A stretch of DNA of 64,000 bases, taken from positions 173 to 64,172 of the forward strand of contig JBILVQ010000001.1 in the NCBI GenBank assembly GCA_044370375.1, given 5' to 3'. This DNA is from Bacteroidia bacterium (lineage in GTDB: Bacteria > Bacteroidota > Bacteroidia > UBA4408). Positions 1-64,000 of the stretch are shown here, piece after piece. Every line of letters begins with the position of its first letter. The stretch's first letter is position 1. The notes beneath the pieces are model-generated. The model searched no databases. It had not been told where the DNA came from and saw only the letters and a list, made by a program, of their open reading frames with translations. The translations under genes and the position numbers were made by a program.

Positions 1-1893
1 AATACCAACGCGGCCACAGGCTTTAATGTGGGTGGATACAGGGCAGGAAGTGCAACCCAGTTAACAACCTTTAATTCCTCGTCTGCAAATCAAACCATTT
101 CGGGTATTGGTGCCAACCTTACAAACTTCAGTAATCTAACCATTAATAATACTTTTTCTTCTGGTGTGGTTTCTCTGTCAGCATCTTCTAATATTAGGGT
201 TAGCGCAACGCTTACCTTAACCGAAGGAACCCTACAAGACGGAGCAAACACCATCACGTGTATAGGAAATATCGATAACTCATCAGTGCACGCTTCAACA
301 GGTGCCGGTAGAATTCTTTGTTCCGGAACCGTTTTGCAAATTTTATCAGGCGATAACACGGGTCAGTTTGGTAATCTTACCATCAATAATTCACTTGGAT
401 TACAATCCACTGCCAATATCCAAATTAACAATACCCTTACCTTTACTTTAGGTAGTATCTACATAGATAATAAACTGCTCACTTTTAATACAAGTGCTGC
501 AGTGGCTGGAACAGTTGATGCTACCAAAATGATCAAAACCAATGGCGCATTAAGTGATAGTGGTGTGGTAAAAGTATTTGCCTCAGGTGCTTCCTCCTTT
601 ACTTTTCCCGTTGGTGTGGGTGCAAAGTACACCCCAGTAACCTATAATGTAACTGCAAATGCTGCTCCCGGCACCATTCAATTGAAGAATATTAACAACG
701 ATCATCCTGCAACCACCGATGCCGGCTCTTTTGAGTTAGGATATTATTGGAGTGTTCGTTCAACCGGATTTTCCGGATTAGCCGTTACGCACACTTATAA
801 TTATCTGAATGCTGATGTTTCAGGTACCGAGGCAAGCTATGTTACAGGAAGGTTTTTGAGCGGAGCCTGGAACCCAATTGGTGGAACCCCCGGAACGGTG
901 AATGACGTGGCCAATACAATTAGTTTGGCAGGGGTTAATTATTTGGATGGCGATTTTACAGCAGGAGAAACCAACGAGTTTTCTGCCATTGCAACGCTTT
1001 ATAGCCGCGATGCCACCTTTGGAGGTAATTGGGATGATGTAAATACATGGTCCTCGGTAAGTCATGCAGGTCCTGCTGCAGGTTTTATCCCAACTTTTCA
1101 TAATGTAATCATCGCTGCAGGACATACCGTTAATTCAAACGGAAACTTCAGAACATCTTCTACCCTGCAAATAAATGGAACGCTTGATTTGGCAAATGAT
1201 ATTGGCAATAACTTTGGAACGGTTTCTGGAAATGGAATTATCCGAATTTCTGCCACAGGTGGCGGTAGCTTCATTTTTCCGGGTGGGTCATATGTTTCCA
1301 CAGAAAGTGAAATTGTTATCGATAATTTGGAAGAAGGAAAGTATTCTGTCATTAACGGAAATTCTTTTTGCGGAAAAATTGGAACAGAAGTATCCCTTCA
1401 TTATGAGAAAGACTTGTCGGCCGGTTTTTCAATCGAGAAAAATTCCGAAAATGCTTTGTTGGTGAAGTTGATACCTGATCAGGTAGGTAGCGATATAATC
1501 AGATGGAATTTCGGAGATGGTTCTGTGATAGAAGCAGAAGGGGAGACTCAACATACGTATTCTTCAGGTGGAAACTTTATTGTGCAAATGGAGAAAATCA
1601 ATGGCGAATGCCGGGTAGTAGGAGAGAAGCAAATTGTGATTGGAACCAATGACAATGGATTTGAAATCCTGAATAATCAGGATGTATTAAAGGTAAAATA
1701 TGTTTCTGAAAACTCGGCCTATGCTTTGATAGAGATTACCAACCTCAGCGGACAAGTGGTTTCTGAAGTTGTTCAGGATTATTTTAATGCATCAGTTAGA
1801 GATATTTCCATTGCCCACTTATCTCCGGGCATTTATATGGTGAATATCAAATCGAATGGTAAGATTCTGTCGAAGAAAATTTTTAAGGAATAG
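1..1893 (+). CDS. C-terminal part of a secreted T9SS cargo protein with a PKD domain and a type-A Por-secretion C-terminal sorting domain. The 5' end lies upstream of the window.
   Basis: The reading frame is open from nt 1 and the ORF track gives 28..1893. A PKD signature is present (RWNFGDGSVIEAEGETQHTY...G). The C-terminus (LSPGIYMVNIKSNGKILSKKIFKE) matches the Por_Secre_tail/T9SS type-A CTD pattern. The upstream part is rich in Asn/Thr/Gly repeats, consistent with a beta-helix adhesin. Confidence 0.7.
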   Translation, partial: NTNAATGFNVGGYRAGSATQLTTFNSSSANQTISGIGANLTNFSNLTINNTFSSGVVSLSASSNIRVSATLTLTEGTLQDGANTITCIGNIDNSSVHASTGAGRILCSGTVLQILSGDNTGQFGNLTINNSLGLQSTANIQINNTLTFTLGSIYIDNKLLTFNTSAAVAGTVDATKMIKTNGALSDSGVVKVFASGASSFTFPVGVGAKYTPVTYNVTANAAPGTIQLKNINNDHPATTDAGSFELGYYWSVRSTGFSGLAVTHTYNYLNADVSGTEASYVTGRFLSGAWNPIGGTPGTVNDVANTISLAGVNYLDGDFTAGETNEFSAIATLYSRDATFGGNWDDVNTWSSVSHAGPAAGFIPTFHNVIIAAGHTVNSNGNFRTSSTLQINGTLDLANDIGNNFGTVSGNGIIRISATGGGSFIFPGGSYVSTESEIVIDNLEEGKYSVINGNSFCGKIGTEVSLHYEKDLSAGFSIEKNSENALLVKLIPDQVGSDIIRWNFGDGSVIEAEGETQHTYSSGGNFIVQMEKINGECRVVGEKQIVIGTNDNGFEILNNQDVLKVKYVSENSAYALIEITNLSGQVVSEVVQDYFNASVRDISIAHLSPGIYMVNIKSNGKILSKKIFKE

Positions 1894-1978
1894 AGCCTAA
1901 TTAGGACAATGTACTAAAAGCGGTTAGAAGCCGGATTGGTTTCTAGCTGGAAGGCTGAATAAGCATTTAGCGGCAAAT

Positions 1979-2020
1979 AAAGAAAGGGAGACAAATTAAT
2001 TTTGACTCCCTTTCTTTTTT
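1979..2020. terminator. Bidirectional rho-independent terminator between convergent genes
   Basis: A perfect 12-bp inverted repeat is present: AAAGAAAGGGAG, a 15-nt loop, then CTCCCTTTCTTT. It is followed by a T-run on the + strand and preceded by an A-run (a T-run on the - strand). It lies between the stop of the + CDS at 1893 and the stop of the - CDS at 2038. Confidence 0.5.
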
Positions 2021-2037
2021 ACCACATGGAAATAAAA

Positions 2038-3024
2038 CTATATTTCTCTTTCAATCAAAGAGTAAGAAAATTCTTTCATCGAATTTTTTTTATGATCCTG
2101 GCAGGAAAGTTTATCCAAAAATCCGATGCCTTCCTCAAAGTGATCTTTCATCGCTGCCTCGGCAAGTTTCCTTATACCCAGAAAATCATAAATTTGCTTT
2201 ACTGCTTCAACCTTTTTGTCGGGATCAGAATCTCCGGAGAATAGCCAGTATTGCAAATCTTCTTTGGTATATCCTGAAGCCAATTCAAGTGCTTTAAGCA
2301 ACAAATAGGTTTTTTTATTGGCTACAATATCTCCGCCGGCCTGTTTGCCAAATTTCGTTGTTTCGCCATACACATCCAGAATATCATCTTGTAATTGAAA
2401 GGCAATGCCACAGTGCTTTCCAAAAGAATAAAGATGGTCTGCATCGCTTGCAGAAGCCCCGGCGGTAATAGCGCCAATTTTCAAACTACCCGCCAACAAA
2501 ACTGCGGTTTTGAGCATGATCATTCTTGTGTATTGGTCTATACTTACCAAATCTTTTTTCTCAAAATTCATATCCCATTGTTGCCCCTCACAGACTTCGA
2601 TGGCACATTTCCAGAAGGTTCCTAATACATTTTCAACGATTTCAGGCCGGGTTTTTGCCATTAATTTACACGACTCAACAAACATGGTATCGCCGGATAA
2701 TATGGCAATGTTGGCATTCCATTTTGCATGAACAGTTGCTTGCCCTCTTCTGAGAGGCGCATTATCCATGATGTCGTCATGCAGTAGCGTGAAATTATGA
2801 AATACTTCAATACCCATGGCAGGATAAAGGGCATCTTCAATCCGGCCATTGAATAAATCGTTTGCCATCAACAGCAACATTGGCCTTAATCTTTTTCCGC
2901 CTAGCTGCAGCGTATAGTCAATGGGTTGGTATAATTCTGAAGGTTGTTTGCCTGAAATCTCTTTTCGAAAAGCCTCAATGGCGTTTTCTAAAGTTTTTTT
3001 AAAAAAAGGGGTGTCCAAAATCAA
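2038..3024 (-). CDS. Polyprenyl diphosphate synthase (trans-isoprenyl diphosphate synthase family), probably an IspB or GGPPS type
   Basis: The first Asp-rich motif (FARM) is LLHDDIMDNAPLRRG and the second Asp-rich motif is FQLQDDILDVYG. The 328-aa length is typical. A 4-nt ATGA-type overlap with the upstream epimerase gene suggests translational coupling. Confidence 0.85.
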   Translation of the reverse strand: MILDTPFFKKTLENAIEAFRKEISGKQPSELYQPIDYTLQLGGKRLRPMLLLMANDLFNGRIEDALYPAMGIEVFHNFTLLHDDIMDNAPLRRGQATVHAKWNANIAILSGDTMFVESCKLMAKTRPEIVENVLGTFWKCAIEVCEGQQWDMNFEKKDLVSIDQYTRMIMLKTAVLLAGSLKIGAITAGASASDADHLYSFGKHCGIAFQLQDDILDVYGETTKFGKQAGGDIVANKKTYLLLKALELASGYTKEDLQYWLFSGDSDPDKKVEAVKQIYDFLGIRKLAEAAMKDHFEEGIGFLDKLSCQDHKKNSMKEFSYSLIEREI

Positions 3025-3980
3025 AGAATGAATTTAGAATTTTCAATGATGATTTTCATTCCGTCTTCAAAAGGCAGCATTGGCCGGTCCAAAAGAGTTT
3101 TCATTTTCGAAATATCCGGCTTTCTTCTTGTCATGTCTCCTTCTTCCAGAGCCGACATGTGTGTGATTTTTGAAGAAGAATTGGTTAAGGAAATTATTTT
3201 TTTTGCCAGCTCTAAGATGGTAACTTCCTCATCACCGCCAATGTTTACAACATCATTAACATACATGTTCCTTTCGAAAGCGTTCACAGTAGCGGCAATG
3301 TTGTCATCTATAAAACAGAAAGTCCTTGTTTGAGAGCCATCTCCATAAACGGTAATCGGTTTGTCTTTTAAGGCCTTTGCCAGAAATTTGCTTACAACAA
3401 AATCTTTACTTTGTTTGGGCCCATAGGTGTTGAAAAATCTGAAAACAGTATATTCTAGTCCGTATTCAACCTTGTACGACTTTAAAAATGCTTCGCCTAC
3501 ATTTTTTACAATCGCATAAGGAAGTCTAGAATTTAATGGTGTTGTATGTTCATTTTGAGGAAATTCTACTGGTTCACCATAAACCTCAGAACTTGAGGAA
3601 TAGTAAATTCTTTTAACCCCTGAATTTTTTGAAAGCGTGCAAATATTTTTTAAGCCAATAATATCGTTTAGCACCATTACTGGGTTTTTCAAAGTTCTTT
3701 GCACCCCAACCAATGCAGCATAGTGAAATACATAGTCGAAGCGAAAGGCATAAAAAATACCGGAGATATCATCAAAATTATTCACATCTGCTTTGATAAA
3801 GCGAATGTTGTTATGCTTAGAAACAGGAACTTTTTCTATTTCTCCGGTAATTAGATTGTCGGCAATTACTACGTAATTGTTGGGGTTTTCGGCAAGTTTT
3901 TCGGCCAGTGCGCTGGCAATAAACCCCGCTCCACCGGTTACAAGGATGCTGGTCATGTGTGGTTGAATACTTTGTGGCAT
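3021..3980 (-). CDS. NAD-dependent epimerase/dehydratase (extended SDR family, of the UDP-glucuronate decarboxylase or UDP-sugar 4-epimerase type)
   Basis: An N-terminal Rossmann motif (LVTGGAGFIASALAEKL) is followed by catalytic S..Y...K elements (YSSSSEVYG, YAIVKNVGE). Its start overlaps the rfbA stop by 1 nt (TAATG). Confidence 0.8.
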   Translation of the reverse strand: MPQSIQPHMTSILVTGGAGFIASALAEKLAENPNNYVVIADNLITGEIEKVPVSKHNNIRFIKADVNNFDDISGIFYAFRFDYVFHYAALVGVQRTLKNPVMVLNDIIGLKNICTLSKNSGVKRIYYSSSSEVYGEPVEFPQNEHTTPLNSRLPYAIVKNVGEAFLKSYKVEYGLEYTVFRFFNTYGPKQSKDFVVSKFLAKALKDKPITVYGDGSQTRTFCFIDDNIAATVNAFERNMYVNDVVNIGGDEEVTILELAKKIISLTNSSSKITHMSALEEGDMTRRKPDISKMKTLLDRPMLPFEDGMKIIIENSKFIL

Positions 3981-4837
3981 TAGGGTAAATTAATTAGGTA
4001 GGAGCCATAACCGCTTTTCAGCAAAGGTTCGGCCAATTCAATGAGTTTTTGTTTGGTGATAAAGCCTTGTCGGTAGGCTACTTCTTCAATACATCCTATT
4101 TTCAAACCTTGTCGCTCTTCAATCACCTGAACAAACTGACCGGCCTGCATCAAAGAGGAAAATGTTCCGGTATCAAGCCAAGCAGTACCTCTGTCCAATA
4201 TTCCAACTTTAAGTTTACCCTGCGAAAGATAGTTCTTATTTACATCGGTGATTTCGTATTCTCCGCGGGCACTTGGCTTCAAATTTTTGGCTATTTCCAC
4301 CACTGTGTTGTCATAAAAATACAAACCGGGCACGGCAAAATTCGATTTGGGGACCTTGGGCTTTTCCTCAATGGAGATGGCCCTGTTGTTTTGATCAAAC
4401 TCCACCACCCCATATCTTTCAGGGTCTGAAACATGATAGGCGAAAACTACACCACCTTCAGGATTGTTGTTTTCTGCAAGAAGTTTTTGTAAACCGCTTC
4501 CGTAGAAAATATTATCACCTAAAATTAACGCAACCTTTTCGGTCCCGATAAACTGTTCACCAATAACAAATGCCTGTGCAAGTCCGTTGGGTGTTGGCTG
4601 TTCGGCATATTCAAAGTTGCAGCCAAGGTTTTTTCCATCACCCAGGAGTCGTTTAAAATGCGGTAAATCATGGGGAGTCGAAATAATCAGGATTTCATTG
4701 ATTCCGGCCATCATTAACACTGAGAGCGGATAATAAATCATAGGTTTATCATAAACAGGCATTAACTGTTTACTCACCGCAAGCGTAAGAGGATGCAACC
4801 TCGTTCCGGATCCACCGGCTAAAATAATTCCTTTCAT
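3980..4837 (-). CDS. rfbA: Glucose-1-phosphate thymidylyltransferase
   Basis: The canonical N-terminus [18 protein letters not shown] is present, with RmlA-like sequence throughout. The ORF track extends to 4903, but the conserved start is the internal Met, whose ATG ends at 4837. The 22-aa upstream extension is probably not translated. Confidence 0.85.
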
Positions 4838-5118
4838 TTTTTTGGGAAATGGCACATCCGTAATTGCTTTCCGTAATTTTGAATTTCGTTTGGTTGCTTC
4901 CAATTCATTTCTTCCGGTCTGAAAATTACCTGTGCCTGTTTTAACCTACAAAAAGTTGTTCGCATTACAACATACAAACCTACGTTATTTCTGCAAAAAC
5001 TCCAAAGTTTTGATGCTAACCCTACTCTTCAAATTTTAATTAAAGTTCCACCTCCCTAATTTAGAATGCTTTGGTTAACTGCAAGGTCATGGTATCTTGT
5101 AAATTGTAAGACTAAGTT

Positions 5119-5126
5119 TAACTTTG
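5119..5126 (+). promoter_or_regulatory. Candidate Bacteroidota sigma-A -7 box (TAnnTTTG) upstream of ribF
   Basis: The sequence TAACTTTG sits about 18 nt upstream of the TTG start of ribF. This is a motif match only. Confidence 0.25.
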
Positions 5127-5143
5127 TGTAAAATAAGCGGATT

Positions 5144-6076
5144 TTGCAGGTTTTCAATGATATTGCCCAATTAGCCTCTGCCTTGCCTGGTGCTTGTGTA
5201 GCTACAACCGGTACCTTCGATGGGGTACACTTGGGGCATAAAAAAATACTTACAGCCCTTTCAGAGGCTGGAAAGAAAAGAGGGATCCCCAGCGTATTGG
5301 TTACTTTTTGGCCACACCCACGACTGGTTTTGTTCCCCGACGATCCTCAACTTAAACTATTAAGTTCTCCAGAAGAAAAGTACGATTTATTAGCCTCCAT
5401 CGGAATAGATTTTTTGCTTGTTATCCCTTTTTCTAAGGAATTTTCGCGCATGTCCTCCCTTGAATTTGTTCGCGACCTTTTGGTTCAACAACTAAAAGCT
5501 ATCCATTTGGTGATGGGATATGATCACCATTTCGGAAGGAATCGCGAAGGGTCCATTGCCAACATGAAGGAATTTGGAGTGCTCTACAATTTTTCTGTTG
5601 AGGAGGTTCCTGCTTTGAACATCGCTGAGGTTTCCATTAGCTCTTCTAAAATTCGAAGTTTGCTCGAAGAAGGAAGCATTCCGCTGGCCAACAGCTTTTT
5701 GGGCTATTCCTATTCCCTTTCCGCATCGGTGGGTAAGGGCGACCAAAGGGGAAAATCACTTGGGTTTCCAACCGCTAATCTTTTGCTGGCCAATCCTTTG
5801 AAAATAGTACCGGGAAATGGTGTCTATGTAGTTAATGTAAAAAGTTTGTTTGGGGTTCATCGCGGAATGATGAATATTGGAACCAATCCTACCTTTTCTG
5901 ATAATTCTTTGCTGAAAATGGAAGTCCATCTTTTGGATTTTGATGGAGATTTATACAACAGTCAGATAACGGTGGTTTTTTTGCAAAAAATCAGAGAGGA
6001 AAAGAAATTTTCATCCCCCGATGAATTGGTGGCCCAATTATTGCACGATAAGCAGGTTGCCCAGAATTTTATTTAA
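5144..6076 (+). CDS. ribF: Bifunctional riboflavin kinase / FMN adenylyltransferase
   Basis: The N-terminal FAD-synthetase motif TGTFDGVHLGHKKIL is present, with a C-terminal riboflavin-kinase domain (GDQRGKSLGFPTANL). The ORF track begins at a TTG codon. Confidence 0.85.
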   Translation: MQVFNDIAQLASALPGACVATTGTFDGVHLGHKKILTALSEAGKKRGIPSVLVTFWPHPRLVLFPDDPQLKLLSSPEEKYDLLASIGIDFLLVIPFSKEFSRMSSLEFVRDLLVQQLKAIHLVMGYDHHFGRNREGSIANMKEFGVLYNFSVEEVPALNIAEVSISSSKIRSLLEEGSIPLANSFLGYSYSLSASVGKGDQRGKSLGFPTANLLLANPLKIVPGNGVYVVNVKSLFGVHRGMMNIGTNPTFSDNSLLKMEVHLLDFDGDLYNSQITVVFLQKIREEKKFSSPDELVAQLLHDKQVAQNFI

Positions 6077-6667
6077 ATGCAGTTAAAGGCATTTGGTCTT
6101 CATTTTTGTTTTTCACTTTTGTTTTGCCTCATGGGTATTTCAACCCTGAAGGCAGAAAAGAGGGTTTACACCTCCTTGATTGATGCCCTTCGTGATAGTT
6201 TATCGGTTGAAGTACTCGATTTGAGCAGAGACGGTTTGCACGAGGTTCCTCATCGTATTGCCGCCCTTGTGAATTTAAAGGAGCTCTATTTAGCGCACAA
6301 TAAAATTGATGAGCTACCTCCTTTCATCGGATCACTCACCAAACTCGAGATTTTGGATGTCTCCGTCAATAAGTTGACAACCATTCCCTACCAAATTGGT
6401 AGCCTTTCTGCACTCAGGGAATTGGTGTTGTTTAGGAATCGAATTGCTCTGCTGCCTCCTTCCATCGGTTCGTTGAAGTCCCTTAACAAGCTGGATCTGT
6501 GGAATAATGAGCTTGAATTTTTGCCCCCGGAATTGCTTCAGTTAACCAGCTTGCAAGAGTTGGATTTAAGAGGAATCATTATCCCTTATGAAGAGCAAAA
6601 AAAGCTGAGTAAAAACCTGCCCGCAACACAAATTTATTTTTCAACCCCTTGTAATTGTTCCAAATAA
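6077..6667 (+). CDS. Secreted leucine-rich repeat (LRR) protein
   Basis: An N-terminal signal peptide (FGLHFCFSLLFCLMGISTLKA) is followed by about six LxxLxxLxLxxNxLxxLPxxIGxL repeats. The start abuts the ribF stop (TAAATG). The 3' end overlaps the response-regulator start by 13 nt. Confidence 0.7.
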   Translation: MQLKAFGLHFCFSLLFCLMGISTLKAEKRVYTSLIDALRDSLSVEVLDLSRDGLHEVPHRIAALVNLKELYLAHNKIDELPPFIGSLTKLEILDVSVNKLTTIPYQIGSLSALRELVLFRNRIALLPPSIGSLKSLNKLDLWNNELEFLPPELLQLTSLQELDLRGIIIPYEEQKKLSKNLPATQIYFSTPCNCSK

Positions 6668-7353
6668 CCATGAGCCAAAAAATATTGTTAATTGAGGATG
6701 AAGAAAAAACAGCCCTTTCTCTGAAGATGGGTTTGGAAGAAAATAAGTTTACGGTTGATTGGGTTTCAGACGGAACCGAAGGACTCAGGTGCGCCCTGAA
6801 TAACAGGTACGAATTGATTGTTTCAGATATTATTATTCCTGAAATGAGTGGAGTGGAATTATGTGCCGCGCTTAGAGCCAGTGGAGTTTCTACACCGGTT
6901 TTGTTAATTTCTGCTTTGGGAACCCTTGATGATAAGATGAAGGGCTTTGATGCCGGTTCAGACGATTACCTGGTGAAACCCTTCGCCTTTGAAGAGTTGA
7001 TTGCAAGAATGAAGGCCCTGTTGAAGCGTTCAAAGGAATTCGTTAAACCGCTTAAAGTTTTATCCTACGGAAAATACGAACTTGATTTGGAAGACAAAGT
7101 TATTCGTGTAGAAAATATAATTGTAGAACTTACCCCACGCGAATTTGCTCTCATGGAATATTTTATTCTTAACAAAGAAAAAGTAATTTCAAGAACCGAA
7201 ATTGCCGAGAAAATTTGGCATATTACCTTTGATGCAGCTACCAATGTAATTGATGTTTATGTAAATTATTTGCGAAAAAAACTTGAAAAATCTTTTGGCG
7301 ATAAGTTGATACAAACCCGCCATGGGCTGGGCTATATGTTGAAGCAATCCTAA
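6655..7353 (+). CDS. Response regulator transcription factor, OmpR/PhoB family (receiver domain plus winged helix)
   Basis: Receiver-domain features include ILLIEDEEK, a conserved Asp in VSDIIIP and LTALG..D. The C-terminal winged HTH is TPREFALMEYF...RHGLGY. The stop overlaps the HK start (TAATG). Confidence 0.85.
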   Translation: MFQITMSQKILLIEDEEKTALSLKMGLEENKFTVDWVSDGTEGLRCALNNRYELIVSDIIIPEMSGVELCAALRASGVSTPVLLISALGTLDDKMKGFDAGSDDYLVKPFAFEELIARMKALLKRSKEFVKPLKVLSYGKYELDLEDKVIRVENIIVELTPREFALMEYFILNKEKVISRTEIAEKIWHITFDAATNVIDVYVNYLRKKLEKSFGDKLIQTRHGLGYMLKQS

Positions 7354-8735
7354 TGCAAATCAGATCGAAATTAACGGTTAATTTCACAAGTATTGTAGTT
7401 GTTATAATTGCAGTTAGTTTTCTTTCTATTTTTTGGTCCTCTGCAAATTACCGACACGAAGAGTTTGTTCTTCGTTTGAATCAAAAAGCATCCACTACGG
7501 CAGAACTTTATTTCACGGTTGATGAGGTTGATTCTGCTTTGTTGAAATTGATTGATAGTAAAAAAAGAGATTTGCTGTTTAAAGAAAATGTCTTGATTTA
7601 CGATAGTGAATTTCGTAAGCTATACCAAAGTACAGATTCCGTTTTTTTTAATTTGCCCTTAACCGAATTGGCAACCTTTCAACCTAATGTTGTGCATGAA
7701 TTTGATGCTGGTGATTTTGAAATAATCGGATTTATTTATCCGTTCAAGAACAAGAAACACTATGTTGTTGCAGGAGGAATTGACAGGTATGGCCTGCGAA
7801 AAGTAAATTATCTCATGAATACCCTTTTGATTTCTTTTGTGGTGTTTTCTTTATTGGTTTTTTTTGCCGGATACTTTTTTTCCGGCAAAGCCCTCGAACC
7901 AATTTCCAAAATTGTAAAACAAGTAAGATCCTTTACTCCGGCCAATTTATCCTCACGGCTAAGCGTAGATAATAACAGGGATGAGTTGGCGAGGTTGTCG
8001 CAAACCATTAACAGTTTGCTCACCAGAATTGAAAGTGCTTTTCACCTTCAAAAAAGTTTTGTTGCTAATGCCTCCCACGAATTAAGAAACCCCTTGGCGA
8101 TGATTACATCTCAAATTGAAGTGGGTCTTTTGAAGGAACGCGAAACCCAAGATTATCAAAGAATTTTGGAGTCCATTCTCGAAGATATTAAGGGGATCAA
8201 TGAAATTGTACAACGCTTGATGGAATTGGCGAATATTGAATCTGATTCTTCCGGCATTCTCTTCAGTAAGGTTAGGCCCGATGAAATTCTTTATCAGGCA
8301 AGACTTGATTTTTTGAAGGTAAAGCAAGATGCTCAGATTGATACAGATGTGCTTGCTTTGCCCGAGGATGAAAATGTTTTGGTTGAATATGGCAATGAAA
8401 GATTGTTAAGAATTGCTTTCTTTAATCTGATAGAGAACGCCTACAAATATTCAAATTTTGGCAAGGTGCTTATTACTTTTGAAACGAAAAAGAACCAGAA
8501 CATCATTAGTTTCGTGAATGAATCAAAATTTATGCAGGATTTAGACCTTACAAAAATATTCGAACCCTTCCACCGTGGAAACGTGCACCGAAACATTAAA
8601 GGGCACGGAATTGGACTATACCTGGTGAAAAAAATTATTGATATTCACCATTGTAACATTCAGGTGGTAAAATTGGGAGAGCAAACTGTAAAATTTATTA
8701 TTTCCTTCCCCCAAAAGCAATCTGCCTTTAATTAG
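7353..8735 (+). CDS. Sensor histidine kinase (two TM helices, periplasmic sensor domain, HAMP, HisKA, HATPase_c)
   Basis: The H-box is ASHELRNPL. The N and G boxes are FFNLIENAYKYS and GHGIGLYLVKKI. Two hydrophobic segments flank a region of about 130 aa. Confidence 0.85.
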   Translation: MQIRSKLTVNFTSIVVVIIAVSFLSIFWSSANYRHEEFVLRLNQKASTTAELYFTVDEVDSALLKLIDSKKRDLLFKENVLIYDSEFRKLYQSTDSVFFNLPLTELATFQPNVVHEFDAGDFEIIGFIYPFKNKKHYVVAGGIDRYGLRKVNYLMNTLLISFVVFSLLVFFAGYFFSGKALEPISKIVKQVRSFTPANLSSRLSVDNNRDELARLSQTINSLLTRIESAFHLQKSFVANASHELRNPLAMITSQIEVGLLKERETQDYQRILESILEDIKGINEIVQRLMELANIESDSSGILFSKVRPDEILYQARLDFLKVKQDAQIDTDVLALPEDENVLVEYGNERLLRIAFFNLIENAYKYSNFGKVLITFETKKNQNIISFVNESKFMQDLDLTKIFEPFHRGNVHRNIKGHGIGLYLVKKIIDIHHCNIQVVKLGEQTVKFIISFPQKQSAFN

Positions 8736-8736
8736 T

Positions 8737-9570
8737 CTAGGAAAATAATACACTGGTTCCGTAGCCCGATTTAACTGGGTTTACAATCAATACGGGTATT
8801 TGTGCATCATTGGTAATAATGGTTCTTTCATCTGTTCCGGCAAGAATTTCCGGGAAGCCGCTTTCCTGACTGTTTACAACCGCAATTAAATCAATATCCT
8901 GTGCTGCTGCATAAGCCAACATGTTTTTTACAAAAGCGCCTGAAGCATTAATTTCCTGAACATCAAATTCAATTTTATTGATTCTCAATTCGTTTTTGGC
9001 AAGAGCAACATTGTTGGCAACCGTTTGCTTAAAGTGATCGTCACTGGCCAATGGGTAAAAAATGTGAACCTTGGAACCAAATGATTTAGCCACTGAAATT
9101 GTCATGGATAATTTTTGTTTCGTTTCTTTCGAAAAATCCATCGGAAGCAAAATGTTTTGGTATCCATCCCTGAACTTTCTTTCCTGAACCACAATAAAAG
9201 GAACCTTTGAATTGGTTATTACTTTCACTGCATAACTTCCTAAAATATGCTGCATGCCCTTAACACCGTGGGTTCCCATAACAATCAGTTTTGCATCGTT
9301 CTCTGAGGCAAAATTTCCAATGGCATCAAAAATAGAGCCTACTCTTGTTGCGATGGTCAAATGCACATTCGCAGGAACAGGAAATCTGTTTACTGTATCG
9401 TGAAGGCTTTTTTCCGCATCCTTAATCTCCTTTTCTTTGGCAACAATATTTAGCAATATAATTCTGCTCTCTGATTGTCTGCTCGCTATGCCTATCGCGT
9501 GAGTGAGCGCACAATCTGCTACTGCCGAAAAATCAGTAGGAACAATGATGGTATTTCCAATAGGGTTCAT
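8737..9570 (-). CDS. Universal stress protein, tandem UspA domains
   Basis: It is a paralogue of the 25371..26204 product (MNPIGNTIIVPTDFS vs MKKFLVPTDFS). The ATP-binding-like motif VMGTHGVKGMQHILGSYA is present. The ORF track extends to 9756, but the conserved start is the internal ATG ending at 9570. Confidence 0.75.
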   Translation of the reverse strand: MNPIGNTIIVPTDFSAVADCALTHAIGIASRQSESRIILLNIVAKEKEIKDAEKSLHDTVNRFPVPANVHLTIATRVGSIFDAIGNFASENDAKLIVMGTHGVKGMQHILGSYAVKVITNSKVPFIVVQERKFRDGYQNILLPMDFSKETKQKLSMTISVAKSFGSKVHIFYPLASDDHFKQTVANNVALAKNELRINKIEFDVQEINASGAFVKNMLAYAAAQDIDLIAVVNSQESGFPEILAGTDERTIITNDAQIPVLIVNPVKSGYGTSVLFS

Positions 9571-9723
9571 TTGATGTTTTCCTGTTTTTAGGAACGCAAA
9601 GTAACAAAAAATGATTGTAAAGGGGGCATTAATTTTGATAGTTTTTATCAAAAAATGTTTGTTTTTCGAAGAATTATTGCAACTTTGCGGGTCAACCCAA
9701 AAATGGGTGACTACCCATTGGTT

Positions 9724-9731
9724 TAGTTTTG
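9724..9731 (+). promoter_or_regulatory. Candidate -7 box (TAGTTTTG) for the giant adhesin gene. An inverted repeat ATGGGT-N4-ACCCAT lies nearby (about 9694-9709).
   Basis: A TAnnTTTG match lies about 26 nt upstream of the ATG at 9757. An adjacent 6-bp inverted repeat with a 4-nt spacer sits in the divergent Usp/adhesin intergenic region. These are motif matches only. Confidence 0.25.
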
Positions 9732-9756
9732 TACAATTAATCGAGGATTTCAGCAT

Positions 9757-12700
9757 ATGATGAACTTTAACCTGAAGTGTATTGCCAAAGAAAAATTCAT
9801 TCTCAAGAGTGTAATTTCTTGTTTTTTATGGGCATTTGCTTTTTCTGCCTTGCTTCTCAGCCCCAGAACTGCCGGTGCTACCGTCTTTAACGTGAATACG
9901 CTCGTGGATGGCGGTCCGGGCTCTCTAAGAGCCGCAATCCTGGCAGCCAACAATGATGGAACTGCTACTGCAGGTGCTCCGCATATTATCAATTTAACCG
10001 GACTCTCAGGAACCTTAACGCTTGATTCTGCCCTCAGAAATGTTGAAAACCACATCACTTTTAATGGTCCGTCCAACAACTCCTTAACCATCCGCAGAAA
10101 CCCCACAGCTCCCACTTTTTCTGTTTTCTTAATTAAACCCTTTTCTACACCAAACATCGTTGTTCGGATGAATAATTTAGTGGTTACAGAGGGTAATAGT
10201 TTAACCGGTGGAGGAATTTATGTGGAAGCTTCTACCCTTGTGATTAACCAGTGTCGTATTTTCCGAAACTTCTCAAGCAATGGTCTAGGCGGTGGTATTT
10301 GTATCAATGATGCGGAGGTGGAAATAAACAATTCCACCATTGATAATAACCGGAATTTGGCCGGTTTGGGTGGTGGTATTTACATGAATTTGGGTAGCCT
10401 CCTAATGAATAATTGTACGGTTTTCGGTAATCGTGCCTCCATTGGAGGAGGTATTGATAAGGCCGACATTGGGGCCATGGTCATCAATAACTGTACTTTT
10501 ACCAGAGACACTGCCGATGATATTGGTGGCGGTATTTACAATGATTTTGGTGTATTTGAATTGAACAACTCTATTGTTACTGGAAACCTTGGTGTTAATG
10601 GAGGAAATGATATTGTTCAGGGTGTTTTCTCCACTTTTGGTCATAATCTTATTGGGAATATCAATGGGGTGGTTTTCTTTGGTAACCAAACCGGAAACAC
10701 AGGTGCTGGCGTTAATGCTTCTTTTGTTTTAAATCAAACATTGGCCAACAATTCAGGTCCAACTCCAACCTGTGTGCTGGTGCCTTGCAGTCCGGCTATC
10801 GATAATGGAACCAGCAACGCTTATCCCTTACCCATCTCCTCTGCCACCGACCAAAGAGGAATCGTGCGGAGTAATTTCGGTACTGCTTTTGATATTGGCG
10901 CTGTAGAGTATAGCGGGCCTATTTCTTCCGATGTTTCAAGGTGTGGTCCGGGGCAGGTTACAATTACTGCATTTGCCGGCACCGCCTACCTTTGGTATGA
11001 TGCTCCAGTGGGTGGAAATTTGTTAGGTTTTGGCGCTAACTTTAACGTTAGTATTAACACTAGCACTACCATTTATTTGGCCGATTTTTTCAATGGTTGT
11101 GAATCAACAACAAGAATTCCTGTAAATGTAACCATCCTTCCCCTTGCTCCTCAACCTACAATTACACCCCTTGGGTCAACCACGTTTTGTGATGGAGGTT
11201 CTTTGGTGCTCGAGTCTAGTACTGATCCAACTTATGTGAGTTTTGATTGGGAGCCAGGAACAGGAACAGGACAAACCTTTCAGGTTACATCGGCCGGATC
11301 CTATACGGTTACCGTTGTAGATCTCAATGGATGTTCTGCAACCTCTAATCCGGTGCTTGTTACCGTTAATCCAAACCCTGTCCCGGTAATTACCTCAAGT
11401 GGTTCACTGAATTTGTGCAGTGGAACCACCGTTACTCTTGTTTCAAGCATCCCTTCAGGGAATTTGTGGAATACAGGTGAAACCAATGATAGTTTGGTAG
11501 TGAATACCGCAGGATCCTATTTTACCGTTGTAACCGATGCAAACGGATGCTCCGGCCAATCAAATACTATTGTTATTAATGCCGTTCCCGTTCCTCAAAC
11601 TCCTGTTATTTCTGCAAGCGGCCCTACAACTTTTTGTACCGGTGGTTCCGTTACACTTACTTCTAGCAGTGCAACCGGTAACCTTTGGGGACCCAATGGC
11701 GAAACAACACAAAGTATTGTTGTTAATACTTCCGGAACTTATTTTCTTACCGTTTCTGATGGCAATAATTGTGTTTCCGACACAGCTTTTGTTACCGTGG
11801 TGGTGAATAGTTTGCCCCAAGTTACGGTTAGTCCTGCCGGACCTGTAAACATTTGTCAGGGATCCTCTACGGTATTAACTTCCTCACAGCCTACTGGTAA
11901 TGTATGGTCTGATAATTCAACCGGAAACACGCTGACCGTGAGTGCTGCCGGAAGTTATTTTGTAACTTTTACTGACGGAAATGGTTGTTCTGCTGTTTCC
12001 AATACTGTCGTAGTTAATACAACAAACGCACCTACACCTCCGGTTATAACGGCCAATGGCCCGCTAACTTTCTGCGATGGCAATTCGGTAGTTCTTACAT
12101 CAAATATTGCTGCCAATATCTTGTGGTCAACGGGTGAAACAACGCAGTCCATCACCGTTGTCAATTCAGGCTCTTATACTGTTTCGGTAACCGTTAACGG
12201 GTGTTCCTCCACTTCACAACCTGTAAACGTTACAGTTACCCCGGGCCCTGTTGCAGCAGTAATTACTCCTTCAGGACCAATAACCTTTTGTGCAGGGTCT
12301 TCTGTAACACTTACTTCAGATATTGCCTCAGGCATTTTATGGTCAACCGGTGAAAGTACACAGTCAATTGTGGTTAATGCCTCCGGTTCCTATACCGTTT
12401 CAGTTACCGATGGCTCTGGTTGTACAACCGAATCTTTGCCGGTGGTAGTAACGGTTAATCCTTTGCCTACAACACCGGTCATTACTCCGTCAGGTCCTAC
12501 AACTTTCTGTTTTGGTCAAAGTGTAACGCTCACTTCTAGTTCGGCAACAGGTAATGTTTGGTCAACCGGCGAAACCACGCAATCTATTGTGGTAAGTAGT
12601 ACGCAGGTTATTACGCTAACCGTAACAGATAATAATCTTTGTTCTTCTACTTCCTTGCCTCTATCCATAACGGTCAACCCCCTTCCTCAAACACCAACCA

Positions 12701-15700
12701 TTACCCCCGGAGGTAATCCAACCTTTTGCTTAGGTGAATCAATTACCCTTACGTCAAGTCCTGCGGTTTCCTATTCATGGAGTCCTTCGGTTGGAACTTC
12801 TCAAACCATTACTGTCATTGCCAGTGGTTCCTATACGGTTACCATTACAGATATTAATGGCTGTACTGCTACTTCTAACCCATTTGCAGTTAATGTAAAC
12901 CAACCAACCCCTGTCAGCATTACAGGAGATAATACATTTTGTCAAGGTTCAACGGCTAATCTTTCAGCCAGTGCAGGTGTTTCCTGGCTGTGGTCAACAG
13001 GACAAACAACTCAAAATATCAGCGTTGCTCAAAGTGGTTCCTACACAGTGGAGATAATTGATGCGAACGGTTGTGCCTCTGTTTCTGCTCCCTTTGTTGT
13101 AACTGAATTATTGACGCCTAATCCTGTAGTAAACCCTGCAGGACCTATTCAGGCTTGTTCCAATGAGACGGTGGTTCTTACTTCCTCATTTGGTTCAGGG
13201 AATGTTTGGAGCAATGGTGAAACCACACAATCCATCAATGTTACTAGCTCTGGTAGTTATTTTACCGTAATCACCGGTAACAATGGTTGCATTGGCACCT
13301 CCAATATTGTAGAGGTAATTATTCTTCCGGCACCAACAGCCCCTGTGGTTACATCTTCAGGCTCAACCAATATTTGCACAGGATCATCTGTAACCCTTAC
13401 CTCAGATGTTGCAACAAATATTATTTGGAATACTGGTGAAACTACTCCTTCCATCAATGTTTCCCTTTCAGGTTCATATTTTGTTACTGTTACCGCTCCA
13501 AATGGATGTTCTTCTTCTTCTATTCCTGTAACCGTAGTGGTTGATCTTCCTCCTGCGGCACCCTTATTGCCAAGTCCAGTTTCACAATGTGGCGGCATCG
13601 TCACCCTTGATGCTGGTGCAGTAAATGCCGGTACCAGCTATTTGTGGAGTACTGGGGAAACAACCCAAACCATTGCGGTGAATGTTTCCGGAAATTATTT
13701 CGTTACCCTCACCAACAATTGTGGATCGGTAAATAGTAATACGGCTGTTGTTACTATTTTGCCTGTGCCGGTTGCTCCAATAATAACAGCGAATGGACCT
13801 ACCACTTTTTGTCAGGGTGGATCTGTTGATCTAACTTCTGATGTAGCTAGCAATATTCTGTGGAACAACGGTTCCAATGCTCAAACCATTTCGGTGAACC
13901 AAACAGGAAATTATTTTGTGGTGTTTACCGACGCGAATGGTTGCACTGCTGCCTCTAATGGTATTGATGTTATTGTTGATATTCCATTGCTTGCACCTGT
14001 TTTACCTACCAATATTAGCCAGTGTGGCGGTGGTTTGGTTTTAGATGCCGGTTTCTTTGGTGGTAGCACCAGCTATTTGTGGAGTACAGGAGAAACAACG
14101 CAGACCATTACCGTTAATGCTACAGGAACCTATTCTGTTGAAGTAACCAATGCTTGTGGTACAGTGACTTCAAACCTTGCCGATATCACCATTATTCCTT
14201 TGCCTCCTGCACCCGTAATTACTGCCAACGGGCCAACCACCTTTTGTCAGGGAGGTAGTGTTACACTTACCAGCAGTGCCCTAAGCAATAATCTTTGGAG
14301 CAATGGCGAAACAACACAATCCATTCTTGTTAATCAATCAGGAAATTATTCTGTAACCATTGCCGGTGTTAATGGTTGCTCCAGCAGTTCAAACACCATT
14401 ACCGTGATTGTCGACATCCCTCCGGTTGCTAGCAATTTGGGAGGTCCTTATGTACAATGCGGAGGTACAGTAACCCTTGATGCCGGAAATTCAGGTGGTT
14501 CAACCACCTTTTTATGGTCAAACGGTGAAACCACTCAAACGATAAATGTTGCCACCTCCGGTAATTATCAGGTAGTAATCACAAATTCTTGTGGATCGGT
14601 TACCAGTACAGTAGCTTTAGTTACCATTGAACCAGTACCTCCGGTTCCATCCATCCTTCCTAACGGCCCTGCTACCTTCTGTCAGGGAGGTCAGGTAACC
14701 TTAACCGCCTCTGTTGATCCATCTGTTGTTTCTTTGTTATGGAGTACAAGTGAAACTTCTAACTCCATTTCAGTAGCCACAACAGGCTCCTATACTGTTA
14801 CAGCATTTTCTGCCAATGGCTGCAGTGCAACCTCTTTACCAACAATTGTAACGGTTGATTTTCCTCCTGTTGCTCCAAATTTGGGTGGACCTTATAACCA
14901 ATGTGGAGGAACCGTGTTTTTGGAAGCCAATTTCTTTGGAGGATCCACCACCTATTTATGGAGCAATGGTGAAACAACACAAAGTATACTTGCAGCTACT
15001 TCCGGAAATTATTCGGTTACCATTACCAATTCATGTGGTTCTGTTACCAGTGCTCCTGCAACAGTAATCATTAATCCTTTGCCAACAACCCCATTAATCT
15101 CTGCCTCCGGGCCAACCAATTTTTGTCAAGGAGGCTCTGTTGATTTATCTGTGATTTTTGATCCATCGGTGACGTCTGTTTTATGGAGCACAGGTGAAAC
15201 CACAAACACTATTACGGTTTCAACCGGTGGAAGCTACTTTGTTACCGTTTTTGGTGCCAATAATTGCTCAAGCACCTCGGCACCAATAAATGTTAATGTT
15301 AACACGCTTCCAGTAAGCCCTGTATTGCCTGCAAGTATAAGCCAATGCGGTGGGTCGGTTACCCTCGATGCCGGTCCTGTGCAGCCCGGTAGCGTTTATG
15401 CATGGTCTAATGGCGAATCTACCCAAACAATTACGGTAACCGCCTCAGGAAACTATTTTGTTACCATCATTAATGCTTGTGGAACTGCTCTAAGTAATGT
15501 TTCACAGGTTGAAATTCTACAAGCACCTCCTGCACCTTTAGTAACAGCTTCTGGTCCTACCACTTTCTGTCAAGGAGCTTCTGTTGATTTGACTGCGAGC
15601 TTTTCGAATAACATCATTTGGAATACAGGAGAAACCACCCAAACAATTTCTGTAAGTCAATCAGGAAATTATTTTGTGGTTTTCACTGCTGCGAATGGTT

Positions 15701-18700
15701 GCACTTCATCTTCAATACCGGTTACTGTGATTGTTGATTTACCTCCGGTTGCACCCGTTTTACCACCAAGTATCACTCAATGCGGTGGTTCTGTTACGCT
15801 TGATGCCGGTTCTTTGGGAGGAAGTACTTCTTATTTATGGAGTAATGGGGCTACCACTTCTTCTATTACTGTTACCGTAAGTGGTAGTTATTCTGTTTTG
15901 GTTAGTAATTCATGCGGAACAGTTCTTTCAAATGTTTCTGTTGTTACGATTGAACCATTACCTCCGGCACCGGTTGTTACAGCCGGCGGACCAACAACCT
16001 TTTGCCAGGGAGGATCGGTAACCTTGAACAGTGATGTTTCTACCGGTATTGTATGGAGTAATGGTTCAACCGACCCTTCCATTGTTGTGTCGCAATCAGG
16101 CAACTATTTCGTAAGTGTAATTTCTGCAAATGGTTGTTCAAACTCTTCTAATATTGTTACCGTAATTGTTGATGTTCCGCCAACCGCACCCAATTTAGGC
16201 GGACCTTATGTTCAGTGCGGAGGACAGCTTACACTTTCGGCCGGTATACTGGGTGGAAGTACTACCTATTTATGGTCTAATGGTGAAACTACCCCTTCTA
16301 TTTCTGTAAACCAAAGCGGAAATTACAGTGTGGTGGTTACCAATTCTTGTGGAAGTGTAACAAGTACAACAGCAAATGTTACCATTAACCCCTTGCCAAC
16401 AACTCCAACCATTCAGGCCAACGGACCTATTTCATTTTGTGAGGGAAGCTCGGTTGATCTAACAGCGATTGTTGACAATACAGTGCTGGGATTGACTTGG
16501 AATACGGGAGAAACTACCAACACCATAACCGTTGATACATCAGGAGCCTATTTTGTAACTGTTTTTGGTGCCAACAATTGCAGCGCATCATCACTTCCGG
16601 TTACGGTTTCTGTTGATACGCTACCTACAGCTCCTGATTTAGGTGGACCCATCACCCAATGTGGTGGTACGGTAACCCTTGATGCAGGTTTCTTTGGAGG
16701 ATCTACGAATTATTTGTGGAGCAATGGTGAAACAACGCAAACAATTGTTGTAACCAGCTCTGGTTTATACTCCGTTGCCATCAGCAATAGTTGTGGTTCG
16801 GTCATTAGCAATCCTGTTGTAATTAATATTGAAACGCCTCCTGCTACACCTGTAATAGTGCCGAGCGGACCGCTTGATATTTGTTTAGGTTCTTCGGTTG
16901 ATTTAACCATCAATCCCGACCCAACAGTGGTTGCGGTATTGTGGAGCACAGGTGAAACCACCAACACCATCACCGTAAGTTCTGCTCAAGCAATATTTGT
17001 GACCGTAACCGATGCGAACGGTTGCTCAAGTATTTCTTTAACTGTCAATGTTAATGTGGATAATCCTCCGGTGGCCGTTGTTTTGCCGGATACCGTTGAT
17101 CAATGCGGTGGAACAGTAACCCTGGATGCAGGCTTGATTCCTTCCGGCTCAACCTACTTATGGAGCACCGGTGAAACAACCCAAACCATTGTGGTTGCAA
17201 ATAGTGGGGTTTTTAATGTTTCAGTTATTAATTCTTGTGGAACAGCCCTTAGTAATGATGTAGTAGTAAATTTGTTAGCTGCACCACCAATTCCAACCAT
17301 TACAGCATCTGGTCCTACAACCTTTTGTGTAGGTGATTCTGTGGGATTAACCGTGAGTAACGATCCTTTGGTAACTTCAATTCTTTGGAGTACCGGAGAA
17401 ACTACGCCTACCATTTTTGCTTCCACTCCCAATGCTTTAACCGTAACGGTTTCTTACGCCAACGGATGCAGCAGTTCTTCTTTACCAACCAGCATTGTGG
17501 TCCAAAACCCGCCGGTAGCGGCAGTTCTGGGTGGGCCATTTACTCAATGTGGAGGCACCTTAACACTCGATGCAGGTGTTATTCCTCCAGGAAGTGTTTA
17601 TGCTTGGAGCAATTCTGAAACAACGCAAACCATTACCGTATCGCAATCAGGAAATTATTTTGTTACCATTTCTAATTCCTGTGGTTCGATAACGAGTGAC
17701 ACAGCTGACGTAATCATTAATCAATTACCCAACACGCCTTTAATTACAAGCAGCGGTCCAACTACTTTCTGTATTGGAGACTCGGTGGTTTTGACCAGTA
17801 GTAATCCAAATAATAACCTTTGGTCGAATGGTCTAACAACCCAAAGTATTACGGTAGATACGGCCGGAACCTTCACTGTTTCTGTGGTTTCTGCCCCTGG
17901 ATGTTCAGCAACCTCCAATCCCATTACCATCGTGGTTCAAAATCCACTGGTGGCAGTTAATTTAGGTGGAGATGTTAATGAATGTGGCAGCAATGTAGTA
18001 TTGAATGCCGGCAATCCCGGATCAACATACACATGGACCGACCTTACAGGAAATAACATTTTAAGTCCGACCCAATCAGTAACCCTCGTTAATAGCGGCT
18101 TTGTTTTTGTTGTGGTAGAAAACGCTTGTAATAGTGTAACTTCCGATACCATTACAGTAACCATCAATGCATCCCCTGCCACTCCGGTAATTAATGTAAC
18201 CGGTTCGCTTACTTTCTGTGAAGGCGATTCTGTTTTGTTGGTTGCTTCTGGAGGCTCTTCTGTTGATTTAATAAACAACGGTGACTTTTCTTCCGGTGCC
18301 AATGGTTTCGTGTCTGACTACAATTTTTCTAACAACCTTATACCAGAGGCCACTTATAATGTGGGTCCGGATGCATCGGTTTTCCACCCCTCCTTTAATG
18401 GGTCAGGAAACAATGGAGGAAATTTTCTTGTAGTTAATGGCTCTTCCACACCGGGACAATCGGTATGGTCGCAAACCGTGAGTGTGCAACCAGGTGCATC
18501 TTATGATATTGGTCTTTTCCTCTCTTCTATGGTGGCCGGAAATCCTGGCGAGATTCAATTGAGAGTAGACGGAATAGACGTAGGTGCGGTGATGAACTGC
18601 CCTGGATCTATCAACACATGGGTTCCCTTTACACAAACGTGGACTGCAGGAGTTTCGCCTTTTGCCAATTTATCATTGCATAGTATGAGTTCAACTTCAG

Positions 18701-20964
18701 GTGGAAATGATTTTGGAGTTGACGATATCACCATGAATTGTACCAATTGTTCCTCTGTTGCCAACTATGTTTGGAGCAATGGTGCAACAGGTGATTCATT
18801 GGTTGTTGATAGTTCAGGCACTTATACAGTTTCCATTGTCAATGGCTTGAACTGTTCTGCAACTTCACAACCCGTTACCGTGATTGTGAATTTGTTGCCA
18901 CAAATTCCTGCATTTGCCGATACTACTCAATGTGGAGGTAGCATCACTTTGGATGCCGGAAATCCAGGTGCTACTTATCTTTGGTCGAATGGTCAAACTA
19001 CACAAACCATTGTGGTTTCATCAACTTCCGCCAATGTTTTTGTAGCCATTACCAACTCCTGCGGTACCGTTTCCTCTGATACGGTAGATGTAACCATTAA
19101 CGCTATTCCGGTGTTTGACCTTGGTGGTCCATACGATATTTGTAATGGTGGCTCGGTTACGCTTGATCCGGGAATTGCTGGTTTAACGTATGATTGGAGT
19201 ACTTCAGAAACCACACAAAGCATCTCTGTTAGCACAGCAGGTAATGTGATTCTGACTGTTACAAATCCTTTGACCGGATGTAACTTTACCGATACCGCGG
19301 TTGTTAACGTTAACTTCCCTCCGGTTGTAAATTTAGGACCAGACATTGTACAGTGTGGAGGAACGGTAATTTTAGATGCACAGAACCCGGGCTCAACTTA
19401 TTTGTGGTCAAGTGGCGAAACAACACAAACCCTTTCCTTGACAGGTACTCAGGTAACCACTGTTTCGGTTACTGTTACCAATACATGCGGAACTACTGTT
19501 AGTTTGCCAATTACGGTAGATATTCGCCCTGCACCAAGTCCTGCCTTTATTGTGGCCGGTGGTCCAACCACTCTTTGTGAAGGAGATTCTGTAGAATTAT
19601 TCGCCAGCCCCGGAACATCCTATATATGGGCACCGGGTGGTGAAACAACCAATTCCATCACGGTTGGTGTTTCGGGCACTTATGGAGTAACGGTTATTGA
19701 TGGAAATGGTTGTCCGTCCATCGCACCTGCTGTAGTGGTGGATGTATTGCCATTGCCTGGTGTACCAGCTATTATTACTGCAAACGGACCAACGACCTTT
19801 TGCCTTGGCGGTTCCGTTACTTTGAGTTCAGCTAGCTTAACAGGAAATACCTGGTTGCCATCCGGTAATACGAATAATGCCATAACCGTATTCAATGGCG
19901 GCCCTGTAGTATTAGTTGTTACTGCACCAAATGGATGTTCTTCGGTTTCTGATACGGTGGATGTAATTGTAAATTTCCCACCTCCAGCCTTTGTTGTTGT
20001 TAATGGAAATCCTAATCTGTGTTTAGGGGATTCATTGGTGTTAACAGCAAACAATGGTCAAGGCTTTACCTACTTATGGTCACCCGGTGGACAAACAAGC
20101 CCGTCCATTTCGGTTGCTGCGGCTGGAGACTACACTGTAACAGTAACTGATACGAATAATTGTTCTTCTACCTCCATTGCAACCAATGTGGTTTCGATAA
20201 CTCCACCTCCTATTCCGGTAATTAGTTCCTCAGGGGCTTTGGCTTGCTTTACAGGAAGTGTAACACTTTCTGCAAGTGGTCAGGGCGACTTTGTTTGGTC
20301 TAACGGTCTTGTTGGGTCAGTGGTAGAGGTAAATCAACCGGGAGATTATTTTGTGACGGTAACCAACACATTCTCTTGTTCATCGGTATCAGATACCATA
20401 ACCCTAGTTCCTTCCAAGGATATGAGTGTTACATTGAGTAGTCCGGTTTATGAAAGCAACCAGAAAAATATTCGTTGTTTCGAAGGATCGGATGGGGTAA
20501 TTGAAGCCAAAGTAGAAGGTGGTTACGAACCATTTACCTACGCTTGGTCTAATGGAGCCACCACAGCCAAAATTGAAGGGGTTAAAGGAGGGAATATTGA
20601 TTACGTGGTAACGGTAACAGATGCCTATGGTTGTACAGCAACCCAAACTATTCAACTTACCACTCCGGAAAATCCTTTGGAACAGACGCCTCAGGGCTTC
20701 TCGCCTGATGGTAATGGAGTTAACGATAAGTTTATCATTCCAGGAATTGAGTCTTATTCAAATGTAAAGATTTGGATTTATAATCGTTGGGGCAATGAAC
20801 TGTATCAGGTAAATGGAACTTACAATACAGAAAATGCTTGGGATGGAACCGGACCCAACGGAAGCCAGTTACCTGATGGAACTTACTTCATGGTACTTGA
20901 AGCAGAATCACCTGAATGTGGCACCATTGCTACACAACGTTACATTGAACTTAGAAGGAAATAA
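9757..20964 (+). CDS. Giant (3735 aa) SprB-like cell-surface adhesin, a T9SS type-B cargo. Its order of parts is signal peptide, parallel beta-helix domain, about 41 Ig-like repeats (one carrying a nested CBM4/9-like domain), a SprB repeat, and a CHU_C/type-B C-terminal domain.
   Basis: The signal peptide is MMNFNLKCIAKEKFILKSVISCFLWAFAFSALLL. Aa ~40-385 carry GGGIY/GGGIC beta-helix repeats ending in DQRGIVR...DIGAVEY. Aa ~385-3560 carry repeats of about 80 aa with two conserved Cys (..GPTTFCQGGSV.LTS...LWSNGETTQSI.V..SGNY.V.....NGCSS.S). The SprB-repeat motif is CFEGSDGVIEAKVEGGYEPFTYAWSNGA. The C-terminus (FSPDGNGVNDKFIIPG...YNRWGNELYQ...DGTYFMV) matches the gliding-motility-associated C-terminal domain / T9SS type-B CTD. 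Confidence 0.85.
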   Translation: MMNFNLKCIAKEKFILKSVISCFLWAFAFSALLLSPRTAGATVFNVNTLVDGGPGSLRAAILAANNDGTATAGAPHIINLTGLSGTLTLDSALRNVENHITFNGPSNNSLTIRRNPTAPTFSVFLIKPFSTPNIVVRMNNLVVTEGNSLTGGGIYVEASTLVINQCRIFRNFSSNGLGGGICINDAEVEINNSTIDNNRNLAGLGGGIYMNLGSLLMNNCTVFGNRASIGGGIDKADIGAMVINNCTFTRDTADDIGGGIYNDFGVFELNNSIVTGNLGVNGGNDIVQGVFSTFGHNLIGNINGVVFFGNQTGNTGAGVNASFVLNQTLANNSGPTPTCVLVPCSPAIDNGTSNAYPLPISSATDQRGIVRSNFGTAFDIGAVEYSGPISSDVSRCGPGQVTITAFAGTAYLWYDAPVGGNLLGFGANFNVSINTSTTIYLADFFNGCESTTRIPVNVTILPLAPQPTITPLGSTTFCDGGSLVLESSTDPTYVSFDWEPGTGTGQTFQVTSAGSYTVTVVDLNGCSATSNPVLVTVNPNPVPVITSSGSLNLCSGTTVTLVSSIPSGNLWNTGETNDSLVVNTAGSYFTVVTDANGCSGQSNTIVINAVPVPQTPVISASGPTTFCTGGSVTLTSSSATGNLWGPNGETTQSIVVNTSGTYFLTVSDGNNCVSDTAFVTVVVNSLPQVTVSPAGPVNICQGSSTVLTSSQPTGNVWSDNSTGNTLTVSAAGSYFVTFTDGNGCSAVSNTVVVNTTNAPTPPVITANGPLTFCDGNSVVLTSNIAANILWSTGETTQSITVVNSGSYTVSVTVNGCSSTSQPVNVTVTPGPVAAVITPSGPITFCAGSSVTLTSDIASGILWSTGESTQSIVVNASGSYTVSVTDGSGCTTESLPVVVTVNPLPTTPVITPSGPTTFCFGQSVTLTSSSATGNVWSTGETTQSIVVSSTQVITLTVTDNNLCSSTSLPLSITVNPLPQTPTITPGGNPTFCLGESITLTSSPAVSYSWSPSVGTSQTITVIASGSYTVTITDINGCTATSNPFAVNVNQPTPVSITGDNTFCQGSTANLSASAGVSWLWSTGQTTQNISVAQSGSYTVEIIDANGCASVSAPFVVTELLTPNPVVNPAGPIQACSNETVVLTSSFGSGNVWSNGETTQSINVTSSGSYFTVITGNNGCIGTSNIVEVIILPAPTAPVVTSSGSTNICTGSSVTLTSDVATNIIWNTGETTPSINVSLSGSYFVTVTAPNGCSSSSIPVTVVVDLPPAAPLLPSPVSQCGGIVTLDAGAVNAGTSYLWSTGETTQTIAVNVSGNYFVTLTNNCGSVNSNTAVVTILPVPVAPIITANGPTTFCQGGSVDLTSDVASNILWNNGSNAQTISVNQTGNYFVVFTDANGCTAASNGIDVIVDIPLLAPVLPTNISQCGGGLVLDAGFFGGSTSYLWSTGETTQTITVNATGTYSVEVTNACGTVTSNLADITIIPLPPAPVITANGPTTFCQGGSVTLTSSALSNNLWSNGETTQSILVNQSGNYSVTIAGVNGCSSSSNTITVIVDIPPVASNLGGPYVQCGGTVTLDAGNSGGSTTFLWSNGETTQTINVATSGNYQVVITNSCGSVTSTVALVTIEPVPPVPSILPNGPATFCQGGQVTLTASVDPSVVSLLWSTSETSNSISVATTGSYTVTAFSANGCSATSLPTIVTVDFPPVAPNLGGPYNQCGGTVFLEANFFGGSTTYLWSNGETTQSILAATSGNYSVTITNSCGSVTSAPATVIINPLPTTPLISASGPTNFCQGGSVDLSVIFDPSVTSVLWSTGETTNTITVSTGGSYFVTVFGANNCSSTSAPINVNVNTLPVSPVLPASISQCGGSVTLDAGPVQPGSVYAWSNGESTQTITVTASGNYFVTIINACGTALSNVSQVEILQAPPAPLVTASGPTTFCQGASVDLTASFSNNIIWNTGETTQTISVSQSGNYFVVFTAANGCTSSSIPVTVIVDLPPVAPVLPPSITQCGGSVTLDAGSLGGSTSYLWSNGATTSSITVTVSGSYSVLVSNSCGTVLSNVSVVTIEPLPPAPVVTAGGPTTFCQGGSVTLNSDVSTGIVWSNGSTDPSIVVSQSGNYFVSVISANGCSNSSNIVTVIVDVPPTAPNLGGPYVQCGGQLTLSAGILGGSTTYLWSNGETTPSISVNQSGNYSVVVTNSCGSVTSTTANVTINPLPTTPTIQANGPISFCEGSSVDLTAIVDNTVLGLTWNTGETTNTITVDTSGAYFVTVFGANNCSASSLPVTVSVDTLPTAPDLGGPITQCGGTVTLDAGFFGGSTNYLWSNGETTQTIVVTSSGLYSVAISNSCGSVISNPVVINIETPPATPVIVPSGPLDICLGSSVDLTINPDPTVVAVLWSTGETTNTITVSSAQAIFVTVTDANGCSSISLTVNVNVDNPPVAVVLPDTVDQCGGTVTLDAGLIPSGSTYLWSTGETTQTIVVANSGVFNVSVINSCGTALSNDVVVNLLAAPPIPTITASGPTTFCVGDSVGLTVSNDPLVTSILWSTGETTPTIFASTPNALTVTVSYANGCSSSSLPTSIVVQNPPVAAVLGGPFTQCGGTLTLDAGVIPPGSVYAWSNSETTQTITVSQSGNYFVTISNSCGSITSDTADVIINQLPNTPLITSSGPTTFCIGDSVVLTSSNPNNNLWSNGLTTQSITVDTAGTFTVSVVSAPGCSATSNPITIVVQNPLVAVNLGGDVNECGSNVVLNAGNPGSTYTWTDLTGNNILSPTQSVTLVNSGFVFVVVENACNSVTSDTITVTINASPATPVINVTGSLTFCEGDSVLLVASGGSSVDLINNGDFSSGANGFVSDYNFSNNLIPEATYNVGPDASVFHPSFNGSGNNGGNFLVVNGSSTPGQSVWSQTVSVQPGASYDIGLFLSSMVAGNPGEIQLRVDGIDVGAVMNCPGSINTWVPFTQTWTAGVSPFANLSLHSMSSTSGGNDFGVDDITMNCTNCSSVANYVWSNGATGDSLVVDSSGTYTVSIVNGLNCSATSQPVTVIVNLLPQIPAFADTTQCGGSITLDAGNPGATYLWSNGQTTQTIVVSSTSANVFVAITNSCGTVSSDTVDVTINAIPVFDLGGPYDICNGGSVTLDPGIAGLTYDWSTSETTQSISVSTAGNVILTVTNPLTGCNFTDTAVVNVNFPPVVNLGPDIVQCGGTVILDAQNPGSTYLWSSGETTQTLSLTGTQVTTVSVTVTNTCGTTVSLPITVDIRPAPSPAFIVAGGPTTLCEGDSVELFASPGTSYIWAPGGETTNSITVGVSGTYGVTVIDGNGCPSIAPAVVVDVLPLPGVPAIITANGPTTFCLGGSVTLSSASLTGNTWLPSGNTNNAITVFNGGPVVLVVTAPNGCSSVSDTVDVIVNFPPPAFVVVNGNPNLCLGDSLVLTANNGQGFTYLWSPGGQTSPSISVAAAGDYTVTVTDTNNCSSTSIATNVVSITPPPIPVISSSGALACFTGSVTLSASGQGDFVWSNGLVGSVVEVNQPGDYFVTVTNTFSCSSVSDTITLVPSKDMSVTLSSPVYESNQKNIRCFEGSDGVIEAKVEGGYEPFTYAWSNGATTAKIEGVKGGNIDYVVTVTDAYGCTATQTIQLTTPENPLEQTPQGFSPDGNGVNDKFIIPGIESYSNVKIWIYNRWGNELYQVNGTYNTENAWDGTGPNGSQLPDGTYFMVLEAESPECGTIATQRYIELRRK
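10909..20440 (+). repeat. In-frame tandem array of about 41 Ig-like repeats of about 80 aa (~240 bp) inside the adhesin gene. In the central roughly 13 pairs, two repeat sub-types alternate as A/B, giving a ~480-bp super-repeat.
   Basis: The protein-level periodicity can be read directly. Type A repeats read GPTTFCQGGSV.LTSD....I.WNTGETT..I.V..SGNYFV.....NGC.SSS. Type B repeats read QCGG.VTLDAG..GGST.YLWSNGETTQTI.V...GNY.V...NSCG.V.S. The DNA copies are diverged, at roughly 65-75% identity by eye, and no exact long DNA repeats were seen. Confidence 0.75.
18262..18750 (+). other. CBM4/9-like (galactose-binding-like jelly-roll) domain nested inside an Ig-like repeat of the adhesin
   Basis: A segment of about 163 aa (VDLINNGDFSSGANGF...SVWSQTVSVQPGASYDIGLF...NDFGVDDITMNC) interrupts a repeat between its first half (TFCEGDSVLLVASGG) and its second half (SSVANYVWSNGATGDSLVV...NCSATS). 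The NGDF...W...G.Y......DD..M/L pattern resembles CBM_4_9. Confidence 0.5.
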
Positions 20965-20969
20965 TCAGA

Positions 20970-21932
20970 ATGAAAAGGAAAATGCAGCAACACAATAAAT
21001 ATCTTTTCATGAAAAGGATAGCAGCACTAATTGCAGTCTTGATGCTTACCTCAGGGGCACTAAAAGCTCAGCAGGATATCATGATAAGCCAATATATGTT
21101 TAACGGATTATTTTTGAATCCTGCCTATGCCGGTTCGCATAAATACATGGGAGCAAGTTTGCTTCACAGGCGTCAGTGGGTAAATTTCCCTGGGGCACCT
21201 GTTACCAGTATTTTTGCAATCGACGGGCCTTTGGCCAACAGAAGAATGGGCTGGGGAATGATGGTGGCAACAGAGAAAATTGGAGCTACCAGCCAAACAG
21301 ATTTATTTGGTAATTATTCCTACAACATTCCATTAGCGAAAGGAAAACTTTCTTTTGGTTTAAGAGCAGGAGGGTCATTGGTAACCGCAAATCTGGCACA
21401 GTTAAAAACTGTAGAAAGCGGAGATGAGGCTTTTGCAACCAATATCCGTTCAAAGTTCCTTCCCAAATTTGGTGCAGGGGTTTATTATTATGCTAAGATG
21501 TTCTATGCAGGTATCTCTGTTCCAACGCTGGTTGCTTACGACTCAAAAAGGGACTTTAGTTTCGATGTTTCAAAATCTTCAAGTGTAAGAAATCATACCT
21601 TCTTAACAGCGGGCTATGTATTTGTCGTTAATCCAATGGTTAAACTAAAGCCTTCGGTTTTGGTGAAATATCAGCCGGCAGCTCCTGTACAGGCAGATAT
21701 TAACCTTAATGTTTTGTTAAACGATGTACTATGGCTGGGAAGTTCTTTCCGCACAGGTGAATCTATTGTAGGTTTGGTTGAATATCAAATTAATCCAATG
21801 TTCAGAGTGGGTTATGCCTTTGATTACAACCTAACACAAATTCGTAAATTCTCAGCAGGTTCACACGAAATTATGCTTGGAATTGATTTTGGCCGTGATA
21901 TTCTGAAAACCAAGAACCCTCGATTCTTTTAA
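20970..21932 (+). CDS. Type IX secretion system membrane protein, PorP/SprF family
   Basis: The signal peptide is followed by the family N-terminal signature QQDIMISQYMFNGLFLNPAYAG. The length of about 300 aa is typical of an outer-membrane beta-barrel. It lies immediately downstream of a type-B CTD cargo gene (6-nt gap). The true start is probably the internal Met at about 21009 (MKRIAALIAVLML...). Confidence 0.8.
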   Translation: MKRKMQQHNKYLFMKRIAALIAVLMLTSGALKAQQDIMISQYMFNGLFLNPAYAGSHKYMGASLLHRRQWVNFPGAPVTSIFAIDGPLANRRMGWGMMVATEKIGATSQTDLFGNYSYNIPLAKGKLSFGLRAGGSLVTANLAQLKTVESGDEAFATNIRSKFLPKFGAGVYYYAKMFYAGISVPTLVAYDSKRDFSFDVSKSSSVRNHTFLTAGYVFVVNPMVKLKPSVLVKYQPAAPVQADINLNVLLNDVLWLGSSFRTGESIVGLVEYQINPMFRVGYAFDYNLTQIRKFSAGSHEIMLGIDFGRDILKTKNPRFF

Positions 21933-21935
21933 TTT

Positions 21936-23861
21936 TTGAAATCTGACATGAAATTCCCACTTCCAAGAACGATTCTCCTTGCTGCCATTCTCCTGCTTTC
22001 TTTGTCAGGATGTACCAGATACTACATTAGCCAGGGGAACAAAAATTTTGATGCACTTGCTTATTATAAAGCTGCACAGTTTTACGAAAAAGCTGTGGCC
22101 AAAAAGCAAGACCCGAAAGCATTAACCAATCTTGCCGTTTGCTATCGTTCTATGAACGAATACAAAAAAGCAGAGGATACTTATGCAAAAGTTGTTGCAC
22201 TTCCGGGTGTAGATCCAATGCATACTTTGTCGTACGCAAAGGTTTTAATGAACAATGGAAAAACCGAACAAGCTGCTGAACAGTTAAAGAATTATCTAAA
22301 GCTAAAGCCAACTGACTCCAGTGCTGAAATGCTTTTACGTTCTTTAAATGAGCGCAATACCATGATGAAGGATACCACCCAATGGTCTTTGACCGCGGTA
22401 AAAATGGGAGGTATTCAAGAGTTTTTTAGTCCGGTTAGATATAAGGATGGTTATATTTTTTCTGCCACCGGTGAGGCTTCTAAAACAGAGGCCAATCCAT
22501 CAACAGGAAAAGGTTATTACGATTTGTATTTTGTAAAGCAAGATGCTTCAGGCAATTTTGGTACGCCTGCTAAATTAGAAGGTCATATCAATGGTAAATT
22601 ACATGATGGGATGGCTGCTGTGGTACCGGGAGGAAATGAACTTTATTATACCACCACCAATGATGAAGGACTGAACGAGGAGGAACGATACGAAAAAGTA
22701 ATCGGTTTAAAAATTCAGAAGGATGTAATGAAAGACGGAAAGTGGGAGAAAGCCGAAGATTTTCCGCACAACAGCGGGGATTATTCTACAGGACATCCTA
22801 CACTCACCTATGATGGTAAAACCATGTATTTTATTTCGGATAAACCGGGAGGTAGCGGAGGCACTGATATATATTCTACCAAATTGGTAAATGGTGCATG
22901 GTCTGCTCCTGAAAATTTGGGTTCATTGATTAATACTCCTGAAAATGAAATGTTTCCGTATGTGGACAGTTTAGGCAATTTGTATTTTTCAAGTTTCGGT
23001 CATAAAACCATGGGCGGCTTGGATGTATTTGTTTGCAAAAACGAAATGGGAAAACTCTCTCCACCGGTGAACCTTAACTATCCATTGAACTCAAGTAAGG
23101 ATGACTTTAGTTTCTCTATTGACAATAACGGAACCCGTGGTTTAGTTTCTTCCAATCGTTCAGGAACAGATAAAATTTATTCCTTTACAAAGAACCCGGC
23201 AAAAATTGAAGTAACCGGAACCGTAAGCAGCAAAGTTGATGGCAAGCCATTGGCCAATGTTAAAATTGATATTTCAGATAAAATGGGTGGTTCAACGGTA
23301 ACGGTTTATACCGATGAAGCAGGGAATTACAAGGCTGTTTTGGAGTCGGAAAAGGAATTTGAATTTTCAGTATCCAAAGACGGATATTTTGCGCAAACTG
23401 CAACGGTAAGTACAAAAGGAAAGAAAGACAACCTAAAACAGGATTTTGTGTTGGATGAGTTGGTAATTGATAAGCCTGTGGTAATTGACCAAAGCGAAGA
23501 TCCCAACAAACCAAGACCTATTTTCTTTGACTTCGATAAATGGGATATCAGGCCTGATGCTTACGAAAATCTGAACAAATTAGTGAAGCTGTTGAAGGAT
23601 AATCCGAAGGTTAATATTGAACTAAGTTCGCACACCGATTGTAGAGGAACTGATTCTTACAATCAGAAACTATCTGAAAGAAGAGCCAAGTCAACTGCCA
23701 AATATCTTACGGAAAAGGGTATCAAATCCAAGAGAATCAAGTCAAAAGGTTACGGTGAAAGAAAATTGGTGAATAAATGTGCTGATGGAGTACCGTGTTC
23801 AACTGAGGAGCATCAGGAAAACAGAAGAACCGAATTCAAAGTAATCAGTGTTGACAAATAA
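21936..23861 (+). CDS. OmpA-family lipoprotein with TPR repeats, a TolB-like beta-propeller region and a C-terminal OmpA/MotB peptidoglycan-binding domain
   Basis: A lipobox is present (LLLSLSGC). The N-terminal third carries TPR-like repeats. The middle carries WD40/TolB-like repeats (MYFISDKPGGSGGTDIYS..., LYFSSFGHKTMGGLDVF). The OmpA-domain C-terminus reads FDFDKWDIRPDAYENLNKLVKLL...ELSSHTDCRGTDSYNQKLSERRAKSTAKYL. Confidence 0.8.
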   Translation: MKSDMKFPLPRTILLAAILLLSLSGCTRYYISQGNKNFDALAYYKAAQFYEKAVAKKQDPKALTNLAVCYRSMNEYKKAEDTYAKVVALPGVDPMHTLSYAKVLMNNGKTEQAAEQLKNYLKLKPTDSSAEMLLRSLNERNTMMKDTTQWSLTAVKMGGIQEFFSPVRYKDGYIFSATGEASKTEANPSTGKGYYDLYFVKQDASGNFGTPAKLEGHINGKLHDGMAAVVPGGNELYYTTTNDEGLNEEERYEKVIGLKIQKDVMKDGKWEKAEDFPHNSGDYSTGHPTLTYDGKTMYFISDKPGGSGGTDIYSTKLVNGAWSAPENLGSLINTPENEMFPYVDSLGNLYFSSFGHKTMGGLDVFVCKNEMGKLSPPVNLNYPLNSSKDDFSFSIDNNGTRGLVSSNRSGTDKIYSFTKNPAKIEVTGTVSSKVDGKPLANVKIDISDKMGGSTVTVYTDEAGNYKAVLESEKEFEFSVSKDGYFAQTATVSTKGKKDNLKQDFVLDELVIDKPVVIDQSEDPNKPRPIFFDFDKWDIRPDAYENLNKLVKLLKDNPKVNIELSSHTDCRGTDSYNQKLSERRAKSTAKYLTEKGIKSKRIKSKGYGERKLVNKCADGVPCSTEEHQENRRTEFKVISVDK

Positions 23862-23982
23862 GGGCAACAGCTGTTTAGGTTTTCTTTGACCGGTTTTGTT
23901 GCGGATTGTGTTATCTTTACACAGAAATTGCGAAGGGACTGCAATGGTTTAATGTTCATCTAATTTAACTTGAATTATTGTC

Positions 23983-24699
23983 ATGATAAAAAGGAAAGAT
24001 CAAGCACATGTGGATTGTCATCATTGTGACTCAAGATTCAAATCTGTTTTTTGCGACCTCGCCTCTGAGGAATTGGAGGCCTTAAACAACCATAAATCTT
24101 GTTCCCAGATTAAAAAAGGACAGGTGATTTTTAATGAAGGATTTCACCCGCATGGAATTTATTGCGTTAACAGTGGGAAAATCAAGGTTTCTCAAATGGG
24201 CGATGCAGGTCGCGAGCACATTGTACGTCTTGCAAAGGATGGCGATATTTTAGGTTATCGTGCGGTTTTGAGTGGTGATAAATATTCTTGTTCAGCAATT
24301 GCTTTAGATGACTGTAATATTTGTTTTGTGCCCAAGGAAGTATTTTTGGGTATGGTACAAAGAGATGTTTCGCTTTCAATGAGCATGATGCGATTGCTCT
24401 CCGACAACCTAAAGCAAGCCGAAACGAGAATAACCGAAATGGCCCAGAAACCGGTGCGTGAAAGATTGGCTGAATCCATATTGTTCCTGAAAGAAACTTA
24501 TGGCTATGAAACCGGTACCAACATTCTTAATGTAACCATGTCGCGGGAGGAGCTTGCCAACATGACAGGAACGGCAACCGAAACCGCCATACGATTACTT
24601 TCGGAGTTAAAATCCGATGGAATTATTGAGCTAACAGGAAAGAAAATTGGCATATTAGACCATTCTAAACTGGTTAAAACCGCCAACTTGTTTGATTAG
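23983..24699 (+). CDS. Crp/Fnr-family transcriptional regulator with an N-terminal Cys cluster (FNR-like)
   Basis: A cNMP-binding-like beta-roll is present in the middle. The C-terminal HTH is REELANMTGTATETAIRLLSELKSDGII. The N-terminus carries Cys at positions 12, 15, 24 and 40 (VDCHHCDSRFKSVFC...HKSC), reminiscent of an FNR Fe-S ligand set. Confidence 0.8.
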   Translation: MIKRKDQAHVDCHHCDSRFKSVFCDLASEELEALNNHKSCSQIKKGQVIFNEGFHPHGIYCVNSGKIKVSQMGDAGREHIVRLAKDGDILGYRAVLSGDKYSCSAIALDDCNICFVPKEVFLGMVQRDVSLSMSMMRLLSDNLKQAETRITEMAQKPVRERLAESILFLKETYGYETGTNILNVTMSREELANMTGTATETAIRLLSELKSDGIIELTGKKIGILDHSKLVKTANLFD

Positions 24700-24794
24700 C
24701 ACTGTTTAACATGATAAAAATCATGTTTTCTATTGACCCTTATCATTCTAATCATTTATAATTGAAGCTAAGTTTGCTGAGATTAATTCAGTAA

Positions 24795-25355
24795 ATGCCT
24801 ACCGATTATTTGTTTCATACCACCCAATTAAAACCTGATGGATTAACCCTGTATCAGGCCGAACGCCATCATGCAGAAACCCGTGTAGTGTTAAACCTAT
24901 TGGGAAAAACCATGGAGCGCTTGGTTACAACTGAGAATTTGCCCGTCCTTTGGCCTGAATTATATGATCGATTTTTAATACTGGCCGATACCATTGAAAA
25001 CAACCAAAGAAAGGAGGAAACTATTTTCTTTCCCTTTGTGGCGAAAATGCTTTCTATTCTTCAAGGCAATAAATCAGTTGATTTTCCGCTGCAAACAATG
25101 GTTAAAAAACCCATTGATCTAATGAGAAAGGAACATGAAAGGGTTAGAAAAATTATGGATGAAATAAGAGACCTTACAGATAATTATTCTTTGAAATCAG
25201 TCAGTTCTTTCGAAGGGAAACTATGTCTTTCAGAATTATTCGTCCTTCATCAAAACCTCGAAAAGCATTTTTACCTTGAAGAAAACATTCTGTTTGAACA
25301 AGTTTTTTTTCTCGAAAATAAATTAAACGAAGCTAATCCGGGTTTTTTTCGATAA
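24795..25355 (+). CDS. Hemerythrin-like (HHE cation-binding) domain protein
   Basis: H/E spacing typical of hemerythrin-like domains is seen in MRKEHERVRKIMDEIRDL and HQNLEKHFYLEENILFEQV (H....E.H...EE..LF), plus an N-terminal ERHHAE. This is a motif-level call only. Confidence 0.45.
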   Translation: MPTDYLFHTTQLKPDGLTLYQAERHHAETRVVLNLLGKTMERLVTTENLPVLWPELYDRFLILADTIENNQRKEETIFFPFVAKMLSILQGNKSVDFPLQTMVKKPIDLMRKEHERVRKIMDEIRDLTDNYSLKSVSSFEGKLCLSELFVLHQNLEKHFYLEENILFEQVFFLENKLNEANPGFFR

Positions 25356-25370
25356 TATTGTTAAGCCCAA

Positions 25371-26204
25371 ATGCAAATCAACATGAAAAAATTTTTAGTC
25401 CCAACCGATTTTTCCCACGCTGCCGGAACCTCAGTAGATTACGCTGCAGCTATGGCCCAGTTTATGGGAGCTGAAATCCTATTGTTTCATGCCTTTCATA
25501 TTCCTATTCCTTCTACAGAAGCGCCTGTCGTTTTAATTTCTGAAGAAGATTTAATGAATGAAAATTTAACAACGCTGAAAAAATTTGCCCAAACCCTGAC
25601 AGATAAATTTCCGGGTTTAACGGTCAATTGCCTAGTTAATTCAGGTTTTGCAGCCGAAGAAATTCCTAAAATTGCCATGAGTCAAAAAGCAGACTTAATT
25701 GTAATGGGAGTAGGAGGATCAGGAATGGTAGATGAATATCTTTTTGGAAGCACTACCGTTGGCGTTATTCGTCATACCAAAATTCCGGTTTTGGTTATTC
25801 CAAAGAATCATATTTTTTCTCCTCCCGCTGGAATTGTTTTTTCTTGCGATTATACGGAGTTGCGTCAACTAAGCACCGCTGACCTGATCAAAAACATAGT
25901 CAAAACATTCAATAGTCATTTATTTGTGTTGAGTGTAGAAAGAGAGGGTGACCGTGTTTCTATTGAGAAAGCTATCTCAGGAGTTCACATTGAAGGTGCA
26001 TTTAGCGAAATAAAACATTCACTTCATTTTCCTTATGGTGATGATGTAGTAAGTGGGATTAATGAGTTTGCAGATCAACATAAAGCCGGTTGGGTCATTA
26101 TGATACCACATGAACATGGATTTCTGGATCGCTTGTTGAACCGAAGTCTTACCCGAAAAATGATTTTCCACACCCATACGCCTTTGTTTGTAATTCACGA
26201 TTAA
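25371..26204 (+). CDS. Universal stress protein, tandem UspA domains
   Basis: Features include MKKFLVPTDFSHAAGTSVDYAA, LIVMGVGGSGMVDEYLFGSTT and a second domain. It is a paralogue of 8737..9570. Confidence 0.75.
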   Translation: MQINMKKFLVPTDFSHAAGTSVDYAAAMAQFMGAEILLFHAFHIPIPSTEAPVVLISEEDLMNENLTTLKKFAQTLTDKFPGLTVNCLVNSGFAAEEIPKIAMSQKADLIVMGVGGSGMVDEYLFGSTTVGVIRHTKIPVLVIPKNHIFSPPAGIVFSCDYTELRQLSTADLIKNIVKTFNSHLFVLSVEREGDRVSIEKAISGVHIEGAFSEIKHSLHFPYGDDVVSGINEFADQHKAGWVIMIPHEHGFLDRLLNRSLTRKMIFHTHTPLFVIHD

Positions 26205-26213
26205 TTCAATCCT

Positions 26214-26624
26214 ATGAAACTTGACATCAACTACCAGACTTCTTTGAATGAAATTCAAAATGAGTTTTCTGCCAGGTTTCCTAATCTCCAGTTGCGCTTT
26301 TTTTTACTCAATCATCCCGATGGCTCTAACCCTGCCAAAGAAGAGCTTTCACCACTATTGAAATTAGAGGAGGTGCGAAAAGTACAAGGCAATGGCTGGG
26401 TTACTTTAGAAAAAGACCAAACTGTGGCCAAGTTGGAAGCAGATTTTAGAGTTCATTTTGGCCTTAATGCACAAGTCTTTAGAAGAGCAGGTAAAAACTG
26501 GCTGGAAACCACCAGTACCGATAGTTGGACCCTCGAAAAACAAAATGAATTTGGCGCAGAAAGTCTTTTGACCATTAATGAATCCGACAAACCTTCCGAT
26601 TATAGCCTTCGGGATGAGGATTAA
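26214..26624 (+). CDS. Hypothetical protein (136 aa, acidic C-terminus), probably co-transcribed with the upstream Usp
   Basis: The ORF starts 10 nt after the Usp stop and has no recognisable motifs. Its codon usage is consistent with its neighbours. Confidence 0.4.
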   Translation: MKLDINYQTSLNEIQNEFSARFPNLQLRFFLLNHPDGSNPAKEELSPLLKLEEVRKVQGNGWVTLEKDQTVAKLEADFRVHFGLNAQVFRRAGKNWLETTSTDSWTLEKQNEFGAESLLTINESDKPSDYSLRDED

Positions 26625-26749
26625 AGGTTGAATTCTTTGTTTGCTTTGTTTTTTTTGAAATAAGACACAAAATAGTCCCATTTTCAGTTTCCTGTCTCAA
26701 GAAATCTTCACGATATTTCGATTTCGCTTTGTAGATTAGCGGTCAGAAA

Positions 26750-28273
26750 TTGAATGATATGCAACAGCCTTTAAGTGAACAGGAAATTGTAAGAAGAAAC
26801 TCCCTTGCAGAACTGGAAAAATCAGGGGTAAACCCTTACCCTGCAGAAGAATTTGTGGTAAATACCCATGCCGCAGATATTCATGAGAATTACGAAAGGG
26901 ATAAGTTGGGTTATAAGAACGTTAGCATGGCAGGAAGGATCATGACCCGAAGAATTATGGGTAATGCTTCCTTTGCAGAAATTCAAGACAATACCGGCAG
27001 AATTCAGATTTACATCAAAAGGGATGAAATTTGTCTAGGCGAGGATAAGGCGCTCTACAATGTTGTTTTCAAAAAGCTATTGGATATTGGAGATATTGTA
27101 GGTGTAAAGGGTTATGTATTTACAACCCAAACCGGTGAAATTACTTTGCATGTCACCTCTTTTGTTTTACTATCCAAATCACTGCGCCCTCTCCCAATTG
27201 TGAAAACAGATGAATCGGGCAATGTGTTTGATGCCTTTACTGATCCTGAACAAAGGTACAGGATGAGATACCTCGACTTAATTGTAAATCCAGAAGTACG
27301 CTTCACTTTTGTGAAAAGAGCACAGTTGGTTAATTCAATGCGGACCTTCCTGAATAACAAAAGTTATCTCGAAGTTGAAACCCCGGTGCTTCAGCCACTC
27401 TATGGCGGTGCAGCAGCCCGACCATTTAAGACGCATCACAATACGCTTGATATGACTTTGTATCTGCGTATTGCCAATGAATTGTACCTTAAAAGACTTA
27501 TCGTTGGAGGATTTGAAGGCGTTTATGAATTTGCTAAGGACTTTAGAAATGAAGGAATGAGCAGGTTTCATAATCCTGAATTTACCCAGATGGAATTGTA
27601 TGTTGCCTACAAAGATTATCTATGGATGATGAATCTTGTAGAACAAATGGTAGAAAAGGTTTGCATCGATTTAAACGGATCGAACGAAGTATCCGTTGGT
27701 TCAAATACCATTAGCTTTCAAAGGCCTTGGAAGCGTTATACCATGTATGGCGCCATCAAAGAATATACAGGTTACGAGGTAGAAAAAATGAGTGATGATG
27801 AATTAGCAAAGGCTGCTGTTGCCCTTGGCGGAAAAGCCGAGAAAAGCATGGGAAGAGGTAAACTCATTGATGAAATTTTTGGTGCAGCCTGCGAACCAAA
27901 AATGATTCAGCCAACCATCATCATGGATTATCCTGTTGAAATGTCGCCACTTGCAAAAAAACATCGAAGTGCCGAAGGCTTGGTAGAGCGCTTTGAGGTT
28001 ATTTGTAATGGCAAGGAAATTTGTAATGCTTATTCAGAATTGAACGACCCCATTGATCAGCGCAAAAGACTCGAAGAACAACTGGAGCTTGGGCTGCGAG
28101 GCGATGAGGAGGCCATGACGCTTGATGAAGATTTTATTCGTGCTATAGAATTCGGAATGCCACCCACTGCCGGCCTTGGAATTGGAATCGATCGTCTTTG
28201 TATGATCATGACCAATGCCAACTCCATCCAAGATGTAATTTTTTTCCCACAAATGCGACCGGAGAAGATTTAG
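26750..28273 (+). CDS. lysS: Lysine--tRNA ligase (class II)
   Basis: An N-terminal OB-fold anticodon-binding region is present. The class II motifs are [23 protein letters not shown] and [14 protein letters not shown]. The length is 507 aa. Confidence 0.9.
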
Positions 28274-28287
28274 GCTTTTTTGGGTCA

Positions 28288-30246
28288 ATGCAATTTTTAA
28301 AGAAAAATCACGATTACTGGGCGCTGCTTCCCATTCTGGCAGTTGCTGCCTTTTTCAGGTGGAAGGGATTTGCCGAATGGTCGCTTACCAATGATGAGTT
28401 GAGCGCACTATATGGCCTTTCTCTTGAAACGCTTTCTTTAACTATCAACGATTATGTTTACAACGATATGCATCCTGCCGGTGTACAATTGTTGATGTTT
28501 GCGTGGTGCAAAATTTTTGGTACTTCTGTCTTTGCTGTTCGATTGCCATTCGTTGTTATGGGCATTCTTTCTGTAGCACTCACCTTTGAAGTGGGAAAGA
28601 GATTTTTTTCAGCCAATGTTGGCTTAATGGCCGCAGCTTATTTTGCCATTATGCAATTACCGGTGCTCTATACACAGTTGGCAAGGCCTTATAGCAGTGG
28701 AATGTTGCTGGTCTTGTGGACAACCATTGCTTGGCATAATCTGGTGTCTGCCAATAGCCGTGCATCCATGGTACATTACCTACATTGGAGTTTGACCACG
28801 GCATTGTGTTTATACAACCATTATTTTAGCGCATTGGTCCCTATTGTGCTAGGTTTTTCAGGTTATTTTATCCTTGACAAGTCACAGTTTAAAGCATATT
28901 CTTTTTCAGGGATGCTTTCCTTACTTTTGTTTTTGCCCCATTTATCTTTATCCATTGCCCAATTTTCAAGAGGCGGTGTGGGAACCTGGTTGGGTCCGCC
29001 TGATATTCGCTTTTTTAATGATTTTTTCTTTGCGCTGTTTAACGAAAATTATTTCACCTGGTTTCTGTTTTCAATGCTTGCTTTCTTCGCTTTGGTTAAG
29101 TCAAGAGCAAACTTTGTAAACAAGCCAAATTGGATTATTTCTTTGGTGCTATTCCTCTTTCCATTGCTGTTAGGATATTTTTATTCAGTTTATGTTAACC
29201 CGGTACTTCAACCTTCTATTTTGCTTTTTTTTGTTCCCTTTCTATTAATGGCTGCCATGGCAGGGTTTACTGCCTATTCAGCGAGAGTGGTGGTTTTGCT
29301 TTCTTTTTTGGTTTTAGGAATAGGGTCTTTTACCATCATTAAAGTAAACAAGTTCAACCAAAGCGAGAAGTTTGCAACGTTTAGTGAAATAGCAAGACTC
29401 GTGCAGCATAGCGTGGATAGCCTTGGACGTGACAATATCGATTTTGCCATGAATGTGGTGCATCCCTTTTACCTGGAATATTATTTTAAACGAAAGAATA
29501 TAACGATTCCTTTTTTAACAAGTTCAAACAAGGGGGGTGAGGAGTTGAGGAAATTCCGGAGTCTTGTCAATCAGTCTAACAAGAAGTATTTCCTTTATAC
29601 ATGGACAAATAGTGATAACCCGCTGCAGATTTATTCGATCATTAGGGAAAAATTCCCTTGTTTGATAGAAAGAAAATTCTTCTTTAATAGTGAGTTTTAT
29701 TTGTTTGCAAAACAAGATGCATGCACCGATTCAATTGAAAAAACCAGATTTGTTTCGGTGAATACTTTTAAAACGAATCTCGCCTATTGGTCGTATGCTG
29801 GTCCATACAAGGATTCGCTTAATAATCAATGGTCCGGAATGGGTCAATTGTTAACACCAAAAGTTCTTTATAGCGAAAATTTTGAAGCGCCTTTGAAAGA
29901 TTTAATTCTACAAACGGATGATATTATTCTGGCATCTGTTGATTTTAAATCCCTTTCAGATAATTGCAAGGCCACCTTGTGTATTTCTGTTTCCGATAGC
30001 GATAAAGATATTCATTGGAGTGCTACTCCATTAAGTGTATTTATTGATTCTACGAAAGATTTTTCAAGGGCTTACCATGCAATCCGTATACCTGAAATTA
30101 GAACCCAATCCGCCAAGGTTAAGGTATATGTTGCAAACCCGGATGCCACAGGTAATTTGATTGTCAATAATTTTGTTGTAAAAGCAACGGATGGCAACCC
30201 ATTACTGTACGGCAAAAGGATTAAGTTTTCTTCGCTGCCGGAATGA
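28288..30246 (+). CDS. Polytopic membrane glycosyltransferase, GT39/GT83-like (ArnT/PMT family) with a C-terminal soluble domain
   Basis: The first-loop DE motif is SLTNDELSALYG. The family-typical segment is DMHPAGVQLLMFAWCKIFGTSVFAVRLPFVVMGILSVALTFEVGKRFF. There are about 11 or more hydrophobic helices. The ORF track starts at 28198 inside lysS. The ATG at 28288 (MQFLKK), just after the lysS stop, is the more likely start. Confidence 0.6.
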   Translation: MQFLKKNHDYWALLPILAVAAFFRWKGFAEWSLTNDELSALYGLSLETLSLTINDYVYNDMHPAGVQLLMFAWCKIFGTSVFAVRLPFVVMGILSVALTFEVGKRFFSANVGLMAAAYFAIMQLPVLYTQLARPYSSGMLLVLWTTIAWHNLVSANSRASMVHYLHWSLTTALCLYNHYFSALVPIVLGFSGYFILDKSQFKAYSFSGMLSLLLFLPHLSLSIAQFSRGGVGTWLGPPDIRFFNDFFFALFNENYFTWFLFSMLAFFALVKSRANFVNKPNWIISLVLFLFPLLLGYFYSVYVNPVLQPSILLFFVPFLLMAAMAGFTAYSARVVVLLSFLVLGIGSFTIIKVNKFNQSEKFATFSEIARLVQHSVDSLGRDNIDFAMNVVHPFYLEYYFKRKNITIPFLTSSNKGGEELRKFRSLVNQSNKKYFLYTWTNSDNPLQIYSIIREKFPCLIERKFFFNSEFYLFAKQDACTDSIEKTRFVSVNTFKTNLAYWSYAGPYKDSLNNQWSGMGQLLTPKVLYSENFEAPLKDLILQTDDIILASVDFKSLSDNCKATLCISVSDSDKDIHWSATPLSVFIDSTKDFSRAYHAIRIPEIRTQSAKVKVYVANPDATGNLIVNNFVVKATDGNPLLYGKRIKFSSLPE

Positions 30247-31991
30247 AGCAATTTTTACCTCAGCCATATTATGCTTTGCTTGGATTAATCCTACTGGCAC
30301 TTTTTTTTACTTTCAGAAATCCGAATAACGCATGGGATCGGGTTATCCAAGCAGAGGGTTTGGGCTATTATGCGTATTTGCCTGCTATCTTCATTCACCA
30401 TGATCTATCGTGGGAGTCAACCGCATTGGCTGCACAGCCTTATTATAATCGCGATATCAGAGGCGATTTCCTGAATAAAATTGATCAGAAAGGAATCAAT
30501 AAGTATTTTCCGGGTATCGCCATTTTGTGGTTGCCTTTTTTTTTAGTTGCTCATTTTTTGTCTTTTCTTACAGGGATGAATCCGGATGGGTTCGGTTTGC
30601 TTTATCAGTATTCAATTGCGTTTTCGGCTATTTTTTATTTATTACTAGGACTAAAGTATTGCGAAGGGATGCTCAAAGAACTATCACTCACGGTTTTTTG
30701 GGCTCGCCTTTCCAGCCTACTGATTTTATTGGGTAGTAATCTTTTATACAATACGCTTGGTGTTGCTTCACAATCACATGTTTATTCCTTTTTTCTTTTG
30801 TCTGGAGTGCTGTTTCATGGTATACGCTATTTTCGTTTAATGGCCGTAGATAAAAGAGATGTTATTTTTGCATCACTTTATCTTTCAATTGCCTTTTGCA
30901 TCCGACCAACAGATATTTTGGTCTTACTGTCGTTGCCTTTTTTTATCGCAGTTTTGAAAATTCCAATCAATAGTTTAAGGTTGTTTATTAGCAATATCCG
31001 CCACCTTTCCTTTGCTGCTTTTTCTTTTCTTCTTCCTATTGCGCTTACCATGCTTCTTTGGTATTTACAAACAGAAAGTTTTATTGCAGATAGTTATGTA
31101 GGAGAACATTTTTATTTTGCGAACCCGCAATTGAGTAATTTTTTATTCAGTTTTAGAAAGGGCTGGCTAACTTATCATCCTATATTTTATTTATCGTTTG
31201 TTGGTCTGTTGATTTTGCTTTTTCAACAAAACCGGGCTGCCTTCTTTTCGGGATTTCTTTTCGTTTTTATGCTGGTTTATGTTTTCTCTTCTTGGTGGAT
31301 CTGGACTTATTCTGTTCCTTTCGGACAGAGGGTTATGATTGATTTTTATCCATTTTTTATTTTTCTTTTCGGATTAGCATTGAAATATTTGAATTCACTA
31401 AGATTAAAAATATTTGTAAGCATCTCTCTTTTGTTGGTTACTTTTAATCTTTGGCGAACTTACCAATATCAAAAGGGAATTATTCCATGGGAATATGTTA
31501 CCTCAAAGCTATATTTTTCAACCATTTTTGATGGTGGCCCTGTTGCACGTTATTTGGTAAATGAACCCAGGATAGTGGATCGGAAAACACTTTCATTAAC
31601 CCCGCTTGAAAATGGCCTTGGCCGGTTGCAAACGGAAACTTCCATCAGGAATGTTTTTCAAACCGCATTGCCTTCTTTCGATGCAGCAGGGATTCGGCAT
31701 TTGCGCGTTAATACAACTGCTAACTGCCCTAAAATTTCAGGAGAAGTAAGGATTGATTTGGTATTGTTTTTTGAAGGCAAAGAGGTCAGAAGAGAGTCAC
31801 GATTTGCGAATGATTATTTTCATCCCGGAAAGTTTACTCCAATTTGTTTCGGATTCGAATTTGCTCCTCATGAAAAGGCCGATAGTCTTGTTTATCAGCT
31901 CCTATATGGGCCTAATGCTGAGCCTGTTCTTTTTGGTAACGTACAAATTGAATTAATGGCAGAAAACGAAATACCTGAATTTGTTCCATAA
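30243..31991 (+). CDS. Polytopic integral membrane protein, possibly a second GT-C-fold glycosyltransferase, translationally coupled to the GT39-like gene
   Basis: It overlaps the upstream gene by 4 nt (ATGA). It has about 12 hydrophobic segments, an early loop motif (WDRVIQAEGLGYYAYLP) and a C-terminal soluble domain of about 150 aa. No definitive family motif was recognised. Confidence 0.5.
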   Translation: MKQFLPQPYYALLGLILLALFFTFRNPNNAWDRVIQAEGLGYYAYLPAIFIHHDLSWESTALAAQPYYNRDIRGDFLNKIDQKGINKYFPGIAILWLPFFLVAHFLSFLTGMNPDGFGLLYQYSIAFSAIFYLLLGLKYCEGMLKELSLTVFWARLSSLLILLGSNLLYNTLGVASQSHVYSFFLLSGVLFHGIRYFRLMAVDKRDVIFASLYLSIAFCIRPTDILVLLSLPFFIAVLKIPINSLRLFISNIRHLSFAAFSFLLPIALTMLLWYLQTESFIADSYVGEHFYFANPQLSNFLFSFRKGWLTYHPIFYLSFVGLLILLFQQNRAAFFSGFLFVFMLVYVFSSWWIWTYSVPFGQRVMIDFYPFFIFLFGLALKYLNSLRLKIFVSISLLLVTFNLWRTYQYQKGIIPWEYVTSKLYFSTIFDGGPVARYLVNEPRIVDRKTLSLTPLENGLGRLQTETSIRNVFQTALPSFDAAGIRHLRVNTTANCPKISGEVRIDLVLFFEGKEVRRESRFANDYFHPGKFTPICFGFEFAPHEKADSLVYQLLYGPNAEPVLFGNVQIELMAENEIPEFVP

Positions 31992-32012
31992 TTTTTGTAA
32001 TTTTATTTTTTT

Positions 32013-33011
32013 ATGGAAAAACCGAGCATTGGAATCATAGGAGGAGGTAGTTGGGCAACTGCATTAGCAAAGATTTTTTCCCAACAAACCGGGTTGTCAA
32101 TCAACTGGTGGGTAAGAAACCAGGAGGTGGCCAACCATATTGAAAGTTTTGGTCACAACCCGAATTACCTTAGTTCTGTTCAATTTGAGAAAAACAGAAT
32201 TTATGTTTCTTCCTCAATTCAAGAGGTAATTAAAAGAAGCACTTATTTGGTATTTGCTATCCCCGCTGCTTTTCTACAGAAATCTTTGTCAGGCGTTTCA
32301 TCACGAGATTTAGAAAACAAGTTTATTATTTGTGCCATTAAAGGCGTTATTCCTGAAAAGAATTTAATTCCCTGTCATTTTTTCCAGAATGAATTTAAGG
32401 TGGGTCAGGATGCGATAGGCGTTATTACTGGTCCGTGTCATGCAGAGGAAGTGGCGCTTGAAAAACTAAGTTTTCTGACCATTGCTTCTTCCAATCAGAA
32501 ATTATCATTGCAAGTTTCAGACTGGCTGAAATGTCGTTACATCCGTACCGTTCTTTCAACCGATACGGATGGTGCGGAATATGCCGGTGTGCTAAAGAAT
32601 ATTTATGCTGTTGGCAGTGGAATTTTTCATGGCCTAGGCTATGGCGACAATTTTCAGGCAGTTTTTATTACCAATGCCATTCGTGAAATGGAACGCTTTT
32701 TGTCAAAAACCAGCACAATTACTTATGATGTAAAAGAGTCTGCCTATTTGGGTGATTTGTTGGTCACAGCCTATTCACAGTTTAGCAGGAACCGTACTTT
32801 TGGAAATATGATTGGTAAGGGTTACTCTGTAAAGTCGGCACAAATTGAAATGAATATGATTGCCGAAGGTTTTTATGCCTGCAAAAGTATCTATCAGATA
32901 AATCAACAATTAGGGGCCGATATTCCAATTGTTGATGCGGTTTACAGGATTCTCTATGAGCGAATGAGTCCTGCCATTGAAATGAAATTACTGAGTTCAA
33001 AACTTTCCTAA
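32013..33011 (+). CDS. gpsA: NAD(P)H-dependent glycerol-3-phosphate dehydrogenase
   Basis: The N-terminus IGIIGGGSWATALAKIF is present, along with the conserved GpsA central region (ITGPCHAEEVA) and C-terminal region. Confidence 0.85.
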   Translation: MEKPSIGIIGGGSWATALAKIFSQQTGLSINWWVRNQEVANHIESFGHNPNYLSSVQFEKNRIYVSSSIQEVIKRSTYLVFAIPAAFLQKSLSGVSSRDLENKFIICAIKGVIPEKNLIPCHFFQNEFKVGQDAIGVITGPCHAEEVALEKLSFLTIASSNQKLSLQVSDWLKCRYIRTVLSTDTDGAEYAGVLKNIYAVGSGIFHGLGYGDNFQAVFITNAIREMERFLSKTSTITYDVKESAYLGDLLVTAYSQFSRNRTFGNMIGKGYSVKSAQIEMNMIAEGFYACKSIYQINQQLGADIPIVDAVYRILYERMSPAIEMKLLSSKLS

Positions 33012-33017
33012 AATAAA

Positions 33018-34040
33018 TTGGCTATGATGAAGTATAGATTGTTCGGTAAATCCGGACTTAGGGTTTCTGAGATTTGTTTAGGAACCATGACCTTTGGTAC
33101 CGAATGGGGCTGGGGTGCTGATTGGGATGAATCCAAAAAGATTTTTGAAGAATACACCAATGCCGGAGGAAATTTTCTTGATACGGCAAACCGCTATACA
33201 GAAGGTACTAGCGAAAGATTTTTAGGCGAATTGATGGCTGCAGATCGTCACCATTTTGTTTTGGCAACCAAGTATTCTTTGAAAGACCGCTTTGGTGATC
33301 CGAACTTTGTGGGTAATCACCGTAAAAACATGATGCGTTCGGTGCAGGAAAGTTTACTTCGTTTAAAAACCGATTATATCGATGTTTTGTGGGTTCACGC
33401 CTGGGATTTTCTTACTCCCGAACAAGAAGTGATGCGCGGTTTAGACGACCTTGTGTCCAGAGGTATGGTACATTACATTGGAATTTCCGACACGCCTGCA
33501 TGGGTTGTTTCACGTTGCAACACCATGGCAGAATTGATGGGTTGGACTTGTTTTACTGGATTGCAAGTTGAATACAGTTTAATGCAAAGAACCCCTGAAC
33601 GCGATCTTCTTCCCATGGCAGCAGCTCTTGGCTTAACGGTTACACCCTGGGCGCCTTTGGCAGGAGGTGTTTTAACCGGTAAGTACCTCAAAAATGATCC
33701 GGGTAGAATTACAGAAGGAAGTATCCGACGAAATGAAAGAAATACCACAATCGTTAAAGAGGTGATGGCCATTGCAGATGCCAAGTCTTGCTCATCTGCT
33801 CAGGTCGCTCTTGCTTGGATGCGGCAACATGCTGTTGGCTCTATCCCTATTGTTGGAGCCAGAAAGGCAACGCATTTGCAGGATAGTTTAGGCAGCGTTC
33901 ATGTAGTTTTAGACCAGAATGAGTTGACGCGTCTCAATGAGGTCAGCAAAGTTGAATTGGGCTTTCCGCACGATTTTTTGTCAGGAGATCCAATCAAAGA
34001 CAATTTATATGGAGGAACCTATTTCGATATCATTCGTTAA
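33018..34040 (+). CDS. Aldo/keto reductase family oxidoreductase
   Basis: The N-terminus YRLFGKSGLRVSEICLGTMTFG is present, along with FLDTANRYTEGTSE and IGISDTPAW. The length is 340 aa. Confidence 0.85.
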   Translation: MAMMKYRLFGKSGLRVSEICLGTMTFGTEWGWGADWDESKKIFEEYTNAGGNFLDTANRYTEGTSERFLGELMAADRHHFVLATKYSLKDRFGDPNFVGNHRKNMMRSVQESLLRLKTDYIDVLWVHAWDFLTPEQEVMRGLDDLVSRGMVHYIGISDTPAWVVSRCNTMAELMGWTCFTGLQVEYSLMQRTPERDLLPMAAALGLTVTPWAPLAGGVLTGKYLKNDPGRITEGSIRRNERNTTIVKEVMAIADAKSCSSAQVALAWMRQHAVGSIPIVGARKATHLQDSLGSVHVVLDQNELTRLNEVSKVELGFPHDFLSGDPIKDNLYGGTYFDIIR

Positions 34041-34045
34041 GGTGG

Positions 34046-35569
34046 ATGGAAAAATTAAATGATGAATTCTTATTTCTTGTAGAAAAGCAAATGAAAAATT
34101 TTTGGGTGTTGGCATTTATTTTCATAGGCATGGTATTCCAAAGTCCTGCACAGCCCGGCAATTGGCAGGGTACCTTTTGTGGAGAGGTAAAAAGTTTAAA
34201 TTTATCTGTTTGGAATTCGTTTCTCGATTCAATGCCTCAAACCTATAAGGGTGTTTTGTCCGGGAATCGTTTCGAAGTAAAGGTTGACCTCACCTTTGAT
34301 CAGCCACTCTTGCTGGAGGTTGACAGTGTGCAAGGGTATATTCCCGGATTTAAGTTTTTAAAGGAAGAGGCTGAGTGGATTTGTACCAATGAAGCTGCGA
34401 AATTAAAAGTAAAGAACCTTGCAAGCTCTGACCTTGCCGCCTATTTTGATTTTTCCGCAAGATTTTTTAATAACCTAGAAAAAAGTCAGTTGAAGGAAGT
34501 GGAGGACAAAAGTATTGATGCTTGGGAGGATTTGATTTTTAAGAATTCAAGAAAACAAAGAGAATATTTTGAAGCAATCACCAAACAGGCTCTGTCTGAT
34601 CCTTCCCTAAGGAATGACCTGATGGCACAAATAAAGTTCAATTACTTTTCTCTTTTGCTAGCCTATTCTGTTGATGGTCCTTTGCAACAAAAATCTACTC
34701 CCAACCAAAAAATTCCTGCATTAATGTTAGAGAAACTTCCTGTCCCGGAAGAACAATTCAATGCCTTGATGAAGTACGCATGGTATAGAAATTATATTAT
34801 GAACTGGGTTTTTTATCGTGCAGCAGCATCCACCGATTTTAATTTTAAAAATGGTTTTTCATCTTGGCTTGAGTCTGCTGTAAATGTTGCATTCACCATT
34901 CCTGATAAAACCGCCAAATCCTTCGCAGAATCTTATTTGCTTCGATTTTTTTCTCCCTCTTTATCTGCTGTTACGATTCAGGCCTTGTTGAAGGATATTC
35001 AAATAAATCCCGCCCTTGCAGCAGCCGATTTAAGTGCCCACAAGGAAAAGCTTTTGGCATTGGTGAAAGCAAAAGAAAAGGAGCAGAAGGCTAATAAAAA
35101 AGTAACAGCATCAAGCATTTCAACACCTGAAAGTACCAGCACAAAATCTGGAGGTGTTTTGATGGTTGATAAGAATGGTAAGCCTGTTAGTCTAGAGAGC
35201 TATAAGGGGAAGGTAGTGTATGTTGATTTTTGGGCAAGCTGGTGCGGACCCTGCCGGCAGCAGTTTCCTTTCTCTGCAAAAATGCACGAATCCTTAACGG
35301 AAAAGCAAAAGAAGAAAATCGTTTTTCTTTACATCTCTATTGACGACAGTGAAGATGCATGGCAAAAGTCAATCCGTGATTTAAAAATTATTGGGGATCA
35401 CGCTATTTCTAAGGGTGGATGGAGATCAGAAGTATGTAAAGTTTTTGGAATTAGTTCTATTCCCCGCTACATGATTGTGGATAAGAATGGAAAAGTGATT
35501 GAAGAAAATGCACCTAGACCATCTGACCCAGATCTGCTTCAAAAACTAATTAAACTGGCAGAGGAGTAA
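34046..35569 (+). CDS. TlpA/ResA-like thiol-disulfide oxidoreductase (thioredoxin fold) with an N-terminal domain of unknown function (~360 aa)
   Basis: The C-terminal redoxin domain with a CxxC active site reads VYVDFWASWCGPCRQQFP. An N-terminal signal/anchor segment is present. Confidence 0.7.
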   Translation: MEKLNDEFLFLVEKQMKNFWVLAFIFIGMVFQSPAQPGNWQGTFCGEVKSLNLSVWNSFLDSMPQTYKGVLSGNRFEVKVDLTFDQPLLLEVDSVQGYIPGFKFLKEEAEWICTNEAAKLKVKNLASSDLAAYFDFSARFFNNLEKSQLKEVEDKSIDAWEDLIFKNSRKQREYFEAITKQALSDPSLRNDLMAQIKFNYFSLLLAYSVDGPLQQKSTPNQKIPALMLEKLPVPEEQFNALMKYAWYRNYIMNWVFYRAAASTDFNFKNGFSSWLESAVNVAFTIPDKTAKSFAESYLLRFFSPSLSAVTIQALLKDIQINPALAAADLSAHKEKLLALVKAKEKEQKANKKVTASSISTPESTSTKSGGVLMVDKNGKPVSLESYKGKVVYVDFWASWCGPCRQQFPFSAKMHESLTEKQKKKIVFLYISIDDSEDAWQKSIRDLKIIGDHAISKGGWRSEVCKVFGISSIPRYMIVDKNGKVIEENAPRPSDPDLLQKLIKLAEE

Positions 35570-35585
35570 GGTGTTTTTTCTTTTT

Positions 35586-36233
35586 TTACGAAAAAAAATT
35601 CCCTCTAATGGCCTTGGAAACTGCCTCTGTGTTGGAGTTTACCTGCAATTTTTCATATATTCTTTTGATATGAGTGCGAACAGTTTCTATCCCAATGCAA
35701 AGTTCTGAAGCAATCATTTTGTAACTTAATCCGTTGACAAGACATTTTAAAACTTCCAACTCGCGGGGCGATAAATTGTTTTCTTGTATTTTTTCTTTCC
35801 CCTTGCCTGAAAAATACTGCACCACTTTTTTAGCAATTGAAGAGGTCATAGGGGCACCGCCCATCGATGCCTCCCTGATGGCCTCAATGATTTTTGCAGG
35901 TGGTGATTTCTTAAGCAAATAACCAGAGGCTCCTGCCCGCATTGAGTCAAATATCCTGTCCTCATCCTCAAAAACGGTTAGCATAATAATCTCAACCTGA
36001 GGTCTTACTTTTTTTATTTGCTTTACTCCCTCAATGCCGCTTTGGCCTGGCATATCTATATCCATTAGGATTACATCGGGCTTCAAATTCTCGGCATGCA
36101 CGGCTGCCTCCAAACAATTAGAAAAGGCCCCTGCCACATGAATGCCAGGGGTTAATCGTAGTAATTGGATGAGACCGTTTCTGATTTCATCGTTGTCGTC
36201 AAAAATCATTAAACTTATCTTGTTCATCGACAC
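35586..36233 (-). CDS. Response regulator, NarL/FixJ (LuxR) family
   Basis: A receiver domain (IFDDNDEIRNGL...DVILMDIDMPG) is followed by a LuxR-type HTH (LSPRELEVLKCLVNGLSYKMIASELCIGIETVRTHIKRIYEKL). Confidence 0.85.
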   Translation of the reverse strand: MSMNKISLMIFDDNDEIRNGLIQLLRLTPGIHVAGAFSNCLEAAVHAENLKPDVILMDIDMPGQSGIEGVKQIKKVRPQVEIIMLTVFEDEDRIFDSMRAGASGYLLKKSPPAKIIEAIREASMGGAPMTSSIAKKVVQYFSGKGKEKIQENNLSPRELEVLKCLVNGLSYKMIASELCIGIETVRTHIKRIYEKLQVNSNTEAVSKAIRGNFFS

Positions 36234-36283
36234 GAATTTTTATTCAAAGTTAAGCCTTACCATCAATAGTATTTGTCCCCAAT

Positions 36284-39200
36284 TTAGGGGATGGGAATTT
36301 GGAAAACGAATTTTGTTCCACTTCCTTCCATCGAATTTATTTGTAATTTACCTTTAATTGCTGTTGTTCTTTCTTTGATATTTCTTAGCCCGTTTCTTTT
36401 GCTTTCTTTTTCCGGATCAAATCCTATTCCATTATCGGAAATGGTTAGCATTAGCCTTTTGTCGTTAATTTCAATGGAAACATCAATGATTTTACACTTG
36501 GAATGTTTACAGGCATTGTTGATTATTTCTTTGAAAATTAGATAAATATTTTTTCTTAGGAGCATGTTGAGTTTGGTGTCCTGAAAGTTTTCAGGGGTTA
36601 CTTTAAAATTTAATTGTATGTTATAATATTCGGTGTTTTCATTCGCCTGCTCCCTCATTCTGACGATCATGTTTTTAAGGCCATCTTCTTTAGGATTTAT
36701 CGCCCATACAATATCATCCATTACGTTTAGCATTTTTTGAGCATTACCACCAATTTGTTCGCTTATTTTCTTTCCTTCGGTTTCTTTGTCATTGAGCGTA
36801 TACTTCAACGTTTCACTTAACAAGGAAATACTGCTTAAGGTGGAACCAACTTCATCATGCAAATCGCGCGAAATGTTATTTCTTAGTCCTTGCAATTCCA
36901 TAATTCTCCTTAACCGGATTCGATAGGTAAGATAGAATACAAAGCCTGTTAGGGAAACTAAAATAAAATAAAACCACCATTGATAATACCAGGGGGCAGA
37001 TACGAAGAAATTAAATTCCCTGATAACACTACTCCATGTTTGTCCATCTAGAGTGTAAGCCAACTCAAAACAAAATTCTCCAGCGGGTAAATCAACATAG
37101 GTTACCGTGTTTTCAAAAGTATAGTTCCAATCCTTTTCCAGTCCGCTTAAACGATATTTGTACTTAACCAACTGTGACTGGTTGAAGGTGAAAGAGCTAA
37201 AGGATATTTGTGTATTGCTTTTTCTAAATCCAAGCTTTAGCTTTGTTTGATATTGGGAAGGAGGGATGGTTTTTTGATTTATGACAAGGTCGGTAATGGC
37301 GGGTGGAGTTAGTTTTACTTTTTGATTGGCTTGTGCAAGATCGAATCCGAAAATCTTTTCGCCATCATGAAAAATTAGTTTGTTTTGTCCTGCAATGTGA
37401 TGAATATTTCCGGTGGTTGTTTTTATTCCATTTCCCGAAAGTCCTTCGAAAAACCTTATTTGCTTGTCGCGTGTGTTGAATTGAATGAGTCCCGAATGGT
37501 ATGTCATCCATAGGGTTGAATCTATTTTTAGGAAGCCATTGATCATTTTGCTGGGTAAACCATTGATCCTTGAATACAGTTTTTTGCGCATGGTTTTTAA
37601 TTCCACTTCATAAAATCCCTCTGAAGAAGTATTGGAATAGAGATGCTTTGAATCATGAATAAATTTACCACCCACATTCGAAGAATCGTAATGTACAACC
37701 CTTGCTGTTTTTTTGTTCACATCCATCCACCCTCGATTGGTAATAAACCTGATTTTTTCATGATCAATATTTATTCCTCCATATACCCCGTAACCCCTGT
37801 TCTCTTTCATCTTTACCGGTGTGTTTACAGCCGTAACTTTTTTATATGGGATGTTTAATTTTAAAATATTTTCCTTGTCCCACCACCATCTCGATAACCA
37901 CACTACGGAATCTCCTTGCTCATCGACTTTCATTACCGGTGATTTTTTGAAATGATCCGTTTTAGTAAATGTTATTTCCTTTTTTTTATTCAAATCAAGA
38001 AAGGAAAATGCCTTTGTTCTCTGAAGGTAAATGCGTTGATAAGAAGAGGAAGAAATATTCCACAATTCGCCTGCTTCCATATTGTAAATTAATGGGAAGG
38101 TGCTACGTACACTCCATGAAGGATCAACAATTAAAAGCGTTTGATTGTCTGCAATAGCTAAATCTCCATTGTTGAGTTTTGTCATGGATGCGATATGGGT
38201 TAAGCCTAATTTTTTTGCATCATTTTCATAAGTATAGGTTGGCTTATTTAGGCTTAATTTTGAAATGCCTTCGCGGTGACCAATCCACAAAACATTGTTG
38301 CGGTCGAGCATCAAGCAATTCAATTCATTCGATTGAATGGAATTTGGATCGCCTGGGCGAATTGTGTAGTGATAATATTGACCCGTTTTTAAGTGATATT
38401 CGTAAAGTCCGGAGGCTGTAGCAATCCACATGCGATTGTCGCCATCTTCTTGAAAGTCGGAGGGTAAGGTTTCGAATTTTTCTCCTTCAAGACCGGTAAA
38501 TTTCATGCTGTCTGATTTCTTTTGGGTTAAATCAATTTTAAAGAAAGCAGGAAACCAATAGTCAATCCATAGATGATTGTTTTGGTCAATTTCTAAATCA
38601 ATGACTGCCTTCCCATCTCTGTTTTTTTGTGCCAGTTCAGCATTGAAAATGAAGTCATATTCACTATAATTTTTGTAAGAAATGAATTTTTTTTCTCCTT
38701 TTTTTAGGATGTTCAAACCACTCAGGGTTCCCAGAAATAAATTCCCGTTTCGATCAATAGCAATACTGCTGGTGAAATCGTTGGATAGCCCCGAGTTTTC
38801 TACCGTGAATTTTTTAATCAGTTTTTGATGCTGAAAAAGAAACAGTCCTGCCCGGGTTGAAACAAGGATGCTGTCTTTACCCCAACCGGCAACGCAGGTA
38901 ATACCCATGGCATCGCCATTGAATTGTGGATGTGTGGTTTGATTGTAGTTTTTTACCTCAAGGGTCTGGGTATTAAATATGGTTAATCCCCCGGTAAAAG
39001 TGCCAATCCAAAGATTTTCCTCTTCATCTTCATAGAGGGTAGAAATTCTACCTGAAGCAATGCTTTGGTTAGGACGCATGGGATCATGTTCAAATTTTTT
39101 GAATTGATGCCCGTCATACCTTAATAAACTTTCATCATTTCCTATCCAGATGAATCCCTGATGGTCTTGCAACAAACAATTCACACCACCGAATTCTAGT

Positions 39201-39301
39201 CCATCTTGTAAACTTAAATGGGTAAAGTATGGGTTTACCTGCGATAACCCATTCAACCATTGAAAACAAAGTAGGATGATTATCCCAAATGACTTTTTCA
39301 T
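36284..39301 (-). CDS. Sensor histidine kinase with periplasmic two-component-regulator beta-propeller/Y_Y_Y domains, one TM helix, and HisKA_3 plus HATPase_c
   Basis: The architecture is a signal peptide, about 750 aa of propeller repeats, a TM helix (WWFYFILVSLTGFVFYL), and then the H-box (DLHDEVGSTLSSISLL) and ATPase motifs (DNGIGFD, GLRNIKERTTAIKGKL). It is paired with the adjacent LuxR-type response regulator. Confidence 0.8.
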   Translation of the reverse strand: MKKSFGIIILLCFQWLNGLSQVNPYFTHLSLQDGLEFGGVNCLLQDHQGFIWIGNDESLLRYDGHQFKKFEHDPMRPNQSIASGRISTLYEDEEENLWIGTFTGGLTIFNTQTLEVKNYNQTTHPQFNGDAMGITCVAGWGKDSILVSTRAGLFLFQHQKLIKKFTVENSGLSNDFTSSIAIDRNGNLFLGTLSGLNILKKGEKKFISYKNYSEYDFIFNAELAQKNRDGKAVIDLEIDQNNHLWIDYWFPAFFKIDLTQKKSDSMKFTGLEGEKFETLPSDFQEDGDNRMWIATASGLYEYHLKTGQYYHYTIRPGDPNSIQSNELNCLMLDRNNVLWIGHREGISKLSLNKPTYTYENDAKKLGLTHIASMTKLNNGDLAIADNQTLLIVDPSWSVRSTFPLIYNMEAGELWNISSSSYQRIYLQRTKAFSFLDLNKKKEITFTKTDHFKKSPVMKVDEQGDSVVWLSRWWWDKENILKLNIPYKKVTAVNTPVKMKENRGYGVYGGINIDHEKIRFITNRGWMDVNKKTARVVHYDSSNVGGKFIHDSKHLYSNTSSEGFYEVELKTMRKKLYSRINGLPSKMINGFLKIDSTLWMTYHSGLIQFNTRDKQIRFFEGLSGNGIKTTTGNIHHIAGQNKLIFHDGEKIFGFDLAQANQKVKLTPPAITDLVINQKTIPPSQYQTKLKLGFRKSNTQISFSSFTFNQSQLVKYKYRLSGLEKDWNYTFENTVTYVDLPAGEFCFELAYTLDGQTWSSVIREFNFFVSAPWYYQWWFYFILVSLTGFVFYLTYRIRLRRIMELQGLRNNISRDLHDEVGSTLSSISLLSETLKYTLNDKETEGKKISEQIGGNAQKMLNVMDDIVWAINPKEDGLKNMIVRMREQANENTEYYNIQLNFKVTPENFQDTKLNMLLRKNIYLIFKEIINNACKHSKCKIIDVSIEINDKRLMLTISDNGIGFDPEKESKRNGLRNIKERTTAIKGKLQINSMEGSGTKFVFQIPIP

Positions 39302-39381
39302 TTCTCAGGCTAAATTGTAAAAATTTATTGTACCCACATGGTTTTTTTCTAATCTTGCTACCTTCGCATCAAATATCTGCT

Positions 39382-39798
39382 ATGTCTGATCAGGAATTTA
39401 ACTCATCCAAAGCGCCCGAGCCTGTGGGGCTTTATCCTCATGCCCGCAAAGTTGGCAATCTGTTATTTCTTTCCGGTGTTGGTCCTCGTGAAAGAGGTAC
39501 AAAAAAAATTCCGGGGGTTGACCTTGATACTTTTGGAAATATCCTGTCTTATAGTATTGAAGAGCAATGCCATAGTGTTTTTAGAAATGTTCGTTACATT
39601 TTGGAAGATGCCGGCAGCTCATGGGATAAAATAGTGGATGTAACGGTTTACTTAACCAACATGAAAGACGATTTTCCTACTTACAATCGCCTGTGGGCCG
39701 AATATTTTAAGGAGAATCCCCCGTGTCGTACTACTTTGGAAATCAATTGTTTACCAACGCCCATTGCGATTGAACTAAAGGTTATAGCAACGCTTTAG
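39382..39798 (+). CDS. RidA/YjgF/TdcF-family reactive-intermediate deaminase
   Basis: Features include APEPVGLYPHARKVGNLLFLSGVGP, VDVTVYLTNMKDDFPTYNRLWAEYF and RTTLEI. The ORF track starts at 39289, overlapping the HK gene. The internal ATG at about 39382 (MSDQEF) fits the family length of 138 aa. Confidence 0.75.
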   Translation: MSDQEFNSSKAPEPVGLYPHARKVGNLLFLSGVGPRERGTKKIPGVDLDTFGNILSYSIEEQCHSVFRNVRYILEDAGSSWDKIVDVTVYLTNMKDDFPTYNRLWAEYFKENPPCRTTLEINCLPTPIAIELKVIATL

Positions 39799-39921
39799 AT
39801 TTCTTGTTGACCCTTGATTGTTAGGGAATTATGAATTTTTGTGAACAGAAGTTTTTACAGGGGGTTCAGGTATTCCAAAAAATTGTAAATTCGCAGGCTT
39901 TTATAAAAAGCAGGCGAAAAA

Positions 39922-42900
39922 ATGTCAAAATCTTATCCTGAATACAAGCAACTCAACCTTCCGGCAATTACAGCCGAAATCCTGAGTTTTTGGGAACAGC
40001 ATGATATATTTGGTGAGTCTGTGCGGTTGCGGGAGGGAAACCCATCTTTTGTTTTCTATGAAGGTCCTCCTTCCGCCAATGGAATGCCCGGAATCCATCA
40101 TGTGATGGCACGCACCATCAAAGATATTTTTTGTCGCTATCAAACCATTCTGGGTAAACAGGTTCACCGAAAGGCCGGTTGGGATACCCATGGTCTTCCT
40201 ATTGAATTGGCGGTTGAAAAAACACTTGGCATTACCAAGGAAGACATCGGCAAATCAATTTCTGTTGAAGATTACAACAAAGCTTGCCGCACTGAGGTAA
40301 TGAAGTACACCGATCAGTGGGAGGAACTTACCCGCCAAATGGGGTACTGGGTTGATATGAAAGACCCTTACATAACCTACGACAATAAGTATATTGAGTC
40401 GGTTTGGTGGTTGTTAGGTCGTTTGTTTGACAAAGGCCTGCTCTACAAGGGTTATACCATTCAGCCCTATTCTCCTGCCGCAGGTACAGGCCTTTCATCG
40501 CACGAGTTAAATCAACCCGGATGTTACCGTCAGGTCAAAGACAGGACCGCAGTGGCTATGTTTGAGCTTATTCAGGATGACTCTTCAAAAAAATTATGGT
40601 TAGAAGGTGTTCAAGAGGTTTTTTTCCTGGCTTGGACAACCACGCCATGGACCCTTCCCTCCAATACTGCCCTCGCTGTTGGCCCCGAAATTCAATATGT
40701 TTCCGTTCATACCCTTCATCCCTTTACCGGAAAAGAAGTGGTGGTCATTTTGGCCGCACAATTATTGAACAAGTATTTCTCTAAAACCAATGAGGGGCTC
40801 CCGTTTGCTGATTATAAAATGGGTTCAAAGGATATTCCCTTTAAAGTGGTACAGGAAATCAAAGGGAGTGATTTAAAGGGCCTTTCTTACCACCAACTAT
40901 TACCATTTGCACAACCGGATTCAGGAGATGCTTTTAAGGTAATAGCCGGTGATTTTGTAACAACTGAAGATGGAACCGGTATTGTGCACATTGCTCCTAG
41001 CTTTGGTGCCGATGACTTTAAAGTGGCCAAACAAAATGGTATCGGTTCTCTAACGCTGGTTGATAAACGCGGAAGGTTTTTACCCGTAGTTTCCGACGGA
41101 ATTTTTCTTTACGGAAATGAATATGTTAAGGAAGCTTATCTCAATGAAGATGAGAAGCAATCCGAATTCCTTAAGCAAAAACAAATTCTTGAATCAGCCG
41201 GAAAAATTAAGGAATTAAAAAGTTATTTAAGTGTTGATGAACGAATTGTTCTGAAGTTGCAGGAAGAGGGCAAGCTTTTTAAAAAAGAAAGCTACGAACA
41301 CTCTTACCCGCACTGTTGGAGAACAGATAAACCGGTTCTTTACTATCCGCTCGATTCCTGGTTTGTAAAGATTCCTGAGGTTCGCCAGCGCATGGTTGAA
41401 CTCAACAAAACCATTCATTGGAAACCTGAATCAACCGGAACCGGCCGTTTTGGCAATTGGCTCGAAAACGCCAACGATTGGAATTTGTCCCGTTCACGTT
41501 TTTGGGGCATCCCTTTGCCTATTTGGCGAACCGAAGACGGTAGTGAATCAATTTGTATTTCTTCTGCAGAACAACTGCAGCATGAAATAAAGAAGTCTAT
41601 AGAAAGGGGAATAATGAAGACCAATCCATTGCATGATTTTGTGCCCGGAGATTTCTCTTCTTCCAATTATGCATCCTTCGATTTACATAAACCCTATGTA
41701 GATGATATTGTCCTTGTAGCTCCTTCCGGAAAACCCATGTACCGGGAAGCCGATTTAATTGATGTTTGGTTCGATTCAGGCGCAATGCCTTATGCACAAG
41801 TGCATTATCCTTTCGAGAATAAAGAAAGCGTAGATTCAGGAAAAGTTTTTCCCGCCGATTTTATTGCCGAAGGGGTTGACCAAACCAGAGGATGGTTTTA
41901 TACCCTGCATGCCATTGCAACACTTTGCTTCGATTCTGTTGCCTACAGAAATGTAATTTCTAACGGACTGGTTTTGGATAAAAACGGTAATAAAATGAGC
42001 AAACGCCTTGGCAATGCCGTTGACCCGTTTAGTACAATGTCCAAATATGGTACAGATGCCACCCGATGGTATATGATTACCAATGCTCAGCCTTGGGATA
42101 ATCTTAAGTTTGATGAAGAAGGTATTACCGAAGTACAAAGAAAATTCTTTGGTACGCTCTACAATACCTATGGCTTTTTTGCATTGTATGCGAATGTAGA
42201 TCAGTTTGTTTTTGATCCTTCTGCCCTCATCCCGGTTCAGCAAAGAACCGAATTAGATCGTTGGATTCTAAGTCGCTTAAACCACCTGGTGAAAGAGGTG
42301 AGGCTTGCCCTTGACGATTTTGAGCCAACAAAGGCAGCAAGGATGATTGAAGAATTCGTTGATCAACATCTTTCTAACTGGTATGTGCGTTTGGCCAGAA
42401 AAAGGTTTTGGAAAGGAGAAATGTCTTCCGATAAGTTAGCGGCCTACCAAACCCTTTTTGAAGCACTCATCACCTGCAGTCAGTTAATTTCTCCCTTTGC
42501 TCCGTTTTTTGCCGATTGGCTTTACCGAAACTTGAATAATCCTGCTGCTCATTCCTTAAACGGAAAGCATGCTGTTTTGGGTTATTCTTCTGTTCACCTT
42601 AGTTTGCTTCCTGTTGCCAATGAGTCGCAAATTGATTTGAATCTTGAGCGCAAAATGGACCTGGCGCAGAAAGTTTCGAGTCTTATTCTTTCTATTCGTA
42701 AAAAAGAGAACATAAGGGTTCGGCAACCACTCAATAAAATAAGAATTCCTTTGGTTCACCCGCAACTCGAAAAGGATATTTCTGAGGTTAAAGAGTTAAT
42801 CCTTTCTGAGGTGAATATCAAGGAAATTGAGTTTGTGAGTAGCGAAAATTCAGGGATGGTAAAAAACCTGAAATTGAATTTTAAAACCCTGGGAAAGAAA

Positions 42901-43392
42901 TTCGGAAAACAAATGAAGGCCATTCAGGAGTTTGCCTTGCAGAACAGCAACGAAGTAATCAGTGCTATTGAAAACCACGGGGAGTTTTCAATGAATCTGC
43001 CCGATGGAGCGGTAATTCTTTTGCCTGAGGACGTAGAAATAATTCCTGTTGACATCCCGGGTTGGAAAGTGCAAAACAGTGGTAGCCTTACCGTTGCCCT
43101 GGATGTAACCTTAACCCCAAAGCTGGTTCGGGAGGGAATTGCCCGCGAATTGGTAAACAGAATTCAAAATTTAAGAAAAGAAAAAGGGTTGAATGTTATC
43201 GACCTGATCAATGTGCAATTGGTTGACCAGCCTGTCTTGAGAGAGGCGGTAACCGAGAATTTGGAATATATTTGCACCCAAACCCTGACCAAAAATCTTC
43301 ATTGGGTTTCTTCTTCAGAAAACCCTGATGGTGTAGCGGTAGAATTAGATGAAACTGTTTCTACCATGATTTCTATAAATAAAGTAAGTTGA
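39922..43392 (+). CDS. ileS: Isoleucine--tRNA ligase (type 2)
   Basis: The HIGH-region variant is PSANGMPGIHHVM and the KMSKS motif is KMSKRLGN. Editing-domain and anticodon-binding regions are present. The length is 1156 aa. Confidence 0.9.
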   Translation: MSKSYPEYKQLNLPAITAEILSFWEQHDIFGESVRLREGNPSFVFYEGPPSANGMPGIHHVMARTIKDIFCRYQTILGKQVHRKAGWDTHGLPIELAVEKTLGITKEDIGKSISVEDYNKACRTEVMKYTDQWEELTRQMGYWVDMKDPYITYDNKYIESVWWLLGRLFDKGLLYKGYTIQPYSPAAGTGLSSHELNQPGCYRQVKDRTAVAMFELIQDDSSKKLWLEGVQEVFFLAWTTTPWTLPSNTALAVGPEIQYVSVHTLHPFTGKEVVVILAAQLLNKYFSKTNEGLPFADYKMGSKDIPFKVVQEIKGSDLKGLSYHQLLPFAQPDSGDAFKVIAGDFVTTEDGTGIVHIAPSFGADDFKVAKQNGIGSLTLVDKRGRFLPVVSDGIFLYGNEYVKEAYLNEDEKQSEFLKQKQILESAGKIKELKSYLSVDERIVLKLQEEGKLFKKESYEHSYPHCWRTDKPVLYYPLDSWFVKIPEVRQRMVELNKTIHWKPESTGTGRFGNWLENANDWNLSRSRFWGIPLPIWRTEDGSESICISSAEQLQHEIKKSIERGIMKTNPLHDFVPGDFSSSNYASFDLHKPYVDDIVLVAPSGKPMYREADLIDVWFDSGAMPYAQVHYPFENKESVDSGKVFPADFIAEGVDQTRGWFYTLHAIATLCFDSVAYRNVISNGLVLDKNGNKMSKRLGNAVDPFSTMSKYGTDATRWYMITNAQPWDNLKFDEEGITEVQRKFFGTLYNTYGFFALYANVDQFVFDPSALIPVQQRTELDRWILSRLNHLVKEVRLALDDFEPTKAARMIEEFVDQHLSNWYVRLARKRFWKGEMSSDKLAAYQTLFEALITCSQLISPFAPFFADWLYRNLNNPAAHSLNGKHAVLGYSSVHLSLLPVANESQIDLNLERKMDLAQKVSSLILSIRKKENIRVRQPLNKIRIPLVHPQLEKDISEVKELILSEVNIKEIEFVSSENSGMVKNLKLNFKTLGKKFGKQMKAIQEFALQNSNEVISAIENHGEFSMNLPDGAVILLPEDVEIIPVDIPGWKVQNSGSLTVALDVTLTPKLVREGIARELVNRIQNLRKEKGLNVIDLINVQLVDQPVLREAVTENLEYICTQTLTKNLHWVSSSENPDGVAVELDETVSTMISINKVS

Positions 43393-43411
43393 ACCAAAGT
43401 GATTAAATGCC

Positions 43412-44455
43412 ATGGCAAAAAAAATTGCAAACAAAAAGGGAAAGCCGGCAAAGGATAACAAAAAGAAACCTGTAGCTGCTGCAAAATCTTCCAAAAAGCC
43501 GGCTCCAAAACCAGCAAAGAAGGCGGAAACTAAACCTGCCAAAAAAGCGGTTTCAAAGCCCGCAAAAAAGGCTGCACCTGCTAAGAAGGCTGCTGTAAAG
43601 AAGGCGGCACCTGTAAAGAAAACCGCTGTAAAAGCAAAAGTTGCCAAAACGGTAACCAAAGCCTCCAAGACAGCAAAACCTGCTCCCAAGCCGGTAAAAA
43701 AAGCAGTTAAGCCTGTAGTGAAGGCAGTTTCAAAAGCCAAGGCTACTGCCGCAAGTCCCAAAAAAGCCAAGGCCGATTTGCTCGCTAAACCGGCACAGAA
43801 AATAGCCGCTAAAGCTGTAAGTAAGCCTGCTTCTAAAAAGGAGGAGAAACCCGTTGCTAAAGCCGTGGTTTCGGTAAAACCCGAAAAGGTAATGAAACCT
43901 GCTCCCCAACCAAGTCCCAAACCTTCTGTGAACCCACGCAAAACCGAAGTTGCTAAAGTAAAGGCGCAACCAAAGAAAGAAGAGTCTATGGTGGATGAAG
44001 ATGAAGACGATAAGCGTCCAATGCCTGCTCCGGTTGTTCCAAAGAAGGAAGAAGTGGTGGTGGATAGAAGTGGTTTCTTAACCAGAACAAAGTTTACAGA
44101 TGCTGAATTGTCTGAATTTAGAGATCTGATAAAAAAGAAGTTGGAATTCGCCATCAAGGATTACGAGTTGTTAAAGGATACCTTGTCGCATCGCGATAAC
44201 AATGGAACAGATGATACTTCTCCAACTTTTAAATTGCTCGAAGATGGATCAGAGGTTCTTTCAAAAGAGGAAACAACACAATTAGCGGTTCGTCAACAAA
44301 AGTACATTCAGTCGCTTGAAAATGCGCTTATTAGGATAGAGAACAAGACCTATGGCATTTGCAGGGCAACCGGCCAAATGATTAGCAAGGAACGTTTAAG
44401 AAGTGTACCCCATGCAACCCTGAGCATTCAGGCCAAATTGGATCAAAGCAATTAA
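43412..44455 (+). CDS. DksA/TraR-family protein with a long Lys/Ala/Pro-rich (histone H1-like) N-terminal extension and a degenerate zinc finger
   Basis: The C-terminal ~110 aa (FTDAELSEFRDLIKKKLEFA...NALIRIENKTYGICRATGQMISKERLRSVPHATLSIQ) aligns with the DksA/TraR coiled-coil plus C4 region, but only one Cys is present. The N-terminal ~220 aa are AKKA/KPAK-rich low complexity. It sits in the ileS to lspA position. Confidence 0.65.
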   Translation: MAKKIANKKGKPAKDNKKKPVAAAKSSKKPAPKPAKKAETKPAKKAVSKPAKKAAPAKKAAVKKAAPVKKTAVKAKVAKTVTKASKTAKPAPKPVKKAVKPVVKAVSKAKATAASPKKAKADLLAKPAQKIAAKAVSKPASKKEEKPVAKAVVSVKPEKVMKPAPQPSPKPSVNPRKTEVAKVKAQPKKEESMVDEDEDDKRPMPAPVVPKKEEVVVDRSGFLTRTKFTDAELSEFRDLIKKKLEFAIKDYELLKDTLSHRDNNGTDDTSPTFKLLEDGSEVLSKEETTQLAVRQQKYIQSLENALIRIENKTYGICRATGQMISKERLRSVPHATLSIQAKLDQSN

Positions 44456-44470
44456 CTATTTTCCCTTTCA

Positions 44471-44511
44471 AATGCATTGCCTCATCGCTAAGGTGAGGCA
44501 TGCATTTTTTT
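44471..44511 (+). terminator. Rho-independent terminator after the DksA/TraR-like gene
   Basis: A hairpin of ATGCATTGCCTCATC, a gctaa loop and GGTGAGGCATGCAT (about 13 bp with one bulge) is followed by a T-run of 7 or more. It lies immediately before the lspA start. Confidence 0.5.
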
Positions 44512-44512
44512 T

Positions 44513-45193
44513 ATGAAGCCCTATTTTAAACCTTTTTTGCTTGTTTTTTTGGTGCTGCTTTTCGACCAAGTCCTTAAAATTTGGATCAAAACAAACATGT
44601 ACCTTGGACAAGAATTTGTTATTTTTCCCGATTGGTTCATTATCCATTTTACAGAAAACAATGGAATGGCCTTTGGAATGGAATTAGCCGGTTCGGCCGG
44701 AAAGTTACTCTTGAGCATTTTTAGGGTGATAGCCATTGGAGGCATTGGTTACGGCCTTTATTATGTGGTAAAAAAGAAATTCCATCCGGGATTTATTACC
44801 TGCGTTGCTCTGGTTTTTGCAGGCGCATTGGGCAACTTGATTGACAGCGCTTTCTATGGCGTTATCTTTGGGGATAGCTATTCAGGGGTAGCTGAGGTAT
44901 TCCCAAAGGAAGGTGGCTATGCCGGTTATCTCCACGGCAAGGTGGTGGATATGCTCTATTTTCCCTTAATAGAGGGCCATTTTCCTCAATGGTTTCCAAT
45001 TTGGGCTGGTGAAGAGTTTATTTTCTTCAGGCCTGTATTTAATATTGCGGATATGTCTATTTCTACCGGAATGGGTCTGTTCATCTTGTTTCAGAACAGA
45101 TATTTTCCTGATCAAAAAATTAAAGAAGAGGAAAAATCTACGGATGCAGGTGCAACCGAAAACAATGACGAAACGGTAGAAAAACCCCTTTAA
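44513..45193 (+). CDS. lspA: Lipoprotein signal peptidase (signal peptidase II)
   Basis: There are four TM segments, with conserved Asn/Asp residues (FTENNGMAFG, NLIDSAFYG, FNIADMSI). It occupies the canonical position downstream of ileS. Confidence 0.8.
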   Translation: MKPYFKPFLLVFLVLLFDQVLKIWIKTNMYLGQEFVIFPDWFIIHFTENNGMAFGMELAGSAGKLLLSIFRVIAIGGIGYGLYYVVKKKFHPGFITCVALVFAGALGNLIDSAFYGVIFGDSYSGVAEVFPKEGGYAGYLHGKVVDMLYFPLIEGHFPQWFPIWAGEEFIFFRPVFNIADMSISTGMGLFILFQNRYFPDQKIKEEEKSTDAGATENNDETVEKPL

Positions 45194-45594
45194 GAGGTTC
45201 TTTTTCGCTGGCGGTCTAATACTTTTTTACGCTTGTCATCAGTAGAAGAGCTTTTGAAACTCAGCCACAAAGCAATTACCACAAGAATAATTACCATTAA
45301 TATCATGAACAGAGAGGTCCAGGTACTTTCGTTGGTCTTTACTATATCCTTGGCCTCACTGAAAACCCCTTTGATGGTTTTGTTTACCCCTGCGGCTGTA
45401 TCGGCTGACGCGGTGTCTGCTACGGCTTCCTGTGCAAATGAAATTGCCCCCGTAAATAATCCCTGAAGAAGGATTAAAATACCTGAAAGTGTCCATTTTG
45501 TTGGGATTTCCCTCAGATTTAATTCCGGAATTCGCATACCTGTCATAACTTTATTTTTAGAAAAACGCTTAAAAGTACAACATATTATCGACAA
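45190..45594 (-). CDS. Hypothetical small membrane protein
   Basis: It has a signal-like hydrophobic segment (LSGILILLQGLFTGAISFAQE), a C-terminal TM segment (LFMILMVIILVVIALWLSF) and a basic tail. It converges on lspA with a 4-nt overlap. The start codon is uncertain (alternatives are MTGMRIP and MRIPEL). Confidence 0.4.
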   Translation of the reverse strand: MSIICCTFKRFSKNKVMTGMRIPELNLREIPTKWTLSGILILLQGLFTGAISFAQEAVADTASADTAAGVNKTIKGVFSEAKDIVKTNESTWTSLFMILMVIILVVIALWLSFKSSSTDDKRKKVLDRQRKRTS

Positions 45595-45666
45595 ATCAAA
45601 GAATTAGCCATATTAAAATCTAAAAAAGCAGGTTTTGACATTTTTTAAAAAGTTTTTTCTACCTTT

Positions 45667-46191
45667 GTGGCGCTTAAAAAGAAAAATGATAGGAGGGGAC
45701 GAGTAGTCCCCTCTTTTTTTTCATGCTTGCCAATGCTTAATGCTGAACATATAAATCAGTTGGTTCTTGAACATATTCACGGTTCAGGAATTTTTCTTGT
45801 AGATATTAAAGTTTCTAAAGGAAACAAAATATCTGTGTTTATTGACCGTTTGGAAGGACTGGCCATTGATGATTGTGTTGCCCTCAGTCGATTCCTTGAG
45901 GAAAAACTAGACCGCGAAGCCAACGATTTTGAGCTGGAGGTTTCTTCCCCTGGTCTTGATGCACCTTTTAAAGTGCCCGAACAATACAGCAAAGCTGTTG
46001 GCAGAACGATTCAGGTCCTTACCCTTGAAAGCAAGAAATTGGAAGGAGTACTCAAAAAAGTTGAAGACCAAACCTTATTCATTGAGCTCTTAACCAAAAA
46101 GAAAAAGGCAGCTAACAACCCTCAAGAAACTGAGGTTGTATTGCCCTTGACACAAATTAAATCCACCAAAGAATTGTTAATAATCAAATAA
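45667..46191 (+). CDS. rimP: Ribosome maturation factor RimP
   Basis: Features include LVLEHIHGSGIFLVDIKV...ISVFIDRLEGLAIDDCVALSRFLEEKLDRE and a C-terminal domain. The ORF track starts at a GTG (45667). The first 22 codons span the terminator-like hairpin, so the likely true start is the ATG at about 45733 (MLNAEH...). Confidence 0.8.
   Translation: MALKKKNDRRGRVVPSFFSCLPMLNAEHINQLVLEHIHGSGIFLVDIKVSKGNKISVFIDRLEGLAIDDCVALSRFLEEKLDREANDFELEVSSPGLDAPFKVPEQYSKAVGRTIQVLTLESKKLEGVLKKVEDQTLFIELLTKKKKAANNPQETEVVLPLTQIKSTKELLIIK
45693..45721 (+). terminator. Intrinsic-terminator-like hairpin in the leader of the rimP-nusA-infB operon (candidate attenuator)
   Basis: An 8-bp GC-rich stem (GAGGGGAC and GTCCCCTC) flanks a gagta loop and is followed by a run of 8 or more Ts on the + strand. 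It lies between a TAnnTTTG match (TACCTTTG, about 45655-45663) and the conserved rimP Met (about 45733). Coordinates are ±2. Confidence 0.45.
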
Positions 46192-46197
46192 CCCGAT

Positions 46198-47448
46198 ATG
46201 AACCACATCAATCTTATTGAATCGTTTTCTGAGTTCAAAGAGTTCAAAAGCATTGACCGTCCTACCATGATGAGTATACTCGAAGATGTTTTTCGTAGTA
46301 TGATTATCAAACGCTATGGAACAGATGAAAACTTCGATATCATTATCAATATTGACAAAGGCGACCTTGAAGTTTGGAGAAACCGCCTTATTGTTGATGA
46401 TGAGTTTGCTGAAGATAGCTTCGATTATGATGAGAATAAACACATCAGCCTTACAGATGCCCGAAAAGTTGATGCCGATTTCGATATAGGTGAAGAAATA
46501 ACCGAACCGGTTAACATGAATGATTTCGGTAGAAGGGCAGTTTTGGCTTTGCGTCAGAATTTGGTTTCAAGGGTGCTTGAACTCGAAAAAGACGGTATTT
46601 ACCGTAAGTACAAAGAAAGAGTAGGAGAGATTGTTACCGGAGAAGTTTATCAAATTTGGAAACGCGAAATTTTATTGCTCGATGACGAAGGGAATGAACT
46701 TATTTTGCCAAAAATAGAACAAATCCCTACCGATTTTTTCAAAAAAGGCGACACCGTTAAATCGGTGGTGGCAAGGGTGGAAATGAAAAACAATAACCCC
46801 TCCATTATTCTATCCAGAACTTCCCCCGTTTTTCTTGAGCGACTTTTTGAACAAGAGGTTCCCGAAGTTTTTGATGGCTTAATTACCATCAAGAAAATTG
46901 TTCGCGAGCCGGGCGAGCGATCAAAAGTTGCTGTTGAATCGTATGACGACAGAATTGATCCAGTAGGAGCTTGTGTGGGTATGAAGGGATCCAGAATTCA
47001 TGGAATTGTTAGAGAATTAAGAAACGAAAACATTGATGTAATCAATTACACCAATAATGTTTCACTCTACATTACACGTGCCCTTAGTCCTGCAAAAATT
47101 ACATCCATAAAACTGGATGAAGAAACCAAAAGAGCCGAAGTTTATTTAAGACCCGATCAGGTTTCTCTTGCCATCGGAAAAGGAGGCCATAACATTAAAT
47201 TGGCCGGTAAATTAACCGGGTATGAAATTGATGTTTACCGTGACTCTGATATCGATCAGGAGGATGTGGATTTGGAAGAATTTGCAGATGAAATTGAATC
47301 CTGGATTATTGATGAATTGAAAGCCATTGGCTGCGACACTGCTAAGAGTGTACTTGAACTCAGCCCCGAAGAATTGCTGAAAAGAACCGATCTTGAGGAG
47401 GAAACAATCAAAGATGTTCGCTCCATTTTAAAAGCAGAGTTTGAATAA
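46198..47448 (+). CDS. nusA: Transcription termination/antitermination factor NusA
   Basis: The architecture is an N-terminal domain, S1 and two KH domains (GACVGMKGSRIHGIVRELRNENIDVI, IGKGGHNIKLAGKLTGYEIDV). The length is 416 aa. It lies downstream of rimP and upstream of infB. Confidence 0.9.
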   Translation: MNHINLIESFSEFKEFKSIDRPTMMSILEDVFRSMIIKRYGTDENFDIIINIDKGDLEVWRNRLIVDDEFAEDSFDYDENKHISLTDARKVDADFDIGEEITEPVNMNDFGRRAVLALRQNLVSRVLELEKDGIYRKYKERVGEIVTGEVYQIWKREILLLDDEGNELILPKIEQIPTDFFKKGDTVKSVVARVEMKNNNPSIILSRTSPVFLERLFEQEVPEVFDGLITIKKIVREPGERSKVAVESYDDRIDPVGACVGMKGSRIHGIVRELRNENIDVINYTNNVSLYITRALSPAKITSIKLDEETKRAEVYLRPDQVSLAIGKGGHNIKLAGKLTGYEIDVYRDSDIDQEDVDLEEFADEIESWIIDELKAIGCDTAKSVLELSPEELLKRTDLEEETIKDVRSILKAEFE

Positions 47449-47485
47449 TTCTCACACAAAAAAGTTTAAACAATTAAGGAACTGA

Positions 47486-50410
47486 ATGCCCGAAAGCACA
47501 GAAAATATCAGGTTAAGTAAAGCCGCCAAGGAATTAAACGTTGGGATTGCCACCATCCTCGAATTCGCTCAAAAGAAAGGATTAAGCGTGGATTCTAATC
47601 CCAATGGGAAAATTTCCATGCAGATTTTCGAGGTTCTTGAAAAAGAATTCTCAAAAGACAAACAGGCAAAGGAGGAATCTAAGCAAAAGTCATTGTCAAC
47701 ACGCCAGAAAAAGGAGACAATTACCATTGACGAGAAAACCCCTACACCGCACAGCCACGATAAGAAAGAGGCAGAGGAAATTTTAATCAAGGATAACAAT
47801 ATCCCCTTTCAACGTGAGGTGGAAGTGCCAAAGGTTGAAGAAGTGGTTGTTGTGCCTGAGCCAGAGAGCATTCCGGAACCTCCGGAAATTATCCCCGAAC
47901 CTGTGGTTGTTGAAGCTTCTGTACCTCCTGAAGTTCCGGTACCCGCTGCCCCTGAAAATGCAGAACCTGAGGTAATAAAACCTAGAATTGAAGAAGCCAT
48001 CAATCCTAAAGTTGTTGGCAAAATAGATCTCGAATCCCTTTCCGGCAAAGGAAAATCAGGCAAGAAATCCATCAAAAAGGAAGAAGCCGAAGTGCCTGCC
48101 AAAACGAAAGCCAAGGTTAAAGAGGAACCCAAAACCGAGCCTGTTCAGGAAGTGCCGGCAACTCCTGCAGTGGTGCCGCCGGCCGAAGTTGAAACACCCA
48201 AACCCGAAGCTCCGGAAAAAGTTGAACCCGAGCACCATGTTACCCAGTACGGAAAATTAGAGGGCCCAACCATTCTTGGCAAAATGGTTTTGCCGGTGAA
48301 GGAAGAGAAAAAGAAGCCCGTTGCTTCTAGTTCCGGAAATGAACAAGGGAAAAAGAAAAGAAAACGCATTAAAAAAGGCCCACTGGGTGCCGAAGGTGGC
48401 GCTCCTGACCAAAATCAACAGAACCAGCAAGGTCAGGCAAATGCCGGTCAACAACAAAGAAGACCTAATCAAAGACCTAACCAGGGTCGTCCGCTTCCTC
48501 CCGTTAAAAAAGAACTTACCCAAGAGGAAATTGATGCCCAGATAAAAGAAACCCTTGCAAGATTAAGCGGTACAGGAAAATCGTCCTCCTCTAAATACAG
48601 AAGACAAAAACGTGAATTGGCCAGTCAGCAAGTACAGGACGATCTACAGCAATTAGAAGAAGGCAAAAGAGTTCTTCACGTAACAGAATTTATTTCTGCC
48701 AATGAGTTGGCCAGTTTAATGAACGTTCCGGTTAACAACGTTATCTCAACTTGTATGAGTCTGGGTATGTTTGTTTCTATCAACCAGCGTTTAAGTGCCG
48801 AAATTATTTCCATTGTTGCCGAAGAATTTCATTTCAAAGTTGAGTTTGTTTCTGCAGAGGCCACTGTATCGGCCAAAGAAGAAGCCGACCGACCTGAGGA
48901 TCTTACTCCACGACCACCCATTGTTACCGTGATGGGTCACGTTGACCATGGTAAAACCTCTTTGCTGGACCATATCAGAAAAACCAATGTTATTGGTGGA
49001 GAGGCAGGAGGAATTACCCAGCACATTGGTGCCTATGGGGTGAAATTGGATAGCGGAAAAAGAATTACTTTCTTGGATACCCCCGGACACGAGGCCTTTA
49101 CAGCTATGCGTGCAAGGGGTGCTCAGGTAACAGATATAGTAATCATTGTAGTGGCTGCTGATGATAATGTAATGCCTCAAACCAGAGAGGCCATTAACCA
49201 CGCTCAGGCAGCGGGTGTTCCCATTATCATTGCCATCAATAAAATTGATAAACCCGGAGCAAATCCTGACAAAATCAGAGAGGAGCTTTCTGCAATGAAC
49301 ATTTTGGTGGAAGAATGGGGAGGAAAATACCAGTGTCAGGAAATTTCAGCTAAAAAAGGCACCAACATGGATGTTCTCCTAGAAAAAGTTCTTCTTGAAG
49401 CCGAAATGCTTGATTTAAAGGCCAATGCTAAAAAGAATGCCATTGGTACCGTGATAGAATCTTCATTAGATAAAGGACGTGGATATGTAACCACTGTACT
49501 TATTCAATCCGGAACACTAAAAATGGGTGATACCATGCTGGCCGGTTGTTACAGCGGTAAGGTAAAAGCAATGTTCAACGAAAGAGGAATCACCGTAAAA
49601 GAGGCCGGACCTTCAACACCTGTGTTGTTGCTCGGACTTTCAGGTGCTCCTACCGCAGGAGATACCTTTAAAGTAATGGATGATGAAAGGGAAGCCAAAG
49701 AAATTGCAGCCAAAAGGCTTCAGTTATTGCGTGAGCAAGGTTACCGAACACAAAAACATATTACGTTGGATGAAATTGGCCGAAGATTGGCCATTGGCGA
49801 CTTTAAGGAACTAAACATCATTGTAAAAGGAGATGTGGATGGTTCTGTTGAAGCGTTAACCGATTCATTGTTGAAATTAACCACCGAAAAGGTTCAGGTA
49901 AATGTGATTCACAAATCGGTTGGACAGGTAACGGAATCCGATGTTTTGCTGGCTTCTGCCTCTAATGCCATTATTGTAGCATTCCAGGTTCGTCCGTCTG
50001 CCTCAGCAAGAAAACTGGCCGAGCAGGAACAAATCGATATACGGATGTACTCTGTAATCTACGATGCCATCAATGAGGTGAAATCGGCCATGGAGGGAAT
50101 GTTGGCACCTACTTTTGAGGAAAAAATCACCTGTAACATCGAAATTAGGGATGTTTTCAAGATTTCTAAGGTGGGAACCATTGCAGGATGTATGGTTTTG
50201 GACGGAAAAGTCAACCGAAACACAAAAGTCAGGGTAATCCGCGATGGAATCGTGGTTTATACGGGCGAACTGGGCTCACTGAAAAGGTTTAAGGACGATG
50301 TGAAGGAAGTTGCCTCCGGATATGAGTGCGGTTTGAACATCAATAATTTCAACGATATCAAGGTTGGAGACATCATAGAAGGCTACGAAATGGTAGAAAT
50401 GAAAAGATAA
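47486..50410 (+). CDS. infB: Translation initiation factor IF-2
   Basis: The G-domain is [21 protein letters not shown]...[30 protein letters not shown]...NKIDK. The N-terminal ~380 aa are low-complexity P/E/K-rich. The length is 974 aa. Confidence 0.9.
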
Positions 50411-50465
50411 TGCATCTTTTTCATCCTTCATGTGTTGAAAATTTTTTTAAAGTTGAAAAAAGTTT

Positions 50466-50473
50466 TACATTTG
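50466..50473 (+). promoter_or_regulatory. Candidate -7 box (TACATTTG) upstream of rplM-rpsI
   Basis: A TAnnTTTG match lies about 45 nt upstream of the GTG start of rplM and is followed by a CCCC-TTTTT-GGGG mini-hairpin. This is a motif match only. Confidence 0.25.
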
Positions 50474-50517
50474 CAGCCCCTTTTTGGGGTAGTACAATAA
50501 TTTAAAAAAGAAAAACA

Positions 50518-50973
50518 GTGGACGCTCTTAGCTACAAAACTGTATACGCCAACAATCAAACTGTTGAGAAACAGTGGTTGGTAATTAATGCCGAAGACCT
50601 TGTCCTTGGCCGTTTATCTTCTCAAATTGCCAAAATTTTGAGAGGAAAACACAAAGCAAGTTTCACCCCTAATGTTGACTGCGGAGACAACGTTATCGTG
50701 ATTAATGCCGAAAAGGTAAAACTCACCGGTAATAAAGTTTCTGAGAAGGAATACGTTCGTTACACCGGCTATCCGGGCGGGCAGCGTTTTACCTCTCCTG
50801 CATTATTGCTCAACTCTCATCCTGAAAGGATTATTGAGTTAGCGGTGCGCAGAATGTTGCCAAAAACGAAATTAGGCCGCGCGGTTTTTGGTAATCTTTA
50901 TGTTTACCCCGGAACCAGCCATCCTCATGAGGCACAAAAACCAAAAGAACTCGATATCAAACCTTTGCTTTAA
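50518..50973 (+). CDS. rplM: 50S ribosomal protein L13
   Basis: The product (KQWLVINAEDLVLGRLSSQIAKILRGKHKASFTPNVDCGDNVIVINAEK) is typical L13. The start codon is GTG. Confidence 0.9.
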   Translation: MDALSYKTVYANNQTVEKQWLVINAEDLVLGRLSSQIAKILRGKHKASFTPNVDCGDNVIVINAEKVKLTGNKVSEKEYVRYTGYPGGQRFTSPALLLNSHPERIIELAVRRMLPKTKLGRAVFGNLYVYPGTSHPHEAQKPKELDIKPLL

Positions 50974-50979
50974 TATTTC

Positions 50980-51366
50980 ATGGAAGTAACCAATACCACC
51001 GGAAGAAGGAAAACAGCCGTAGCCCGCGTTTATTTGCAGGCTGGAACCGGTAATGTTGTGATTAATAATCGCGACCTCAAGAACTATTTTCCAACCGCTA
51101 CCCTTCAGTACAAAGTACAACAGCCTCTTGAAGCTACCGGTGTTGCCGGTACTTACGATATTAAAGTAAACGTTGCTGGCGGAGGAATTACCGGACAGGC
51201 AGAAGCGGTTCGCTTGGCCATTTCAAAAGCTTTGGTTGAATTGAACGCAGAAAATCGTACAGCACTTAAACCACTTGGCTTCCTTACCCGTGACCCAAGA
51301 ATGGTTGAGCGTAAAAAGCCCGGCCAGAAAAAGGCTCGTAAACGCTTCCAGTTCAGTAAACGTTAA
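50980..51366 (+). CDS. rpsI: 30S ribosomal protein S9
   Basis: Features include GRRKTAVARVYL and the C-terminus PGQKKARKRFQFSKR. Confidence 0.9.
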   Translation: MEVTNTTGRRKTAVARVYLQAGTGNVVINNRDLKNYFPTATLQYKVQQPLEATGVAGTYDIKVNVAGGGITGQAEAVRLAISKALVELNAENRTALKPLGFLTRDPRMVERKKPGQKKARKRFQFSKR

Positions 51367-51399
51367 TTTTTATTTCATACCCAAGCAGAATTCCTCCAG

Positions 51400-52200
51400 A
51401 TGTCAAGAACTAACTATACAGAATTACTCGAAGCAGGTGTTCATTTCGGTCACCTAAAGAGAAAATGGAATCCCAAAATGGCTCCCTATATCTTTATGGA
51501 GAAAAACGGAATCCACATCATTGATCTGAACAAGACCCAGGCGATGCTTGATGAAGCAGCCGATGCAATGAAACAAATTGCAAAATCAGGTAAAAAAATA
51601 TTGTTCGTTGCTACGAAAAAGCAAGCCAAAGAGGTGGTTGCCAATGCCGTTGGAAAAATTAACATGCCCTATGTTACCGAAAGATGGCCCGGTGGTATGC
51701 TAACCAATTTTGCAACCATCCGTAAGGCGATCAAAAAAATGTCTACCATCGATAAAATGTCTACCGATGGTACTTTTGAAAATATCCACAAAAAGGAAAG
51801 ATTGATGTTTACCCGCGAACGCGAAAAACTTCAAAAAACCCTTGGAAGTATTGCCGACCTTACCCGTTTGCCTGCTGCCATTTTTATTGTAGATATCTCT
51901 AAAGAACATATCGCTGTTGCAGAAGCCCGCAGATTAAACATCCCTACCTTTGCTATTGTTGATACCAACAGCAATCCTGATGTAGTTGATTTTGCCATCC
52001 CTGCCAATGATGATGCATCCAAATCCATCGAATTGATCATGCGTGTGCTTACCAATGCCATTCAAGAAGGTTTGTCAGAAAGAAAAGTAGACAAAGACAA
52101 AGATGCCGATGGCGCTGATGGAGAAGTTGTTGCTACGCTTGAAGAAGCCGCTGAAGAAGCAACAGACGGAAAAAGACCAAGAAAATCTAAAAAAGACTAA
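51400..52200 (+). CDS. rpsB: 30S ribosomal protein S2
   Basis: Features include [24 protein letters not shown]...GIHIIDL and an acidic C-terminal tail. Confidence 0.9.
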
Positions 52201-52221
52201 TCAACCAAAATAATTTTTACC

Positions 52222-53055
52222 ATGTCAAGTGGAATTGCCATTTCAGCTGCTGATGTAAACAAATTACGTGCACAAACCGGAGCAGGAATGATGGATTGTA
52301 AAAAAGCTTTGATGGAATCTGAAGGAGATTTCGAAAAAGCGATTGATTACCTCCGTAAAAAAGGACAAAAAGTTGCTGCCAACCGTGGCGACCGTGATGC
52401 CCGCGAGGGTTATGTAATTGCAAAAGTTGCTGCTGATGCAACCAAAGGAATCATTCTTTCCTTGAACTGCGAAACCGATTTCGTAGCCAAAAACGATGCA
52501 TTTATTCAGTTTGCTACTGAAATTGCCGATAAAGCCTTAGCAACATTTCCTGCAAATGCAGAGGAATTGTTGGCTCAGGATTTGAATGGCTTGTCAGTTG
52601 CCGACAGAATTATTGAGAATGTTGGAAAAATTGGCGAGAAAATAGAAATTTCTCACTTTGCGCCTATTCAGGCGGCTTGTGTGGTTGCTTACAACCATCC
52701 CGGAAACAGAGTGGCTACTTTAATTGGCTTCAATAAAGCATCCAACGAGCAAATCATGCGTGATGTAGCAATGCAAGCTGCTGCAATGGCGCCTGTTGCA
52801 CTCGATAGAGGAGATGTTTCTACCGAAATGCTCGAAAGAGAAATTGAAATTGGTAAGGAGCAAGCAAGAGCAGAAGGAAAACCCGAAGATAAAATTGAAA
52901 TGATTGCCAAAGGGAAGGTTGAAAAATTCTATAAAGAATCAACCTTGCTCAATCAAGAGTTTATCAAGGACAACAAGAAAACAGTTCGTCAATACATGGA
53001 CGAAAACGATAAAGGCCTTACTGCTACAGCATTCAAGCGAGTAGCCCTCGGCTAA
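52222..53055 (+). CDS. tsf: Translation elongation factor Ts
   Basis: The UBA-like N-terminus is AADVNKLRAQTGAGMMDCKKALMESEGDFEKAIDYLRKKG. The length is 277 aa and the gene lies downstream of rpsB. Confidence 0.9.
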   Translation: MSSGIAISAADVNKLRAQTGAGMMDCKKALMESEGDFEKAIDYLRKKGQKVAANRGDRDAREGYVIAKVAADATKGIILSLNCETDFVAKNDAFIQFATEIADKALATFPANAEELLAQDLNGLSVADRIIENVGKIGEKIEISHFAPIQAACVVAYNHPGNRVATLIGFNKASNEQIMRDVAMQAAAMAPVALDRGDVSTEMLEREIEIGKEQARAEGKPEDKIEMIAKGKVEKFYKESTLLNQEFIKDNKKTVRQYMDENDKGLTATAFKRVALG

Positions 53056-53071
53056 ACTTTATTAGAAATTC

Positions 53072-53103
53072 AAAAAGAGAGACTTGGTTCTCTCTTTTTT
53101 TTT
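53072..53103 (+). terminator. Rho-independent terminator after tsf
   Basis: The stem is AAAAAGAGAGA and TCTCTCTTTTT around a cttggt loop, followed by a T-run of about 9. It lies between tsf and pyrH. Confidence 0.5.
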
Positions 53104-53112
53104 AACCTGATT

Positions 53113-53820
53113 ATGGCATATAAAAGAATTTTACTCAAATTGAGCGGTGAATCCCTCATGGGCGATAAGCAATTTGGTATTGATAATGACCGATTGGCTC
53201 AATACGCGAAAGAAATAAAACAAGTTAGCGAGAAAGGCATACAGGTGGCAGTAGTGATTGGTGGTGGAAATATCTTTAGAGGTATTCAAGCCGAACAAGG
53301 TGGCATGGATCGTGTTCAAGGCGATTACATGGGCATGTTGGCAACTGTCATTAATTCGATGGCGCTACAAAGTGCCCTTGAAGGCATGGATGTACCAACA
53401 AGGTTGTTGTCGGCCATTAAAATGGAGGAAATTTGTGAACCTTTTATCCGTAGAAGAGCGGTTCGCCATTTGGAAAGAGGTTTGGTGGTCATTTTCGGTG
53501 CCGGTACTGGAAACCCCTATTTTACAACGGATACTGCAGCCTCTTTGCGTGCCATTGAAATTGAGGCCAATGTTATTTTGAAGGGAACCAGGGTGGATGG
53601 AATTTATACCGCTGACCCTGAAAAGGATGCATCTGCCGTGAAATATGAGAACATCTCCTTCGATGAGGTTTATAGCAAAGGCCTTAATGTGATGGACATG
53701 ACAGCTTTTACTTTGTGTAAAGAAAATAACCTGCCCATCATTGTTTTCGATATGAACAAGCCCGGTAATTTGTTAAAATTGGTTGCAGGAGAAAAAATTG
53801 GTACTTTGGTTGAAGTTTAA
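53113..53820 (+). CDS. pyrH: UMP kinase
   Basis: Features include [22 protein letters not shown]...[11 protein letters not shown]...[15 protein letters not shown]. Confidence 0.9.
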
Positions 53821-53832
53821 AAAGTAGAAATT

Positions 53833-54399
53833 ATGAGTGCTGAAAAAGCGAAAGCAAGTATTGATTTGGCCGAAGAATTAATGAAGAAGGCCATTCAACA
53901 TCTCGAAAGTGAGCTAACAAAAGTAAGAGCAGGAAAGGCCAATCCACAAATGGTGGAAGGGGTTTCTGTTGAGTATTATGGAAGTCATGTGCCTTTGAGC
54001 AATGTTTCCAGTGTAAGCTCTCCTGATGCCCGGACCCTGATCATCCAACCATGGGAAAAAAACATGTTGTTGCCCATCGAGAAAGCTATCCAGGTAGCAA
54101 ACCTAGGCTTTAACCCGCAAAATGATGGAAACTTCATTCGTATTTCTGTCCCACCGTTAACAGAAGACAGAAGAAAAGATTTGGTTAAGAAAGCCAAAGC
54201 CGAAGCAGAACATTGCAAGGTTACTTTACGCACTGCCCGCAGAGATGCAAATGAAACACTTAAGAAATTAGTGAAGGAAGGTTTGCCTGAAGATTTAGCA
54301 AAAGATGGTGAAACAAAAGTGCAGAACCTTACCGATAGCTATTCTTCAAAGGTTGATAAAATTATTGAAGTGAAAGAAAAGGAAATCATGACCGTTTAA
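53833..54399 (+). CDS. frr: Ribosome recycling factor
   Basis: The length is 188 aa. Features include VRAGKANPQMVEGVSVEYYGSHVPL and the C-terminus LTEDRRKDLVKKAKAEAEHCKV... Confidence 0.9.
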   Translation: MSAEKAKASIDLAEELMKKAIQHLESELTKVRAGKANPQMVEGVSVEYYGSHVPLSNVSSVSSPDARTLIIQPWEKNMLLPIEKAIQVANLGFNPQNDGNFIRISVPPLTEDRRKDLVKKAKAEAEHCKVTLRTARRDANETLKKLVKEGLPEDLAKDGETKVQNLTDSYSSKVDKIIEVKEKEIMTV

Positions 54400-54417
54400 T
54401 CGGCATAGAAAAATATT

Positions 54418-54452
54418 GCCCCCAATGGTTCAGTACTATTGGGGGCTTTTTT
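54418..54452. terminator. Terminator hairpin between convergent frr (+) and marR-like (-) genes
   Basis: The stem is GCCCCCAAT and ATTGGGGGC around an 11-nt loop. It is followed by TTTTTT on the + strand and preceded by an A-rich stretch (T-rich on the - strand). Confidence 0.5.
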
Positions 54453-54464
54453 ATACTTGTTGAT

Positions 54465-54941
54465 TTACCCTCTTAGCTTATCAAGTAATTCATTCAAAAG
54501 CTTGGCTTCAGCCTCATCAAGTGTGCTTAATTCTGCCAGCATTTTCTCTTCCTCAATATCCATTTGAAGCAATAATTTTAACCCTTCTTCGGTTATGCTT
54601 ACTTCAACTGCTCTTCTGTCATTAAGATTTGTCTGACGTTGTACCAATTTTTTTTGTCGCAGTTTTTCAACCAGGCGTGAAGCATTTGAATTTTTATCAA
54701 TCATCCTTTCGGATATGGAAAGGATCGAGCAGGGATTGGGTAATTGCCCTCTCAGGATTCTTAAAATATTGTATTGCTGTGGAGAGATGCCATAAGCTTT
54801 GAAGTGTTGAATACTTTTTAAATGAAGCCAACTGCCTGTAAAGAATAAGTTGATGAATAGTTTGTGGTATTCATTGTTAAACTTTTTTTGTCTGATGTCT
54901 TCATGGATATTTCCCACAATGTTTGCCTCTTTAACTCCCAA
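54465..54941 (-). CDS. MarR-family transcriptional regulator
   Basis: The winged-HTH region is ISPQQYNILRILRGQLPNPCSILSISERMIDKNSNASRLVEKLRQKKLVQR. The length is 158 aa. Confidence 0.75.
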   Translation of the reverse strand: MGVKEANIVGNIHEDIRQKKFNNEYHKLFINLFFTGSWLHLKSIQHFKAYGISPQQYNILRILRGQLPNPCSILSISERMIDKNSNASRLVEKLRQKKLVQRQTNLNDRRAVEVSITEEGLKLLLQMDIEEEKMLAELSTLDEAEAKLLNELLDKLRG

Positions 54942-54946
54942 AAAAA

Positions 54947-55825
54947 TCAGGCGCTGATAGCTTCCACCTCCTTGTTTACTTTTTTAACCAGGCCCTGCAA
55001 TACCTTGCCCGGTCCGGCCTCAATGAATTGTGTAGCGCCATCCTTCAACATGTTTTCAACGGTTTGGGTCCAGCGAACAGGAGCTGTTAACTGAGCTACC
55101 AGGTTTTTCTTTATTAATGCAGGATCGGCAACAGCCTGCGCATTTACATTTTGGTAAACGGGGCAAATGGGCACATTAAATTCGCTTTGCTCAATGGCCT
55201 CCTCCAATTCTTTTCTGGCAGGTTCCATCAGAGGAGAATGAAAAGCTCCCCCAACCTGCAATACCAAAGCTCTTTTGGCTCCTGCTTGTTTCATTAAATC
55301 GCAGGCCTGATTGATTCCTTCAATACTTCCTGATATTACCAGTTGTCCGGGGCAATTATAATTGGCGGCAACAACCACCTCTCCCTTAACAGAAGCACAA
55401 ACTTCTTCCACCTTTGCGTCTTCTAAACCCAATACAGCTGCCATGGTTGATGGATTTTGTTCACAGGCTTTTTGCATAGCATTTGCACGCTTGGCAACCA
55501 AACGAAGTCCGTTTTCAAAACTCAATGTACCATTGGCTACAAGCGCAGAAAATTCACCAAGGGAATGTCCTGCCACCATATCCGGATGAAAATTATTCCC
55601 CAAGCTTTTGATAACTGCCATTGAATGAATAAAAATGGCAGGCTGGGTAACATTTGTTTGTCGCAGCTGTTCTTCGGTGCCATGAAACATGATTTCGCTA
55701 ATATTAAAACCAAGGATTTCATTTGCTTTATCAAACAAAGCCTTAACATCTGAATTGTTTTCATAAAGATCTTTTCCCATGCCCGGAAACTGGGCACCCT
55801 GTCCGGGGAAGATGTAAGCTTTCAT
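54947..55825 (-). CDS. fabD: ACP S-malonyltransferase
   Basis: Features include MKAYIFPGQGAQFPGMGKDLYE, the active-site GHSLGEFSAL and a C-terminal ferredoxin-like subdomain. Confidence 0.85.
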   Translation of the reverse strand: MKAYIFPGQGAQFPGMGKDLYENNSDVKALFDKANEILGFNISEIMFHGTEEQLRQTNVTQPAIFIHSMAVIKSLGNNFHPDMVAGHSLGEFSALVANGTLSFENGLRLVAKRANAMQKACEQNPSTMAAVLGLEDAKVEEVCASVKGEVVVAANYNCPGQLVISGSIEGINQACDLMKQAGAKRALVLQVGGAFHSPLMEPARKELEEAIEQSEFNVPICPVYQNVNAQAVADPALIKKNLVAQLTAPVRWTQTVENMLKDGATQFIEAGPGKVLQGLVKKVNKEVEAISA

Positions 55826-55834
55826 AGTTTCTTA

Positions 55835-56437
55835 TTAATGTAGTTTTGATTGAATCAGGTTAATAAATTCAGATCGGGTGGTGTCTTTCAAAAATTCACC
55901 GGTAAAGGCAGAGGTGGTGGTAACCGAATTTTGTTTTTGAATTCCTCTCATCTGCATACACAAGTGGGCACATTCAATGACAACCGCAACACCTAAGGGA
56001 TTTAAGGTTTCCTGAATGCAGTCTCTTATTTCTGTGGTCAGTCTTTCCTGTACCTGTAATCTTCTTGCATAGGCCTCAACAACACGTGGAATTTTGCTCA
56101 ATCCAACTATGTAACCATTGGGGATATAGGCAACATGCGCTTTGCCAAGAAAAGGCAATAGATGATGCTCGCACAAAGAATAAACTTCAATGTCTTTAAC
56201 AATGACCATTTGCTTATAATCTTCTTTAAACATGGCAGAAAGAAGAATTTTTTTTGGGTTCAGGCGATAACCATGGGTTAAAAAATGCATGGCTTTGCTC
56301 GCTCTTTCCGGGGTTTTCAGCAAACCTTCCCGCTCGGTGTTTTCTCCCAGTGAATGAAGAACGTTCTTGTAATGTTGAGCTACTTGATTAACCTGATCAT
56401 CACTGTAGGTTATTTTTTTTGAATCAATTTCTTCCAT
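55835..56437 (-). CDS. folE: GTP cyclohydrolase I
   Basis: Features include the CEHHLLPF motif, [14 protein letters not shown] and the C-terminal QERLT. The length is 200 aa. Confidence 0.85.
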
Positions 56438-56448
56438 TTTTCAGCAGA

Positions 56449-56862
56449 TTAATTTCCAAAATACTCAACAAAATTATTCTCCGTTTCATACAACAATATC
56501 TTGTGAAGGCTGCAACCATGTTCTTGCAAAATCGGAAATAATTCGTTCCAAATTCCTATGGCAAGGTTTTCAGTAGATGCCATTTTTCCACGCATAAAGG
56601 CTACCTCGAGGTTGATGTTTTTGTGGTCGATCGCTTCCACAATTTTCTCTTTAATAATTCTACTCAGAAGTTTAAGATCAATAACAAAACCGGTTTCAGG
56701 ACTCGGTTCCCCTTTTACCGTAACAAACAAATCGAAATTATGTCCATGCCAGTTGGCGTTGGCGCATTTACCAAAGGTAGCGGCATTTTTTTCATCGCTC
56801 CAGTCCTCGCGCCAAACTTTATGGGCCGCGTTAAAGTGTTCTTTTCTTGTAACGTAAATCAT
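56449..56862 (-). CDS. queD: 6-carboxy-5,6,7,8-tetrahydropterin synthase / 6-pyruvoyl-tetrahydropterin synthase family
   Basis: Features include RKEHFNAAHKV...CANANWHGHNFDLFVTVKGEPSPETGFVIDL. The length is 137 aa and the gene is adjacent to folE. Confidence 0.8.
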   Translation of the reverse strand: MIYVTRKEHFNAAHKVWREDWSDEKNAATFGKCANANWHGHNFDLFVTVKGEPSPETGFVIDLKLLSRIIKEKIVEAIDHKNINLEVAFMRGKMASTENLAIGIWNELFPILQEHGCSLHKILLYETENNFVEYFGN

Positions 56863-56936
56863 AACAATTGGTCAAAGATAAGAAATGTTAGGGCAGACCA
56901 TATGCATCGGCCCCCCTTTTCTTTATATTCCTTTGA

Positions 56937-57674
56937 ATGCATATTCCTGCTAATTTTGCAAAAGAAATGGTGAACAAAAATTATTATGGTTTATTGGTAA
57001 TGGCAACTCGTTTGGAGGCCGGACCCTTGCTTGATCATTTTGTTGCCGATTCCACCAATTTCAGATTGTATCATGGTAAAAATCATTGGGAACATTGGAT
57101 AATGCTCATTACCGGTGTTGGTATGGTCAACACAGCACTTTTTACCGGCATCACCTTGTCTTCTTTTTCTTTCAAAATGGCTGTAAATGCAGGGGTTGCC
57201 GGATCATTTAATCAACAGCTATCCTTAGGAACCGTGCTCCGTATTGATGAGGACAGCATTCCCGAATTAGGTGCCGAAGATCATGATGCCTTCATGAATC
57301 TGAACGAGTTGGGAATTTATTTTCCTGAGCAGTTACCTCTGGATCCTGAGAACAAGTTGTCTGCCTTTCATGACGACTCGATTTTTCCGTCCTTATGGGC
57401 CCAATTACCCAAAGGGAAGGCGGTTACTGTTAACAAGGCCCACGGCAATGCTCAATCTATTGAGGCCTTTGAAAGCGAATTTGTTGCTGAATTGGAAAGC
57501 ATGGAGGGAGCGGGTTTCATGATGGCTTGTAAAGCATTGCATCTTCCCTTTCTCCAAATACGATCTATTTCCAACTATGTTGAACCCAGAAACAAGGCAA
57601 ACTGGAAAATGGCTTTGGCCCTTCGTAATTTACATGAGACCCTCAACAATGGTCTTACATCAAACAAAAAATGA
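56937..57674 (+). CDS. mqnB: Futalosine hydrolase-like nucleosidase (PNP/MTAN family), putative MqnB
   Basis: An MTA/SAH-nucleosidase-like C-terminal segment is present (ESMEGAGFMMACKALHLPFLQIRSISNYV), along with an N-terminal glycine-rich segment (ITGVGMVNTA). A 4-nt overlap with the downstream mqnD-like gene suggests coupling. Confidence 0.55.
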   Translation: MHIPANFAKEMVNKNYYGLLVMATRLEAGPLLDHFVADSTNFRLYHGKNHWEHWIMLITGVGMVNTALFTGITLSSFSFKMAVNAGVAGSFNQQLSLGTVLRIDEDSIPELGAEDHDAFMNLNELGIYFPEQLPLDPENKLSAFHDDSIFPSLWAQLPKGKAVTVNKAHGNAQSIEAFESEFVAELESMEGAGFMMACKALHLPFLQIRSISNYVEPRNKANWKMALALRNLHETLNNGLTSNKK

Positions 57675-58507
57675 AACTAGTTCTAGCCTATTCACCATGT
57701 CCTAACGACACCTTTATTTTCGGAGCCCTTATTAATCAATTAATAGATACCGAGGGCATTGAATTTGAAGTGGTATTGGATGACGTAGAATCTTTGAACA
57801 GAGCGGCCCTCAAGCACAAGTATCCGATTACTAAATTGAGTTTTGGCATGTATGCAAACGTTATCGGTAATTATCATTTGCTTTCTGCCGGGGCAGCTCT
57901 CGGAAGGGCATGCGGACCCTTGCTTATCAGCAGGCAACCCATCGCGGAAATAAAATCCAGTGACGCATACCGGATTGCTATTCCCGGAAAGAACACAACG
58001 GCCAATTTTTTATTAAACATCTTTTTTCCGGCCCTGACCTATAAAAAGGAAATGCTATTCAGTGAAATTCAGCCTGCATTGATCAGAAATGAGATTGATC
58101 TGGGCCTGATCATTCATGAAAGTCGTTTTACCTATGAAAAAAGCGGACTGTATAAAGTGGCCGATTTAGGCGAATTATGGGAGAATGCTACCGGTTTTCC
58201 GATTCCTTTGGGTGGTATTTTTATCGACCAGCAATTACCCTTGGCAATAAGCAAAAAAGTAAATCGTTTAATCAGAAAAAGCATTGAGTTTGCAAGAAAC
58301 AACCCTGATGCCATCATGCCTTATGTTCGTGAACATGCCAACGAAATGGATGAATGGGTAATGAAACAGCACATTGATTTGTATGTCAACAACTATTCTT
58401 TAAATTTGGGCGAAGATGGTAAGGAAGCGGTGCGGTATTTGTTGACAAGAGCAGGTAAAGACAAATCTTTATTAATGAGTGAGTTGAATTGGTTGGTACA
58501 GGATTAA
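57671..58507 (+). CDS. mqnD: MqnA/MqnD-family menaquinone (futalosine pathway) biosynthesis protein, probably 1,4-dihydroxy-6-naphthoate synthase MqnD
   Basis: The N-terminus LVLAYSPCPNDTFIFGAL resembles the MqnD signature. The length of 278 aa fits the SBP-like fold family. Confidence 0.55.
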   Translation: MKLVLAYSPCPNDTFIFGALINQLIDTEGIEFEVVLDDVESLNRAALKHKYPITKLSFGMYANVIGNYHLLSAGAALGRACGPLLISRQPIAEIKSSDAYRIAIPGKNTTANFLLNIFFPALTYKKEMLFSEIQPALIRNEIDLGLIIHESRFTYEKSGLYKVADLGELWENATGFPIPLGGIFIDQQLPLAISKKVNRLIRKSIEFARNNPDAIMPYVREHANEMDEWVMKQHIDLYVNNYSLNLGEDGKEAVRYLLTRAGKDKSLLMSELNWLVQD

Positions 58508-58519
58508 AATTGAAATGAT

Positions 58520-59485
58520 ATGATCATAATTACCGGAGCAGCAGGTTTTATAGGTAGTGCATTGCTGGCTTTTCTAAACGAAAAAAATTTCAATGATATT
58601 GTTTTGGTGGACCATTTTACCAATGAACAAAAATTGAAAAATCTGGCTGGCAAGAAGTATTCTTTTATGGTTAACCGTGAAGAGTTTCATGATTGGCTCG
58701 ACATTCATCACTCCTTGGTACAATTTGTTTTTCATTTGGGGGCGAGGACCGATACGGCAGAGTTTGATTTGGATTTGCTGAATCGATTGAATTTGAATTT
58801 CAGCAAGAAAGTTTTTGAACAGTGTACGGAATATGGATTGCCTTTGGTGTATGCATCCTCTGCTGCTACCTATGGTGATGGAGCCTTGGGATTTGATGAT
58901 GACGAAAGCATCTGTCCGCAATTGCATCCCCTAAACCCTTACGGTTTTTCCAAGAATGAGATGGACAAGTGGGTCCTTCGTCAGCCTGAGCGGCCTTACT
59001 TTTGGGCAGGTTTAAAATTCTTTAACGTATACGGCCCCAATGAGTATCATAAAAAAAGAATGGCCTCTGTTATTTTTCATTCATATCATCAGATAAAGAA
59101 TAATGGTGAGGTAAAACTGTTTCGTTCTCACAGACCCGAGTATGCCGATGGCGAGCAATTGAGAGATTTTGTTTATGTAAAAGATGTTTGCAAGGTTTGT
59201 TATTTCTTTATGAAGAACAGGAGCCGTTCCGGTATTTATAATTTGGGAACAGGTGAGGCAAGAAGTTTTCTTGACTTAACCAATTCCGTTTTTTTGTCGA
59301 TGAATTTAAAACCTGCTATTTCCTTTATCGATATTCCGGAGGACATTCGAAACAAGTATCAGTATTATACACAAGCAAAAATGGAAAAATTGCGCAGGGC
59401 CGGATTTACAGATGATTTTACCAGCCTTGAGGCAGGTATCAGTGATTATGTAAAGAATTATCTCCTGGAAGAGAAGTATTACTAA
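58520..59485 (+). CDS. hldD: ADP-L-glycero-D-manno-heptose 6-epimerase
   Basis: The N-terminus MIIITGAAGFIGSALLAFLNEKNFNDIVLVDHF is present, with the SDR catalytic YxxxK (ASSAATYGDG...) and an overall RfaD-like layout. Confidence 0.75.
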   Translation: MIIITGAAGFIGSALLAFLNEKNFNDIVLVDHFTNEQKLKNLAGKKYSFMVNREEFHDWLDIHHSLVQFVFHLGARTDTAEFDLDLLNRLNLNFSKKVFEQCTEYGLPLVYASSAATYGDGALGFDDDESICPQLHPLNPYGFSKNEMDKWVLRQPERPYFWAGLKFFNVYGPNEYHKKRMASVIFHSYHQIKNNGEVKLFRSHRPEYADGEQLRDFVYVKDVCKVCYFFMKNRSRSGIYNLGTGEARSFLDLTNSVFLSMNLKPAISFIDIPEDIRNKYQYYTQAKMEKLRRAGFTDDFTSLEAGISDYVKNYLLEEKYY

Positions 59486-59925
59486 TGCTCATTGATATCA
59501 TTCGTTTTTTGCTTGGCTTAAAACCGGTACGTTATTTTTTTTCTGCCGGAATTGCCACCATCGTAGATGTTGTTGTATATTATTTGGTTTACAATCATGT
59601 GCTTCATCAAGAGGAGCTTTCAATTGTTAATTCAATGATTTTTAAGGCGCCAACAGTTGCACTAACATGCTCCTATTCTTGCGGCCTGGTCACCAATTTC
59701 ACCATTACCAAATATTTTGTTTTTCATGAGTCTGAATTATCAGGAAGAATTCAATTGTTTCGTTTTATCTTGGTGGCCTTTGTAGTGTTGATAGCCAATT
59801 ATTATTTCATGTATTTTTTAATCAATATTTTGGGCTGGTTCCCAACTTTATCGAGAGCAGTTTCTGCCATAAGCATTGGCGTATTTAGTTTTGTTGCCCA
59901 TCGTTTTTTTTCTTTTAAGATATAG
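59485..59925 (+). CDS. GtrA-family membrane protein (polysaccharide synthesis/translocation accessory)
   Basis: The length is 146 aa with four hydrophobic helices. The GtrA-like N-terminus is RYFFSAGIATIVDVVVYYLV. It overlaps the hldD stop by 1 nt (TAATG). Confidence 0.6.
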   Translation: MLIDIIRFLLGLKPVRYFFSAGIATIVDVVVYYLVYNHVLHQEELSIVNSMIFKAPTVALTCSYSCGLVTNFTITKYFVFHESELSGRIQLFRFILVAFVVLIANYYFMYFLINILGWFPTLSRAVSAISIGVFSFVAHRFFSFKI

Positions 59926-60041
59926 AAGAAAACAATAAATTTATTGAAACGTCTTTTGTTTGATTAAAATATTTAATTGGGCAGGATAGAACCTACCGTT
60001 TTCTGGTTAAGTTTTAGTCCTCTCAAGAGGTCAAATTGATA

Positions 60042-60216
60042 AAAGGGCATAAAAGCAGAAATTAAATTCTTGTAACCATTGAATTCATCTGAATTATCTA
60101 CCTGTAATGCGTAATTGGTTCCATCAACCCTCAAATTAAGCTAGGTTAATCCCTGTGAATCTGTTATATCAAAGATATTAAATTAAAACCATTTTCTAGA
60201 ACATAATTTTTGGCAA
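60042..60216 (-). pseudogene. Remnant (~175 bp) of the 5' region of the duplicated CTD-cargo gene. It is a third partial copy of the tandem unit.
   Basis: The stretch 60042-60216 is near-identical by eye (about 90% or more) to 61672-61848, the 5' end of the 60831..61766 gene plus the intergenic spacer. No intact ORF is present. Confidence 0.5.
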
Positions 60217-60822
60217 TTACTCTGTGCCAATTTTTTCTTTTTGAAAGTATTTTTTACCAAAGCAATAGCCGATGGATACTGCCGGGGCAAGCCAGTTTTG
60301 AAATTCGTTAACTCTACGATTAAACGATGGGTCTAATCCATTATAGTAATCTATTATTTTCTTCCCATAAATCAAAGAAACACCCAAAATCAACCTCTCT
60401 TGAAGAATACGTCTTGCGTAGTTTAGACGAAAGTAAACTACAATTGATTTATTCGTTTTGTCCTGAGAGAATGATATTCGGCCCTTGTCATAACCTAATC
60501 CCAACCCTAAAAGGATGCTTCGGCCACTACTATGCTTATAGCCTAAATTTATTGCGGTAGAGATATTATAGGCATGAACTAGTTCATGGTTCCCTTGCAA
60601 ATTATAGCGGTAACCAGCAATCGCATCGGCTTGATAAAACAAACTAGTCTGTTTAATTTTGGAGTTATAGAAATACTGCAAATTGTATGCGTTACTTGTA
60701 CCCCAGAATTCAAAACAAAGGGCATGAAAAAATTGTTTATTTTTTGAAGTACTTGATTGTCCAATTGCAGTTCCATGCAACCCAATTAAAATTGAAATTT
60801 GCAAAACGATTATATTTTTCAT
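60217..60822 (-). CDS. Small outer-membrane beta-barrel protein, PagL-like (putative acyloxyacyl hydrolase / lipid A deacylase family). Copy A.
   Basis: A signal peptide is present. The amphipathic beta-strand pattern is about 200 aa long. The H-x-S motif (YKHSSGRS) with an acidic residue about 15 aa downstream resembles the PagL His-Ser-Glu arrangement. It is a paralogue of 61849..62466 (the shared C-terminus is SIGYCFGKKYFQKEKIGTE). Confidence 0.4.
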   Translation of the reverse strand: MKNIIVLQISILIGLHGTAIGQSSTSKNKQFFHALCFEFWGTSNAYNLQYFYNSKIKQTSLFYQADAIAGYRYNLQGNHELVHAYNISTAINLGYKHSSGRSILLGLGLGYDKGRISFSQDKTNKSIVVYFRLNYARRILQERLILGVSLIYGKKIIDYYNGLDPSFNRRVNEFQNWLAPAVSIGYCFGKKYFQKEKIGTE

Positions 60823-60830
60823 TTTTGAAA

Positions 60831-61766
60831 TTAATTTTTAATTAACTTGGTACTATGGATATTTTCATCAAAATTAATTTTAAGAACATAGATTCCCTTT
60901 GAAATATTTGAAAGGTTGAGTATTGTTTTATTTGAGTAAGAAATACCTGTTTCCAAAATTTGACCCATTGTATTTTGTAATGAATAAGAGTAAGAATGGT
61001 TTACATTAGTTGTTTCTATCGTTAGGGTTTCATTAAACGGATTTGGTGAGATTATTACACGGTGTGATGAATAATTTTCTTGCATGTCAATATTTGGAAC
61101 AATGGTAATTGGATTGATTGAATCAGCTAAATCTGGAAGGTTGATGTTTACCGAGGCATACCTTCCTCCCGTATAACAGGCTGAACTTACAGTCTGAATG
61201 CTTACCTCCGAGCCCGCTTGCAAATAAACCTCCCCTTTAATGGAAACAAAATTGCCGGCCGTAATGCTTGCAGTTACTCCGTCTTGTATAATAAAGTTAG
61301 AATTTTGATAAACAGGAAGGGCTATGCTTTTTTGATTGGTGTTTGCATTGAACAGATAATCACTGTCATAAAGAAACTCTGTGGGAATATCTTCTAAAGT
61401 ATTAATGGTTAAATTGTGTTTGGCATGGAAGTCTTGGTTATAGGTAAGGTTCCTGTTGAAAAGAATTAAATCCACACATTCTTTGTCCCATTGGGCCCTT
61501 ACTACCTGAGAAAAACCATAGCCGCCAATAGCAGAGGAGCTAAGAAAATCTAATGCAGACCTGTTGTTGTTAGGATTGTTTGGATTTCCACCCTCCCATA
61601 CGTTCTTCATGGTTTGCAAAATCAAATCGTAAGTAGTTGTTGATTTTACCGTGCCGTTATCATCAAATTGGTAAAAGGGCATAAAGGCAGAAATTAAATT
61701 CTTGTAAGCATTGAATTCATCTGAATCATCTACCTTTAAGGCGTAATTGGTTCCATCAACCCTCAA
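60831..61766 (-). CDS. T9SS type-A CTD cargo protein, a 5'-truncated tandem duplicate of the 62475..64000 gene (possible pseudogene or TTG-initiated fragment)
   Basis: Residues 1-~210 are near-identical to residues ~190-400 of the 496-aa paralogue. The C-terminal ~100 aa diverge but keep a Por-secretion sorting-domain ending (KGIYVLKINFDENIHSTKLIKN). The ORF starts at a TTG, and the homologous frame upstream hits a stop within 10 codons. There is no signal peptide. Confidence 0.6.
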   Translation of the reverse strand: MRVDGTNYALKVDDSDEFNAYKNLISAFMPFYQFDDNGTVKSTTTYDLILQTMKNVWEGGNPNNPNNNRSALDFLSSSAIGGYGFSQVVRAQWDKECVDLILFNRNLTYNQDFHAKHNLTINTLEDIPTEFLYDSDYLFNANTNQKSIALPVYQNSNFIIQDGVTASITAGNFVSIKGEVYLQAGSEVSIQTVSSACYTGGRYASVNINLPDLADSINPITIVPNIDMQENYSSHRVIISPNPFNETLTIETTNVNHSYSYSLQNTMGQILETGISYSNKTILNLSNISKGIYVLKINFDENIHSTKLIKN

Positions 61767-61848
61767 ATTAAGGTAGGTTAATCCCTCTGAATCTGTTATA
61801 TCAAAGATATTAAATTAAAACCATTTTCTGGAATATAATCTTTGGCCA

Positions 61849-62466
61849 TTACTCTGTGCCAATTTTTTCTTTTTGAAAATATTTTTTACCAAAGCAATAG
61901 CCGATGGATACTCCCGGAAAAAGCCAATTATTTTTTTCTAAAGTCCTTCGATTGAACGTTGGGTTCAATCCATTCTGATAGTTCATAATTTTGATGCCAT
62001 AAACCAATGAAATTCCCAGAATCAATCTTTCATTACATAATCTTCTAGAATAATTAAGTCGAATGTAAGTCAATACTGTTTTGTTTGTTTTATCATCTGA
62101 ACTTAATTTTCCTTGTACGACTCTTCCTTCCTCCTGACCTAAACCAAAACCTAAAAGCAAGCTTCTTCCTGAGTTGTGCAAATAACCTAAATTTCCGGCT
62201 ACTGAAAAATTATACACATGAATTACCCCAGTTTTTCCTGCTGATTCTGACCTATATCCTGCAATTGCATCGGTTTGAAAAAACAAATTCATTTTATTTA
62301 TTTTTTTTAAGAAGAGATAATGAATATTAAATGCTGTGCTCGTACCCCATAACTCTATACATAGCCCATGCTGTTGGTTTAGGTTTTGGTATTTTATTTC
62401 TTTGCCAATCAATTCAAAATTGATGGCCACAACAAATAAGAACAATGTAAAAAGTAATTTTTTCAT
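61849..62466 (-). CDS. Small outer-membrane beta-barrel protein, PagL-like (putative acyloxyacyl hydrolase family). Copy B.
   Basis: A signal peptide is present and the length is 205 aa. The H-x-S motif is YLHNSGRS, with EE 15-16 aa downstream. It is a paralogue of 60217..60822, with DNA identity high at the 3' end and decaying into the gene. Confidence 0.4.
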   Translation of the reverse strand: MKKLLFTLFLFVVAINFELIGKEIKYQNLNQQHGLCIELWGTSTAFNIHYLFLKKINKMNLFFQTDAIAGYRSESAGKTGVIHVYNFSVAGNLGYLHNSGRSLLLGFGLGQEEGRVVQGKLSSDDKTNKTVLTYIRLNYSRRLCNERLILGISLVYGIKIMNYQNGLNPTFNRRTLEKNNWLFPGVSIGYCFGKKYFQKEKIGTE

Positions 62467-62474
62467 TTTTGAAA

Positions 62475-64000
62475 CTAATTTTTAATTATTTTTTGTTTAA
62501 TTATTCCTTCCACAGAAATAATTGAAATAAAATAAACACCATTTTTTAAATGATTTAAGTTTACTTCTGTTTTTCCTGGAAATATTGTGTTAATCTGCAA
62601 GATTTGCCCCATCGAATTTTGTAGAATAAAATTGCTAGGCCGCTCCGTGAATTCAATTTCAATAGTAATGGAGGAAGAAAAGGGATTCGGGTAAGCATTA
62701 ATTTGAGGTTTTATTGGGTCTAGTTGTTTCATTGAATTCTTCTTTACTGATTTTTGAGTTGAAGAATCGATTGGGGCAATAAGATTATTGTTTGATTGTG
62801 AGAATCTTCCACCTGAATAACAATTAGATGTAACAGAACTTATACTTACTTCTGATCCAGAGTTAAAATAAACTTCACCCTTAAGAGAAACAGAATTCCC
62901 TGCAGTGATGTTAGCCGTTACACCACTTGGTATGGTAAAGTTGGAGTTTTGATACACAGGAAGCGCAGTGCTGTTTTGATTGGTGTTAGGATTGAACAGA
63001 TAATCACTGTCATAAAGAAACTCTGTGGGAATATCTTCTAAAGTATTAATGGTTAAATTGTGTTTGGCATGGAAGTCTTGGTTATAGGTAAGGTTCCTGT
63101 TGAAAAGAACTAAATCCACACATTCTTTGTCCCATTGTGCCCTTACAACCTGAGAAAAACCATAGCCGCCAATAGCTGAGGAGCTAAGAAAATCTAATGC
63201 AGACCTGTTGTTGTTAGGATTGTTTGGATTTCCTCCTTCCCATACATTTTTCATGGTTTGCAAAATCAAATCGTAAGTAGTTGTTGATTTTACCGTGCCG
63301 TTATCATCAAATTGGTAAAAGGGCATAAAGGCAGAAATTAAATTCTTGTAAGCATTGGGAACCTGACCATCATCTTCTGCCAAGAAAGTATTGGTTCCAT
63401 CCACCCTTAGGTTAAATTTGGTTAATCCCTCTGAATCCGTTTCATCATAAATATTATTCAAAAACATTCGTCTGAATTTTTCCATTTCTGCATGGTTTAG
63501 AAAAAGGTCATTATTGTTGTTAATGGTGAGTCCCTGCTTATAAGCCTCATAAAAAAAATACATAGAGTTGACTGCATGAGATACGTCCTCGGATGCTTCA
63601 ATTGCCTTTGGGTAATCAAACGAGTTTTCGTCAGGGCAAGGTGCGCATTTGGATAATTCAAGGGACCACCCATTGGTATAATACCAAAAGGAATTATTTG
63701 GGCCGTTTAAAAAAATCGGGGCATCATATTGAATTTCATTTGGACACGGTGAATGGCATTTATCTGTAAAAGTAAGATGGGATTTTAATAATTCTGCTAT
63801 ACGTTTGGCTTTTGTAAGGTGATTGGAATTTCCTGTTAGACCCGTGTAGAGGAAAGGTAATGCGCAAAGAACATTTTGATTGAGTTGAGCAGCTTGTTGA
63901 GGGAAATCTTGATTAAACAGAAAGCCCAATTCAGTGGTGAATAAAATGTCAGCATGTTTGTTCATGGTTATCTCAATCTCCTGGAGCAGAAAATTTGCAA
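62475..64000 (-). CDS. T9SS type-A CTD cargo protein. It probably continues beyond the window end (5' partial).
   Basis: The Por-secretion C-terminal sorting domain ends NGVYFISIISVEGIIKQKIIKN. The ORF track gives 62475..63965 with ATG at 63965. However, the frame stays open to nt 64000 and the called N-terminus (MNKHADILFTTELG) has no signal peptide. A more upstream start outside the window is likely. Confidence 0.65.
   Translation of the reverse strand, partial: ANFLLQEIEITMNKHADILFTTELGFLFNQDFPQQAAQLNQNVLCALPFLYTGLTGNSNHLTKAKRIAELLKSHLTFTDKCHSPCPNEIQYDAPIFLNGPNNSFWYYTNGWSLELSKCAPCPDENSFDYPKAIEASEDVSHAVNSMYFFYEAYKQGLTINNNNDLFLNHAEMEKFRRMFLNNIYDETDSEGLTKFNLRVDGTNTFLAEDDGQVPNAYKNLISAFMPFYQFDDNGTVKSTTTYDLILQTMKNVWEGGNPNNPNNNRSALDFLSSSAIGGYGFSQVVRAQWDKECVDLVLFNRNLTYNQDFHAKHNLTINTLEDIPTEFLYDSDYLFNPNTNQNSTALPVYQNSNFTIPSGVTANITAGNSVSLKGEVYFNSGSEVSISSVTSNCYSGGRFSQSNNNLIAPIDSSTQKSVKKNSMKQLDPIKPQINAYPNPFSSSITIEIEFTERPSNFILQNSMGQILQINTIFPGKTEVNLNHLKNGVYFISIISVEGIIKQKIIKN

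Follow-up and report, generated by a model that had tools for sequence, protein, structure and literature searches.

A terminator-like hairpin in the rimP-nusA-infB leader of a Bacteroidia bacterium: a probable Bacteroidota form of the rimP-leader attenuator

Leader attenuators of the rimP-nusA-infB operon

Of all attenuators, the "rimP-leader" has been called the most ubiquitous (Naville & Gautheret 2010, Genome Biol 11:R97, PMC2965389). It is a short terminator, located 4-130 nt from the gene, with an unusually conserved GGGc..gCCC stem motif, rich in G on the 5' arm and in C on the 3' arm, and followed by a U stretch; no antiterminator is present and NusA was proposed as the effector. Cytophaga hutchinsonii (..AAAAGAGGGGACTGTGTCCCCTCTTTTGTTT) and Bacteroides thetaiotaomicron are among the species listed in Supplementary data 1 of that study. 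In Bacillus subtilis, NusA-stimulated intrinsic termination in the nusA leader autoregulates nusA (Mondal et al. 2016, as cited in PMC12288461), and NusA-dependent terminators in this organism have a weak hairpin and/or an interrupted distal U tract (PMC8060035). In Flavobacterium psychrophilum, a 58-nt rimP 5' UTR contains GAGGGAAGC-ATT-GCTTCCCTC-TTTTTAT (Guerin et al. 2021, PMC9723704 Table S7), a structured element that is conserved in Flavobacteriaceae and has no match in Rfam, and which the authors did not link to the rimP-leader of 2010. In the B. thetaiotaomicron transcriptome papers that were checked, rimP and nusA are absent from the main text, and no experiment showing termination at the rimP-leader site or its dependence on NusA was found in the literature on Bacteroidota.

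The window analysed here is the whole 64-kb stretch of Bacteroidia DNA, in which a single hairpin lies directly upstream of rimP-nusA-infB. As in the rimP-leader of 2010, its core is G-rich/C-rich, a U stretch follows and there is no antiterminator; the published C. hutchinsonii leader (GAGGGGAC..GTCCCCTCTTTTG) has a stem and tail identical to those of the window. The window core is GGGGAC/GUCCCC, compared with GGGc/gCCC in the general rimP-leader, and the lineage of the window has an uninterrupted T8-T12 tail, whereas most Bacteroidota have TTTT(A/G)TT. Judged by these sequence features, the window element is the already published rimP-leader attenuator in its Bacteroidota form, and is not new. 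The first-pass annotation of this DNA had considered the element unannotated, which is correct for Rfam and for the genome annotation, but the novelty this implied does not stand, as the attenuator was published in 2010 with Bacteroidetes included. The same annotation had drawn an analogy with autoregulation by NusA at leader terminators, which agrees with PMC2965389 and PMC12288461, and may extend to Bacteroidota.

The gammaproteobacterial rimP leader (Rfam RF01770) belongs to the same operon and presumably has the same role, and the window hairpin corresponds to its 3' hairpin (GGGC..GCCC, then U7). However, RF01770 spans ~102 nt and comprises two hairpins, its upstream part being a CCCCG..CGGGG terminator/antiterminator unit, whereas the window has a single hairpin. 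No match to RF01770 was obtained at E <= 10 in 44000-47000 and its gathering score of 47 bits was not reached in the window; E. coli, the positive control, scored 102 bits. The Rfam model is gammaproteobacterial only, and the Bacteroidota form has therefore never been annotated. None of the Rfam families reached its gathering score in the whole 64-kb window, and the sub-threshold matches of 44000-47000 (E <= 10) to MicC, STnc290 and the L20 leader were rejected as generic terminator matches to unrelated terminator-containing sRNAs and leaders.

The B. subtilis nusA leader resembles the window leader in being an attenuator without an antiterminator, and termination there has been experimentally shown, according to PMC12288461. 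It is ~180 nt long (PMC2965389), whereas the window leader would be ~60 nt, with a promoter-proximal, strong-looking terminator. The F. psychrophilum element comes from the same phylum as the window, but the inner stem sequences of the two differ.

The operon and its neighbourhood

The first gene of the operon, rimP (45733..46191, + strand), encodes 152 aa plus a stop, with Pfam RimP_N and RimP C-terminal domains, and homologues of 141-157 aa align from the Met at ATG 45733. It is followed by nusA (46198..47448, +; 416 aa; Pfam NusA_N, S1 and KH), the presumed feedback regulator, and by infB (47486..50410, +), which encodes IF2 of 974 aa according to the ORF list, with IF2 Pfam domains at the same position in relatives. 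Upstream, lspA (+) ends at 45193, and a conserved ORF of 118 aa that belongs to no Pfam family (45190..45546, minus strand) lies between lspA and rimP, occupying the same place in five related contigs (L029-L033). This ORF is divergent from rimP and, therefore, 45547-45732 is a divergent promoter region in which neither strand has a gene ending at the hairpin.

Further upstream, 43412-44455 (+) encodes a 347-aa protein with a long, repetitive, Lys/Ala/Pro-rich N-terminal part of histone-H1-like composition and a C-terminal DksA/TraR C4 zinc finger (Pfam E = 4.6e-6); the gene is syntenic in close relatives, between ileS and lspA. In E. coli, the initiator tRNA gene metY lies upstream of rimP. 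A metY-like arrangement was considered and rejected, as there is no tRNA gene in the whole 64-kb window and locus L004 carries tRNA-Gln, not tRNA-fMet. At L004, tRNA-Gln(UUG) (2840-2915) ends ~40 nt upstream of the leader hairpin, with no TAnnTTTG box, a layout similar to metY-rimP of E. coli except for the identity of the tRNA; in L026 and L027, tRNA-Gln is found ~2 kb upstream.

Promoter box and leader hairpin

A -7 promoter box of the Bacteroidota type (TAnnTTTG), TACCTTTG, is present at 45660..45667 (+) and is presumed to be active as a promoter. From its position, the rimP 5' UTR would be ~58-61 nt long (45673..45732, +; start approximate). The box is only ~25 nt from the stem in the window, and the spacer sequence differs among loci. 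The region 45660-45735 (+) reads TACCTTTG-TGGCGCTTAAAAAGAAAAATGATAG-GAGGGGAC-GAGTA-GTCCCCTC-TTTTTTTT-CATGCTTGCCA-ATG. The leader hairpin (45691..45715, +) has a perfect 8-bp core, with GAGGGGAC at 45693-45700 pairing with GTCCCCTC at 45706-45713 around the loop GAGTA; in a consensus scan, the stem including flanking pairs was 10 bp, 6 of them G-C, with a 5-nt loop (45691-45715). Immediately 3' of the stem is a U tract, T8 (45714..45721, +), which ends 11 nt short of the rimP ATG. These are the 8-bp GC stem and the run of at least eight Ts that the first-pass annotation had reported on the coding strand, downstream of a TAnnTTTG match; the match is indeed upstream of the hairpin, although it had been placed at about 45655-45663, which is wrong.

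The leader shows the features of an intrinsic terminator, namely a G+C-rich stem with a short loop and, directly 3' of it, a U tract, and premature 3' ends at the U tract would be expected at ~45720-45722. An A tract lies 5' of the stem, and the reverse strand is also weakly terminator-like. Folding with RNAfold, which had been suggested at the outset, gave -26.1 kcal/mol for 45668-45745, compared with -16.4 +/- 3.3 for shuffles (z = -2.99), with the hairpin retained in the centroid structure; the 9-bp hairpin by itself has -17.2 kcal/mol. In the consensus scan, the rimP leader hairpin ranked top on the + strand of 43-52 kb in both pair number and G-C pairs. A stricter scan of both strands of the 64 kb (perfect 8 bp, >=6 G/C, loop of 3-8, >=7/8 T) returned the rimP leader as the sole site on either strand of the window, compared with a mean of 0.02 in 100 Markov-1 simulated windows.

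Within the leader, no conserved antiterminator or larger sensing structure was found. A potential -33 element, TTTG at 45634-45637, is 22 nt upstream of the -7 box and is not claimed because L031 and L033 do not share it. The outer pairing of 45668-45673 with 45725-45732 in the minimum-energy fold is also not conserved in L031/L033 and is probably upstream of the transcription start site (TSS), and was therefore rejected. A uORF of 5 codons (45723-45740, +; ATG CTT GCC AAT GCT TAA), which begins just past the U tract and runs across the rimP ATG in a different frame, was rejected, since it is not conserved in L029-L033.

Conservation and covariation across Bacteroidota

The leader was compared at 33 loci, of which 28 came from a scan of species-representative genomes (RimP 36-49% identical; Bacteroidales, Prevotella, Flavobacteriales and Cryomorphaceae) and 5 were close-relative contigs (RimP 74-83%). 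A hairpin with -12 to -21 kcal/mol and a U-rich tail is found at all 33 loci, and the distance from stem to ATG is 13-42 nt. The TAnnTTTG box is present upstream of the stem in 32/33 loci, 10-57 nt away (mostly 20-28), the exception being L004. Close relatives have GAGGGGAC-GA(G/A)TA-GTCCCCTC followed by T8-T12, and most other loci have (G)AGGGG(A/G)C..GUCCCCU(C) followed by UUUU(A/G)UU, with tails of TTTT(A/G)TT or TTTTTAT in distant leaders. One locus, L014 (CAVDAU010000053.1), is titled Streptococcaceae bacterium, yet its RimP is of the Bacteroidota type (39% identical), and both a TAnnTTTG box and the leader hairpin of Bacteroidota are present; this contig is likely to be mis-binned or contaminating.

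A MAFFT alignment of the raw leaders was discarded, as the varying loop lengths had led to misalignment of the 5' arm, and was replaced by an equal-length seed and by an alignment of 25 distinct leaders that was anchored by hand, with trimmed loops, a procedure that biases the latter alignment towards structure. In this hand-anchored, structure-biased alignment of 25 leaders, pairing was found in 98.5% of cells, compared with 47-70% in slid controls, both-sided (compensatory) changes occurred in 4/8 pairs, two central G-C pairs were invariant and the observed covariation score was reached by 0/500 shuffles. Conservation and covariation of the hairpin, whose absence the first-pass annotation would have taken as evidence against its proposal, are thus present, in 33/33 loci and in 4/8 pairs, respectively. 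Across the Bacteroidota orders, the core G-C was never flipped to C-G, despite RimP falling to 36% identity, and the stem is conserved far beyond what base pairing requires. Such near-invariance of the stem suggests that more than the structure of a simple terminator is being constrained.

Specificity to rimP

A covariance model (R1) was built from 8 leaders and run over 257 kb, comprising the window, the 33 related loci and an E. coli control locus. The window leader was matched with 55.9 bits (E = 9e-13), and all matches with E < 0.01 in the 257 kb were to the rimP-upstream site or its other-strand mirror. The best non-rimP match, at 53063-53108, was to a weak bidirectional terminator-like hairpin, AAAAAGAGAG..CTCTCTTTTTTTTT (18.6 bits, E = 0.15). 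R1 gave no match to the Prevotella-type stems (L007, L009, L015) or to E. coli, and by this measure the leaders that it detects are related to these by architecture and not by detectable sequence homology.

The exact pattern GAGGGGAC-N3-7-GTCCCCTCTTTT was also searched for in metagenomes and gave at least 128 matches in at least 120 stretches. Among the matches listed, a RimP ORF was directly downstream in 104 of the 122 that could be evaluated; 6 were too near a contig end for evaluation, 5 were mirrors of a rimP-oriented site at the same locus and 13 were elsewhere, some of these being ordinary 3' terminators. A TAnnTTTG box occurred within 60 nt in 94 of the 104 rimP-linked sites among the matches listed, in which the distance from box end to stem had a median of 26 nt and was mostly 25-29 nt. 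At L129 (2312-2335), an identical 20-nt hairpin pattern forms a two-way terminator right after a GroEL-like gene ending ..GGMGGMGDMY, which shows that rimP leaders are not alone in having this sequence. In L111 (minus-strand match, 1539-1562), an ORF matching an internal, C-terminal portion of IF2 comes directly after the leader hairpin, and neither rimP nor nusA intervenes; this arrangement is probably a misassembly or deletion in the metagenome contig. The leader sequences collected, at least 100 in number, would be enough to seed an Rfam family for the Bacteroidota form.

Proposed mechanism of attenuation

Set beside the observed anatomy of the element, its place downstream of a promoter box, its conservation and covariation and its specificity to rimP, the reading that we favour, and regard as probable, is that the element is a transcription attenuator, consisting solely of an intrinsic terminator in the short rimP-nusA-infB 5' UTR, with read-through likely set by NusA. 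Transcription would start a few bases past the TACCTTTG box and, ~18-20 nt on, the RNA would form the GAGGGGAC/GUCCCCUC hairpin with U8 behind it. Some of the polymerases would then drop off with a transcript of ~45-50 nt, short of the rimP ATG at 45733. NusA would stimulate this hairpin-dependent termination, such that more NusA would lead to less read-through into rimP-nusA-infB, giving negative feedback. There is no competing antiterminator, and therefore the terminated fraction would most likely be set by NusA. Both termination at the leader hairpin and its response to NusA in Bacteroidota are proposed by analogy with B. subtilis and E. coli.

Some features of the locus fit poorly with attenuation by NusA. 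The perfect stem and uninterrupted T8-T12 of the window and its close relatives look strong and factor-independent, unlike the NusA-dependent B. subtilis type (PMC8060035), and a strong-looking terminator stands ahead of essential genes that need read-through. Most other Bacteroidota leaders do carry an interrupted tail, TTTT(A/G)TT. The scientific gain from the window leader is small: it is a further case of an attenuator that the 2010 study had called the most widespread in bacteria and had already listed for Bacteroidetes species. The question that it raises is how termination at the rimP-leader hairpin is tuned, and the reason for the frozen stem sequence.

In Bacteroidota, the leader terminator has a nearly fixed, promoter-proximal position, with a free spacer sequence and an almost invariant stem, which, from the spacing of the -7 box, would begin about 18-22 nt past the predicted TSS. 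A speculative and rather unlikely extension of the attenuator proposal is that the fixed promoter-proximal leader serves as a kinetic sensor of NusA loading, or the invariant stem as a sequence-specific operator. As a kinetic sensor, the leader would terminate those polymerases that had exchanged sigma for NusA by ~+45, and the rest would read through. If true, either idea would mean that a generic terminator has become a dosage sensor dedicated to the transcription-translation machinery.

Alternative roles of the hairpin

It is possible, but unlikely, that the hairpin acts mainly after transcription, as a 5'-proximal stem-loop that would stabilise the rimP-nusA-infB mRNA with little or no termination, and that the U/A-rich stretch would provide an unstructured ribosome landing site in a phylum largely without Shine-Dalgarno initiation. 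The hairpin is near the predicted 5' end of the transcript, and the tail and the spacer to the ATG are A/U-rich in most loci, but the stem is ~18-20 nt from the predicted TSS and not at the extreme 5' end of the mRNA, where protective stem-loops are usually found. In F. psychrophilum, the region is annotated as the rimP 5' UTR (PMC9723704) and is, therefore, carried on the mRNA in this species, which is the best available evidence for the hairpin being inside the transcript in Bacteroidota. Nevertheless, the same G-rich/C-rich/U layout occurs 4-130 nt upstream of rimP in phyla that use Shine-Dalgarno initiation (PMC2965389), and the B. subtilis nusA leader works via termination, as stated in PMC12288461; both observations argue against a mainly post-transcriptional role.

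The hairpin may instead be a sequence-specific protein operator, in which the NusA KH domains, RimP, IF2 or a ribosomal protein would read GGGG/CCCC, and protein binding, rather than general stimulation by NusA, would decide termination or translation. This appears quite improbable on the sequence evidence. The invariance of the two central G-C pairs and the lack of any core G-C to C-G flip, down to 36% RimP identity, do point in this direction, and Naville & Gautheret argued likewise from the conservation of the stem (PMC2965389). However, Prevotella-type leaders alter the inner pairs, with G-U at one core position at which L009 also has A-U, and the stem of L016 is wholly different. Moreover, intrinsic terminators in general favour G on the 5' arm and C on the 3' arm at the base of the stem, and the identical 20-nt hairpin is an ordinary terminator after groEL in L129.

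That the hairpin is the terminator of a neighbouring unit, or a bidirectional insulator, located before rimP by chance is very unlikely. The A tract before the stem and the weakly terminator-like reverse strand would suit such a role, as would L004, in which tRNA-Gln ends ~40 nt upstream and there is no -7 box. In the window and close relatives, however, the upstream gene is divergent and nothing ends there on either strand, a -7 box lies between the upstream gene and the hairpin in 32/33 loci and in 94/104 metagenome sites among the matches listed, and the hairpin goes with rimP whatever gene is upstream. Both a neighbour's terminator and a real coding extension of RimP, which is considered below, are effectively excluded.

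The RimP start codon

The ORF list starts rimP at GTG 45667, giving 174 aa, and has an in-frame ATG at 45733, giving 152 aa. The 22 additional codons (45667..45732, +; MALKKKNDRRGRVVPSFFSCLP) result from translating the end of the -7 box together with the hairpin and T tract, the last G of the TACCTTTG box being the first base of the GTG. A homologue search with the 174-aa ORF as query gave 62 homologues. Those 70-83% identical are 133-152 aa in length and cover the query solely from the ATG onward, and the 22-aa extension is shared by P0001 alone, which is 99% identical and has the same 174-aa call. In the alignment, homologues start at the Met equivalent to 45733, with the 151-152-aa proteins P0002, P0003, P0004 and P0006 starting at the ATG; the Pfam RimP match begins at residue 35 of the 174-aa ORF, and GTG 45667 is GCA in the close relative L029. 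Since homologues start at the ATG and the extension is not conserved, the GTG 45667 start is, from the sequences compared, a mis-call and a gene-calling artefact, with RimP beginning at 45733. This agrees with the first-pass annotation, which had placed the conserved RimP Met at about 45733, had judged the ORF-track start to be wrong and the extension non-native, and would have abandoned this view had orthologues shared the 22 aa; the 70-83% identical homologues are without them.

It is scarcely credible that GTG 45667 is the true start and that the hairpin region encodes a real RimP N-terminal extension. The reading frame is uninterrupted and P0001 has the same call, but the close homologues are shorter or start at the ATG, the GTG is missing in L029, the start codon overlaps the promoter box and the extensions carried by other database entries have unrelated sequences and likewise come from translating the leader.

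The practical value of these observations is for annotation, where Rfam lacks the Bacteroidota form and gene callers repeatedly take a TTG or GTG in the TAnnTTTG box as the rimP start, producing a false N-terminal extension. Judged from the entries compared, the false RimP extension is a recurrent gene-calling artefact in public protein databases. In P0047 and P0043, reading of the DNA showed that a TTG inside the TAnnTTTG box had been called as the start and the leader hairpin translated, to RGRGSPLFLL and KRDMVPFFI. The false starts lie at 45667 in the window and, with TTG in the -7 box, at L155 1501 and L157 1501, and the three extensions read ..GRVVPSFF.., ..RGRGSPLFLL.. and ..KRDMVPFFI...

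Follow-up and report, generated by a model that had tools for sequence, protein, structure and literature searches.

A tandem repeat of a 5′-truncated secreted-protein gene and an outer-membrane barrel gene forms the downstream end of a strain-variable cluster of 7.1 kb (7090 nt) in an uncultured freshwater Bacteroidota bacterium. The truncated copies have remained open under purifying selection, are joined through an old junction shared between lineages and contain a core that evolves in concert with that of the full-length gene; module types are found in both the orphan and the full-length position, and are present or absent between relatives. We interpret the copies as orphan modules resembling those of CDI/Rhs systems, which would swap the tail of the cargo together with a dedicated barrel, a functional reading that we consider evenly balanced between right and wrong.

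Architecture of the repeat locus

In the cluster, the orphan modules come after a gene for an SprB-repeat protein, the T9SS cargo gene (670 aa) and a small outer-membrane barrel gene. The right border is a conserved GtrA-like gene on the plus strand (59485–59925). Within the window (the whole stretch of 64,000 nucleotides analysed), a minus-strand unit of 1632–1644 nt is present 2.1 times, comprising the 3′ third of the cargo gene with its type A C-terminal domain (CTD) and then a barrel gene of ~200 aa. The open reading frames are cargo1 (62475–63965 and beyond), barrel1 (61849–62466), cargo2 (60831–61766), barrel2 (60217–60822) and a remnant of 53 aa (59973–60134). Self-BLAST aligned 61198–61825 with 62842–63468 (87% over 630 nt, E = 0), 60031–60844 with 61663–62488 (74% over 840 nt, E = 4e-136) and 60031–60193 with 63307–63468 (77%), and together with the periods of 1632 and 1644 nt this confirms the tandem arrangement described in the initial annotation. 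Six long metagenome contigs from different samples and assemblers are colinear with the window, without gaps and at 99.95–99.98% identity over all 4075 nt, and the order of the four genes is the same in all six.

Cargo1 (62475–64000, minus strand) had been described as the gene of a secreted protein with a type A CTD. This holds, but the gene is not complete in the window: the frame is open up to base 64000 and the gene runs ~487 nt past the window end, so that the window contains the 3′ 1526 nt of a gene for a 670-aa T9SS substrate. The full protein (contigs L001–L006; taken from L001:7980–9992, N-terminus MKAILLAFVLLCSGLTKGQ) begins with a Sec signal peptide, followed by a passenger that is mostly helical, a beta region resembling a coathanger and the type A CTD (62475–62693, minus strand; PF18962 at residues 425–494 and TIGR04183 at residues 425–496 of the window ORF). 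The proposed type A CTD is borne by both cargo copies, with 33.3 and 39.1 bits against PF18962 (cutoff 27) and 37.7 and 38.7 bits against TIGR04183 (cutoff 23). The CTD is variable, with 37% amino acid identity between the two copies.

Mosaic identity and concerted evolution of the core

Identity between the copies is mosaic, as had been noticed initially. In 60-nt windows, 56–60 of 60 positions are identical across 63344–62985 versus 61700–61341, only 21–40 across the linker, the CTD and the greater part of the barrel, and again 58 at the barrel 3′ end (61904–61845 versus 60272–60213). The conserved core of 360 nt (copy 1, 62985–63344; copy 2, 61341–61700; both minus strand) is 97.2% identical at a dS of 0.16 and is the best-conserved part of the entire cargo family, carrying its invariant residues (FMPFYQFDD...AQWDKEC...NRNLTY), whereas dS is saturated or undefined in the post-core, linker and CTD. 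Between the window units, linker, CTD and barrel are 37–55% identical at the amino acid level and saturated. Core copies inside one genome are 97.2% (window) and 96.5% (L008) identical, compared with 90.3–90.4% between genomes, and many synonymous differences are lineage-specific and common to the copies. Because identity within genomes exceeds that between genomes, gene conversion is indicated, in line with the unequal crossover or gene conversion suggested initially, and we hold the repeat architecture and gene conversion with high confidence.

Two junctions connect barrel to cargo sequence. J1 (61767–61848, minus strand) contains the barrel1 stop, a short spacer and degenerate cargo sequence, homology to cargo1 beginning at ~61825; a TAnnTTTG match at 61802–61809 belongs to a motif that is no commoner in the window than expected by chance. 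J2 with the cargo remnant (60031–60216, minus strand) is a third copy, made up of the junction and ~160 nt from the start of the cargo fragment, with two in-frame stops. The remnant of the cargo 5′ junction that the initial annotation had placed at 60042–60216 is present, but homology extends over 60031–60216 and stops at 60031. The high identity attributed to the intergenic spacer also stands (J1 and J2 are ~94% alike), but it is not plain spacer, being partly built from internal cargo sequence. The variable block is flanked by two homology arms for a block swap, the left being 63344–62985 versus 61700–61341 and the right 61962–61663 versus 60330–60031 (89% over 300 nt), and J2 with the remnant could serve as the right-hand arm of unit 2.

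Persistence of truncated cargo copies

Cargo2 (60831–61766, minus strand) is an orphan copy of 311 codons starting at TTG that matches cargo1 residues ~360–670 and retains an intact type A CTD. No signal peptide was found in cargo2 and an in-frame TAA (61817–61815) lies 17 codons 5′ of the TTG, in agreement with its initial description as 5′-truncated. The same breakpoint and TTG are seen in J1 and J2 of the window, in L015 and in L008/L009, the barrels of which are only ~50% identical; the junction is common to lineages with saturated barrel dS. Orphan cargo ORFs are intact, with dN/dS of 0.20–0.31 including orphan-versus-orphan comparisons (cargo2 versus the L015 orphan, 0.23 overall and 0.26 for the CTD).

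The initial annotation had called for a check of other strains for copy-number variation, and relatives differ in their arrays. At the L015 locus, mgtE is followed by a barrel2-like gene (93% nt), a different 311-aa orphan and another barrel; this site has no full-length cargo, and its orphans are thus maintained with no expression copy at the locus. L022 has 57 nt where the 7090-nt cluster sits elsewhere and thus lacks it entirely, mgtE coming directly after the GtrA-like gene. The L015 orphan unit and the full-length-type unit of L021 are mutual closest relatives, with 69% identity in the CTD and 87% in the barrel (over the 76 aa available, the 5′ end of L021 being cut by the contig start), whereas the two window units share only 37% in both. 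As this pair is not near-identical, the change of position must be old. Within the sampled population no exchange was seen, all six long contigs having the same arrangement, and distant cargo homologues lack this barrel. Both observations, like the L015 array without a full-length cargo, speak against module exchange as the explanation.

These data have to be weighed against a plain tandem duplication in decay, by which unequal crossover would have copied a 3′ cargo–barrel segment, leaving cargo2 and the remnant as pseudogene debris. Function would then be confined to cargo1 and the barrel paralogues, and occasional core conversion would be a by-product without a selected role. The missing signal peptide and the stop just upstream of cargo2, the short third copy with its stops, the 113-aa fragment in which the L008 array ends, a barrel-tail remnant found at another place, the dispensability of the whole cluster (L022) and the structural identity of the six contigs in this population would all fit such decay. 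It does not account for ORFs of 311 codons that have stayed open at dN/dS of 0.2–0.3 despite a junction shared by lineages with saturated barrel dS, for orphan CTDs that both score above the curated HMM cutoffs, or for one module type being found in orphan and in full-length position, and we judge it rather unlikely.

The barrel family

Barrel1 (61849–62466, minus strand) encodes 205 aa with a signal peptide and a predicted 8-stranded outer-membrane beta-barrel (AF2 pLDDT 72); barrel2 (60217–60822, minus strand) encodes 201 aa with 54–55% identity to barrel1. Both end in the same C-terminal tail, SIGYCFGKKYFQKEKIGTE, which contains Cys191, is predicted to be periplasmic and is invariant, cysteine included, in 11 of 11 family members and in the divergent P0023. 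The family is a tiny orphan with a generic 8-stranded fold, confined to a small lineage (11 clusters among 5.8 billion). None of the 11 members matched PF09411 or any other Pfam family even at E ≤ 10; neither a PDB sequence match nor a sequence relation to PorP/SprF or another family in Pfam and NCBIfam was detectable.

The barrels might themselves be the object of diversification, as independent outer-membrane proteins (e.g. phage or predator targets) on a flexible genomic island, their divergent paralogues being maintained by frequency-dependent selection, in which case the cargo fragments would be mere repeats driving array expansion and contraction and CTD divergence would reflect hitch-hiking. 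The island differs between strains and is low in GC (34.2% versus 40.2%), the barrels are all intact, each having a start codon and signal peptide of its own, their length differences map to the predicted extracellular loops L3/L4, and in L014 and L015 barrels occur without a preceding full-length cargo. However, the predicted external loops are very short, which weakens the surface-diversification argument, overall barrel dN/dS is 0.14–0.30 without a signal of positive selection, and purifying selection on orphan cargo ORFs and CTDs would be left unexplained; we regard this as quite improbable.

The initial annotation had raised the possibility of PagL-like lipid A deacylases that couple cargo anchoring on A-LPS with remodelling of the LPS nearby. 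An H-x-S motif (H97/S99), the only such motif, is present in 8 of the 11 barrels, LPS-related genes lie nearby, and the small 8-stranded outer-membrane barrel fold is that of PagL (PF09411; PDB 2ERV). Besides lacking HMM and PDB sequence matches, however, the 11 members have no invariant His and no conserved His-Ser-Glu triad, and in structure comparison OprF-N, NspA, OmpA and OmpX score as well as PagL or better. The motif is altered in three members (H97 to Asp in P0007; S99 to Thr in P0008 and P0011) and falls in the predicted periplasmic turn T2. The active site of PagL lies on the outer-leaflet side of the membrane. The rfaD-like and GtrA-like neighbours are conserved flanking genes that have no relation to the insertion, being kept also in L022, and a link to LPS remodelling is not supported. 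The PagL reading is largely refuted and appears very improbable. The initial interpretation is hence partly supported, the observation itself being confirmed. Finally, the short contigs L008, L016 and L017 break exactly at the repeated core, as would fit a repeat collapsed or expanded in assembly. However, six independent contigs span the array gaplessly, and units differing by >45% over most of their length could not collapse into one another; the chance of an artefact is virtually nil.

A proposed model of module exchange

The diversifying surface-protein cassette considered in the initial annotation fits the shared junction, the purifying selection on truncated ORFs and the occurrence of module types in either position. 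An orphan module consists of the final ~930 nt of the cargo gene with an alternative linker and CTD, followed by an alternative barrel gene. Lacking start codon context and signal peptide, the orphan cargo is joined in every case via one single ancient junction. The variable linker–CTD–barrel block is flanked by two conserved stretches, the 360-nt core on one side and the barrel 3′ tail with the junction on the other. In our preferred reading, homologous recombination between these stretches, by gene conversion or unequal crossover, keeps the core homogenised and could also shift the whole CTD–barrel block between orphan and expressed positions, or expand, shrink and delete the array. The selected function of the orphans would be module exchange, which has in our view an even chance of explaining the persistence of the truncated copies. 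The logic of CDI/Rhs modules would thereby be applied to the sorting and anchoring end of the cargo and its partner barrel. The barrel might act as an outer-membrane carrier or anchor specific to its cargo, as SprF/PorP do for type B cargo, and the invariant periplasmic tail with its Cys may be the docking site for a periplasmic partner that is itself invariant, for example GldK/PorK. That the barrel is the cognate partner of the CTD is a tentative and doubtful proposal, and the CTD–barrel correlation across five units is confounded by physical linkage.

Comparison with known systems

In Neisseria pilE/pilS, promoterless 5′-truncated copies likewise have conserved segments in common with a single expressed gene, and these segments show concerted evolution. 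The copies here are few and each cassette adds a complete second gene, and we found no evidence at this locus for high-frequency switching or recombination-stimulating elements.

Genes for type B cargo have dedicated PorP/SprF carriers linked to them (PMC12618676, PMC9143113), and as in those systems an outer-membrane beta-barrel gene adjoins a T9SS substrate gene, a conserved cysteine lies in the periplasmic C-tail, and barrel body and cargo C-terminus are variable (PMC9143113, PMC12618676, PMC12635249), a likeness that suggests pairwise specificity. The barrel described here differs in having no detectable sequence similarity, in being much smaller (~180 aa mature, 8 predicted strands), in a single Cys ending the last strand instead of a CxC in the tail, and in a partner binding that is putative. 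By HMM its cargo carries a type A CTD, a type for which the general carrier PorV and not a dedicated barrel is reported (PMC12618676), an observation against a dedicated partner. Cysteines in the periplasmic C-tails of SprF and of the 8-stranded PorG bond Cys343 of GldK (PMC12635249). PorG resembles our barrel in predicted strand number, similar size and a cysteine conserved at or within the periplasmic C-tail, which in Porphyromonas gingivalis PorG is likewise single (PMC12635249). In F. johnsoniae and P. gingivalis, however, PorG belongs to the essential core of the T9SS (PMC12635249), whereas the barrel here has no sequence match to it and is duplicated in a dispensable, strain-variable cluster of a tiny lineage.

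The orphan cdiA-CT/cdiI and rhs-CT/rhsI modules of CDI/Rhs systems (Poole et al, 2011; PMC3150448) differ in that their variable end is a toxin, here replaced by a linker and T9SS type A sorting domain, and their small gene encodes a cytoplasmic immunity protein, here a signal-peptide-bearing outer-membrane barrel; moreover, the secretion system here is the T9SS, and identity decays over ~200 nt instead of being sharply demarcated by a VENN or PxxxxDPxGL-like motif. In both, 5′-truncated fragments come after a full-length gene for a secreted protein, each with its own small partner gene; the fragments keep a conserved stretch and an alternative variable C-terminus, other strains have orphan module types fused to full-length genes, and the arrays sit in variable loci, where homologous recombination drives their evolution.

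A tandem array of cargo and barrel genes

The minus strand at the 3′ end of the window holds 2.1 copies of a direct repeat (period 1632-1644 nt), identified both by repeat finding and by self-BLAST. The first unit comprises a T9SS cargo gene (cargo1, 62475 to beyond 64000), whose frame is open up to base 64000, and a gene encoding an outer-membrane barrel (barrel1, 61849-62466). An 82-nt junction (J1) separates barrel1 from the second cargo copy (cargo2, 60831-61766), which starts with TTG and is followed by its own outer-membrane barrel gene (barrel2, 60217-60822) and by a second junction (J2) with a cargo remnant of ~160 nt (60031-60216, same strand). A GtrA-like gene (59485-59925) is convergent to the array. 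In both units the barrel gene starts 8 nt past the cargo stop; the gap between the two genes is 5-8 nt on four other contigs (L008, L009, L010 and L021) and 140 nt on another (L012). Terminator-like sites were not found after the barrels, and Rfam gave no match in the window. The G+C content is 34.2% in the array (59926-64000), 40.2% in the whole window and 40.5% in the adjacent 10 kb.

According to six metagenome contigs with the same locus, the full cargo gene encodes 670 aa starting MKAILLAFVLLCSGLTKGQ, an N-terminus that by eye looks like an ordinary Sec signal peptide. Cargo2 covers about the final 311 residues, has an in-frame TAA 17 codons upstream of its TTG and is without a hydrophobic N-terminus, and the remnant copy carries a further TAG. 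The C-terminal sorting domains (CTDs) of cargo1 and cargo2 score 37.7 and 38.7 bits, respectively, with TIGR04183 (curated cutoff 23 bits) and 33.3 and 39.1 bits with PF18962 (cutoff 27 bits); neither protein matched the type B (CHU_C) model, and the CTDs fit type A models only. The variable part of the cargo consists of a linker of ~55 aa and the type A CTD of 75 aa. The AF2 model of the passenger (pLDDT 53) is too poor for a fold search, and its sequence gives only weak hints of (alpha/alpha)6 enzymes (GH76, E=0.007; GH127, E=0.07).

A full-length gene followed by 5′-truncated fragments, each with its own small gene 3′, as found here, is an architecture of the CDI/Rhs type. The locus appears best described as an array of orphan modules, each joining a T9SS cargo tail to a putatively dedicated small barrel.

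Mosaic identity and gene conversion

When the units are aligned globally and scored in 60-nt windows, their identity proves to be sharply partitioned. Over the core, a 360-nt cargo segment (63344-62985 versus 61700-61341), 56-60 of 60 positions are identical; identity drops to 45-47/60 in the 120 nt directly after it and to 21-40/60 in the linker, the CTD and most of the barrel, before recovering to 58/60 at the 3′ end of the barrel gene and into the junction. By segment-wise Nei-Gojobori estimation, dS is 0.16 for the core and saturated or undefined for the post-core segment, the linker and the CTD. The core is the most conserved part of the cargo family, in homologues that are only 27-35% identical, and its low dS cannot be explained by protein constraint alone.

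A second lineage (L008) likewise has two copies of the core. Within a genome the copies are 97.2% (window) and 96.5% (L008) identical, whereas each of the four comparisons between the genomes yields 90.3-90.4%; both core copies of a genome have many lineage-specific synonymous differences in common. Such a pattern is the mark of concerted evolution through gene conversion that is limited to the core. The evolutionary side of the initial annotation (unequal crossover or gene conversion, and a cassette) is supported.

Age, upkeep and rearrangement between relatives

The passage from barrel stop through spacer to cargo fragment, including the TTG, is shared by J1, J2, L015 and L008/L009, while the barrels there have diverged to ~50% identity and their dS is saturated. 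The truncated cargo ORFs are nevertheless intact, with dN/dS values of 0.20-0.31 whether compared among themselves or with full-length copies; for cargo2 versus the L015 orphan the overall value is 0.23, with 0.13 for the core and 0.26 for the CTD.

The make-up of the array differs between relatives. At the array site of L015, mgtE is followed by a barrel2-type gene (93% nt identity), a different orphan of 311 aa and another barrel, and neither the SprB-like gene nor a full-length cargo gene is present; on L014 a barrel is preceded by unrelated genes. The L015 orphan unit and the L021 unit are mutual closest relatives (CTD 69%, barrel 87% over the 76 aa available), while the two window units share 37% identity in the CTD and likewise in the barrel. 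The L021 cargo reaches well upstream of the junction but is truncated at its 5′ end, where the contig begins; positions 1-40 of this contig translate to ...LSLHDALPI*, which we take to be a sequencing-adaptor residue, so that the "550-aa" protein P0012 is an N-terminally cut cargo of the full-length type. The relationship between the L015 orphan and its full-length-type counterpart is old rather than recent, and module types change position between orphan and full-length-type contexts. The array is old, maintained and rearranged.

On contig L022, which is syntenic to the left and right at ~78% nt identity, the 7090-nt cluster of SprB-like, cargo and barrel genes seen in the window lineage is replaced by 57 nt, and therefore the whole cluster is a presence/absence polymorphism. 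On this 359-kb contig, GtrA is directly followed by mgtE (L022:11406-11541). At L018:905-994, an unrelated locus, 30 codons of a barrel C-tail (INEFKNWFAPAVSIVYCFGKKYFQKEKIVAYP) survive as a remnant, flanked by an anmK-like gene and an ORF of 1204 aa. The best GTDB genome for the rfaD-like protein encoded beside the array is only 64-66% identical, and the host lineage is an uncultured freshwater one of the Bacteroidota.

In a rival reading, diversification centres on the barrels, as independent surface targets, and the cargo fragments serve solely as recombination scaffolds. Such a reading agrees with the island behaviour of the cluster, but leaves the constraint on the orphan CTDs unexplained. 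Neutral decay of a duplication fits poorly: although it accounts for the remnants, for a cargo2 without signal peptide and for a cluster that can be dispensed with, the orphan ORFs are intact and constrained and stand behind an ancient shared junction. An assembly artefact is essentially excluded, because six long contigs from different samples are colinear with the window, gapless and 99.95-99.98% identical over all 4075 nt; shorter contigs end exactly at the repeated core. The tandem duplication of cargo and barrel reported in the initial annotation is confirmed, with minor corrections.

No support for a PagL-like barrel

Relatives of the barrel are rare: 5.8 billion proteins yielded 11 clusters, 1.84 billion proteins yielded only 4 representatives in a sensitive HMM search, and JGI metagenome contigs yielded only three loci, two of them from one population; none was found in 185,579 GTDB species genomes. 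The 11 family members have no Pfam match even at E<=10, barrel1 and barrel2 no NCBIfam match at E<=1, and the family profile no match among PDB sequences at E<=10. In the AF2 model (pLDDT 72) a signal peptide precedes eight long strands, the predicted external loops are very short, and the protein ends in a C-terminal tail of 14 residues. The model has generic small outer-membrane barrels as its structural neighbours, with OmpX, NspA and OmpA first in Foldseek. The C-terminus stands out: SIGYCFGKKYFQKEKIGTE hardly varies across the family, the divergent P0023 included, and holds the only invariant cysteine of the family: Cys191 is single, lies at the end of the last strand inside the invariant SIGYCFGKKYFQK tail and is not part of a CxC motif.

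The barrels had been proposed to be PagL-like and possibly to link cargo anchoring to LPS remodelling, a reading that is now essentially excluded. The model does share the 8-stranded outer-membrane beta-barrel fold of PagL, which ranks 12th among the Foldseek neighbours. Neither barrel1 nor barrel2 has any Pfam match at E<=1, however, none of the 11 members matches PF09411 at E<=10, and the profile search of PDB sequences did not retrieve PagL (2ERV) at E<=10. No conserved His-Ser-Glu triad was found on the outer-leaflet side of the barrel. The family alignment has no invariant His, and the sole H-x-S motif (H97-x-S99) is altered in three members (P0007, P0008 and P0011) and sits in a predicted periplasmic turn between strands 4 and 5, so the assignment is not supported. 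The link to LPS is likewise unsupported; the rfaD-like and GtrA-like genes belong to the conserved flank and occur even where there is no cluster. The flank (56937-59925) encodes proteins of the PNP_UDP_1 and VitK2_biosynth families (futalosine-pathway-like) as well as ADP-L-glycero-D-manno-heptose 6-epimerase-like and GtrA-like proteins; the LPS idea may have been drawn from these genes, which are unrelated to the insertion.

Neighbouring genes and junction motif

Upstream, just past the window end, cargo1 is adjoined by a SprB-repeat gene (PF13573, 646-735 aa; L001:6038-7978), whose product ends in ~130-190 aa with the pattern WPDYVF...HLPxIPS...KIEELTLY and a coiled coil. This C-terminal part recurs in genes upstream of distant cargo homologues (L011, 487 aa, 44% identity; L019, 713 aa, 35%), which suggests a conserved gene neighbourhood. 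Two distant cargo relatives (L011:7206-7991 and L020:428-1168) have a different, signal-peptide-bearing, barrel-like ORF of ~250 aa directly upstream; homology between these ORFs and the window barrel is not detectable, and they may be analogous partners.

Both junctions contain TATCTTTG (TAnnTTTG) on the minus strand ~40 nt upstream of the TTG (61802-61809 and 60170-60177). The element is kept in all junction copies (J1, J2, L015 and L008) and absent from the matching cargo1 sequence. We take TAnnTTTG to be the Bacteroidota -7 promoter motif, but it occurs in the window at chance frequency (71 found versus 77 expected) and is therefore not evidence for a promoter; the junction copies are only a lead towards a possible internal promoter that would drive the orphan and the next barrel.

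A proposed model of module exchange

The variable block, made up of linker, CTD and barrel body, lies between two conserved arms. The cargo core forms the left arm; the right one consists of the barrel tail, the junction and ~160 nt from the start of the following cargo fragment, and is 89% identical over 300 nt between the units (61962-61663 versus 60330-60031). We propose that the terminal remnant supplies unit 2 with a right-hand arm like that of unit 1. Recombination from arm to arm could then convert the expressed copy to another type of CTD and barrel, a single crossover in the core could delete one unit, and unequal exchange could add units.

We also put forward, as an improbable extension of module exchange, that the locus represents a new class of T9SS accessory: a small, Cys-tailed, 8-stranded outer-membrane barrel dedicated to one type-A-like cargo, with the specificity half (linker, CTD and barrel body) stocked as exchangeable orphan modules, recombination re-addressing or re-anchoring an unchanged passenger and the invariant tail contacting a constant protein of the periplasm, for example GldK/PorK. 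If this were true, a type-A-like cargo with a co-varying barrel would extend the idea of the dedicated carrier, spare modules of CTD and barrel would show that the orphan-module strategy of polymorphic toxins serves surface-protein targeting too, and the invariant Cys tail would offer a connection, open to direct testing, with the GldK/PorK track, to which outer-membrane proteins were recently described to be attached by disulfides. If the more modest reading is right, the locus is simply a well-documented example of how a flexible island in an uncultured lake bacterium undergoes concerted evolution.

Comparison with known systems

To our knowledge, dedicated, gene-linked barrels are known for type B cargo only. 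Like PorP/SprF genes, which adjoin T9SS cargo genes, the window barrel genes lie next to theirs, 8 nt apart, and the linked, co-diverging CTD and barrel recall the PorP/SprF-like carriers of type B cargo (PMC9143113, PMC12618676). The partner cargo of PorP/SprF has a type B CTD, however, whereas the window CTDs are of type A only, for which the general carrier PorV is the one reported (PMC12618676); the barrels, with neither a Pfam nor an NCBIfam family match, were not placed in the PorP/SprF family. SprF has a Cys-X-Cys in its periplasmic C-tail where the window barrel has the single Cys191. PorG is an 8-stranded outer-membrane protein with a Cys in its periplasmic C-tail (PMC12635249), two features that the barrel shares according to its predicted fold. 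PorG and SprF bond to GldK Cys343 via their C-tail cysteines, and PorG is essential in F. johnsoniae and P. gingivalis (PMC12635249). In contrast to PorG, a conserved core component of the T9SS, the barrel has two copies per locus, is absent from the syntenic L022 and is not core. The functional steps, a putative dedicated carrier and GldK-type docking, are inferred by analogy, and the barrel has no sequence kinship with the PorP/SprF and PorG families.

Orphan cdiA-CT/cdiI and rhs-CT/rhsI modules have the same layout as the window array, with other cargo (PMC3150448). In CDI/Rhs systems, orphan types are found fused to full-length genes in other strains, which is matched here by the L015 orphan and L021. 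The variable C-terminus of those systems is a toxin and the small gene encodes an immunity protein, whereas here they are a linker with CTD and a signal-peptide-bearing outer-membrane barrel. A toxin/immunity reading was rejected because the variable region is too small for a toxin domain and matches the CTD. A full-text search of one literature collection turned up no T9SS cargo described with an arrangement of this kind. We regard the orphan array as a variant on known kinds, with an architecture that is solid and unusual for the T9SS and a function that we infer.
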